DNA of 64,000 nucleotides from Tubulanus polymorphus (lineage: Eukaryota > Animalia > Nemertea): assembly GCF_964204645.1 (NCBI RefSeq), contig NW_027437433.1, positions 1 to 64,000 of the forward strand, in the 5' to 3' direction. The notes below the pieces were generated by a model that saw only the letters and a list, made by a program, of their open reading frames with translations, had not been told where the DNA came from and searched no databases. Shown piece after piece: positions 1-64,000 of this stretch. Numbering within the stretch: position 1 is the first letter of the stretch; every line of letters begins with the position of its first letter. Both the position numbers and the translations under genes were made by a program.

Positions 1-15
1 ACTGCCCCAATGGCG

Positions 16-423
16 TTAGGCAGTTAGGAGAGACTTGAAGGCTTGAAGGCTCTCGGCGGTCACCGTTGTGGCGGGTAAGGTATTCTATTCAGCGATGGTC
101 CTTGGGAAAAATGACCACTCGCGTACTTCGGATGAACACGTTGGCCGCTGGAATGCATGCTGGCTCAGGCCTCTGGGGTAGCGTATTGGCTTGACGAGAC
201 GAGTACGGTATTGGTGTCTAGGTTGGCCAGTGTCATTGGTAATCTTGTACATCATGGCTAGTCTGGCATTCCTGCACCTATTCTCCAGTGTCGGCCATTT
301 CAGCTTCGCCAACATTGCTGTGACGCTTGAGCGGTTGTGTTGACTATTGGTGACAAACTGTGCTGCTCGACGTTGGACCATCTCTAGTTTTCGGATATCT
401 GAGGACTGATGAGGAACCCATAC
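16..423 (-). pseudogene. 3' end of a non-LTR retrotransposon ORF2 (CR1/L2/Crack-group LINE), 5'-truncated and inactivated
   Basis: The translation VWVPHQSSDIRKLEMVQRRAAQFV...LKWPTLENR...MMYKI...SFFPRTIAE matches the conserved post-RT C-terminal motifs (VWxPH, LExVQRRAxRFV, YKI, FFPRTIxxWNxLP) of CR1-group LINEs. The expected W codon is a TAG stop (85-87). The frame continues as NTLPATTVTAESLQAFKSLLTA to TAA at 16-18. Confidence 0.85.
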
Positions 424-1118
424 ATCTCTATTCACTGATGCGTGAAAAACCATCATTCAGTAAAAAGTATAAATAACATTAAGAGTGGATCGAGGCCTAA
501 GCTATTACTATCAATACAGATGGAGCATTTGACCCCGCAGATACCCTGGATTTTAGAGTGCTTTCTCTCACAGGTTTCTATGTTTATTTCAGGGTGATGC
601 TCTACTTATTAACTGCACTCATCAAGAAGTTCAAGCCGGAATAACTGTTTGGCGATGAAGTGAACAAGTGATCCCTCAAATCAGGTAGATATATCTTAGG
701 CCCTCATCACAGACCTCTACAAACCAGTTTCAGTGGTGTTTTAAAACCGAGTTAACCAAAATCCAAGCAGGTTTTCAGCGCAGTTCTCAAATCATTGATG
801 CCATCATGATTTAAAACATGTCAAAGATTGCGGCTAAATTTACTGTGTTTTGGATTTTGCAAAAATATTCGCTGTGAAAAAATTCACTGCAGAAATATCA
901 AACATGTTTGAATGGTGCGATTCACCTGCTGCTGAGCAACGAACACGCTGAAATTGACTGCGCGTCAAATGAATGAATTATTGATTCTAAATGACTGTGA
1001 TGTTTCATGCTGATTAGAGGATTTGTAGGGATGTCCCAGGTTCGAACCCAGTAATTCTGATCAGATGATAAACCAGGGTGTCTCATATACTTCAAATATT
1101 TACTACGACTGACATGAT

Positions 1119-1191
1119 CACCATCTATTGGAATTTTACTGAGCTACCAAATTATTGGATTGAACTGTATATCACAGACGCCATCTATTGG
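1119..1191. promoter_or_regulatory. Duplicated CTCF-like motif (CRCCATCTATTGG) at 60-bp spacing
   Basis: CACCATCTATTGG at 1119-1131 and CGCCATCTATTGG at 1179-1191; the latter is one mismatch from the CTCF-type core CGCCATCTAGTGG. It could equally be MITE-internal sequence. Confidence 0.25.
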
Positions 1192-1435
1192 AAATTTAGA
1201 AATTTATATCTTGATTATAAAAAAACGTGAAATTTATTTTAGATAAACACAAAATATTTCTCAAGTTGAGTCTGAACTTTTTGTTTTGATTGAGTGACTG
1301 TTCAAACCCTTTCACGAATTAGGTATCCTATTAGTACAGAGATGAATTTGATAATACCAGTGTCTGGTAAATTTTACATCAATCAGAATCTACTCGACCA
1401 AAATAAAGAAACTTGAAACCAAATTTGAGAATCTA

Positions 1436-1642
1436 GGCTAAAAAAAAATGATACCTTGTTTCTTCGAGCTAATAAGTTGACCCGCCTATCTACCTTATAC
1501 ATTACTATTTTTTAAAAATCGTGACCAATTTTACCATAACAGACCCAGCAGCTGTAGAAATGAACTGATTACAAATTTTGTCATATTTTACAAAAATGAC
1601 CCGGCCGCTGCGGGGAAACAAGGTATCAATTTTTGTTTAGCC
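1436..1642. mobile_element. 207-bp MITE, PIF/Harbinger-like (3-bp TSD)
   Basis: The left end GGCTAAAAAAAAATGATACCTTGTTTC is an imperfect inverted repeat of the right end GAAACAAGGTATCAATTTTTGTTTAGCC. CTA flanks both sides (1433-1435 and 1643-1645). No coding capacity. Confidence 0.75.
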
Positions 1643-1932
1643 CTACAGGGCTTCATTTCTGAACGATTGTTGTTTGTTTTGATTGGTGCGTTGTCATGGT
1701 GATGGCAATGTGAAATCCTGAATCCGATGTCTGGAAAAATAGTTATTCCTCAAAACAGCCAAATTTCATACTGAAATGAATAACTACACTTATTTTCATC
1801 GATATGATTACAAAATGAATTTATTTGAGCAAAATATTTCATACAAATTTATCACTGAAATATAAAATTCGACCTCGAATGAAATGAAAGGGTATTGAGT
1901 CTTGGTGACCTCTAGATACTTCAGACCGCACA

Positions 1933-1955
1933 GATGATGATGATGATGATGATGA
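1933..1955. repeat. (GAT)n microsatellite
   Basis: About 7 perfect GAT units. Confidence 0.9.
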
Positions 1956-2599
1956 AAACTTTTATTTGTGTTCTCCTCTTCTTCAGAGTCGGTCTATAAA
2001 TAGATTAAGAAAAGATATCTGCATTTTTACTTTAAAAGTCATTATCAGACCACACCGAGGGGGGGTTGAGAGGTTTGAGACGGAGAACCCCGGTTCATAA
2101 TGAATGAATGGTCCCACATCTCAAATATTACTATATATATTACTAAAACCTCCAAAAATCCAGTTGCTACCTGGTTCAAGTTGACGTGTTTTGACCAGTC
2201 AGAAACTTTGACCCCAAGTCCCGATTTATCATTCAAAGTGACGTAGATGTAAACAGTATCTCATGAGACCAGTATTAAGCTCCTAATCGTATCGAAGGAG
2301 TCTCTACGAACCTGTTCGCTGGACGTTCGTCGCCCGATAGTTTATCGAGACAATTATATGCCCTCCATATGATTTCTTCAGTCAGTTTTTATGTCACATA
2401 GTCTCGTGTACGACGCCGTCTCTATAATGAGATCACAAACATAGACTCGCCCAGTGAGAGGGAAGTCGGTGTCTTCAAGTTCCGGTTCTGGAATATCATA
2501 AAAAAAACTACCATAAACCTTTATAAACACCCCTTACACCTCACTCAGTAAAGTATCAAGGCTGAAACTACCCCTGGCTCGATATTTCAAGAGATAACG

Positions 2600-2870
2600 T
2601 AACAAGTGCCCATCCCGCATCCCGCTGTCGCAATAGCTCATCCCCCTATTGTAACAACACAATAGAACACGCCACAATTGAAATATCCCGTGCACTAGCA
2701 ATAGACGATATCCCCCAATTGAGATCGATTAGCCAATCAGCGGCCGCGTACTGTGGAGCGTGTCTGGGCTTGTCGCAGGCGCCGGGAAATTCGATTTCAG
2801 CAATAAATCGAAATATCAGTCGAATCGTGCGCCATCTTTCGCTATTCTGATTGGATTTCACTCGCAAAGG
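2600..2870. promoter_or_regulatory. CpG-rich promoter-like segment (CCAAT boxes, YY1-like CGCCATCTT)
   Basis: Locally GC/CpG rich (GCGGCCGCG). CCAAT at ~2716 and ~2733, ATTGG at ~2850, CGCCATCTT at 2830-2838. Motif evidence only. Confidence 0.3.
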
Positions 2871-3484
2871 AATACAATACGGAGAAAATGTTATAGAGGA
2901 GGTTTTCGAGTGAAAAAATTTAATATTTTCAATCGAAATTTGATGAAAATATTGCCATTTTGTGAATGGATTTCATGAAAATTCTAAGACTGGACACGGA
3001 ATTAAATTTACTTTAAAAACGTAGGATTGGATGAACTTAAATAATCACTGGATACACGTCGGAATCTGAGAAAAAGTTGCAGTTGTGTAAGTAAGTTTTT
3101 TTGTATCAACGACGGATTTATTGTTTTATACTTTAGGGATATGTTTTTCTTGAACTATATTTAGAAAGTAAGGTAAAGGTTAAACTTTGCTCGTTACAAA
3201 ATGCAATTCAAATCTACTCACGACTGGACTAATTTGACCCAACAATCAATATAGTGCTTTATGCATAAATTCTGCGCGATATTTCTCTTTAAAAAACCTC
3301 CTCATTAGTCATCCTCATTAATCTGGGTGTCTAGTTGACTGATACAAATTACGTAACAGTAAAACAACAAACTGCGTTACGATGATGAACTGTGTTTTTA
3401 TGTCGGTTTGATAGTTTATACGAGTTGAATTTACATAAATAAAATATTAGGAATTAAACTGAGGAATATTTTGAGAGAGACTCA

Positions 3485-3785
3485 GTAAGAGAGCGGTGCC
3501 GCATTAGAGACACAGGGCGGGGTAAGAGAGCGGTGCCGCATTAGAGACACAGGGCGGGGTAAGAGAGCGGTGCCGCATTAGAGACACAGGGCGGGGTAAG
3601 AGAGCGGTGCCGCATTAGAGACACAGGGCGGGGTAAGAGAGCGGTGCCACATTAGAGACACAGGGCGGGGTAAGAGAGCGGTGCCGCATTAGAGACACAG
3701 GGCGGGGTAAGAGAGCGGTGCCACATTAGAGACACAGGGCGGGGTAAGAGAGCGGTGCCGCATTAGAGACACAGGGCGGGGTAAG
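3485..3785 (+). repeat. 37-bp GC-rich minisatellite, 8.1 copies
   Basis: Unit GTAAGAGAGCGGTGCCGCATTAGAGACACAGGGCGGG. Copies 5 and 7 carry CCAC for CCGC; the others are identical. Confidence 0.97.
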
Positions 3786-4524
3786 CTGTGTTTTAGGCCG
3801 CGCTCTATTATCAACTACATCTCATTTTGCTGATAATCACTGATCAGCTCTTACAGTAACTCAGTATACTAGTTTGATTCTTGATATAAAGAAAAGTCGA
3901 GGGCAGTAGGGATTTGTACTGGTATCAGGGGTAGATAGCAGATTGCAGAACTAGTTTCACTCATTTCAGTATGAATCAGTTATGACAAAATGAGACAATT
4001 TGTAGACTGCGTTATGTTTTCCAGGGTTTGACTAGTTCTAAGTTGGATGATCGACAAATTTGTCACACATATTAAGGTACTGATCTAAAATGACCATGAT
4101 TTTTGAAAACGATATTTTTTCGGACTAATCGCAAGATTTAACAATCTTAAAGGCACTTAAGTTTATACATTGGTTAAATGGGACATTCGAAATAAATTCA
4201 AGTTAAATGATTTTCAACTAATAAAACTACGATAGCGGTGTTGCATTAGTTCATCACGCAGGAACCTGTCACAAAATCATACACAGATACATTCAGTATT
4301 AAAACGGTCCAGTTTGAGATGATATTGATATTGTATTGTTAATGATTTGCGTATAGTGACCTGCATTGAGTAAACGATGTAAAGAAGATGATTTATAGTC
4401 AAGTGAAATGTGTCAAATGTCATTGTTTATTGTTCTCGGACAATACGATGCAAATGCCTACGTGATGCGCGTTCAAACGGTTTCATCCAGTTTAGATATT
4501 CATATTTTGTACCAGTTTAGCTAA

Positions 4525-4601
4525 ACCGACGAGTATGACTAACTTTGTATCCAATCACCGACGAGTATGACTAATTATGGGTCGAATCATTGATGAGGAT
4601 G
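4525..4601 (+). repeat. Degenerate 32-bp tandem repeat (2-3 copies)
   Basis: ACCGACGAGTATGACTAA at 4525 and 4557, with a decayed third copy ATTGATGAGGATG at 4589. Confidence 0.7.
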
Positions 4602-5217
4602 TTTTGGAGGCTGGACCCGGTGTTGGCGGCACCGAAACCTCATGAAAATATAAAATAATCATTAAAATTCAAATTTCAAGTTAAATCAATTGCTATAAGA
4701 TATTTCTATAGTATCTGATTTATACTGATACATACTTCATGCAGTTCGGAATGGATTGATTTCACCAGAGCCGCGCAGTTTATAGAGCGAAGATGGATTA
4801 TGACCAGTGACCCAATAGTTAGATAATATGAAATATGAAGCTTCATTGTGTTCGACCATTCTTGTCGTTCGTTGTGTCCAGCACAGATTATTACATCTGG
4901 GTGTCAAGTGTACATTATTCATATGACTGTCGGACTTAGAGGTGCTCGCACGTCATGTCTACAGTAAAAATCAGACATTTTATCATACCTACATCTTGTG
5001 AACACGATTGTGAATGGAATCGCGATATAACTAATTCAGGATTAATATGACCTGTTCTCAAAAACTGTGAACTGTTACTGGAAACTAAATTTCTTCTTAT
5101 TCAAGATTTATTCGGCACGTTATCAAAAACACAAGGATTCAAATTGACTCAAAGATTATCATTGGATTCATACATAACACACGCTGGATTGGATAAACTG
5201 TAAGTTAAAAAAACATT

Positions 5218-5905
5218 AACAGCTGAAATTATGTTTTATAGGTTTAGTTAGTTATTAGGAACTTACTCGGTGAGTTAGTAAGTTATAGTATTACATGGAA
5301 ATATAATGGGTTAATTTAAGTGAAGAAATTAGGGTGCTATGCGTGGTGTCCTGGGAGTTCTCAGTTGGAGGAAGCTGTTTGTTTATTTTGATGCTTAATA
5401 TCTTAGTTTCAGGATCCTGTATTTCATGCTTCTTTTTTCCAGGGTTTCTCTCTTTTCTATTTCCAGGTGTTTTTCTTTTTTTTCAGAATATCGGTTTTTT
5501 AAATCTATTGCTTTACTAGACAACGCCTATTATGTAAATGAATTATTTGAAATAAACATGACAATTTCAGGGTCATCGCTGAGACAAGACCCCACAGAGA
5601 CTAGGCCACAGAGTACGTGTCTTCACCCCCAGCACACAACAGAGTGGCCCGATTCAGGTGCGGCCTGTATGTTCTATTTCAGTTAGAAGACCAAGACCCC
5701 CCTAGTCACAGAAGATTGAACCTGAAGTTGAATGATGATGACAGAGTGACTGAAGAATTCCGGTGGGATCTGTATAACATGTCTCTCTTTCAGTATTCCC
5801 CTCCCTAACCCCTAAACCCGAGCCCGAATAGGTAGGCCGAATATATAGGTTAGGTTAGAATAGTTATTTGATAAATCTGTGAATTAGAACATAATTTCAG
5901 CTGTT
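5218..5905. repeat. 18-bp perfect inverted repeat pair bracketing ~650 bp
   Basis: AACAGCTGAAATTATGTT at 5218-5235 and its reverse complement AACATAATTTCAGCTGTT at 5888-5905. Confidence 0.7.
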
Positions 5906-6713
5906 GATATAAAATGCAGTTGTAATTTCAAGTGGAACTTTTTAACAATAAAAGTTGCATTTATTTACAATTGAACTGGATTGAAAATGTTTGACAGTTT
6001 GTGAGTTAAGTGTGATTTGATTAAGATGAAGAGTTGAACTGTTGAACTCTACTTCTTATAAAATACAAATGACATTTACTTACGTACAACTGGTTTCAGG
6101 TTCAGACAGCACCCGCCCCACCCGGTCGGGTCCTATTCCTGTGGTACCTGGGTTTCTGGTTTATTTGGTTGAATTAATTTACTGATTTTGGTCGCGCTGT
6201 TTTTGATGTCGATATTTCTCGCGTATATTTTTAGAAGACGCAGTTTGTAATGTTGAAGTTTAGTTTAATTGATGATTCAAATTATTGAATAACTATTATA
6301 TTTAAATCATTCACACCTTGTTATTTTGAGGTCTCCTCTCAATTTCATATATTAATCTCGTAATAGCAGCGGTTGTTTTCGTACCATTGAACATCAGTGT
6401 TTTATTGCAAACATAGAAATTCATTACATAAAACAGAATTAAAGTCAACAATTTATTACTATTATTCTATAGATTATAAATGTTGGATGTGGCTCGACCT
6501 TTTAAGTCATCATTTTGAAGTCATTTCGTGCTGTTTGATTTTTCTCACGGCGAGTCTAAGTAGGTAGGTCTCTGTGTATTGTAATTTTACGGGGTCAGTT
6601 ACTCCAATTTCGCAACCCTCTCGTTGTCAATACGATAAAATTAAAGAAGTTTCAAAATTCACTACTGAATTCGTTATAAACTGTTGAAACTGATTATAAA
6701 TAGATATGAGTCG

Positions 6714-6758
6714 GGGTGTACTGAACTGAATTCAAATAGATAGGTTGAAAGATTCAGA
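6714..6758 (+). repeat. Outermost remnant of the 102-bp satellite (end of a C-type monomer)
   Basis: GGGTGTACTGAACTGAATTCAAATAGATAGGTTGAAAGATTCAGA matches the array, e.g. ~12668-12712 and ~13588-13632. Confidence 0.85.
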
Positions 6759-7139
6759 TTCAGGGTTGTTTTACTAAACTGGAAATGAACTAAGTTAGCC
6801 CCCTTCCCCCGGGTTAAAGTAAATAATATTCTATAAGACCGGACCAAAACTGTTTTTCCCACTCGTCCTATCACCAGTGACGATAAACAATAGATTCTCA
6901 GAAATATTTACGTTAATTCATTCTCCACGAGCACGGAGGATACGGCCCCTGATTCAAGATTTTGTGAGGTGTTCAAACACAAAAAAGTCACGAGAAACGC
7001 CTATTAAGACTTTGACTAATTAAAACCCGCAACCAGTTTAATTGTTTACCGAAGAGTCGGCTTTCCCGTTAGTTCATATGGAGTGTCATACAACTTGCCA
7101 TACACACGTAAGTGGCCATCCATTGTCAACGCTCGGGGC
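6759..7139 (-). mobile_element. 381-bp insertion into the satellite, probably a SINE or truncated LINE 3' end
   Basis: Flanked by the 13-bp direct repeat TGAAAGATTCAGA (6746-6758 and 7140-7152). Removing it restores contiguous satellite. The minus-strand end reads ...AAAACAACCC-TGAATC-TGAATC, like a short-repeat tail. Family not recognised. Confidence 0.6.
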
Positions 7140-7340
7140 TGAAAGATTCAGAATTTTCTGACTACTTATGCTTCTGAAGTTGATGGATTCAATCTGAAAA
7201 GATGGGTTAAGGCGTATTGAACTGAATTTAAATAGATAGGTGGAAAGATTCTTGAGAATTTTCTTGCTACTTATGCTCCTGATGATGATGGACTCGATCT
7301 GAAATGATAGGATAAGGTAAACTGAACTGATTTCCAGTAG
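7140..7340 (+). repeat. Two diverged satellite monomers (A' and B types)
   Basis: Aligns to ~13620-13816, including the edge-specific variant GACTACTTATGCTTCTGAAGTTGATGG and the B-type GACTCGATCTGAAATGATAGG. Ends at TTTCCAGTAG. Confidence 0.93.
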
Positions 7341-7656
7341 AACGCGTTCTCAAATGTTTTGATACTTTCTCAGTTTGTATCAAAAATATTGGTCCCGATT
7401 TTTGGTCCCTAAGTCCTGAAAAATGATAAATTTACAGTGTAAAATCGTACAAACGTTTCATCTATACCACAAAACACTTTATTTCCTGACCAATTTATGA
7501 TGTTATGTGTGGGCCATAGACCTCAATATCTGCCTGTGATCTCAACTTTCAATTAAGATTACGTAAGCTACTCGTGCCCAAAACGCGACAGGTGCACAAT
7601 AGAAAGTTACGCGCAGGGTACTTTTATTGTCGCCAACATAGAGGACCGATATTTTT

Positions 7657-7706
7657 CTAAAGACTATTAGCCATCATCACGCCTGATGATGGCTAATAGT
7701 CTTTAG
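7657..7706. repeat. Perfect 23-bp hairpin (inverted duplication) overlapping a hammerhead motif
   Basis: CTAAAGACTATTAGCCATCATCA-cgcc-TGATGATGGCTAATAGTCTTTAG. Confidence 0.92.
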
Positions 7707-7719
7707 CCGAAACGTTGCG
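7680..7719 (+). ncRNA. Minimal type I hammerhead ribozyme motif of Penelope-like element type
   Basis: CGC-CTGATGA-T-GGCTAA-tagtct-TTAGCC-GAAAC-GTT-GCG. The core boxes are intact, with a 6-bp stem II, a palindromic ACGT stem III, a GUU cleavage triplet and a 3-bp stem I (CGC/GCG). Confidence 0.7.
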
Positions 7720-8740
7720 CAAATATATATAACTCTTCTATTCAAGTTTCTCGTTTTGGCTGAACTTATTGTGGGATTTCTCTTGTTATTCATATAAGCG
7801 TATTTTAGTCCTGATTTGAATGAATGTACCCACATTTTAGGCAATGAATCGAGACTTGGTTTTATCCCATAGCGTCAACGCTAGTTCATGCTTGAGATGA
7901 GATTGTTGGTTTATATTTTGAACTCTGTAAAGAAGTTTTGTACATTTAAGCGTGAATGACGCACTGTGATGAACTATTGTACGAAATAACATATTAAATT
8001 TAATGAAAGAATCTTAATGTTCCAAAAGGAATATAAGTGTAGTTAAGATTAATAGTTGTTTTTTTCCTTAATGAAAACCGATGATATAAAATAATTTAGC
8101 TTATTATCCCCAAAGTAAAAATCCCCCGGTAAAATATTCCCAATATTTGATCTAACTAACATAAAATCAACACAATTTATTATGTTAAAAAAAACTCAAC
8201 TCATAGATTCTAGATTTTATTGCACTTCTATTAACTGAAGATGATAGTAATGATGTATAGATGTATAATATGATGACCGAACGTTTGATGAGGAATAACT
8301 ACTGTGGTTAGATACAATTCTCATTCTTAGGATACGAATCGGTTGATTGAATTCGGTCATTTAAACTACTGGCTAATTTACAGTGATCACTATTGAAACG
8401 ATTAATTGAAGTGCCCTTGAAATCAAGATAGATTCCTGTTGCGTAAATTAACTAATTTTTAAGCGACCACCTTCTATTGTCGGTATTCGGTTAGCTCTTG
8501 GTTAGCCAGAAGTTTTACCATACAGACTCGGACTAGATGATTGACTTAAATCTTTGAATCAAAATATTGTCACTGGAGTAAATATATATTCCTTATTACA
8601 CTTTCAGCAGTGATCATATTTTATATGTAAATTGAAGGTATTACTGTCATCTAAAGTTAATAAGGTATTAGAATCGCAAAATTTAAGTTGTTCAAAACCA
8701 ACATGAAAATGAGAAGAAAATACACAATATCCGTGTATGG

Positions 8741-8834
8741 TGAATAACGAGACAAATCCCACGATGAATTCAGCTAAAAATCAAATGTTCTACGAGCTAT
8801 GTTTCGGCTAATGCTATTAGCCATCATCAGGCCC
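8741..8834 (-). mobile_element. Second Penelope-like pLTR remnant with a degenerate hammerhead motif
   Basis: The minus strand reads GGGC-CTGATGA-T-GGCTAAT-agc-ATTAGCC-GAAAC-ATA-GCTC, followed by GCTGAATTCATCGTGGGATTTGTCTCGTTATTCA. That tail is homologous to GCTGAACTTATTGTGGGATTTCTCTTGTTATTCA downstream of the first motif (~7759-7792). Confidence 0.65.
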
Positions 8835-9594
8835 CCGTCGACATGAAAATATTGATACGTAAATCGAATCCATATCATAAGCATACTATACCACAAGTTA
8901 AAAAGAGTTATTTAGTTCGAATTAAAAGATAGAAAAATAAAAATATGAAAAGATAGTATGAATAAAAAGTTCATTAATTTCATTTATTCTATGAATTTAT
9001 TTAAAGATTTATTTCAACAAAAGAGATCAATGCACAGTTCAAATATATTGCAGTTGTATTGTGGATGAATATGTTTGAATAAATATCGTGCTTTCAAATG
9101 TTCTTGAAAAATCGCCAAGTGAGGATTTTACCTAGGGGATTTTTACCTACAACCATCTAAAATGCCCCAGGCCCTAAATCCAGTAGGTTTATGGCGAAAG
9201 GTTAAGATTAGGAATGTATTAGCAATATAATTTTTTGAAACAGTATTTTGTCTCCCGATGATTTGATTTGCAGGTCAGACTTAATGTTGACCAAAGTTCT
9301 TAAAGTGAATTGCTTTAAAGTAATAAATATCAATGAAACAATATTATAAATTTTGAAGTGAGTTATTTTGTAATAATCCAATTTGAGTGCACTCCGATGC
9401 ATGCTAAATTCTTATAAATTCATTTATAAATTGAATTGATACATTTTCCCTCCTCACTTATTCATTGTATATTAGTTCTACTAATGAACATAACAGTGGC
9501 TTGTGCCTAATGTCAATAAGGAGCGATTGGGTGCCGCCTCTCTGTGTTAATCTATCACGAAAGATTTAACTCGATTAGAGCCGCTGAAAACGAA

Positions 9595-9708
9595 TGTAGG
9601 TAAAAATCCCCCCCGGTAAATATCCCCCGGTAAAAATCCCACAAGGCAAAAATCCCCCCAGATAAAAATTCCCCTAGGTAAAAATCCCCCCCTGGTAAAA
9701 ATCCCCCC
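9595..9708 (+). repeat. Seven ~14-17-bp GGTAAAAATCCCC repeats, likely the subterminal array of a foldback/MITE-type element
   Basis: Begins TGTAGGTAAAAATCCC. An inverted copy of the same terminus lies at 9121-9151, with degenerate copies at ~8105-8140 (+) and ~10651-10681 (-). Confidence 0.75.
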
Positions 9709-10224
9709 ATATCCACTTTTACTATCCATAAAACTAGAGTAGAAAAAATTAACTTTTTACAACATTATTTAGGAATACATAAGTACATTAGGTATTTTAT
9801 TTTTACTTTTAAACCATAGTTTTTATAGAAAATTTCAAAATTATGATAGTGTCATTTTTGATGCATGTAGCTTGCATGTCGTATATGCTAAGTCACATAA
9901 TAATGTCATTTTTATGCACGTAGCTTGTTAAATGTCACAGATTATCCGAGGTGAATATTGTAACCAACACCACGGAGAAATGCCTCAGTTTAAGAGGAGA
10001 GAATCCCACAATTTTTTATGGACTGACCTTTCCGTGAGAGCGAAGACAAGCAAGTGAAAAATCCCTGAAAATGCGTAAACTGATGTCGTCGCTTACAATT
10101 TCCAGCGCTTTTTTATGGCAGTCCTACATCTATGAAAGTTGTGAAAACCACTCTTCAAATTGCGAGTTAAATCATACTCTGATCGTACCCAGAACGCCTC
10201 GCTGCGCGTCTAATTGTAAAAAAT

Positions 10225-10285
10225 TTTCCAGACCCCTCTATTTGGATTTGTGCACCCCCTCCATGGAATCCTGGATCCGCCGCTG
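10225..10285. mobile_element. Single terminus of a hAT-type MITE
   Basis: Ends CCTGGATCCGCCGCTG (reverse complement CAGCGGCGGATCCAGG), resembling a common invertebrate MITE terminus. No partner end seen. Confidence 0.4.
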
Positions 10286-10409
10286 GAATATAGTTGAATT
10301 TAATAAGGTTATTCATAGGTGCCTAAATGTATTTTGCTTGGTATGGGCTGATAAGTATGCCAAGTATTCTACTGGTACTGTTTTATGTATCAATTAGGTT
10401 TTCGTCGTG

Positions 10410-10498
10410 AAAAATGACCCTCACATTTGGCGATCATACCCTCAAAAGCCCCTCAAATACCCCTCAAATTTCATATCGATGATTCTGTAGGAACCATG
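10410..10498. mobile_element. Single terminus of a hAT-type MITE with CCCTCAAA subterminal repeats
   Basis: CCCTCA(A/C)A occurs four times, then CTGTAGGAACCATG (reverse complement CATGGTTCCTACAG, cf. CAGGGTTCCTAC-type ends). No partner end seen. Confidence 0.4.
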
Positions 10499-12588
10499 TA
10501 CCAAGAATTTTGTTCCCTTATGATATTGAATGGTGTGAAATTGAAGTGTCCCTAATGATATATCTTTATTTAAGTTCAACTAACTTACCCAGTTAGTGAT
10601 GATAGTTGAATAATTAACAAAATAATAGTTGGAATATCGTTTAGGACAAATTAGGATTTTACCGGGTAAGTTTTTTCCTAATAGGCTACCTTTTTGAAGA
10701 GCATGCATCCTGAGATACGAATAAAAAAATTCGTTTGACGCTAAATGCAGAGTTTTCACGGTAGAACATATTTGGACATCAATTAATCACGTGAAGGGGA
10801 TGAAATGACAATTTGTCACTGCTGAGCTTATTTTCCTTCACTGAACTTTTCTAAGTTTTTTCAATATTCTCTAATCCGACATTATATACGCTGCGTACTA
10901 ACTGTACACAATTTCGGGTTTGGGTTGTTTTTGAAAAAAAACAGATTCCCAGAAAATTGTAATTTTTGCGTTCTTGAAAACGGTCAATATGTTATAGCAG
11001 GTTAATGTATAAAACCGCATAGAATAGCTACAATAAACAAAATGTATCCAGGAAAATATATATTTCAGAACACGATCGATTTCACTGAATTTAGCCTCAT
11101 CATGTAGGATAAAATGAACTTTGTTGATATTGTGATTGTGCTCTCGTTAGCTGTCGCATAGCTTATTCGAATCGCTATCGAAAGTAACAAAACAATGGTC
11201 ACATGTGTCAATGAACTTATCGCTATTCGAAGTAATGGGCGTATTGAAAAATTTCTCAAGCACTTCGAATTTCCGATTGCTTAATCGCCAAATTTGCATT
11301 CGAAATATTAAGCCGATCTATTCTAATTCATACCTGGTCGTGTTATAAACAAGCGTTTAGTTTGTACTTTAAAATAAAATGAAATAGATTGATTGATGAA
11401 ATACAAAACAAGTCAAACAAACCAACTAACTGACTACCGCTGAGTTATTTATATTTGATGAAAGAACATATTCTAGTTACTGACATTGGCTCGAACCTTG
11501 ATTATTGTCTAAGTTGTACTATAACTAAGTATGCCAATGGATGTGTACATGCCCCTCTCTGATTGGCTAGAATCCTTGCATTCGATAGAAACTGACGGCA
11601 TCAGTGAACTAACGGGGAAATTAGAATTGTATGTTTGACCACGTATTTTTCGTTTTTGAGTCCATGGTTTTGGCTCTGGTTTTATCGTGAGTTTGATTGA
11701 CGTACATTGTAGAGAACAATGGTTGGGATTCGAATAACGTGCATCTTTTATTCAGAAAGAGTATCATTACGTATATACATGTAGAAGTTAATACAATAAC
11801 TTAATTCAGAATTATCTCATCACGCAGAACCAGTGAAATAGCCGTTGTAAAGCCGCAAAGTACATTGAATGAAATTGACATAGTGTCAACGTCTTACGGT
11901 CAACAAATGAAACATATTGTACAATAATGAACGAATCAATGAGTAGTGCTCACGCATTTGTTTCCATTTCATAAGAATCAATTTCAAACAGATGAATCAG
12001 ATTCGAATTTTTGCTTCTTCGTTATGCGAAGTTTTTTTTTTTTATACCAGGGACTCTTAAACGATTTAGGTTTTAGAGTCCATGGTTATATGAATATCTT
12101 ATGATTTCTCAACTTTCATCAAATACTTAGGAATGCCATTGAAAGATTTTCAAACCATTGAACGTTTGGGTAAAAGTTCTGCTAAATTTGACTACCATCG
12201 GCTTTTTAGATAATCTCCACGAAGGTCAAAATTTTAGTGATTTGACCTTGGGAGGTTTAAACCTCCCGAATCCAATTTGCGAAATATCTTCTCTTTGTCG
12301 GCGGTAATGAAAGAATACATAGAGCGAAGTTTCTATAGTGCGCCGGCCGCATTTTGTTCACGAATAGCTTACGTAATAAATTGAAAGTGGAGATAACAAG
12401 AGGATATAGCGCTCTATGGCCCACTCTCAATTCATAAACTGGTCCGCAAATAAAGTGTTTAGAAGTATAATTGACACGTTTGTACGATTTTGCGCTGTTT
12501 ATTTATCATTTTTCAGGACTCAAGGACCAATAATTGGCAAAATTTTTGATACAAACTGAGAAAGTATCAAAACATTTGGGAACGTGTT

Positions 12589-15500
12589 GTAGATGGGCTG
12601 AAAGATACAGATTTTTCTAGCTTAATATGGTCCTAAAGATGATGAATTCTATCTTAATCGATGGGTTAGGGTGTACTGAACTGATTTTCAATAGATTGGC
12701 AGAAAGAATCAGAATTTTCTGGATGCTTTTGGTTCTGGAAGAAGATGGATTAAATCTCAAAAGATGGGTTAAGGCGTATTGAACTGATTTCAAATAGATA
12801 GGTTGAAAGAATCAGATTTTTCTGGATGCTTTTGGTTCTGGAAGAAGATGGATTAAATCTCAAAAGATGGGTTAAGGCGTATTGAACTGATTTCAAATAG
12901 ATAGGTTGAAAGAATCAGAATTTCTGGCTGCTTTTGGTTCTGAAGAAGATGGATTAAATCTGAAAAGATGGGTTAAGGCGTATTGAACTGATTTAAAATA
13001 GATTGGTGGAAAGAATCAGAATTTTCTGGCTGCTTTTGGTTCTGAAGATGATGGATTCAATCTGAAAAGATGGGTTAAGGCGTATTGAACTGATTTCAAA
13101 TAGATAGGTGGAAAGATACAGATTTTTCTTGCTAAATATGGTTCTAAAGATGATGAATTCTATCTTAATTGATGGGTTTGGGTGTATTGAACTGATTTCA
13201 AATAGATAGGTGGAAAGAATCAGAATTTCCTGGCTGCTTTTGGTTCTGAAGATGATGGATTCAATCTGAAAAGATGGGGTAAGGCGTATTGAACTGATTT
13301 CAAATAGATAGGTGGAAAGAAACCGAATTTTCTGGCTGCTTTTGTTTCTAAAGATGATGGATCAATGTGAAAAGATGGGTTAAGGCGTATTGAACTGATT
13401 TCAAATAGATAGGTGGAAAGAATCAGAATTTTCTGGCTGCATTTGGTTCTGAAGATGTTAGACTCGATCTGAAATGATAGGTTAAGGTAAACTGAACTTA
13501 TTTCGAGTAGATGGGTTGAAAGATACAGATTTTTCTAGCTAAATATGGTTCTAAAGATGATGAATTCTATCTTAATTGATGGGTTAGGATGTACAGAACT
13601 GATTTTTAATAGATTGGTTGAAAGATTAAGAATTTTCTGACTACTTATGCTTCTGAAGTTGATGGATTCAATCTGAAAAGATGAGTTAAGGCGTATTGAA
13701 CTGATTTAAAATAGATAGGTTGAAAGAATCAGAATTTTCTGGCTGCATTTGGTTCTGAAGATGATAGACTCGATCCGAAATGATAGGTTAAGGTAAACTG
13801 AACTTATTTCGAGTAGATGGGTTGAAAGATACAGATTTTTCTAGCTAAATATGGTTCTAAAGATGATGAATTCTATCTTAATTGATGGGTTTGGGTGTAT
13901 TGAACTGATTTCAAAGAGATAGGTGAAAAGAATAAGAATTTTCTGGCTGCTTTTGGTTCTGAAGATGATGGATTCAATCTGAAAAGATGGGTTAAGGCGC
14001 ATTGAACTGATTTAGAATAGATAGGTGGAAAGAATCAGAATTTTCTGGCTGCTTTCGGTTCTGAAGATGATGGATTCAATCTGAAAAGATGGGTTAAGGC
14101 GTATTGAACTGATTTCAAATAGATAGGTGGAAAGATTCAGAATTTTCTTGCTACTTATGCTTCTGAAATTGATGGATTCAATCTGAAAAGATGAGTAAAG
14201 GCGTATTGAACTGATTTCAAATAGATAGGTTGAAAGAATCAGAATTTTCTGGCTGCTTTTGGTTCTGAAGATGATAGACTCGATCCGAAATGATAGGTTA
14301 AGGTAAACTGAACTTATTTCGAGTAGATGGGTTGAAAGATACAGATTTTTCTAGCTAAATATGGTTCTAAAGATGATGAATTCTATCTTAATTGATGGGT
14401 TAGGATGTACTGCACTGATTTCAAATATATAGGTGGAAAGAATAAGAATTTTCTGGCTGCTTTTGGTTCTGAAGATGATGGATTCAATCTGAAAAGATGA
14501 GTAAAGGCGTATTGAACTGATTTCAAATAGATAGGTGGAAAGAAACAGAATTTTCTGGCTGCTTTTGGTTCTAAAGATGATGGATTCAATCTGAAAAGAT
14601 GAGTAAAGGCGTATTGAACTGATTTCAAATAGATAGGTGGAAAGAAACAGAATTTTCTGGCTGCTTTTGGTTCTAAAGATGGATTCAATCTGAAAAGATG
14701 AGTAAAGGCGTATTGAACTGATTTAAAATAGATAGGTGGAAAGAATCAGAATTTTCTGGCTGCATTTGGTTCTGAAGATGATAGACTCGATCCGAAATGA
14801 TAGGTTAAGGTAAACTGAACTTATTTCGAGTAGATGGGTTGAAAGATACAGATTTTTCTAGCTAAATATGGTTCTAAAGATGATGAATTCTATCTTAATT
14901 GATGGGTTTGGGTGTATTGAACTGATATCAAATAGATAGGTGGAAAGAATAAGAATTTTCTGGCTGCTTTTGGTTCTGAAGATGATGGATTCAATCTGAA
15001 AAGATGAGTAAAGGCGTATTGAACTGATTTCAAATAGATAGGTGGAAAGAAACAGAATTTTCTGGCTGCTTTTGGTTCTAAAGATGATGGATTCAATCTG
15101 AAAAGATGAGTAAAGGCGTATTGAACTGATTTCAAATAGATAGGTGGAAAGAAACAGAATTTTCTGGCTGCTTTTGGTTCTAAAGATGATGGATTCAATC
15201 TGAAAAGATGGGTTAAGGCTTATTGAACTGATTTAAAATAGATAGGTGGAAAGAATCAGAATTTCCTGGCTGCTTTTGGTTCTGAAGATGATGGATTCAA
15301 TCTGAAAAGATGGGTTAAGGCGTATTGAACTGATTTCAAATAGATAGGTGGAAAGAAACCGAATTTTCTGGTTGCTTTTGTTTCTAAAGATGATGGATCA
15401 ATGTGAAAAGATGGGTTAAGGCGTATTGAACTGATTTCAAATAGATAGGTGGAAAGAAACCGGATTTTCTGGCTGCTTTTGGTTCTAAAGATGATGGATT

Positions 15501-18500
15501 CAATCTGAAAAGATCGGTTAAGGCTTATTGAACTGATTTCAAATAGATAGGTGGAAAGAATCAGAATTTTCTGGCTGCATTTGGTTCTGAAGATGATAGA
15601 CTCGATCCGAAATGATAGGTTAAGGTAAACTGAACTTATTTCGAGTAGATGGGTTGAAAGATACAGATTTTTCTAGCTAAATATGGTTCTAAAGATGATG
15701 AATTATAACTTAATTGATGGGTTTGGGTATATTGAACTGATATCAAATAGATAGGTGGAAAGAATAAGAATTTTCTGGCTGCTTTTGGTTCTGAAGATGA
15801 TGGATTCAATCTGAAAAGATGAGTAAAGGCGTATTGAACTGATTTCAAATAGATAGGTGGAAAGAAACAGAATTTTCTGGCTGCTTTTGGTTCTGAAGAT
15901 GATGGATTCAATCTGAAAAGATGAGTAAAGGCGTATTGAACTGATTTCAAATAGATAGGTGGAAAGAAACAGAATTTTCTGGCTGCTTTTGGTTCAAAAG
16001 ATGATGGATTCAATCTGAAAAGATGAGTAAAGGCGTATTGAACTGATTTCAAATAGATAGGTGGAAAGAAACAGAATTTTCTGGCTGCTTTTGGTTATAA
16101 AGATGATGGATTCAATCTGAAAAGATGGGTTAAGGCTTATTGAACTGATTTAAAATAGATAGGTGGAAAGAATCAGAATTTTCTGGCTGCATTTGGTTCT
16201 GAAGATGATAGACTCGATCCGAAATGATAGGTTAAGGTAAACTGAACTTATTTCGAGTAGATGGGTTGAAAGATACAGATTTTTCTAGCTAAATATGGTT
16301 CTAAAGATGATGAATTATAACTTAATTGATGGGTTTGGGTGTATTGAACTGATATCAAATAGATAGGTGGAAAGAATAAGAATTTTCTGGCTGCTTTTGG
16401 TTCTGAAGATGATGGATTCAATCTGAAAAGATGAGTAAAGGCGTATTGAACTGATTTCAAATAGATAGGTGGAAAGAAACAGAATTTTCTGGCTGCTTTT
16501 GGTTCTAAAGATGATGGATTCAATCTGAAAAGATGAGTAAAGGCGTATTGAACTGATTTCAAATAGATAGGTGGAAAGAAACAGAATTTTCTGGCTGCTT
16601 TTGGTTCTAAAGATGATGGATTCAATCTGAAAAGATGAGTAAAGGCGTATTGAACTGATTTCAAATAGATAGGTGGAAAGAAACCGAATTTTCTGGTTGC
16701 TTTTGTTTCTAAAGATGATGGATCAATGTGAAAAGATGGGTTAAGGCGTATTGAACTGATTTCAAATAGATAGGTGGAAAGAAACCGAATTTTCTGGCTG
16801 CTTTTGGTTCTAAAGATGATGGATTCAATCTGAAAAGATGGGTTAAGGCTTATTGAACTGATTTCAAATAGATAGGTGGAAAGAATCAGAATTTTCTGGC
16901 TGCATTTGGTTCTGAAGATGATAGACTCGATCCGAAATGATAGGTTAAGGTAAACTGAACTTATTTCGAGTAGATGGGTTGAAAGATACAGATTTTTCTA
17001 GCTAAATATGGTTCTAAAGATGATGAATTATAACTTAATTGATGGGTTTGGGTGTATTGAACTGATATCAAATAGATAGGTGGAAAGAATAAGAATTTTC
17101 TGGCTGCTTTTGGTTCTGAAGATGATGGATTCAATCTGAAAAGATGAGTAAAGGCGTATTGAACTGATTTCAAATAGATAGGTGGAAAGAAACAGAATTT
17201 TCTGGCTGCTTTTGGTTCTGAAGATGATGGATTCAATCTGAAAAGATGAGTAAAGGCGTATTGAACTGATTTCAAATAGATAGGTGGAAAGAAACAGAAT
17301 TTTCTGGCTGCTTTTGGTTCAAAAGATGATGGATTCAATCTGAAAAGATGAGTAAAGGCGTATTGAACTGATTTCAAATAGATAGGTGGAAAGAAACAGA
17401 ATTTTCTGGCTGCTTTTGGTTCTAAAGATGATGGATTCAATCTGAAAAGATGAGTAAAGGCGTATTGAACTGATTTCAAATAGATAGGTGGAAAGAAACA
17501 GAATTTTCTGGCTGCTTTTGGTTCTAAAGATGATGGATTCAATCTGAAAAGATGAGTAAAGGCGTATTGAACTGATTTAAAATAGATAGGTGGAAAGAAT
17601 CAGAATTTTCTGGCTGCATTTGGTTCTGAAGATGATAGACTCGATCCGAAATGATAGGTTAAGGTAAACTGAACTTATTTCGAGTAGATGGGTTGAAAGA
17701 TACAGATTTTTCTAGCTAAATATGGTTCTAAAGATGATGAATTCTATCTTAATTGATGGGTTTGGGTGTATTGAACTGATATCAAATAGATAGGTGGAAA
17801 GAATAAGAATTTTCTGGCTGCTTTTGGTTCTGAAGATGATGGGTTCAATCTGAAAAGATGAGTAAAGGCGTATTGAACTGATTTCAAATAGATAGGTGGA
17901 AAGAAACAGAATTTTCTGGCTGCTTTTGGTTCTAAAGATGATGGATTCAATCTGAAAAGATGAGTAAAGGCGTATTGAACTGATTTAAAATAGATAGGTG
18001 GAAAGAATCAGAATTTTCTGGCTGCATTTGGTTCTGAAGATGATAGACTCGATCCGAAATGATAGGTTAAGGTAAACTGAACTTATTTCGAGTAGATGGG
18101 TTGAAAGATACAGATTTTTCTAGCTAAATATGGTTCTAAAGATGATGAATTCTATCTTAATTGATGGGTTTGGGTGTATTGAACTGATATCAAATAGATA
18201 GGTGGAAAGAATAAGAATTTTCTGGCTGCTTTTGGTTCTGAAGATGATGGATTCAATCTGAAAAGATGAGTAAAGGCGTATTGAACTGATTTCAAATAGA
18301 TAGGTGGAAAGAAACCGAATTTTCTGGCTGCTTTTGGTTCTAAAGATGATGGATCAATGTGAAAAGATGGGTTAAGGCGTATTGAACTGATTTCAAATAG
18401 ATAGGTGGAAAGAAACAGAATTTTCTGGCTGCTTTTGGTTATAAAGATGATGGATTCAATCTGAAAAGATGGGTTAAGGCTTATTGAACTGATTTAAAAT

Positions 18501-21500
18501 AGATAGGTGGAAAGAATCAGAATTTTCTGGCTGCATTTGGTTCTGAAGATGATAGACTCGATCCGAAATGATAGGTTAAGGTAAACTGAACTTATTTCGA
18601 GTAGATGGGTTGAAAGATACAGATTTTTCTAGCTAAATATGGTTCTAAAGATGATGAATTATAACTTAATTGATGGGTTTGGGTGTATTGAACTGATATC
18701 AAATAGATAGGTGGAAAGAATAAGAATTTTCTGCCTGCTTTTGGTTCTGAAGATGATGGATTCAATCTGAAAAGATGAGTAAAGGCGTATTGAACTGATT
18801 TCAAATAGATAGGTGGAAAGAAACAGAATTTTCTGGCTGCTTTTGGTTCTAAAGATGATGGATTCAATCTGAAAAGATGAGTAAAGGCGTATTGAACTGA
18901 TTTCAAATAGATAGGTGGAAAGAAACAGAATTTTCTGGCTGCTTTTGGTTCTAAAGATGATGGATTCAATCTGAAAAGATGAGTAAAGGTGTATTGAACT
19001 GATTTAAAATAGATAGGTGGAAAGAATCAGAATTTTCTGGCTGCATTTGGTTCTGAAGATGATAGACTCGATCCGAAATGATAGGTTAAGGTAAACTGAA
19101 CTTATTTCGAGTAGATGGGTTGAAAGATACAGATTTTTCTAGCTAAATATGGTTCTAAAGATGATGAATTCTATCTTTATTGATGGGTTTGGGTGTATTG
19201 AACTGATATCAAATAGATAGGTGGAAAGAATAAGAATTTTCTGGCTGCTTTTGGTTCTGAAGATGATGGATTCAATCTGAAAAGATGGGTTAAGGCTTAT
19301 TGAACTGATTTCAAATAGATAGGTGGAAAGAAACAGAATTTTCTGGCTGCTTTTGGTTCTAAAGATGATGGATTCAATCTGAAAAGATGAGTAAAGGCGT
19401 ATTGAACTGATTTAAAATAGATAGGTGGAAAGAATCAGAATTTTCTGGCTGCATTTGGTTCTGAAGATGATGGATTCAATCTGAAAAGATGGGTTAAGGC
19501 TTATTGAACTGATTTAAAATAGATAGGTGGAAAGAATCAGAATTTTCTGGCTGCTTTTGGTTCTGAAGATGATGGATTCAATCTGAAAAGATGGGTTAAG
19601 GCGTATTGAACTGATTTCAAATAGATAGGTGGAAAGAAACAGAATTTTCTGGCTCCTTTTGGTTCTAAAGATGATGGATTCAATCTGAAAAGATGAGTAA
19701 AGGCGTATTGAACTGATTTCAAATAGATAGGTGGAAAGAAACAGAATTTTCTGGCTGCTTTTGGTTCTAAAGATGATGGATTCAATCTGAAAAGATGAGT
19801 AAAGGCGTATTGAACTGATTTAAAATAGATAGGTGGAAAGAATCAGAATTTTCTGGCTGCATTTGGTTCTGAAGATGATAGACTCGATCCGAAATGATAG
19901 GTTAAGGTAAACTCAACTTATTTCGAGTAGATGGGTTGAAAGATACAGATTTTTCTAGCTAAATATGGTTCTAAAGATGATGAATTCTATCTTAATTGAT
20001 GGGTTTGGGTGTATTGAACTGATATCAAATAGATAGGTGGAAAGAATAAGAATTTTCTGGCTGCTTTTGGTTCTGAAGATGATGGATTCAATCTGAAAAG
20101 ATGAGTAAAGGCGTATTGAACTGATTTCAAATAGATAGGTGGAAAGAAACAGAATTTTCTGGCTGCTTTTGGTTCAAAAGATGATGGATTCAATCTGAAA
20201 AGATGAGTAAAGGCGTATTGAACTGATTTCAAATAGATAGGTGGAAAGAAACAGAATTTTCTGGCTGCTTTTGGTTCTAAAGATGATGGATTCAATCTGA
20301 AAAGATGGGTTAAGGCTTATTGAACTGATTTCAAATAGATAGGTGGAAAGAAACAGAATTTTCTGGCTGCATTTGGTTCTGAAGATGATAGACTCGATCC
20401 GAAATGATAGGTTAAGGTAAACTGAACTTATTTCGAGTAGATGGGTTGAAAGATACAGATTTTTCTAGCTAAATATGGTTCTAAAGATGATGAATTATAA
20501 CTTAATTGATGGGTTTGGGTGTATTGAACTGATATCAAATAGATAGGTGGAAAGAATAAGAATTTTCTGCCTGCTTTTGGTTCTGAAGATGATGGATTCA
20601 ATCTGAAAAGATGAGTAAAGGCGTATTGAACTGATTTCAAATAGATAGGTGGAAAGAAACAGAATTTTCTGGCTGCTTTTGGTTCTAAAGATGATGGATT
20701 CAATCTGAAAAGATGAGTAAAGGCGTATTGAACTGATTTCAAATAGATAGGTGGAAAGAAACAGAATTTTCTGGCTGCTTTTGGTTCTAAAGATGATGGA
20801 TTCAATCTGAAAAGATGAGTAAAGGTGTATTGAACTGATTTAAAATAGATAGGTGGAAAGAATCAGAATTTTCTGGCTGCATTTGGTTCTGAAGATGATA
20901 GACTCGATCCGAAATGATAGGTTAAGGTAAACTGAACTTATTTCGAGTAGATGGGTTGAAAGATACAGATTTTTCTAGCTAAATATGGTTCTAAAGATGA
21001 TGAATTCTATCTTTATTGATGGGTTTGGGTGTATTGAACTGATATCAAATAGATAGGTGGAAAGAATAAGAATTTTCTGGCTGCTTTTGGTTCTGAAGAT
21101 GATGGATTCAATCTGAAAAGATGGGTTAAGGCTTATTGAACTGATTTCAAATAGATAGGTGGAAAGAAACAGAATTTTCTGGCTGCTTTTGGTTCTAAAG
21201 ATGATGGATTCAATCTGAAAAGATGAGTAAAGGCGTATTGAACTGATTTAAAATAGATAGGTGGAAAGAATCAGAATTTTCTGGCTGCATTTGGTTCTGA
21301 AGATGATGGATTCAATCTGAAAAGATGGGTTAAGGCTTATTGAACTGATTTAAAATAGATAGGTGGAAAGAATCAGAATTTTCTGGCTGCTTTTGGTTCT
21401 GAAGATGATGGATTCAATCTGAAAAGATGGGTTAGGGCGTATTGAACTGATTTAAAATAGATAGGTTGAAAGAATCAGAATTTTCTGGCTGCTTTTGGTT

Positions 21501-24500
21501 CTGAAGATGATGGATTCAATCTGAAAAGATGGGTTAAGGCGTATTGAACTGATTTCAAATAGATAGGTGGAAAGAATCAGAATTTTCTGGCTGCTTTTGG
21601 TTCTAAAGATGATGGATTCAATCTGAAAAGATGGGTTAAGGCTTATTGAACTGATTTAAAATAGATAGGTGGAAAGAATCAGAATTTTCTGGCTGCTTTT
21701 GGTTCTGAAGATGATGGATTCAATCTGAAAAGATGGGTTAGGGCGTATTGAACTGATTTAAAATAGATAGGTGGAAAGAAACCGAATTTTCTGGCTGCTT
21801 TTGTTTCTAAAGATGATGGATCAATGTGAAAAGATGGGTTAAGGCGTATTGAACTGATTTCAAATAGATAGGTGGAAAGAAACAGAATTTTCTGGCTGCT
21901 TTTGGTTCTAAAGATGATGGATTCAATCTGAAAAGATGGGTTAAGGCTTATTGAACTGATTTCAAATAGATAGGTGGAAAGAATCAGAATTTTCTGGCTG
22001 CATTTGGTTCTGAAGATGATAGACTCGATCCGAAATGATAGGTTAAGGTAAACTGAACTTATTTCGAGTAGATGGGTTGAAAGATACAGATTTTTCTAGC
22101 TAAATATGGTTCTAAAGATGATGAATTCTATCTTTATTGATGGGTTTGGGTGTATTGAACTGATATCAAATAGATAGGTGGAAAGAATAAGAATTTTCTG
22201 GCTGCTTTTGGTTCTGAAGATGATGGATTCAATCTGAAAAGATGAGTAAAGGCGTATTGAACTGATTTCAAATAGATAGGTGGAAAGAAACAGAATTTTC
22301 TGGCTGCTTTTGGTTCTAAAGATGATGGATTCAATCTGAAAAGATGGGTTAAGGCTTATTGAACTGATTTAAAATAGATAGGTGGAAAGAATCAGAATTT
22401 TCTGGCTGCTTTTGGTTCTGAAGATGATGGATTCAATCTGAAAAAATGAGTAAAGGCGTATTGAACTGATTTCAAATAGATAGGTGGAAAGAAACAGAAT
22501 TTTCTGGCTGCTTTTGGTTCTGAAGATGATGGATTCAATCTGAAAAGATGAGTAAAGGCGTATTGAACTGATTTCAAATAGATAGGTGGAAAGAAACAGA
22601 ATTTTCTGGCTGCTTTTGGTTCAAAAGATGATGGATTCAATCTGAAAAGATGAGTAAAGGCGTATTGAACTGATTTCAAATAGATAGGTGGAAAGAAACA
22701 GAATTTTCTGGCTGCTTTTGGTTCTAAAGATGATGGATTCAATCTGAAAAGATGAGTAAAGGCGTATTGAACTGATTTCAAATAGATAGGTGGAAAGAAA
22801 CAGAATTTTCTGGCTGCTTTTGGTTCTAAAGATGATGGATTCAATCTGAAAAGATGAGTAAAGGCGTATTGAACTGATTTAAAATAGATAGGTGGAAAGA
22901 ATCAGAATTTTCTGGCTGCATTTGGTTCTGAAGATGATAGACTCGATCCGAAATGATAGGTTAAGGTAAACTGAACTTATTTCGAGTAGATGGGTTGAAA
23001 GATACAGATTTTTCTAGCTAAATATGGTTCTAAAGATGATGAATTCTATCTTAATTGATGGGTTTGGGTGTATTGAACTGATATCAAATAGATAGGTGGA
23101 AAGAATAAGAATTTTCTGGCTGCTTTTGGTTCTGAAGATGATGGATTCAATCTGAAAAGATGAGTAAAGGCGTATTGAACTGATTTCAAATAGATAGGTG
23201 GAAAGAAACAGAATTTTCTGGCTGCTTTTGGTTCTAAAGATGATGGATTCAATCTGAAAAGATGGGTTAAGGCTTATTGAACTGATTTAAAATAGATAGG
23301 TGGAAAGAATCAGAATTTTCTGGCTGCTTTTGGTTCTGAAGATGATGGATTCAATCTGAAAAAATGGGTTAAGGCGTATTGAACTGATTTCAAATAGATA
23401 GGTGGAAAGAAACCGAATTTTCTGGCCTCTTTTGGTTCTAAAGATGATGGATTCAATCTGAAAAGATGGGTTAAGGCTTATTGAACTGATTTCAAATAGA
23501 TAGGTGGAAAGAATCAGAATTTTCTGGCTGCATTTGGTTCTGAAGATGATAGACTCGATCCGAAATGATAGGTTAAGGTAAACTGAACTTATTTCGAGTA
23601 GATGGGTTGAAAGATACAGATTTTTCTAGCTAAATATGGTTCTAAAGATGATGAATTATAACTTAATTGATGGGTTTGGGTGTATTGAACTGATATCAAA
23701 TAGATAGGTGGAAAGAATAAGAATTTTCTGGCTGCTTTTGGTTCTGAAGATGATGGATTCAATCTGAAAAGATGAGTAAAGGCGTATTGAACTGATTTCA
23801 AATAGATAGGTGGAAAGAAACAGAATTTTCTGGCTGCTTTTGGTTCTAAAGATGATGGATTCAATCTGAAAAGATGGGTTAAGGCTTATTGAACTGATTT
23901 AAAATAGATAGGTGGAAAGAATCAGAATTTTCTGGCTGCTTTTGGTTCTGAAGATGATGGATTCAATCTGAAAAGATGGGTTAAGGCGTATTGAACTGAT
24001 TTCAAATAGATAGGTGGAAAGAAACCGAATTTTCTGGCTGCTTTTGTTTCTAAAGATGATGGATCAATGTGAAAAGATGGGTTAAGGCGTATTGAACTGA
24101 TTTCAAATAGATGGGTGGAAAGAAACCGAATTTTCTGGCTGCTTTTGGTTCTAAAGATGACGGATTCAATCTGAAAAGATGGGTTAAGGCTTATTGAACT
24201 GATTTCAAATAGATAGGTGGAAAGAATCAGAATTTTCTGGCTGCATTTGGTTCTGAAGATGATAGACTCGATCCGAAATGATAGGTTAAGGTAAACTGAA
24301 CTTATTTCGAGTAGATGGGTTGAAAGATACAGATTTTTCTAGCTAAATATGGTTCTAAAGATGATGAATTATAACTTAATTGATGGGTTTGGGTGTATTG
24401 AACTGATATCAAATAGATAGGTGGAAAGAATAAGAATTTTCTGGCTGCTTTTGGTTCTGAAGATGATGGATTCAATCTGAAAAGATGAGTAAAGGCGTAT

Positions 24501-27500
24501 TGAACTGATTTCAAATAGATAGGTGGAAAGAAACAGAATTTTCTGGCTGCTTTTGGTTCTAAAGATGATGGATTCAATCTGAAAAGATGGGTTAAGGCTT
24601 ATTGAACTGATTTAAAATAGATAGGTGGAAAGAATCAGAATTTTCTGGCTGCTTTTGGTTCTGAAGATGATGGATTCAATCTGAAAAGATGGGTTAAGGC
24701 GTATTGAACTGATTTCAAATAGATAGGTGGAAAGAAACCGAATTTTCTGGCTGCTTTTGTTTCTAAAGATGATGGATCAATGTGAAAAGATGGGTTAAGG
24801 CGTATTGAACTGATTTCAAATAGATAGGTGGAAAGAAACAGAATTTTCTGGCTGCTTTTGGTTCTAAAGATGATGGATTCAATCTGAAAAGATGGGTTAA
24901 GGCTTATTGAACTGATTTCAAATAGAAAGGTGGAAAGAATCAGAATTTTCTGGCTGCATTTGGTCCTGAAGATGATAGACTCGATCCGAAATGATAGGTT
25001 AAGGTAAACTGAACTTATTTCGAGTAGATGGGTTGAAAGATTCAGATTTTTCTAGCTAAATATGGTTCTAAAGATGATGAATTCTATCTTAATTGATGGG
25101 TTTGGGTGTATTGAACTGATATCAAATAGATAGGTGGAAAGAATAAGAATTTTCTGGCTGCTTTTGGTTCTGAAGATGATGGATTCAATCTGAAAAGATG
25201 AGTAAAGGCGTATTGAACTGATTTCAAATAGATAGGTGGAAAGAAACCGAATTTTCTGGCTGCTTTTGGTTCTGAAGATGATGGATTCAATCTGAAAAGA
25301 TGAGTAAAGGCGTATTGAACTGATTTCAAATAGATAGGTGGAAAGAAACAGAATTTTCTGGCTGCATTTGGTTCTAAAGATGATGGATTCAATCTGAAAA
25401 GATGAGTAAAGGCGTATTGAACTGATTTAAAATAGATAGGTGGAAAGAATCAGAATTTTCTGGCTGCATTTGGTTCTGAAGATGATAGACTCGATCCGAA
25501 ATGATAGGTTAAGGTAAACTGAACTTATTTCGAGTAGATGGGTTGAAAGATACAGATTTTTCTAGCTAAATATGGTTCTAAAGATGATGAATTCTATCTT
25601 AATTGATGGGTTTGGGTGTATTGAACTGATATCAAATAGATAGGTGGAAAGAATAAGAATTTTCTGGCTGCTTTTGGTTCTGAAGATGATGGATTCAATC
25701 TGAAAAGATGAGTAAAGGCGTATTGAACTGATTTCAAATAGATAGGTGGAAAGAAACAGAATTTTCTGGCTGCTTTTGGTTCTAAAGATGATGGATTCAA
25801 TCTGAAAAGATGAGTAAAGGCGTATTGAACTGATTTCAAATAGATAGGTGGAAAGAAACAGAATTTTCTGGCTGCTTTTGGTTCTAAAGATGATGGATTC
25901 AATCTGAAAAGATGGGTTAAGGCTTATTGAACTGATTTCAAATATATAGGTGGAAAGAAACAGAATTTTCTGGCTGCTTTTGGTTCTAAAGATGATGGAT
26001 TCAATCTGAAAAGATGGGTTAAGGCTTATTGAACTGATTTAAAATAGATAGGTGGAAAGAATCAGAATTTTCTGGCTGCTTTTGGTTCTGAAGATGATGG
26101 ATTCAATCTGAAAAGATGGGTTAAGGCGTATTGAACTGATTTCAAATAGATAGGTGGAAAGAAACCGAATTTTCTGGCTGCTTTTGTTTCTAAAGATGAT
26201 GGATCAATGTGAAAAGATGGGTTAAGGCGTATTGAACTGATTTCAAATAGATAGGTGGAAAGAAACAGAATTTTCTGGCTGCTTTTGGTTCTAAAGATGA
26301 TGGATTCAATCTGAAAAGATGGGTTAAGGCTTATTGAACTGATTTCAAATAGAAAGGTGGAAAGAATCAGAATTTTCTGGCTGCATTTGGTCCTGAAGAT
26401 GATAGACTCGATCCGAAATGATAGGTTAAGGTAAACTGAACTTATTTCGAGTAGATGGGTTGAAAGATACAGATTTTTCTAGCTAAATATGGTTCTAAAG
26501 ATGATGAATTATAACTCAATTGATGGGTTTGGGTGTATTGAACTGATATCAAATAGATAGGTGGAAAGAATAAGAATTTTCTGGCTGCTTTTGGTTCTGA
26601 AGATGATGGATTCAATCTGAAAAGATGAGTAAAGGCGTATTGAACTGATTTCAAATAGATAGGTGGAAAGAAACAGAATTTTCTGGCTGCTTTTGGTTCT
26701 AAAGATGATGGATTCAATCTGAAAAGATGGGTTAAGGCTTATTGAACTGATTTCAAATAGATAGGTGGAAAGAATCAGAATTTTCTGGCTGCATTTGGTT
26801 CTGAAGATGATAGACTCGATCCAAAATGATAGGTTAAGGTAAACTGAACTTATTTCGAGTAGATGGGTTGTAAGATACAGATTTTTCTAGCTAAATATGG
26901 TTCTAAAGATGATGAATTCTATCTTAATTGATGGGTTTGGGTGTATTGAACTGATATCAAATAGATAGGTGGAAAGAATAAGAATTTTCTGGCTGCTTTT
27001 GGTTCTGAAGATGATGGATTCAATCTGAAAAGATGAGTAAAGGCGTATTGAACTGATTTCAAATAGATAGGTGGAAAGAAACCGAATTTTCTGGCTGCTT
27101 TTGGTTCTAAAGATGATGGATTCAATCTGAAAAGATGGGTTAAGGCTTATTGAACTGATTTCAAATAGATAGGTTGAAAGAATCAGAATTTTCTGGCTGC
27201 ATTTGGTTCTGAAGATGATAGACTCGATCCGAAATGATAGGTTAAGGTAAACTGAACTTATTTCGAGTAGATGGTTTGAAAGATACAGATTTTTCTAGCT
27301 AAATATGGTTCTAAAGATGATGAATTCTATCTTAATTGATGGGTTTGGGTGTATTGAACTGATATCAAATAGATAGGTGGAAAGAATAAGAATTTTCTGG
27401 CTGCTTTTGGTTCTAAAGATGATGGATTCAATCTGAAAAGATGGGTTAAGGCTTATTGAACTGATTTCAAATAGATAGGTGGAAAGAAACAGAATTTTCT

Positions 27501-30500
27501 GGCTGCTTTTGGTTCTAAAGATGATGGATTCAATCTGAAAAGATGAGTAAAGGCGTATTGAACTGATTTCAAATAGATAGGTGGAAAGAAACAGAATTTT
27601 CTGGCTGCTTTTGGTTCAAAAGATGATGGATTCAATCTGAAAAGATGAGTAAAGGCGTATTGAACTGATTTCAAATAGATAGGTGGAAAGAAACAGAATT
27701 TTCTGGCTGCTTTTGGTTATAAAGATGATGGATTCAATCTGAAAAGATGAGTAAAGGCGTATCGAACTGATTTCAAATAGATAGGTGGAAAGAAACAGAA
27801 TTTTCTGGCTGCTTTTGGTTCTAAAGATGATGGATTCAATCTGAAAAGATGGGTTAAGGCTTATTGAACTGATTTAAAATAGATAGGTGGAAAGAATCAG
27901 AATTTTCTGGCTGCTTTTGGTTCTGAAGATGATGGATTCAATCTGAAAAGATGGGTTAAGGCGTATTGAACTGATTTCAAATAGATAGGTGGAAAGAAAC
28001 AGAATTTTCTGGCTGCTTTTGGTTCTAAAGATGATGGATTCAATCTGAAAAGATGAGTAAAGGCGTATTGAACTGATTTCAAATAGATAGGTGGAAAGAA
28101 ACAGAATTTTCTGGCTGCTTTTGGTTCTAAAGATGATGGATTCAATCTGAAAAGATGAGTAAAGGCGTATTGAACTGATTTAAAATAGATAGGTGGAAAG
28201 AATCAGAATTTTCTGGCTGCATTTGGTTCTGAAGATGATAGACTCGATCCGAAATGATAGGTTAAGGTAAACTGAACTTATTTCGAGTAGATGGGTTGAA
28301 AGATACAGATTTTTCTAGCTAAATATGGTTCTAAAGATGATGAATTCTATCTTAATTGATGGGTTTGGGTGTATTGAACTGATATCAAATAGATAGGTGG
28401 AAAGAATAAGAATTTTCTGGCTGCTTTTGGTTCTGAAGATGATGGATTCAATCTGAAAAGATGAGTAAAGGCGTATTGAACTGATTTCAAATAGATAGGT
28501 GGAAAGAAACAGAATTTTCTGGCTGCTTTTGGTTCAAAAGATGATGGATTCAATCTGAAAAGATGAGTAAAGGCGTATTGAACTGATTTCAAATAGATAG
28601 GTGGAAAGAAACAGAATTTTCTGGCTGCTTTTGGTTATAAAGATGATGGATTCAATCTGAAAAGATGGGTTAAGGCTTATTGAACTGATTTAAAATAGAT
28701 AGGTGGAAAGAATCAGAATTTTCTGGCTGCATTTGGTTCTGAAGATGATAGACTCGATCCGAAATGATAGGTTAAGGTAAACTGAACTTATTTCGAGTAG
28801 ATGGGTTGAAAGATACAGATTTTTCTAGCTAAATATGGTTCTAAAGATGATGAATTATAACTTAATTGATGGGTTTGGGTGTATTGAACTGATATCAAAT
28901 AGATAGGTGGAAAGAATAAGAATTTTCTGCCTGCTTTTGGTTCTGAAGATGATGGATTCAATCTGAAAAGATGAGTAAAGGCGTATTGAACTGATTTCAA
29001 ATAGATAGGTGGAAAGAAACAGAATTTTCTGGCTGCTTTTGGTTCTAAAGATGATGGATTCAATCTGAAAAGATGAGTAAAGGCGTATTGAACTGATTTC
29101 AAATAGATAGGTGGAAAGAAACAGAATTTTCTGGCTGCTTTTGGTTCTAAAGATGATGGATTCAATCTGAAAAGATGAGTAAAGGCGTATTGAACTGATT
29201 TAAAATAGATAGGTGGAAAGAATCAGAATTTTCTGGCTGCATTTGGTTCTGAAGATGATAGACTCGATCCGAAATGATAGGTTAAGGTAAACTGAACTTA
29301 TTTCGAGTAGATGGGTTGAAAGATACAGATTTTTCTAGCTAAATATGGTTCTAAAGATGATGAATTCTATCTTTATTGATGGGTTTGGGTGTATTGAACT
29401 GATATCAAATAGATAGGTGGAAAGAATAAGAATTTTCTGGCTGCTTTTGGTTCTGAAGATGATGGATTCAATCTGAAAAGATGGGTTAAGGCTTATTGAA
29501 CTGATTTCAAATAGATAGGTGGAAAGAAACAGAATTTTCTGGCTGCTTTTGGTTCTAAAGATGATGGATTCAATCTGAAAAGATGAGTAAAGGCGTATTG
29601 AACTGATTTAAAATAGATAGGTGGAAAGAATCAGAATTTTCTGGCTGCATTTGGTTCTGAAGATGATAGACTCGATCCGAAATGATAGGTTAAGGTAAAC
29701 TGAACTTATTTCGAGTAGATGGGTTGAAAGATACAGATTTTTCTAGCTAAATATGGTTCTAAAGATGATGAATTATAACTTAATTGATGGGTTTGGGTGT
29801 ATTGAACTGATATCAAATAGATAGGTGGAAAGAATAAGAATTTTCTGGCTGCTTTTGGTTCTGAAGATGATGGATTCAATCTGAAAAGATGAGTAAAGGC
29901 GTATTGAACTGATTTCAAATAGATAGGTGGAAAGAAACAGAATTTTCTGGCTGCTTTTGGTTCAAAAGATGATGGATTCAATCTGAAAAGATGAGTAAAG
30001 GCGTATTGAACTGATTTCAAATAGATAGGTGGAAAGAAACAGAATTTTCTGGCTGCTTTTGGTTCTAAAGATGATGGATTCAATCTGAAAAGATGAGTAA
30101 AGGCGTATTGAACTGATTTAAAATAGATAGGTGGAAAGAATCAGAATTTTCTGGCTGCATTTGGTTCTGAAGATGATAGACTCGATCCGAAATGATAGGT
30201 TAAGGTAAACTGAACTTATTTCGAGTAGATGGGGTGAAAGATACAGATTTTTCTAGCTAAATATGGTTCTAAAGATGATGAATTCTATCTTAATTGATGG
30301 GTTTGGGTGTATTGAACTGATATCAAATAGATAGGTGGAAAGAATAAGAATTTTCTGGCTGCTTTTGGTTCTGAAGATGATGGATTCAATCTGAAAAGAT
30401 GAGTAAAGGCGTATTGAACTGATTTCAAATAGATAGGTGGAAAGAAACAGAATTTTCTGGCTGCTTTTGGTTCTAAAGATGATGGATTCAATCTGAAAAG

Positions 30501-33500
30501 ATGGGTTAAGGCTTATTGAACTGATTTCAAATAGATAGGTGGAAAGAAACAGAATTTTCTGGCTGCTTTTGGTTCTAAAGATGATGGATTCAATCTGAAA
30601 AGATGGGTTAAGGCTTATTGAACTGATTTAAAATAGATAGGTGGAAAGAAACCGAATTTTCTGGCTGCTTTTGTTTCTAAAGATGATGGATCAATGTGAA
30701 AAGATGGGTTAAGGCGTATTGAACTGATTTCAAATAGATAGGTGGAAAGAAACAGAATTTTCTGGCTGCTTTTGGTTCTAAAGATGATGGATTCAATCTG
30801 AAAAGATGGGTTAAGGCTTATTGAACTGATTTAAAATAGATAGGTGGAAAGAATCAGAATTTTCTGGCTGCTTTTGGTTCTGAAGATGATGGATTCAATC
30901 TGAAAAGATGGGTTAAGGCGTATTGAACTGATTTCAAATAGATAGGTGGAAAGAAACCGAATTTTCTGGCTGCTTTTGTTTCTAAAGATGATGGATCAAT
31001 GTGAAAAGATGGGTTAAGGCGTATTGAACTGATTTCAAATAGATAGGTGGAAAGAAACAGAATTTTCTGGCTGCTTTTGGTTCTAAAGATGATGGATTCA
31101 ATCTGAAAAGATGGGTTAAGGCTTATTGAACTGATTTCAAATAGATAGGTGGAAAGAAACAGAATTTTCTGGCTGCATTTGGTCCTGAAGATGATAGACT
31201 CGATCCGAAATGATAGGTTAAGGTAAACTGAACTTATTTCGAGTAGATGGGTTGAAAGATACAGATTTTTCTAGCTAAATATGGTTCTAAAGATGATGAA
31301 TTATAACTCAATTGATGGGTTTGGGTGTATTGAACTGATATCAAATAGATAGGTGGAAAGAATAAGAATTTTCTGGCTGCTTTTGGTTCTGAAGATGATG
31401 GATTCAATCTGAAAAGATGAGTAAAGGCGTATTGAACTGATTTCAAATAGATAGGTGGAAAGAAACAGAATTTTCTGGCTGCTTTTGGTTCTAAAGATGA
31501 TGGATTCAATCTGAAAAGATGGGTTAAGGCTTATTGAACTGATTTCAAATAGATAGGTGGAAAGAATCAGAATTTTCTGGCTGCATTTGGTTCTGAAGAT
31601 GATAGACTCGATCCGAAATGATAGGTTAAGGTAAACTGAACTTATTTCGAGTAGATGGGTTGAAAGATACAGATTTTTCTAGCTAAATATGGTTCTAAAG
31701 ATGATGAATTCTATCTTAATTGATGGGTTTGGGTGTATTGAACTGATATCAAATAGATAGGTGGAAAGAATAAGAATTTTCTGGCTGCTTTTGGTTCTGA
31801 AGATGATGGATTCAATCTGAAAAGATGAGTAAAGGCGTATTGAACTGATTTCAAATAGATAGGTGGAAAGAAACCGAATTTTCTGGCTGCTTTTGGTTCT
31901 GAAGATGATGGATTCAATCTGAAAAGATGAGTAAAGGCGTATTGAACTGATTTCAAATAGATAGGTGGAAAGAAACAGAATTTTCTGGCTGCTTTTGGTT
32001 CTAAAGATGATGGATTCAATCTGAAAAGATGAGTAAAGGCGTATTGAACTGATTTCAAATAGATAGGTGGAAAGAAACAGAATTTTCTGGCTGCTTTTGG
32101 TTCTAAAGATGATGGATTCAATCTGAAAAGATGAGTAAAGGCGTATTGAACTGATTTAAAATAGATAGGTGGAAAGAATCAGAATTTTCTGGCTGCATTT
32201 GGTTCTGAAGATGATAGACTCGATCCGAAATGATAGGTTAAGGTAAACTGAACTTATTTCGAGTAGATGGGTTGAAAGATACAGATTTTTCTAGCTAAAT
32301 ATGGTTCTAAAGATGATGAATTCTATCTTAATTGATGGGTTTGGGTGTATTGAACTGATATCAAATAGATAGGTGGAAAGAATAAGAATTTTCTGGCTGC
32401 TTTTGGTTCTGAAGATGATGGATTCAATCTGAAAAGATGAGTAAAGGCGTATTGAACTGATTTCAAATAGATAGGTGGAAAGAAACAGAATTTTCTGGCT
32501 GCTTTTGGTTCTAAAGATGATGGATTCAATCTGAAAAGATGAGTAAAGGCGTATTGAACTGATTTCAAATAGATAGGTGGAAAGAAACAGAATTTTCTGG
32601 CTGCATTTGGTTCTAAAGATGATGGATTCAATCTGAAAAGATGAGTAAAGGCGTATTGAACTGATTTAAAATAGATAGGTGGAAAGAATCAGAATTTTCT
32701 GGCTGCATTTGGTTCTGAAGATGATAGACTCGATCCGAAATGATAGGTTAAGGTAAACTGAACTTATTTCGAGTAGATGGGTTGAAAGATACATATTTTT
32801 CTAGCTAAATATGGTTCTAAAGATGATGAATTCTATCTTAATTGATGGGTTTGGGTGTATTGAACTGATATCAAATAGATAGGTGGAAAGAATAAGAATT
32901 TTCTGGCTGCATTTGGTTCTAAAGATGATGGATTCAATCTGAAAAGATGGGTTAAGGCGTATTGAACTGATTTCAAATAGATAGGTGGAAAGAAACCGAA
33001 TTTTCTGGCTGCTTTTGTTTCTAAAGATGATGGATCAATGTGAAAAGATGGGTTAAGGCGTATTGAACTGATTTCAAATAGATAGGTGGAAAGAAACAGA
33101 ATTTTCTGGCTGCTTTTGGTTCTAAAGATGATGGATTCAATCTGAAAAGATGGGTTAAGGCTTATTGAACTGATTTCAAATAGAAAGGTGGAAAGAATCA
33201 GAATTTTCTGGCTGCATTTGGTCCTGAAGATGATAGACTCGATCCGAAATGATAGGTTAAGGTAAACTGAACTTATTTCGAGTAGATGGGTTGAAAGATT
33301 CAGATTTTTCTAGCTAAATATGGTTCTAAAGATGATGAATTCTATCTTAATTGATGGGTTTGGGTGTATTGAACTGATATCAAATAGATAGGTGGAAAGA
33401 ATAAGAATTTTCTGGCTGCTTTTGGTTCTGAAGATGATGGATTCAATCTGAAAAGATGGGTTAAGGCTTATTGAACTGATTTCAAATAGATAGGTGGAAA

Positions 33501-36500
33501 GAATCAGAATTTTCTGGCTGCATTTGGTTCTGAAGATGATAGACTCGATCCGAAATGATAGGTTAAGGTAAACTGAACTTATTTCGAGTAGATGGGTTGA
33601 AAGATACAGATTTTTCTAGCTAAATATGGTTCTAAAGATGATGAATTATAACTTAATTGATGGGTTTGGGTGTATTGAACTGATATCAAATAGATAGGTG
33701 GAAAGAATAAGAATTTTCTGGCTGCTTTTGGTTCTGAAGATGATGGATTCAATCTGAAAAGATGAGTAAAGGCGTATTGAACTGATTTCAAATAGATAGG
33801 TGGAAAGAAACAGAATTTTCTGGCTGCTTTTGGTTCTAAAGATGATGGATTCAATCTGAAAAGATGGGTTAAGGCTTATTGAACTGATTTAAAATAGATA
33901 GGTGGAAAGAATCAGAATTTTCTGGCTGCTTTTGGTTCTGAAGATGATGGATTCAATCTGAAAAGATGGGTTAAGGCGTATTGAACTGATTTCAAATAGA
34001 TAGGTGGAAAGAAACCGAATTTTCTGGCTGCTTTTGTTTCTAAAGATGATGGATCAATGTGAAAAGATGGGTTAAGGCGTATTGAACTGATTTCAAATAG
34101 ATAGGTGGAAAGAAACAGAATTTTCTGGCTGCTTTTGGTTCTAAAGATGATGGATTCAATCTGAAAAGATGGGTTAAGGCTTATTGAACTGATTTCAAAT
34201 AGAAAGGTGGAAAGAATCAGAATTTTCTGGCTGCATTTGGTCCTGAAGATGATAGACTCGATCCGAAATGATAGGTTAAGGTAAACTGAACTTATTTCGA
34301 GTAGATGGGTTGAAAGATTCAGATTTTTCTAGCTAAATATGGTTCTAAAGATGATGAATTCTATCTTAATTGATGGGTTTGGGTGTATTGAACTGATATC
34401 AAATAGATAGGTGGAAAGAATAAGAATTTTCTGGCTGCTTTTGGTTCTGAAGATGATGGATTCAATCTGAAAAGATGAGTAAAGGCGTATTGAACTGATT
34501 TCAAATAGATAGGTGGAAAGAAACCGAATTTTCTGGCTGCTTTTGGTTCTGAAGATGATGGATTCAATCTGAAAAGATGAGTAAAGGCGTATTGAACTGA
34601 TTTCAAATAGATAGGTGGAAAGAAACAGAATTTTCTGGCTGCTTTTGGTTCTAAAGATGATGGATTCAATCTGAAAAGATGAGTAAAGGCGTATTGAACT
34701 GATTTAAAATAGATAGGTGGAAAGAATCAGAATTTTCTGGCTGCATTTGGTTCTGAAGATGATAGACTCGATCCGAAATGATAGGTTAAGGTAAACTGAA
34801 CTTATTTCGAGTAGATGGGTTGAAAGATACAGATTTTTCTAGCTAAATATGGTTCTAAAGATGATGAATTCTATCTTAATTGATGGGTTTGGGTGTATTG
34901 AACTGATATCAAATAGATAGGTGGAAAGAATAAGAATTTTCTGGCTGCTTTTGGTTCTGAAGATGATGGATTCAATCTGAAAAGATGAGTAAAGGCGTAT
35001 TGAACTGATTTCAAATAGATAGGTGGAAAGAAACAGAATTTTCTGGCTGCTTTTGGTTCTAAAGATGATGGATTCAATCTGAAAAGATGAGTAAAGGCGT
35101 ATTGAACTGATTTCAAATAGATAGGTGGAAAGAAACAGAATTTTCTGGCTGCTTTTGGTTCTAAAGATGATGGATTCAATCTGAAAAGATGAGTAAAGGC
35201 GTATTGAACTGATTTAAAATAGATAGGTGGAAAGAATCAGAATTTTCTGGCTGCATTTGGTTCTGAAGATGATAGACTCGATCCGAAATGATAGGTTAAG
35301 GTAAACTGAACTTATTTCGAGTAGATGGGTTGAAAGATACAGATTTTTCTAGCTAAATATGGTTCTAAAGATGATGAATTCTATCTTAATTGATGGGTTT
35401 GGGTGTATTGAACTGATATCAAATAGATAGGTGGAAAGAATAAGAATTTTCTGGCTGCTTTTGGTTCTGAAGATGATGGATTCAATCTGAAAAGATGAGT
35501 AAAGGCGTATTGAACTGATTTCAAATAGATAGGTGGAAAGAAACAGAATTTTCTGGCTGCTTTTGGTTCTAAAGATGATGGATTCAATCTGAAAAGATGG
35601 GTTAAGGCTTATTGAACTGATTTCAAATAGAAAGGTGGAAAGAATCAGAATTTTCTGGCTGCATTTGGTCCTGAAGATGATAGACTCGATCCGAAATGAT
35701 AGGTTAAGGTAAACTGAACTTATTTCGAGTAGATGGGTTGAAAGATTCAGATTTTTCTAGCTAAATATGGTTCTAAAGATGATGAATTCTATCTTAATTG
35801 ATGGGTTTGGGTGTATTGAACTGATATCAAATAGATAGGTGGAAAGAATAAGAATTTTCTGGCTGCTTTTGGTTCTGAAGATGATGGATTCAATCTGAAA
35901 AGATGGGTTAAGGCTTATTGAACTGATTTCAAATAGATAGGTGGAAAGAATCAGAATTTTCTGGCTGCATTTGGTTCTGAAGATGATAGACTCGATCCGA
36001 AATGATAGGTTAAGGTAAACTGAACTTATTTCGAGTAGATGGGTTGAAAGATACAGATTTTTCTAGCTAAATATGGTTCTAAAGATGATGAATTATAACT
36101 TAATTGATGGGTTTGGGTGTATTGAACTGATATCAAATAGATAGGTGGAAAGAATAAGAATTTTCTGGCTGCTTTTGGTTCTGAAGATGATGGATTCAAT
36201 CTGAAAAGATGAGTAAAGGCGTATTGAACTGATTTCAAATAGATAGGTGGAAAGAAACAGAATTTTCTGGCTGCTTTTGGTTCTAAAGATGATGGATTCA
36301 ATCTGAAAAGATGGGTTAAGGCTTATTGAACTGATTTAAAATAGATAGGTGGAAAGAATCAGAATTTTCTGGCTGCTTTTGGTTCTGAAGATGATGGATT
36401 CAATCTGAAAAGATGGGTTAAGGCGTATTGAACTGATTTCAAATAGATAGGTGGAAAGAAACCGAATTTTCTGGCTGCTTTTGTTTCTAAAGATGATGGA

Positions 36501-39500
36501 TCAATGTGAAAAGATGGGTTAAGGCGTATTGAACTGATTTCAAATAGATAGGTGGAAAGAAACAGAATTTTCTGGCTGCTTTTGGTTCTAAAGATGATGG
36601 ATTCAATCTGAAAAGATGGGTTAAGGCTTATTGAACTGATTTCAAATAGAAAGGTGGAAAGAATCAGAATTTTCTGGCTGCATTTGGTCCTGAAGATGAT
36701 AGACTCGATCCGAAATGATAGGTTAAGGTAAACTGAACTTATTTCGAGTAGATGGGTTGAAAGATTCAGATTTTTCTAGCTAAATATGGTTCTAAAGATG
36801 ATGAATTCTATCTTAATTGATGGGTTTGGGTGTATTGAACTGATATCAAATAGATAGGTGGAAAGAATAAGAATTTTCTGGCTGCTTTTGGTTCTGAAGA
36901 TGATGGATTCAATCTGAAAAGATGAGTAAAGGCGTATTGAACTGATTTCAAATAGATAGGTGGAAAGAAACCGAATTTTCTGGCTGCTTTTGGTTCTGAA
37001 GATGATGGATTCAATCTGAAAAGATGAGTAAAGGCGTATTGAACTGATTTCAAATAGATAGGTGGAAAGAAACAGAATTTTCTGGCTGCTTTTGGTTCTA
37101 AAGATGATGGATTCAATCTGAAAAGATGAGTAAAGGCGTATTGAACTGATTTAAAATAGATAGGTGGAAAGAATCAGAATTTTCTGGCTGCATTTGGTTC
37201 TGAAGATGATAGACTCGATCCGAAATGATAGGTTAAGGTAAACTGAACTTATTTCGAGTAGATGGGTTGAAAGATACAGATTTTTCTAGCTAAATATGGT
37301 TCTAAAGATGATGAATTCTATCTTAATTGATGGGTTTGGGTGTATTGAACTGATATCAAATAGATAGGTGGAAAGAATAAGAATTTTCTGGCTGCTTTTG
37401 GTTCTGAAGATGATGGATTCAATCTGAAAAGATGAGTAAAGGCGTATTGAACTGATTTCAAATAGATAGGTGGAAAGAAACAGAATTTTCTGGCTGCTTT
37501 TGGTTCTAAAGATGATGGATTCAATCTGAAAAGATGAGTAAAGGCGTATTGAACTGATTTCAAATAGATAGGTGGAAAGAAACAGAATTTTCTGGCTGCT
37601 TTTGGTTCTAAAGATGATGGATTCAATCTGAAAAGATGAGTAAAGGCGTATTGAACTGATTTAAAATAGATAGGTGGAAAGAATCAGAATTTTCTGGCTG
37701 CATTTGGTTCTGAAGATGATAGACTCGATCCGAAATGATAGGTTAAGGTAAACTGAACTTATTTCGAGTAGATGGGTTGAAAGATACAGATTTTTCTAGC
37801 TAAATATGGTTCTAAAGATGATGAATTCTATCTTAATTGATGGGTTTGGGTGTATTGAACTGATATCAAATAGATAGGTGGAAAGAATAAGAATTTTCTG
37901 GCTGCTTTTGGTTCTGAAGATGATGGATTCAATCTGAAAAGATGAGTAAAGGCGTATTGAACTGATTTCAAATAGATAGGTGGAAAGAAACAGAATTTTC
38001 TGGCTGCTTTTGGTTCTAAAGATGATGGATTCAATCTGAAAAGATGGGTTAAGGCTTATTGAACTGATTTCAAATATATAGGTGGAAAGAAACAGAATTT
38101 TCTGGCTGCTTTTGGTTCTAAAGATGATGGATTCAATCTGAAAAGATGGGTTAAGGCTTATTGAACTGATTTAAAATAGATAGGTGGAAAAGATCAGAAT
38201 TTTCTGGCTGCTTTTGGTTCTGAAGATGATGGATTCAATCTGAAAAGATGGGTTAAGGCGTATTGAACTGATTTCAAATAGATAGGTGGAAAGAAACCGA
38301 ATTTTCTGGCTGCTTTTGTTTCTAAAGATGATGGATCAATGTGAAAAGATGGGTTAAGGCGTATTGAACTGATTTCAAATAGATAGGTGGAAAGAAACAG
38401 AATTTTCTGGCTGCTTTTGGTTCTAAAGATGATGGATTCAATCTGAAAAGATGGGTTAAGGCTTATTGAACTGATTTCAAATAGAAAGGTGGAAAGAATC
38501 AGAATTTTCTGGCTGCATTTGGTCCTGAAGATGATAGACTCGATCCGAAATGATAGGTTAAGGTAAACTGAACTTATTTCGAGTAGATGGGTTGAAAGAT
38601 ACAGATTTTTCTAGCTAAATATGGTTCTAAAGATGATGAATTATAACTCAATTGATGGGTTTGGGTGTATTGAACTGATATCAAATAGATAGGTGGAAAG
38701 AATAAGAATTTTCTGGCTGCTTTTGGTTCTGAAGATGATGGATTCAATCTGAAAAGATGAGTAAAGGCGTATTGAACTGATTTCAAATAGATAGGTGGAA
38801 AGAAACAGAATTTTCTGGCTGCTTTTGGTTCTAAAGATGATGGATTCAATCTGAAAAGATGGGTTAAGGCTTATTGAACTGATTTCAAATAGATAGGTGG
38901 AAAGAATCAGAATTTTCTGGCTGCATTTGGTTCTGAAGATGATAGACTCGATCCAAAATGATAGGTTAAGGTAAACTGAACTTATTTCGAGTAGATGGGT
39001 TGTAAGATACAGATTTTTCTAGCTAAATATGGTTCTAAAGATGATGAATTCTATCTTAATTGATGGGTTTGGGTGTATTGAACTGATATCAAATAGATAG
39101 GTGGAAAGAATAAGAATTTTCTGGCTGCTTTTGGTTCTGAAGATGATGGATTCAATCTGAAAAGATGAGTAAAGGCGTATTGAACTGATTTCAAATAGAT
39201 AGGTGGAAAGAAACAGAATTTTCTGGCTGCTTTTGGTTCTAAAGATGATGGATTCAATCTGAAAAGATGGGTTAAGGCTTATTGAACTGATTTCAAATAG
39301 ATAGGTGGAAAGAATCAGAATTTTCTGGCTGCATTTGGTTCTGAAGATGATAGACTCGATCCGAAATGATAGGTTAAGGTAAACTGAACTTATTTCGAGT
39401 AGATGGGTTGAAAGATACAGATTTTTCTAGCTAAATATGGTTCTAAAGATGATGAATTCTATCTTAATTGATGGGTTTGGGTGTATTGAACTGATATCAA

Positions 39501-42500
39501 ATAGATAGGTGGAAAGAATAAGAATTTTCTGGCTGCTTTTGGTTCTAAAGATGATGGATTCAATCTGAAAAGATGGGTTAAGGCTTATTGAACTGATTTC
39601 AAATAGATAGGTGGAAAGAAACAGAATTTTCTGGCTGCTTTTGGTTCTAAAGATGATGGATTCAATCTGAAAAGATGAGTAAAGGCGTATTGAACTGATT
39701 TCAAATAGATAGGTGGAAAGAAACAGAATTTTCTGGCTGCTTTTGGTTCAAAAGATGATGGATTCAATCTGAAAAGATGAGTAAAGGCGTATTGAACTGA
39801 TTTCAAATAGATAGGTGGAAAGAAACAGAATTTTCTGGCTGCTTTTGGTTCAAAAGATGATGGATTCAATCTGAAAAGATGAGTAAAGGCGTATTGAACT
39901 GATTTCAAATAGATAGGTGGAAAGAAACAGAATTTTCTGGCTGCTTTTGGTTATAAAGATGATGGATTCAATCTGAAAAGATGAGTAAAGGCGTATCGAA
40001 CTGATTTCAAATAGATAGGTGGAAAGAAACAGAATTTTCTGGCTGCTTTTGGTTCTAAAGATGATGGATTCAATCTGAAAAGATGGGTTAAGGCTTATTG
40101 AACTGATTTAAAATAGATAGGTGGAAAGAATCAGAATTTTCTGGCTGCTTTTGGTTCTGAAGATGATGGATTCAATCTGAAAAGATGGGTTAAGGCGTAT
40201 TGAACTGATTTCAAATAGATAGGTGGAAAGAAACAGAATTTTCTGGCTGCTTTTGGTTCTAAAGATGATGGATTCAATCTGAAAAGATGAGTAAAGGCGT
40301 ATTGAACTGATTTCAAATAGATAGGTGGAAAGAAACAGAATTTTCTGGCTGCTTTTGGTTCTAAAGATGATGGATTCAATCTGAAAAGATGAGTAAAGGC
40401 GTATTGAACTGATTTAAAATAGATAGGTGGAAAGAATCAGAATTTTCTGGCTGCATTTGGTTCTGAAGATGATAGACTCGATCCGAAATGATAGGTTAAG
40501 GTAAACTGAACTTATTTCGAGTAGATGGGTTGAAAGATACAGATTTTTCTAGCTAAATATGGTTCTAAAGATGATGAATTCTATCTTAATTGATGGGTTT
40601 GGGTGTATTGAACTGATATCAAATAGATAGGTGGAAAGAAACCGAATTTTCTGGCTGCTTTTGGTTCTGAAGATGATGGATTCAATCTGAAAAGATGAGT
40701 AAAGGCGTATTGAACTGATTTCAAATAGATAGGTGGAAAGAAACAGAATTTTCTGGCTGCTTTTGGTTCTAAAGATGATGGATTCAATCTGAAAAGATGA
40801 GTAAAGGCGTATTGAACTGATTTCAAATAGATAGGTGGAAAGAAACAGAATTTTCTGGCTGCTTTTGGTTATAAAGATGATGGATTCAATCTGAAAAGAT
40901 GGGTTAAGGCTTATTGAACTGATTTAAAATAGATAGGTGGAAAGAATCAGAATTTTCTGGCTGCATTTGGTTCTGAAGATGATAGACTCGATCCGAAATG
41001 ATAGGTTAAGGTAAACTGAACTTATTTCGAGTAGATGGGTTGAAAGATACAGATTTTTCTAGCTAAATATGGTTCTAAAGATGATGAATTATAACTTAAT
41101 TGATGGGTTTGGGTGTATTGAACTGATATCAAATAGATAGGTGGAAAGAATAAGAATTTTCTGCCTGCTTTTGGTTCTGAAGATGATGGATTCAATCTGA
41201 AAAGATGAGTAAAGGCGTATTGAACTGATTTCAAATAGATAGGTGGAAAGAAACAGAATTTTCTGGCTGCTTTTGGTTCTAAAGATGATGGATTCAATCT
41301 GAAAAGATGAGTAAAGGCGTATTGAACTGATTTCAAATAGATAGGTGGAAAGAAACAGAATTTTCTGGCTGCTTTTGGTTCTAAAGATGATGGATTCAAT
41401 CTGAAAAGATGAGTAAAGGTGTATTGAACTGATTTAAAATAGATAGGTGGAAAGAATCAGAATTTTCTGGCTGCATTTGGTTCTGAAGATGATAGACTCG
41501 ATCCGAAATGATAGGTTAAGGTAAACTGAACTTATTTCGAGTAGATGGGTTGAAAGATACAGATTTTTCTAGCTAAATATGGTTCTAAAGATGATGAATT
41601 CTATCTTTATTGATGGGTTTGGGTGTATTGAACTGATATCAAATAGATAGGTGGAAAGAATAAGAATTTTCTGGCTGCTTTTGGTTCTGAAGATGATGGA
41701 TTCAATCTGAAAAGATGGGTTAAGGCTTATTGAACTGATTTCAAATAGATAGGTGGAAAGAAACCGAATTTTCTGGCTGCTTTTGGTTCTAAAGATGATG
41801 GATTCAATCTGAAAAGATGAGTAAAGGCGTATTGAACTGATTTAAAATAGATAGGTGGAAAGAATCAGAATTTTCTGGCTGCATTTGGTTCTGAAGATGA
41901 TAGACTCGATCCGAAATGATAGGTTAAGGTAAACTGAACTTATTTCGAGTAGATGGGTTGAAAGATACAGATTTTTCTAGCTAAATATGGTTCTAAAGAT
42001 GATGAATTATAACTTAATTGATGGGTTTGGGTGTATTGAACTGATATCAAATAGATAGGTGGAAAGAATAAGAATTTTCTGGCTGCTTTTGGTTCTGAAG
42101 ATGATGGATTCAATCTGAAAAGATGAGTAAAGGCGTATTGAACTGATTTCAAATAGATAGGTGGAAAGAAACAGAATTTTCTGGCTGCTTTTGGTTCAAA
42201 AGATGATGGATTCAATCTGAAAAGATGAGTAAAGGCGTATTGAACTGATTTCAAATAGATAGGTGGAAAGAAACAGAATTTTCTGGCTGCTTTTGGTTCT
42301 AAAGATGATGGATTCAATCTGAAAAGATGAGTAAAGGCGTATTGAACTGATTTAAAATAGATAGGTGGAAAGAATCAGAATTTTCTGGCTGCATTTGGTT
42401 CTGAAGATGATAGACTCGATCCGAAATGATAGGTTAAGGTAAACTGAACTTATTTCGAGTAGATGGGGTGAAAGATACAGATTTTTCTAGCTAAATATGG

Positions 42501-45500
42501 TTCTAAAGATGATGAATTCTATCTTAATTGATGGGTTTGGGTGTATTGAACTGATATCAAATAGATAGGTGGAAAGAATAAGAATTTTCTGGCTGCTTTT
42601 GGTTCTGAAGATGATGGATTCAATCTGAAAAGATGAGTAAAGGCGTATTGAACTGATTTCAAATAGATAGGTGGAAAGAAACAGAATTTTCTGGCTGCTT
42701 TTGGTTCTAAAGATGATGGATTCAATCTGAAAAGATGGGTTAAGGCTTATTGAACTGATTTCAAATAGATAGGTGGAAAGAAACAGAATTTTCTGGCTGC
42801 TTTTGGTTCTAAAGATGATGGATTCAATCTGAAAAGATGGGTTAAGGCTTATTGAACTGATTTAAAATAGATAGGTGGAAAGAATCAGAATTTTCTGGCT
42901 GCTTTTGGTTCTGAAGATGATGGATTCAATCTGAAAAGATGGGTTAAGGCGTATTGAACTGATTTCAAATAGATAGGTGGAAAGAAACCGAATTTTCTGG
43001 CTGCTTTTGTTTCTAAAGATGATGGATCAATGTGAAAAGATGGGTTAAGGCGTATTGAACTGATTTCAAATAGATAGGTGGAAAGAAACAGAATTTTCTG
43101 GCTGCTTTTGGTTCTAAAGATGATGGATTCAATCTGAAAAGATGGGTTAAGGCTTATTGAACTGATTTAAAATAGATAGGTGGAAAGAATCAGAATTTTC
43201 TGGCTGCTTTTGGTTCTGAAGATGATGGATTCAATCTGAAAAGATGGGTTAAGGCGTATTGAACTGATTTCAAATAGATAGGTGGAAAGAAACCGAATTT
43301 TCTGGCTGCTTTTGTTTCTAAAGATGATGGATCAATGTGAAAAGATGGGTTAAGGCGTATTGAACTGATTTCAAATAGATAGGTGGAAAGAAACAGAATT
43401 TTCTGGCTGCTTTTGGTTCTAAAGATGATGGATTCAATCTGAAAAGATGGGTTAAGGCTTATTGAACTGATTTCAAATAGAAAGGTGGTAAGAATCAGAA
43501 TTTTCTGGCTGCATTTGGTCCTGAAGATGATAGACTCGATCCGAAATGATAGGTTAAGGTAAACTGAACTTATTTCGAGTAGATGGGTTGAAAGATACAG
43601 ATTTTTCTAGCTAAATATGGTTCTAAAGATGATGAATTATAACTCAATTGATGGGTTTGGGTGTATTGAACTGATATCAAATAGATAGGTGGAAAGAATA
43701 AGAATTTTCTGGCTGCTTTTGGTTCTGAAGATGATGGATTCAATCTGAAAAGATGAGTAAAGGCGTATTGAACTGATTTCAAATAGATAGGTGGAAAGAA
43801 ACAGAATTTTCTGGCTGCTTTTGGTTCTAAAGATGATGGATTCAATCTGAAAAGATGGGTTAAGGCTTATTGAACTGATTTAAAATAGATAGGTGGAAAG
43901 AATCAGAATTTTCTGGCTGCATTTGGTTCTGAAGATGATAGACTCGATCCGAAATGATAGGTTAAGGTAAACTGAACTTATTTCGAGTAGATGGGTTGAA
44001 AGATACAGATTTTTCTAGCTAAATATGGTTCTAAAGATGATGAATTCTATCTTAATTGATGGGTTTGGGTGTATTGAACTGATATCAAATAGATAGGTGG
44101 AAAGAATAAGAATTTTCTGGCTGCTTTTGGTTCTGAAGATGATGGATTCAATCTGAAAAGATGAGTAAAGGCGTATTGAACTGATTTCAAATAGATAGGT
44201 GGAAAGAAACCGAATTTTCTGGCTGCTTTTGGTTCTGAAGATGATGGATTCAATCTGAAAAGATGAGTAAAGGCGTATTGAACTGATTTCAAATAGATAG
44301 GTGGAAAGAAACAGAATTTTCTGGCTGCTTTTGGTTCTAAAGATGATGGATTCAATCTGAAAAGATGAGTAAAGGCGTATTGAACTGATTTCAAATAGAT
44401 AGGTGGAAAGAAACAGAATTTTCTGGCTTCTTTTGGTTCTAAAGATGATGGATTCAATCTGAAAAGATGAGTAAAGGCGTATTGAACTGATTTAAAATAG
44501 ATAGGTGGAAAGAATCAGAATTTTCTGGCTGCATTTGGTTCTGAAGATGATAGACTCGATCCGAAATGATAGGTTAAGGTAAACTGAACTTATTTCGAGT
44601 AGATGGGTTGAAAGATACAGATTTTTCTAGCTAAATATGGTTCTAAAGATGATGAATTCTATCTTTATTGATGGGTTTGGGTGTATTGAACTGATATCAA
44701 ATAGATAGGTGGAAAGAATAAGAATTTTCTGGCTGCTTTTGGTTCTGAAGATGATGGATTCAATCTGAAAAGATGAGTAAAGGCGTATTGAACTGATTTC
44801 AAATAGATAGGTGGAAAGAAACAGAATTTTCTGGCTGCTTTTGGTTCTAAAGATGATGGATTCAATCTGAAAAGATGGGTTAAGGCTTATTGAACTGATT
44901 TAAAATAGATAGGTGGAAAGAATCAGAATTTTCTGGCTGCTTTTGGTTCTGAAGATGATGGATTCAATCTGAAAAAATGGGTTAAGGCGTATTGAACTGA
45001 TTTCAAATAGATAGGTGGAAAGAAACCGAATTTTCTGGCCTCTTTTGGTTCTAAAGATGATGGATTCAATCTGAAAAGATGGGTTAAGGCTTATTGAACT
45101 GATTTCAAATAGATAGGTGGAAAGAATCAGAATTTTCTGGCTGCATTTGGTTCTGAAGATGATAGACTCGATCCGAAATGATAGGTTAAGGTAAACTGAA
45201 CTTATTTCGAGTAGATGGGTTGAAAGATACAGATTTTTCTAGCTAAATATGGTTCTAAAGATGATGAATTATAACTTAATTGATGGGTTTGGGTGTATTG
45301 AACTGATATCAAATAGATAGGTGGAAAGAATAAGAATTTTCTGGCTGCTTTTGGTTCTGAAGATGATGGATTCAATCTGAAAAGATGAGTAAAGGCGTAT
45401 TGAACTGATTTCAAATAGATAGGTGGAAAGAAACAGAATTTTCTGGCTGCTTTTGGTTCTAAAGATGATGGATTCAATCTGAAAAGATGGGTTAAGGCGT

Positions 45501-48500
45501 ATTGAACTGATTTCAAATAGATAGGTGGAAAGAAACCGAATTTTCTGGCTGCTTTTGTTTCTAAAGATGATGGATCAATGTGAAAAGATGGGTTAAGGCG
45601 TATTGAACTGATTTCAAATAGATAGGTGGAAAGAAACCGAATTTTCTGGCTGCTTTTGGTTCTAAAGATGACGGATTCAATCTGAAAAGATGGGTTAAGG
45701 CTTATTGAACTGATTTCAAATAGATAGGTGGAAAGAATCAGAATTTTCTGGCTGCATTTGGTTCTGAAGATGATAGACTCGATCCGAAATGATAGGTTAA
45801 GGTAAACTGAACTTATTTCGAGTAGATGGGTTGAAAGATACAGATTTTTCTAGCTAAATATGGTTCTAAAGATGATGAATTATAACTTAATTGATGGGTT
45901 TGGGTGTATTGAACTGATATCAAATAGATAGGTGGAAAGAATAAGAATTTTCTGGCTGCTTTTGGTTCTGAAGATGATGGATTCAATCTGAAAAGATGAG
46001 TAAAGGCGTATTGAACTGATTTCAAATAGATAGGTGGAAAGAAACAGAATTTTCTGGCTGCTTTTGGTTCTAAAGATGATGGATTCAATCTGAAAAGATG
46101 GGTTAAGGCTTATTGAACTGATTTAAAATAGATAGGTGGAAAGAATCAGAATTTTCTGGCTGCTTTTGGTTCTGAAGATGATGGATTCAATCTGAAAAGA
46201 TGGGTTAAGGCGTATTGAACTGATTTCAAATAGATAGGTGGAAAGAAACCGAATTTTCTGGCTGCTTTTGTTTCTAAAGATGATGGATCAATGTGAAAAG
46301 ATGGGTTAAGGCGTATTGAACTGATTTCAAATAGATAGGTGGAAAGAAACAGAATTTTCTGGCTGCTTTTGGTTCTAAAGATGATGGATTCAATCTGAAA
46401 AGATGGGTTAAGGCTTATTGAACTGATTTCAAATAGAAAGGTGGAAAGAATCAGAATTTTCTGGCTGCATTTGGTCCTGAAGATGATAGACTCGATCCGA
46501 AATGATAGGTTAAGGTAAACTGAACTTATTTCGAGTAGATGGGTTGAAAGATTCAGATTTTTCTAGCTAAATATGGTTCTAAAGATGATGAATTCTATCT
46601 TAATTGATGGGTTTGGGTGTATTGAACTGATATCAAATAGATAGGTGGAAAGAAACCGAATTTTCTGGCTGCTTTTGGTTCTGAAGATGATGGATTCAAT
46701 CTGAAAAGATGAGTAAAGGCGTATTGAACTGATTTCAAATAGATAGGTGGAAAGAAACCGAATTTTCTGGCTGCTTTTGGTTCTGAAGATGATGGATTCA
46801 ATCTGAAAAGATGAGTAAAGGCGTATTGAACTGATTTCAAATAGATAGGTGGAAAGAAACAGAATTTTCTGGCTGCTTTTGGTTCTAAAGATGATGGATT
46901 CAATCTGAAAAGATGGGTTAAGGCTTATTGAACTGATTTAAAATAGATAGGTGGAAAGAATCAGAATTTTCTGGCTGCTTTTGGTTCTGAAGATGATGGA
47001 TTCAATCTGAAAAGATGGGTTAAGGCGTATTGAACTGATTTCAAATAGATAGGTGGAAAGAATCAGAATTTTCTGGCTGCTTTTGGTTCTAAAGATGATG
47101 GATTCAATCTGAAAAGATGGGTTAAGGCTTATTGAACTGATTTAAAATAGATAGGTGGAAAGAATAAGAATTTTCTGGCTGCTTTTGGTTCTGAAGATGA
47201 TGGATTCAATCTGAAAAGATGGGTTAGGGCGTATTGAACTGATTTAAAATAGATAGGTGGAAAGAAACCGAATTTTCTGGCTGCTTTTGGTTCTGAAGAT
47301 GATGGATTCAATCTGAAAAGATGGGTTAAGGCTTATTGAACTGATTTAAAATAGATAGGTGGAAAGAATCAGAATTTTCTGGCTGCATTTGGTTCTGAAG
47401 ATGATAGACTCGATCCGAAATGATAGGTTAAGGTAAACTGAACTTATTTCGAGTAGATGGGTTGAAAGATACAGATTTTTCTAGCTAAATATGGTTCTAA
47501 AGATGATGAATTCTATCTTAATTGATGGGTTTGGGTGTATTGAACTGATATCAAATAGATAGGTGGAAAGAATAAGAATTTTCTGGCTGCTTTTGGTTCT
47601 GAAGATGATGGATTCAATCTGAAAAGTTGAGTAAAGGCGTATTGAACTGATTTCAAATAGATAGGTGGAAAGAAACAGAATTTTCTGGCTGCTTTTGGTT
47701 CTAAAGATGATGGATTCAATCTGAAAAGATGGGTTAAGGCTTATTGAACTGATTTCAAATAGATAGGTGGAAAGAATCAGAATTTTCTGGCTGCATTTGG
47801 TTCTGAAGATGATAGACTCGATCCGAAATGATAGGTTAAGGTAAACTGAACTTATTTCGAGTAGATGGGTTGAAAGATACAGATTTTTCTAGCTAAATAT
47901 GGTTCTAAAGATGATGAATTCTATCTTAATTGATGGGTTTGGGTGTATTGAACTGATATCAAATAGATAGGTGGAAAGAATAAGAATTTTCTGGCTGCTT
48001 TTGGTTCTGAAGATGATGGATTCAATCTGAAAAGATGAGTAAAGGCGTATTGAACTGATTTCAAATAGATAGGTGGAAAGAAACAGAATTTTCTGGCTGC
48101 TTTTGGTTCTAAAGATGATGGATTCAATCTGAAAAGATGGGTTAAGGCTTATTGAACTGATTTAAAATAGATAGGTGGAAAGAAACCGAATTTTCTGGCT
48201 GCTTTTGTTTCTAAAGATGATGGATCAATGTGAAAAGATGGGTTAAGGCGTATTGAACTGATTTCAAATAGATAGGTGGAAAGAAACCGAATTTTCTGGC
48301 CTCTTTTGGTTCTAAAGATGATGGATTCAATCTGAAAAGATGGGTTAAGGCTTATTGAACTGATTTCAAATAGATAGGTTGAAAGAATCAGAATTTTCTG
48401 GCTGCTTTTGGTTCTGAAGATGATAGACTCGATCTGAAATGATGAGTAAAGGCGTATTGAACTGATTTCAAATAGATAGGTGGAAAGAAACAGAATTTTC

Positions 48501-51500
48501 TGGCTGCTTTTGGTTCTAAAGATGATGGATTCAATCTGAAAAGATGGGTTAAGGCTTATTGAACTGATTTCAAATATATAGGTGGAAAGAAACAGAATTT
48601 TCTGGCTGCTTTTGGTTCTAAAGATGATGGATTCAATCTGAAAAGATGGGTTAAGGCTTATTGAACTGATTTAAAATAGATAGGTGGAAAGAATCAGAAT
48701 TTTCTGGCTGCTTTTGGTTCTGAAGATGATGGATTCAATCTGAAAAGATGGGTTAAGGCGTATTGAACTGATTTCAAATAGATAGGTGGAAAGAAACCGA
48801 ATTTTCTGGCTGCTTTTGTTTCTAAAGTTGATGGATCAATGTGAAAAGATGGGTTAAGGCGTATTGAACTGATTTCAAATAGATAGGTGGAAAGAAACCG
48901 AATTTTCTGGCTGCTTTTGGTTCTAAAGATGACGGATTCAATCTGAAAAGATGGGTTAAGGCTTATTGAACTGATTTCAAATAGATAGGTGGAAAGAATC
49001 AGAATTTTCTGGCTGCATTTGGTTCTGAAGATGATAGACTCGATCCGAAATGATAGGTTAAGGTAAACTGAACTTATTTCGAGTAGATGGGTTGAAAGAT
49101 ACAGATTTTTCTAGCTAAATATGGTTCTAAAGATGATGAATTATAACTTAATTGATGGGTTTGGGTGTATTGAACTGATATCAAATAGATAGGTGGAAAG
49201 AATAAGAATTTTCTGGCTGCTTTTGGTTCTGAAGATGATGGATTCAATCTGAAAAGATGAGTAAAGGCGTATTGAACTGATTTCAAATAGATAGGTGGAA
49301 AGAAACAGAATTTTCTGGCTGCTTTTGGTTCTAAAGATGATGGATTCAATCTGAAAAGATGGGTTAAGGCTTATTGAACTGATTTAAAATAGATAGGTGG
49401 AAAGAATCAGAATTTTCTGGCTGCTTTTGGTTCTGAAGATGATGGATTCAATCTGAAAAGATGGGTTAAGGAGTATTGAACTGATTTCAAATAGATAGGT
49501 GGAAAGAAACCGATTTTTCTGGCTGCTTTTGTTTCTAAAGATGATGGATCAATGTGAAAAGATGGGTTAAGGCGTATTGAACTGATTTCAAATAGATAGG
49601 TGGAAAGAAACAGAATTTTCTGGCTGCTTTTGGTTCTAAAGATGATGGATTCAATCTGAAAAGATGGGTTAAGGCTTATTGAACTGATTTCAAATAGAAA
49701 GGTGGAAAGAATCAGAATTTTCTGGCTGCATTTGGTCCTGAAGATGATAGACTCGATCCGAAATGATAGGTTAAGGTAAACTGAACTTATTTCGAGTAGA
49801 TGGGTTGAAAGATTCAGATTTTTCTAGCTAAATATGGTTCTAAAGATGATGAATTCTATCTTAATTGATGGGTTTGGGTGTATTGAACTGATATCAAATA
49901 GATAGGTGGAAAGAAACCGAATTTTCTGGCTGCTTTTGGTTCTGAAGATGATGGATTCAATCTGAAAAGATGAGTAAAGGCGTATTGAACTGATTTCAAA
50001 TAGATAGGTGGAAAGAAACCGAATTTTCTGGCTGCTTTTGGTTCTGAAGATGATGGATTCAATCTGAAAAGATGAGTAAAGGCGTATTGAACTGATTTCA
50101 AATAGATAGGTGGAAAGAAACAGAATTTTCTGGCTGCTTTTGGTTCTAAAGATGATGGATTCAATCTGAAAAGATGGGTTAAGGCTTATTGAACTGATTT
50201 AAAATAGATAGGTGGAAAGAATCAGAATTTTCTGGCTGCTTTTGGTTCTGAAGATGATGGATTCAATCTGAAAAGATGGGTTAAGGCGTATTGAACTGAT
50301 TTCAAATAGATAGGTGGAAAGAATCAGAATTTTCTGGCTGCTTTTGGTTCTAAAGATGATGGATTCAATCTGAAAAGATGGGTTAAGGCTTATTGAACTG
50401 ATTTAAAATAGATAGGTGGAAAGAATAAGAATTTTCTGGCTGCTTTTGGTTCTGAAGATGATGGATTCAATCTGAAAAGATGGGTTAGGGCGTATTGAAC
50501 TGATTTAAAATAGATAGGTGGAAAGAAACCGAATTTTCTGGCTGCTTTTGTTTCTAAAGATGATGGATCAATGTGAAAAGATGGGTTAAGGCGTATTGAA
50601 CTGATTTCAAATAGATAGGTGGAAAGAAACAGAATTTTTCTGGCTGCTTTTGGTTCTAAAGATGATGGATTCAATCTGAAAAGATGAGTAAAGGCGTATT
50701 GAACTGATTTAAAATAGATAGGTGGAAAGAATCAGAATTTTCTGGCTGCATTTGGTTCTGAAGATGATAGACTCGATCCGAAATGATAGGTTAAGGTAAA
50801 CTGAACTTATTTCGAGTAGATGGGTTGAAAGATACAGATTTTTCTAGCTAAATATGGTTCTAAAGATGATGAATTCTATCTTAATTGATGGGTTTGGGTG
50901 TATTGAACTGATATCAAATAGATAGGTGGAAAGAATAAGAATTTTCTGGCTGCTTTTGGTTCTGAAGATGATGGATTCAATCTGAAAAGTTGAGTAAAGG
51001 CGTATTGAACTGATTTCAAATAGATAGGTGGAAAGAAACAGAATTTTCTGGCTGCTTTTGGTTCTAAAGATGATGGATTCAATCTGAAAAGATGGGTTAA
51101 GGCTTATTGAACTGATTTCAAATAGATAGGTGGAAAGAATCAGAATTTTCTGGCTGCATTTGGTTCTGAAGATGATAGACTCGATCCGAAATGATAGGTT
51201 AAGGTAAACTGAACTTATTTCGAGTAGATGGGTTGAAAGATACAGATTTTTCTAGCTAAATATGGTTCTAAAGATGATGAATTCTATCTTAATTGATGGG
51301 TTTGGGTGTATTGAACTGATATCAAATAGATAGGTGGAAAGAAACCGAATTTTCTGGCTGCTTTTGTTTCTAAAGATGATGGATCAATGTGAAAAGATGG
51401 GTTAAGGCGTATTGAACTGATTTCAAATAGATAGGTGGAAAGAAACAGAATTTTTCTGGCTGCTTTTGGTTCTAAAGATGATGGATTCAATCTGAAAAGA

Positions 51501-54500
51501 TGAGTAAAGGCGTATTGAACTGATTTAAAATAGATAGGTGGAAAGAATCAGAATTTTCTGGCTGCATTTGGTTCTGAAGATGATAGACTCGATCCGAAAT
51601 GATAGGTTAAGGTAAACTGAACTTATTTCGAGTAGATGGGTTGAAAGATACAGATTTTTCTAGCTAAATATGGTTCTAAAGATGATGAATTCTATCTTAA
51701 TTGATGGGTTTGGGTGTATTGAACTGATATCAAATAGATAGGTGGAAAGAATAAGAATTTTCTGGCTGCTTTTGGTTCTGAAGATGATGGATTCAATCTG
51801 AAAAGTTGAGTAAAGGCGTATTGAACTGATTTCAAATAGATAGGTGGAAAGAAACAGAATTTTCTGGCTGCTTTTGGTTCTAAAGATGATGGATTCAATC
51901 TGAAAAGATGGGTTAAGGCTTATTGAACTGATTTCAAATAGATAGGTGGAAAGAATCAGAATTTTCTGGCTGCATTTGGTTCTGAAGATGATAGACTCGA
52001 TCCGAAATGATAGGTTAAGGTAAACTGAACTTATTTCGAGTAGATGGGTTGAAAGATACAGATTTTTCTAGCTAAATATGGTTCTAAAGATGATGAATTC
52101 TATCTTAATTGATGGGTTTGGGTGTATTGAACTGATATCAAATAGATAGGTGGAAAGAATAAGAATTTTCTGGCTGCTTTTGGTTCTGAAGATGATGGAT
52201 TCAATCTGAAAAGATGAGTAAAGGCGTATTGAACTGATTTCAAATAGATAGGTGGAAAGAAACAGAATTTTCTGGCTGCTTTTGGTTCTAAAGATGATGG
52301 ATTCAATCTGAAAAGATGGGTTAAGGCTTATTGAACTGATTTAAAATAGATAGGTGGAAAGAAACCGAATTTTCTGGCTGCTTTTGTTTCTAAAGATGAT
52401 GGATCAATGTGAAAAGATGGGTTAAGGCGTATTGAACTGATTTCAAATAGATAGGTGGAAAGAAACAGAATTTTCTGGCTGCTTTTGGTTCTAAAGATGA
52501 TGGATTCAATCTGAAAAGATGGGTTAAGGCTTATTGAACTGATTTCAAATAGATAGGTTGAAAGAATCAGAATTTTCTGGCTGCTTTTGGTTCTGAAGAT
52601 GATAGACTCGATCTGAAATGATGAGTAAAGGCGTATTGAACTGATTTCAAATAGATAGGTGGAAAGAAACAGAATTTTCTGGCTGCTTTTGGTTCTAAAG
52701 ATGATGGATTCAATCTGAAAAGATGGGTTAAGGCTTATTGAACTGATTTCAAATATATAGGTGGAAAGAAACAGAATTTTCTGGCTGCTTTTGGTTCTAA
52801 AGATGATGGATTCAATCTGAAAAGATGGGTTAAGGCTTATTGAACTGATTTAAAATAGATAGGTGGAAAGAATCAGAATTTTCTGGCTGCTTTTGGTTCT
52901 GAAGATGATGGATTCAATCTGAAAAGATGGGTTAAGGCGTATTGAACTGATTTCAAATAGATAGGTGGAAAGAAACCGAATTTTCTGGCTGCTTTTGTTT
53001 CTAAAGTTGATGGATCAATGTGAAAAGATGGGTTAAGGCGTATTGAACTGATTTCAAATAGATAGGTGGAAAGAAACAGAATTTTCTGGCTGCTTTTGGT
53101 TCTAAAGATGATGGATTCAATCTGAAAAGATGGGTTAAGGCTTATTGAACTGATTTCAAATAGAAAGGTGGAAAGAATCAGAATTTTCTGGCTGCATTTG
53201 GTCCTGAAGATGATAGACTCGATCCGAAATGATAGGTTAAGGTAAACTGAACTTATTTCGAGTAGATGGGTTGAAAGATACAGATTTTTCTAGCTAAATA
53301 TGGTTCTAAAGATGATGAATTATAACTCAATTGATGGGTTTGGGTGTATTGAACTGATATCAAATAGATAGGTGGAAAGAATAAGAATTTTCTGGCTGCT
53401 TTTGGTTCTGAAGATGATGGATTCAATCTGAAAAGATGAGTAAAGGCGTATTGAACTGATTTCAAATAGATAGGTGGAAAGAAACAGAATTTTCTGGCTG
53501 CTTTTGGTTCTAAAGATGATGGATTCAATCTGAAAAGATGGGTTAAGGCTTATTGAACTGATTTCAAATAGATAGGTGGAAAGAATCAGAATTTTCTGGC
53601 TGCATTTGGTTCTGAAGATGATAGACTCGATCCGAAATGATAGGTTAAGGTAAACTGAACTTATTTCGAGTAGATGGGTTGAAAGATACAGATTTTTCTA
53701 GCTAAATATGGTTCTAAAGATGATGAATTCTATCTTAATTGATGGGTTTGGGTGTATTGAACTGATATCAAATAGATAGGTGGAAAGAATAAGAATTTTC
53801 TGGCTGCTTTTGGTTCTGAAGATGATGGATTCAATCTGAAAAGATGAGTAAAGGCGTATTGAACTGATTTCAAATAGATAGGTGGAAAGAAACAGAATTT
53901 TCTGGCTGCTTTTGGTTCTAAAGATGATGGATTCAATCTGAAAAGATGGGTTAAGGCTTATTGAACTGATTTCAAATATATAGGTGGAAAGAAACAGAAT
54001 TTTCTGGCTGCTTTTGGTTCTAAAGATGATGGATTCAATCTGAAAAGATGGGTTAAGGCTTATTTAACTGATTTAAAATAGATAGGTGGAAAGAATCAGA
54101 ATTTTCTGGCTGCTTTTGGTTCTGAAGATGATGGATTCAATCTGAAAAGATGGGTTAAGGCGTATTGAACTGATTTCAAATAGATAGGTGGAAAGAAACC
54201 GAATTTTCTGGCTGCTTTTGTTTCTAAAGATGATGGATCAATGTGAAAAGATGGGTTAAGGCGTATTGAACTGATTTCAAATAGATAGGTGGAAAGAAAC
54301 AGAATTTTCTGGCTGCTTTTGGTTCTAAAGATGATGGATTCAATCTGAAAAGATGGGTTAAGGCTTATTGAACTGATTTCAAATAGAAAGGTGGAAAGAA
54401 TCAGAATTTTCTGGCTGCATTTGGTCCTGAAGATGATAGACTCGATCCGAAATGATAGGTTAAGGTAAACTGAACTTATTTCGAGTAGATGGGTTGAAAG

Positions 54501-57500
54501 ATACAGATTTTTCTAGCTAAATATGGTTCTTAAGATGATGAATTATAACTCAATTGATGGGTTTGGGTGTATTGAACTGATATCAAATAGATAGGTGGAA
54601 AGAATAAGAATTTTCTGGCTGCTTTTGGTTCTGAAGATGATGGATTCAATCTGAAAAGATGAGTAAAGGCGTATTGAACTGATTTCAAATAGATAGGTGG
54701 AAAGAAACAGAATTTTCTGGCTGCTTTTGGTTCTAAAGATGATGGATTCAATCTGAAAAGATGGGTTAAGGCTTATTGAACTGATTTCAAATAGATAGGT
54801 GGAAAGAATCAGAATTTTCTGGCTGCATTTGGTTCTGAAGATGATAGACTCGATCCGAAATGATAGGTTAAGGTAAACTGAACTTATTTCGAGTAGATGG
54901 GTTGTAAGATACAGATTTTTCTAGCTAAATATGGTTCTAAAGATGATGAATTCTATCTTAATTGATGGGTTTGGGTGTATTGAACTGATATCAAATAGAT
55001 AGGTGGAAAGAATAAGAATTTTCTGGCTGCTTTTGGTTCTGAAGATGATGGATTCAATCTGAAAAGATGAGTAAAGGCGTATTGAACTGATTTCAAATAG
55101 ATAGGTGGAAAGAAACAGAATTTTCTGGCTGCTTTTGGTTCTAAAGATGATGGATTCAATCTGAAAAGATGGGTTAAGGCTTATTGAACTGATTTCGAAT
55201 AGATAGGTGGAAAGAATCAGAATTTTCTGGCTGCATTTGGTTCTGAAGATGATAGACTCGATCCGAAATGATAGGTTAAGGTAAACTGAACTTATTTCGA
55301 GTAGATGGGTTGAAAGATACAGATTTTTCTAGCTAAATATGGTTCTAAAGATGATGAATTCTATCTTAATTGATGGGTTTGGGTGTATTGAACTGATATC
55401 AAATAGATAGGTGGAAAGAATAAGAATTTTCTGGCTGCTTTTGGTTCTGAAGATGATGGATTCAATCTGAAAAGATGAGTAAAGGCGTATTGAACTGATT
55501 TCAAATAGATAGGTGGAAAGAAACAGAATTTTCTGGCTGCTTTTGGTTCTAAAGATGATGGATTCAATCTGAAAAGATGGGTTAAGGCTTATTGAACTGA
55601 TTTCAAATAGATAGGTGGAAAGAAACAGAATTTTCTGGCTGCTTTTGGTTCTAAAGATGATGGATTCAATCTGAAAAGATGAGTAAAGGCGTATTGAACT
55701 GATTTCAAATAGATAGGTGGAAAGAAACAGAATTTTCTGGCTGCTTTTGGTTCAAAAGATGATGGATTCAATCTGAAAAGATGAGTAAAGGCGTATTGAA
55801 CTGATTTCAAATAGATAGGTGGAAAGAAACAGAATTTTCTGGCTGCTTTTGGTTATAAAGATGATGGATTCAATCTGAAAAGATGAGTAAAGGCGTATCG
55901 AACTGATTTCAAATAGATAGGTGGAAAGAAACAGAATTTTCTGGCTGCTTTTGGTTCTAAAGATGATGGATTCAATCTGAAAAGATGGGTTAAGGCTTAT
56001 TGAACTGATTTAAAATAGATAGGTGGAAAGAATCAGAATTTTCTGGCTGCTTTTGGTTCTAAAGATGATGGATTCAATCTGAAAAGATGAGTAAAGGCGT
56101 ATTGAACTGATTTCAAATAGATAGGTGGAAAGAAACAGAATTTTCTGGCTGCTTTTGGTTCTAAAGATGATGGATTCAATCTTAATTGATGGGTTTGGGT
56201 GTATTGAACTGATATCAAATAGATAGGTGGAAAGAATAAGAATTTTCTGGCTGCATTTGGTTCTGAAGATGATAGACTCGATCCGAAATGATAGGTTAAG
56301 GTAAACTGAACTTATTTCGAGTAGATGGGTTGAAAGATACAGATTTTTCTAGCTAAATATGGTTCTAAAGATGATGAATTCTATCTTAATTGATGGGTTT
56401 GGGTGTATTGAACTGATATCAAATAGATAGGTGGAAAGAATAAGAATTTTCTGGCTGCTTTTGGTTCTGAAGATGATGGATTCAATCTGAAAAGATGAGT
56501 AAAGGCGTATTGAACTGATTTCAAATAGATAGGTGGAAAGAAACAGAATTTTCTGGCTGCTTTTGGTTCAAAAGATGATTGATTCAATCTGAAAAGATGA
56601 GTAAAGGCGTATTGAACTGATTTCAAATAGATAGGTGGAAAGAAACAGAATTTTCTGGCTGCTTTTGGTTATAAAGATGATGGATTCAATCTGAAAAGAT
56701 GAGTAAAGGCGTATTGAACTGATTTAAAATATATAGGTGGAAAGAATCAGAATTTTCTGGCTGCATTTGGTTCTGAAGATGATAGACTCGATCCGAAATG
56801 ATAGGTTAAGGTAAACTGAACTTATTTCGAGTAGATGGGTTGAAAGATACAGATTTTTCTAGCTAAATATGGTTCTAAAGATGATGAATTCTATCTTAAT
56901 TGATGGGTTTGGGTGTATTGAACTGATATCAAATAGATAGGTGGAAAGAATAAGAATTTTCTGGCTGCTTTTGGTTCTGAAGATGATGGATTCAATCTGA
57001 AAAGATGAGTAAAGGCGTATTGAACTGATTTCAAATAGATAGGTGGAAAGAAACAGAATTTTCTGGCTGCTTTTGGTTCTAAAGATGATGGATTCAATCT
57101 GAAAAGATGGGTTAAGGCTTATTGAACTGATTTCAAATAGATAGGTGGAAAGAAACAGAATTTTCTGGCTGCTTTTGGTTCTAAAGATGATGGATTCAAT
57201 CTGAAAAGATGGGTTAAGGCTTATTGAACTGATTTCAAATAGATAGGTGGAAAGAATCAGAATTTTCTGGCTGCATTTGGTTCTGAAGATGATAGACTCG
57301 ATCCGAAATGATAGGTTAAGGTAAACTGAACTTATTTCGAGTAGATGGGTTGAAAGATACAGATTTTTCTAGCTAAATATGGTTCTAAAGATGATGAATT
57401 CTATCTTAATTGATGGGTTTGGGTGTATTGAACTGATATCAAATAGATAGGTGGAAAGAATAAGAATTTTCTGGCTGCTTTTGGTTCTGAAGATGATGGA

Positions 57501-60500
57501 TTCAATCTGAAAAGATGAGTAAAGGCGTATTGAACTGATTTCAAATAGATAGGTGGAAAGAAACCGAATTTTCTGGCTGCTTTTGTTTCTAAAGTTGATG
57601 GATCAATGTGAAAAGATGGGTTAAGGCGTATTGAACTGATTTCAAATAGATAGGTGGAAAGAAACAGAATTTTCTGGCTGCTTTTGGTTCTAAAGATGAT
57701 GGATTCAATCTGAAAAGATGGGTTAAGGCTTATTGAACTGATTTCAAATAGAAAGGTGGAAAGAATCAGTATTTTCTGGCTGCATTTGGTCCTGAAGATG
57801 ATAGACTCGATCCGAAATGATAGGTTAAGGTAAACTGAACTTATTTCGAGTAGATGGGTTGAAAGATACAGATTTTTCTAGCTAAATATGGTTCTAAAGA
57901 TGATGAATTATAACTCAATTGATGGGTTTGGGTGTATTGAACTGATATCAAATAGATAGGTGGAAAGAATAAGAATTTTCTGGCTGCTTTTGGTTCTGAA
58001 GATGATGGATTCAATCTGAAACGATGAGTAAAGGCGTATTGAACTGATTTCAAATAGATAGGTGGAAAGAAACAGAATTTTCTGGCTGCTTTTGGTTCTA
58101 AAGATGATGGATTCAATCTGAAAAGATGGGTTAAGGCTTATTGAACTGATTTCAAATAGATAGGTGGAAAGAATCAGAATTTTCTGGCTGCTTTTGGTTC
58201 TAAAGATGATGGATTCAATCTGAAAAGATGAGTAAAGGCGTATTGAACTGATTTAAAATAGATAGGTGGAAAGAAACAGAATTTTCTGGCTGCTTTTGGT
58301 TCTAAAGATGATGGATTCAATCTGAAAAGATGAGTAAAGGCGTATTGAACTGATTTAAAATAGATAGGTGGAAAGAATCAGAATTTTCTGGCTGCATTTG
58401 GTTCTGAAGATGATAGACTCGATCCGAAATGATAGGTTAAGGTAAACTGAACTTATTTCGAGTAGATGGGTTGAAAGATACATATTTTTCTAGCTAAATA
58501 TGGTTCTAAAGATGATGAATTCTATCTTAATTGATGGGTTTGGGTGTATTGAACTGATATCAAATAGATAGGTGGAAAGAATAAGAATTTTCTGGCTGCT
58601 TTTGGTTCTGAAGATGATGGATTCAATCTGAAAAGATGAGTAAAGGCGTATTGAACTGATTTCAAATAGATAGGTGGAAAGAAACAGAATTTTCTGGCTG
58701 CTTTTGGTTCTAAAGATGATGGATTCAATCTGAAAAGATGGGTTAAGGCTTATTGAACTGATTTCAAATAGATAGGTGGAAAGAAACAGAATTTTCTGGC
58801 TGTTTTTGGTTCTAAAGATGATGGATTCAATCTGAAAAGATGGGTTAAGGCTTATTGAACTGATTTAAAATAGATAGGTGGAAAGAATCAGAATTTTCTG
58901 GCTGCTTTTGGTTCTAAAGATGATGGATTCAATCTGAAAAGATGAGTAAAGGCGTATTGAACTGATTTCAAATAGATAGGTGGAAAGAAACAGAATTTTC
59001 TGGCTGCTTTTGGTTCTAAAGATGATGGATTCAATCTTAATTGATGGGTTTGGGTGTATTGAACTGATATCAAATAGATAGGTGGAAAGAATAAGAATTT
59101 TCTGGCTGCATTTGGTTCTGAAGATGATAGACTCGATCCGAAATGATAGGTTAAGGTAAACTGAACTTATTTCGAGTAGATGGGTTGAAAGATACAGATT
59201 TTTCTAGCTAAATATGGTTCTAAAGATGATGAATTCTATCTTAATTGATGGGTTTGGGTGTATTGAACTGATATCAAATAGATAGGTGGAAAGAATAAGA
59301 ATTTTCTGGCTGCTTTTGGTTCTGAAGATGATGGATTCAATCTGAAAAGATGAGTAAAGGCGTATTGAACTGATTTCAAATAGATAGGTGGAAAGAAACA
59401 GAATTTTCTGGCTGCTTTTGGTTCAAAAGATGATTGATTCAATCTGAAAAGATGAGTAAAGGCGTATTGAACTGATTTCAAATAGATAGGTGGAAAGAAA
59501 CAGAATTTTCTGGCTGCTTTTGGTTATAAAGATGATGGATTCAATCTGAAAAGATGAGTAAAGGCGTATTGAACTGATTTAAAATATATAGGTGGAAAGA
59601 ATCAGAATTTTCTGGCTGCATTTGGTTCTGAAGATGATAGACTCGATCCGAAATGATAGGTTAAGGTAAACTGAACTTATTTCGAGTAGATGGGTTGAAA
59701 GATACAGATTTTTCTAGCTAAATATGGTTCTAAAGATGATGAATTCTATCTTAATTGATGGGTTTGGGTGTATTGAACTGATATCAAATAGATAGGTGGA
59801 AAGAATAAGAATTTTCTGGCTGCTTTTGGTTCTGAAGATGATGGATTCAATCTGAAAAGATGAGTAAAGGCGTATTGAACTGATTTCAAATAGATAGGTG
59901 GAAAGAAACAGAATTTTCTGGCTGCTTTTGGTTCTAAAGATGATGGATTCAATCTGAAAAGATGGGTTAAGGCTTATTGAACTGATTTCAAATAGATAGG
60001 TGGAAAGAAACAGAATTTTCTGGCTGCTTTTGGTTCTAAAGATGATGGATTCAATCTGAAAAGATGGGTTAAGGCTTATTGAACTGATTTCAAATAGATA
60101 GGTGGAAAGAATCAGAATTTTCTGGCTGCATTTGGTTCTGAAGATGATAGACTCGATCCGAAATGATAGGTTAAGGTAAACTGAACTTATTTCGAGTAGA
60201 TGGGTTGAAAGATACAGATTTTTCTAGCTAAATATGGTTCTAAAGATGATGAATTCTATCTTAATTGATGGGTTTGGGTGTATTGAACTGATATCAAATA
60301 GATAGGTGGAAAGAATAAGAATTTTCTGGCTGCTTTTGGTTCTGAAGATGATGGATTCAATCTGAAAAGATGAGTAAAGGCGTATTGAACTGATTTCAAA
60401 TAGATAGGTGGAAAGAAACCGAATTTTCTGGCTGCTTTTGTTTCTAAAGTTGATGGATCAATGTGAAAAGATGGGTTAAGGCGTATTGAACTGATTTCAA

Positions 60501-63500
60501 ATAGATAGGTGGAAAGAAACAGAATTTTCTGGCTGCTTTTGGTTCTAAAGATGATGGATTCAATCTGAAAAGATGGGTTAAGGCTTATTGAACTGATTTC
60601 AAATAGAAAGGTGGAAAGAATCAGTATTTTCTGGCTGCATTTGGTCCTGAAGATGATAGACTCGATCCGAAATGATAGGTTAAGGTAAACTGAACTTATT
60701 TCGAGTAGATGGGTTGAAAGATACAGATTTTTCTAGCTAAATATGGTTCTAAAGATGATGAATTATAACTCAATTGATGGGTTTGGGTGTATTGAACTGA
60801 TATCAAATAGATAGGTGGAAAGAATAAGAATTTTCTGGCTGCTTTTGGTTCTGAAGATGATGGATTCAATCTGAAACGATGAGTAAAGGCGTATTGAACT
60901 GATTTCAAATAGATAGGTGGAAAGAAACAGAATTTTCTGGCTGCTTTTGGTTCTAAAGATGATGGATTCAATCTGAAAAGATGGGTTAAGGCTTATTGAA
61001 CTGATTTCAAATAGATAGGTGGAAAGAATCAGAATTTTCTGGCTGCTTTTGGTTCTAAAGATGATGGATTCAATCTGAAAAGATGAGTAAAGGCGTATTG
61101 AACTGATTTAAAATAGATAGGTGGAAAGAAACAGAATTTTCTGGCTGCTTTTGGTTCTAAAGATGATGGATTCAATCTGAAAAGATGAGTAAAGGCGTAT
61201 TGAACTGATTTAAAATAGATAGGTGGAAAGAATCAGAATTTTCTGGCTGCATTTGGTTCTGAAGATGATAGACTCGATCCGAAATGATAGGTTAAGGTAA
61301 ACTGAACTTATTTCGAGTAGATGGGTTGAAAGATACATATTTTTCTAGCTAAATATGGTTCTAAAGATGATGAATTCTATCTTAATTGATGGGTTTGGGT
61401 GTATTGAACTGATATCAAATAGATAGGTGGAAAGAATAAGAATTTTCTGGCTGCTTTTGGTTCTGAAGATGATGGATTCAATCTGAAAAGATGAGTAAAG
61501 GCGTATTGAACTGATTTCAAATAGATAGGTGGAAAGAAACAGAATTTTCTGGCTGCTTTTGGTTCTAAAGATGATGGATTCAATCTGAAAAGATGGGTTA
61601 AGGCTTATTGAACTGATTTCAAATAGATAGGTGGAAAGAAACAGAATTTTCTGGCTGTTTTTGGTTCTAAAGATGATGGATTCAATCTGAAAAGATGGGT
61701 TAAGGCTTATTGAACTGATTTCAAATAGATAGGTGGAAAGAATCAGAATTTTCTGGCTGCATTTGGTTCTGAAGATGATAGACTCGATCCGAAATGATAG
61801 GTTAAGGTAAACTGAACTTATTTCGAGTAGATGGGTTGAAAGATACAGATTTTTCTAGCTAAATATGGTTCTAAAGATGATGAATTATAACTCAATTGAT
61901 GGGTTTGGGTGTATTGAACTGATATCAAATAGATAGGTGGAAAGAATAAGAATTTTCTGGCTGCTTTTGGTTCTGAAGATGATGGATTCAATCTGAAAAG
62001 ATGAGTAAAGGCGTATTGAACTGATTTCAAATAGATAGGTGGAAAGAAACAGAATTTTCTGGCTGCTTTTGGTTCTAAAGATGATGGATTCAATCTGAAA
62101 AGATGGGTTAAGGCTTATTGAACTGATTTCAAATAGATAGGTGGAAAGAATCAGAATTTTCTGGCTGCATTTGGTTCTGAAGATGATAGACTCGATCCGA
62201 AATGATAGGTTAAGGTAAACTGAACTTATTTCGAGTAGATGGGTTGAAAGATACAGATTTTTCTAGCTAAATATGGTTCTAAAGATGATGAATTCTATCT
62301 TAATTGATGGGTTTGGGTGTATTGAACTGATATCAAATAGATAGGTGGAAAGAATAAGAATTTTCTGGCTGCTTTTGGTTCTGAAGATGATGGATTCAAT
62401 CTGAAAAGATGAGTAAAGGCGTATTGAACTGATTTCAAATAGATAGGTGGAAAGAAACAGAATTTTCTGGCTGCTTTTAGTTCTAAAGATGATGGATTCA
62501 ATCTGAAAAGATGGGTTAAGGCTTATTGAACTGATTTCAAATAGATAGGTGGAAAGAATCAGAATTTTCTGGCTGCATTTGGTTCTGAAGATGATAGACT
62601 CGATCCGAAATGATAGGTTAAGGTAAACTGAACTTATTTCGAGTAGATGGGTTGAAAGATACAGATTTTTCTAGCTAAATATGGTTCTAAAGATGATGAA
62701 TTATAACTTAATTGATGGGTTTGGGTGTATTGAACTGATATCAAATAGATAGGTGGAAAGAATAAGAATTTTCTGGCTGCTTTTGGTTCTGAAGATGATG
62801 GATTCAATCTGAAAAGATGAGTAAAGGCGTATTGAACTGATTTCAAATAGATAGGTGGAAAGAATCAGAATTTTCTGGCTGCATTTGGTTCTGAAGATGA
62901 TAGACTCGATCCGAAATGATAGGTTAAGGTAAACTGAACTTATTTCGAGTAGATGGGGTGAAAGATACAGATTTTTCTAGCTAAATATGGTTCTAAAGAT
63001 GATGAATTCTATCTTAATTGATGGGTTTGGGTGTATTGAACTGATATCAAATAGATAGGTGGAAAGAATAAGAATTTTCTGGCTGCTTTTGGTTCTGAAG
63101 ATGATGGATTCAATCTGAAAAGATGAGTAAAGGCGTATTGAACTGATTTCAAATAGATAGGTGGAAAGAAACAGAATTTTCTGGCTGCTTTTGGTTCTAA
63201 AGATGATGGATTCAATCTGAAAAGATGGGTTAAGGCTTATTGAACTGATTTCAAATAGATAGGTGGAAAGAAACAGAATTTTCTGGCTGCTTTTGGTTCT
63301 AAAGATGATGGATTCAATCTGAAAAGATGGGTTAAGGCTTATTGAACTGATTTAAAATAGATAGGTGGAAAGAATCAGAATTTTCTGGCTGCTTTTGGTT
63401 CTGAAGATGATGGATTCAATCTGAAAAGATGGGTTAAGGCGTATTGAACTGATTTCAAATAGATAGGTGGAAAGAAACCGAATTTTCTTGCTGCTTTTGT

Positions 63501-64000
63501 TTCTAAAGATGATGGATCAATGTGAAAAGATGGGTTAAGGCGTATTGAACTGATTTCAAATAGATAGGTGGAAAGAAACAGAATTTTCTGGCTGCTTTTG
63601 GTTCTAAAGATGATGGATTCAATCTGAAAAGATGGGTTAAGGCTTATTGAACTGATTTCAAATAGAAAGGTGGAAAGAATCAGAATTTTCTGGCTGCATT
63701 TGGTCCTGAAGATGATAGACTCGATCCGAAATGATAGGTTAAGGTAAACTGAACTTATTTCGAGTAGATGGGTTGAAAGATACAGATTTTTCTAGCTAAA
63801 TATGGTTCTAAAGATGATGAATTCTATCTTAATTGATGGGTTTGGGTGTATTGAACTGATATCAAATAGATAGGTGGAAAGAATAAGAATTTTCTGGCTG
63901 CTTTTGGTTCTGAAGATGATGGATTCAATCTGAAAAGATGAGTAAAGGCGTATTGAACTGATTTCAAATAGATAGGTGGAAAGAAACAGAATTTTCTGGC
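12589..64000 (+). repeat. 102-bp satellite DNA array (~504 monomers, continues past the window end) with variable higher-order structure; candidate (peri)centromeric satellite
   Basis: Major monomer GAATTTTCTGGCTGCTTTTGGTTCTAAAGATGATGGATTCAATCTGAAAAGATGAGTAAAGGCGTATTGAACTGATTTCAAATAGATAGGTGGAAAGAAACA (102 bp). The array is head-to-tail in one orientation with no foreign insertions seen. Divergent B (GATAGACTCGATCCGAAATG), C (GATACAGATTTTTCTAGCTAAATATGG) and 101-bp D (GGATCAATGTGAAAAG) monomers recur. The centromeric role is inference only. Confidence 0.98.

Follow-up and report, generated by a model that had tools for sequence, protein, structure and literature searches.

Nature of the block at the edge of the satellite array

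The window (the whole stretch of DNA analysed here, i.e. 64,000 nucleotides of contig NW_027437433.1 from the nemertean Tubulanus polymorphus) carries on its forward strand an array of a 102-bp satellite (positions 12593-64000; period 102, with 504 copies counted over 12600-64000), at the edge of which sits a 5.25-kb block that looks unique. What this block is, and whether it stands in any special relationship to the satellite, is the question posed by this locus. Our analysis confirms that the block arose by insertion of a transposon, which duplicated a 4-bp target site (target site duplication, TSD). Its left tip begins at position 7341 (AACGCGTTCTC...) and its right tip finishes at position 12588 (...GGGAACGTGTT), with one copy of GTAG immediately outside each end (7337-7340 and 12589-12592). 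The terminal 47 nucleotides of the two arms are identical at 45 positions (the mismatches being at positions 4 and 10), and the similarity of the terminal inverted repeats (TIRs) continues inwards over 316 bp at 83%. To the left of the insert, two degenerate satellite units (7141-7336, or 7141-7340 with GTAG included; forward strand) are in phase with the array units and 81-86% identical to them, which puts the insertion two units inside the array edge.

The register of the satellite is preserved exactly across the insertion: its phase is 32 at the end of the left flank and 29 at the start of the right one, i.e. the flanks overlap by 4 bp. When the empty site is rebuilt with one GTAG, it matches the array junctions at 74 of 80 positions, whereas retaining two copies or none gives 26 and 29 mismatches, respectively; exactly one 4-mer is thus needed to keep the satellite in register. 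Junctions of the GTAGATGGG type number 83-84 in the array, mostly at a spacing of 408 or 510 bp. The original prediction of a long-TIR insert embedded in the satellite, the removal of which together with one GTAG restores a regular satellite junction, is thus upheld in all its parts (ends, TIRs, duplication and register).

The same cannot be said of 5.25 kb as the length of the element. The copy in the window (7341-12588, forward strand, 5248 bp) is an old, internally deleted and rearranged member of a gene-less family of approximately 6.37 kb, with an overall identity to the family consensus of about 96.5%. Its left arm (7341-7660) corresponds to consensus positions 1-317 (96.9% identity) and is followed by a 126-bp filler (7661-7786), which replaces consensus positions 318-1986 (a 1.67-kb deletion), overlaps a perfect palindrome with 23-bp arms (7657-7706) and shares 112 identical base pairs with a stretch within the nested insert of another family copy (L068). 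An internal block (7787-9595; 96.2% identity to consensus positions 1987-3771) then leads to a copy-specific segment of 907 bp (9596-10502), which includes a 16-bp tandem repeat (9598-9709), stands in place of about 0.5 kb of the consensus (3772-4278) and has no counterpart among the other sampled copies. The remainder (10503-12588; 96.9% identity to consensus positions 4279-6370) comprises another internal block and the right arm, the latter proper occupying approximately 12149-12588. All these parts are in the forward orientation.

A recently amplified family without coding capacity

The 25-nucleotide tip of the element has 94 exact matches in the genome and 118 within three mismatches (a reversed-pattern control gave none), and the family therefore comprises some 55-60 elements. 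Paired ends usually lie 6.1-6.4 kb apart, the consensus measures 6370 bp, and in full-length copies the TIRs extend over about 420 bp and are 85% identical. The first 47 nucleotides constitute an invariant tip, consisting of an 8-nucleotide palindrome (AACGCGTT) followed by a hairpin with a 9-bp stem at nucleotides 17-45. Seven full copies are 97.1-99.9% identical in pairwise comparisons, with some family copies reaching 99.4-99.9%. Nemerteans, a phylum that has received little study, thus harbour a family of fairly large transposons that lack genes and were active in recent times. Its members also include a 205-bp derivative (C4:19696775-19696979) and long copies (C3:18378824-18393112, C1:14546815-14572204, C6:18182199-18192630 and C12:8534699-8566934).

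The prediction that the family is non-autonomous proved correct, since the consensus has neither a long open frame nor a match in the databases searched: its longest stop-to-stop frame is 92 amino acids, its ten longest frames gave no Pfam match below E = 0.02, and Rfam and tRNA searches returned nothing. Frames above 92 amino acids and Pfam matches are absent from the copy in the window as well. Neither a captured host gene nor an accessory ORF or integrase was seen among the consensus frames and their Pfam results. A 252-aa zinc-finger ORF located just inside two ends (L075 and L076) was considered as a partner gene and rejected; it is a nested insertion belonging to an unrelated, very abundant element (2299 first-look candidates, with frames of about 1357 aa).

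Target site duplication and target preference

A perfect 4-bp duplication flanks 17 of 19 independent insertions (one of the other two shows a 3/4 match and one is rearranged), so the TSDs that the original prediction asked for at other loci do exist. Their sequences vary (ATAC, CAAT, ATTT, TTTC, AATC, CCAT, GTTT, CTCG), with the consensus ATAT lying within a preferred target CAN-ATAT-NTG (the duplicated 4-mer being set off by hyphens). In left flanks, C occupies position -7 in 21/30 cases (p = 4e-10) and A position -6 in 24/30 (p = 1e-7); right flanks show the mirrored C in 17/33 (p = 9e-6), and A at -6 is not enriched there (14/33, p = 0.26).

These data bear directly on two other explanations of the block. 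A Tc1/mariner/pogo-type element that duplicates TA and has one mismatch at its terminal base, offered earlier as an alternative parse, would be compatible with the window taken alone, where TA occurs within GTAG on both sides, but many loci elsewhere carry 4-bp duplications devoid of TA (e.g. ATTT, TTTC, AATC, CCAT, GTTT and CTCG) and the base preceding the AAC tip varies freely across copies, so that we give this parse practically no credence. Segmental duplication, or a false join made during assembly, is no realistic alternative to transposition either. Segmental duplication did contribute to the spread of the family, as testified by a pair of copies with identical flanks on C7 and an inverted pair on C1, but the flanks differ among at least 17 loci, each of which has its own perfect 4-bp duplication, and in the window the satellite phase is restored exactly.

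Relationship to the satellite

It had been suggested that the element may target, or bound, the satellite, and the converse arrangement, with the satellite as a cargo between outward-facing arms, also deserved consideration. There are indeed grounds for the former idea: the satellite consensus offers one near-match to the preferred target in every unit (CAA-ATAG-ATA), and the insert lies just two units from the array edge. However, among the 79 loci sampled the satellite is present only in the two that derive from the window, it adjoins none of the approximately 60 other sampled ends, and no second family copy was found in the array, which takes up 51 kb of the window. As for the cargo, full-length copies contain no satellite, and arms facing outwards around satellite were never seen among the sampled copies. 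Targeting, bounding and cargo are thus all unsupported and, taken together, very improbable; among the loci sampled, the family has hit the 102-bp satellite once, most probably by chance and not by preference.

A DUF7869-bearing relative and the putative source of the transposase

A possible clue to the enzyme that mobilizes the family comes from a diverged relative whose end lies at C2:16685892. Its 47-nucleotide tip is identical to that of the family, the identity is 80% over 480 bp, and the collinearity is maintained in blocks, unbroken, up to a distance of some 1.04-1.26 kb, with local scores of 54, 40 and 30 (shuffled sequences reach at most 22, and unrelated flanks mostly 15-24, once 31). 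Pieces of a DUF7869 domain (PF25273) are encoded 2.3-3.3 kb inside this relative (C2:16688211-16689145) and read towards the same end; the middle piece includes two TAG codons, possibly indicating an intron or a pseudogene. Neither a TIR search nor an exact 15-mer revealed a partner end for the relative. The same internal stretch occurs beside another PF25273 match at C8:2515745-2517540, with the relative order and orientation as at C2. A further DUF7869-like gene (C1:15085530-15086976), 680 bp from the family end at C1:15087660, was discarded as a partner: it lies outside the element, represents another small family and is a chance neighbour.

Pfam labels PF25273 a domain of unknown function; from its DNC..NKN and GHTH..D motifs we take DUF7869 to be the putative Sola1 transposase. 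A sequence search with a DUF7869 protein retrieved no relative from the PDB, a protein atlas returned DUF7869 clusters alone, and a single-sequence fold prediction was unusable (pLDDT 39). In tblastn, a DUF7869 protein showed no similarity to the consensus or the window copy, and PF25273 matches are absent from the long copies (10-32 kb) that retain intact tips. Membership of the family in the Sola1 group of the Sola superfamily is probable; descent is the sole route to such an assignment, since the family has no transposase gene, as expected for a non-autonomous derivative. The opinion that the element does not fit the usual groups with 4-bp TSDs needs revision: it left out Sola, and a relative with the same tips adjoins DUF7869 pieces.

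Proposed mechanism and alternatives

We propose that a transposase supplied in trans would recognize the invariant 47-nucleotide tips, cut with a 4-bp stagger and favour AT-rich CAN-ATAT-NTG sites, and that the satellite, with a near-match in each unit, would have been struck once, two units inside the array edge. The best candidate for this enzyme is a transposase of the DUF7869 type (putatively Sola1), because DUF7869 is what the sole gene-bearing relative sharing these tips encodes. The insertion itself, the family, the TSD, the preferred target and the absence of coding capacity are demonstrated, and mobilization in trans and the assignment to Sola1 are inferences from them and from the relative at C2. 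The account as a whole, i.e. an old gene-less copy, a DUF7869-type transposase acting in trans and a chance insertion into the satellite, seems to us probable, if well short of certain.

Its most serious competitor is that the family belongs to some other 4-bp-TSD superfamily, described or not (Ginger-like, Chapaev/CMC, Academ or a new one), the DUF7869 genes at C2 and C8 being chance neighbours or nested insertions. A transposase gene between two intact tips was found nowhere among the family loci examined, at C1 a DUF7869-like gene does lie next to a family end by chance, and loci of the family and of DUF7869 are concentrated in shared, repeat-rich regions of the mid-chromosome, all of which would suit such a scenario. 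Against it stand the collinearity at C2, unbroken from the tip to beyond 1 kb, and the recurrence of the same stretch beside a DUF7869 match at C8 in the same order and orientation. CMC termini begin with CAC, which counts against this group given the AAC tips of the family. The AAC...GTT tips are likewise unlike the TG...CA of Ginger (PMC10741241). We hence regard another superfamily as unlikely, albeit deserving of attention. Less likely still is that the family with the 47-nucleotide tip and a CAN-NNNN-NTG target is moved by an enzyme other than a classical Sola1 transposase, which would either represent a DUF7869-type lineage of its own or be unlinked; were this the case, the family would provide the first evidence of an undescribed 4-bp-TSD group in nemerteans, and the success of a 6.4-kb gene-less element (with 99.9% identical copies) would reflect something located in its conserved interior.

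Whatever the enzyme, the seemingly unique block that borders the 51-kb satellite is an ordinary transposon insertion, the idea of a satellite-specific element can be dropped, and the family record, in which the exact ends, the length of the TSD and the preferred target are defined, will serve repeat annotation. If the DUF7869 link is true, the two tips of the family are also a well-defined substrate on which a Sola1-type transposase could be tested; for this type we found no biochemical or structural characterization.

Comparison with known systems

The TSD of piggyBac and Kolobok elements is TTAA; the family shares with them the duplication length of 4 bp, but its TSDs are variable and TTAA in 0 of 19 cases. 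It differs from Tc1/mariner/pogo elements in that its TSDs are 4-mers, many of them without TA. The enzyme of Ginger elements is a Gypsy-like integrase. Ginger and GingerRoot elements have TSDs of 4-6 bp and TIRs of 40-270 bp, with TG...CA termini in Ginger (PMC10741241); the family resembles them in its short TSD, within this range, and its fairly long TIRs, and departs from them in its AAC...GTT tips and lack of an integrase.

According to the part of PMC10741241 that summarizes Bao et al. 2009, Sola elements generate 4-bp TSDs, have TIRs of 11-1124 bp and are 2-9 kb in size. The variable 4-bp TSD of our family (perfect in 17/19 cases) agrees with this description, its imperfect TIRs of about 420 bp and its 6370-bp consensus fall within the ranges given there, and DUF7869, if it is the Sola1 transposase, would make the relative that shares the tips a likeness to Sola1 in particular; the comparison with published Sola elements covers TSD, TIR length and element size. 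The family differs from Sola in that none of its approximately 55-60 copies has a transposase gene. Transposase genes of the Ectocarpus Sola1 elements are often pseudogenized and the elements are presumed to move in trans (PMC12477816).

Miniature inverted-repeat elements (MITEs) are non-coding and high in copy number, and their size is mostly under 500 bp (PMC10741241), in contrast to the 6.1-6.4 kb of the family elements, present in about 55-60 copies. Closer parallels are found among large gene-less DNA transposons mobilized in trans, such as giant non-autonomous families and Pack-MULE analogues (PMC12477816). The family differs from these in that neither a captured host gene nor an accessory ORF was detected, and resembles them in being multi-kilobase, devoid of a transposase gene and recently amplified, and in having its ends alone in common with a gene-bearing relative.

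Structure and origin of the insertion

After 12.6 kb of other sequence, the window consists of a 102-bp satellite with 504 units (12600-64000). Two degenerate satellite units also lie at 7141-7340, left of an insert whose left tip, starting AACGCGTTCTC, is at 7341 and whose right tip, ending GGGAACGTGTT, is at 12588, with GTAG on either side (7337-7340 and 12589-12592). An inverted-repeat finder run on the window recovered four collinear arm pairs across 7338-7608 / 12327-12591, and in a 47-nt alignment of the two tips just positions 4 and 10 are mismatched, in line with the 45/47 identity reported originally. The satellite runs up to phase 32 on the left of the insert and resumes at phase 29 on its right, a 4-bp overlap. 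An empty site rebuilt with one GTAG agrees with the array junctions in 74/80 bases (26 mismatches if both GTAG are retained, 29 if none is). The original prediction held that a transposon with long terminal inverted repeats (TIRs) sits in exact register inside the satellite, and that deleting it with one GTAG regenerates a particular unit junction of the array, termed B-C; this junction is real, since the GTAGATGGG type recurs 83-84 times in the array, mostly every four or five units. The stretch 7341-12588 is a real insertion, and its structure had been described correctly.

Elsewhere in the window, a 37-bp minisatellite (8 copies, 98% match) occupies 3485-3785, and a 123-aa ORF at 85-456 (minus strand), with no Pfam match, resembles an ORF2 tail from a non-LTR retrotransposon.

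A recently mobile, gene-less family

Either 300-bp end, used as a query against the 268-Mb assembly of 77 contigs, yielded 40 scored matches with 94-98% identity from about 240 candidates. For the 25-nt tip there are 94 exact occurrences, rising to 118 when up to three mismatches are allowed (0 matches for the reversed-pattern control), which implies a family of about 55-60 elements. Paired left and right ends are spaced 6.1-6.4 kb apart, and a 6370-bp consensus could be built from seven full copies, five of which share a mutual identity of 99.4-99.9%, indicating that the family moved very recently. Two copies 16 kb apart (C7:10486577-10492974 and 10502557-10508954) have identical flanks and target site duplications (TSDs), indicating segmental duplication; the left ends at C1:15217286 (+) and C1:15230645 (-), which face each other across 13 kb and have nearly the same outer flanks, belong to an inverted duplication taking in the element end; two right-type tips facing each other 205 bp apart at C4:19696775-19696979 suggest a miniature family derivative; and four left ends cluster within 58 kb at C3:22229885-22288262, three of which share a strand and are spaced about 11.5 kb apart.

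Differing by about 3.5% from the young consensus, the window copy is older; it is also damaged, though both tips are retained. Window 7341-7660 corresponds to consensus 1-317 (96.9% identity), 7787-9595 to 1987-3771 (96.2%) and 10503-12588 to 4279-6370 (96.9%). Between the first two blocks, a 126-bp filler (7661-7786) replaces consensus 318-1986, a 1.67-kb deletion; 112 bp of the filler are identical to a stretch in the nested insert of another copy. A perfect palindrome with 23-bp arms and a 4-nt spacer (7657-7706) overlaps the filler exactly at the deletion junction and may have been left by hairpin-mediated repair or by a tiny palindromic element. In place of consensus 3772-4278 stand 907 copy-specific bp (9596-10502), which contain a 16-bp tandem repeat and are absent from the other sampled copies.

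The longest stop-free frame in the consensus is 92 aa, the ten longest frames gave nothing better than E = 0.02 against Pfam, tblastn with a DUF7869 protein found no match in the consensus or the window copy, and Rfam, tRNA and tandem-repeat scans returned nothing notable. Lacking coding capacity, the family is non-autonomous, as originally proposed, and would have to be moved in trans. The first 47 nt are identical across all compared ends, even in relatives whose remaining arm has diverged by about 20%, the pattern expected of a transposase binding site. The left tip opens with the 8-nt palindrome AACGCGTT, and tip nucleotides 17-25 / 37-45 form a 9-bp inverted repeat of modest significance (z about -2.4 to -2.7).

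Some copies host other elements. Two carry a nested zinc-finger element, seen at L075:353-1108 (-) (C1:14571032-14571787) as an ORF of 252 aa that encodes two C2H2-like fingers, and again in L076; this element is extremely abundant, with 2299 first-look candidates, many of which keep an intact frame of about 1356-1359 aa (93-96% identity). A 2.55-kb insert at L068:2474-5027, with consensus 4041-4049 on both sides, is likely flanked by a 9-bp TSD; its 173-aa ORF has no Pfam match and bears a TNN..ESWN motif reminiscent of Mutator-like transposases. A 1.07-kb insert at L069:2967-4037, with a 271-aa ORF likewise lacking a Pfam match, may be a 3' retroelement fragment.

Target site and relation to the satellite

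TSDs were read from 20 left/right pairs, one of which duplicates another segmentally (leaving 19 independent insertions) and one of which was re-matched by its TSD, CTCG joining C8:2170484 to the end at 2180866. Perfect 4-bp TSDs of varied sequence are present in 17 of the 19; of the other two, one shows a 3/4 match and one has undergone rearrangement. TTAA-specific groups are thereby excluded, as is the alternative parse of the window copy with a TA duplication (Tc1/mariner/pogo). Left flanks favour C at -7 (21/30, p = 4e-10) and A at -6 (24/30, p = 1e-7); in right flanks, read in the same direction, the mirrored C is enriched (17/33, p = 9e-6) and A at -6 is not (14/33, p = 0.26). With the duplicated bases tending towards ATAT, the preferred site is a weak palindrome, CAN-ATAT-NTG, such as a dimeric enzyme making 4-bp staggered cuts would give.

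Two further readings, one in which the satellite is the element's target or is bounded by it and one in which the satellite is cargo between outward-facing arms, have to be weighed against plain insertion. Each satellite unit does offer a near-match to the preferred site (CAA-ATAG-ATA in the consensus). Satellite was seen in only two of 79 fetched loci, both cut from the window; the 25-nt tip search found no second tip in the window's 51 kb of array; and full family copies contain no satellite, all of which speaks against targeting or bounding. Among the loci sampled, no arms facing outward around satellite were seen and TSDs are present, so both tests originally proposed for the insertion model favour plain insertion. 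The insertion is an ordinary event, in which a damaged family copy happened to land in satellite.

A candidate source of transposase

The DUF7869 domain (PF25273) has 66 matches in the genome, none of them in long tip-bounded family copies. Pieces of it occupy C2:16688211-16689145 (minus strand), at a distance of 2.3-3.3 kb inward from a right-type tip (C2:16685892) whose 47 nt are identical to those of the family. With only 80% identity over 480 bp, this end is a diverged relative. Sensitive alignment revealed further collinear blocks 557-753, 948-1041 and 1178-1260 bp from the end (scores 40, 54 and 30, against at most 22 for shuffles and mostly 15-24, once 31, for unrelated flanks), so there is no foreign junction just inside the arm. 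This internal stretch recurs at C8:2516726-2517540, adjoining a PF25273 match (C8:2515745-2515888) with relative order and orientation preserved. The middle DUF7869 piece on C2 contains two TAG codons, and a search of C2 found no partner end. We read the locus as a putative decayed gene-bearing relative of the family.

The family end at C1:15087660 adjoins a DUF7869-like gene by chance; the gene is outside the element and belongs to another, small family (C1:15085530-15086976 (-), with relatives at C3:14255991-14257737 and C2:14755198-14755882), which has a 233-aa first exon with a Cys-rich stretch (CKC...C) and, in one copy, a 693-aa open frame. Two loci 99.8% identical across 3.57 kb (C10:8118398-8121967 and C36:86117-89686) each contain an ORF of 287 aa with the full DUF7869 domain (250 bits) and represent a recently duplicated or active DUF7869 element.

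Comparison with known superfamilies

Ginger, with TG...CA ends, piggyBac and Kolobok, with a TTAA target, and Tc1/mariner, with a TA target, each differ from the family in the feature tested. The motifs D...DNC..NKN...GHTHEDID, read from one complete DUF7869 frame of the genome, presumably agree with Sola-type DDD cores; the Pfam entry for DUF7869 makes no statement of a Sola1 catalytic domain. Sola elements are described with a 4-bp TSD, TIRs between 11 and 1124 bp, a size range of 2-9 kb and a transposase of the DDD type (PMC10741241). In Ectocarpus, Sola1 families reportedly have transposase genes that are frequently pseudogenes, which implies mobilisation in trans (PMC12477816). In TSD, TIR and length the family agrees with Sola, whereas it is gene-less itself and linked to such an enzyme indirectly, only via the C2 relative. 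It is probably Sola1-related: a recently active, gene-less family, new within a known type of transposon.
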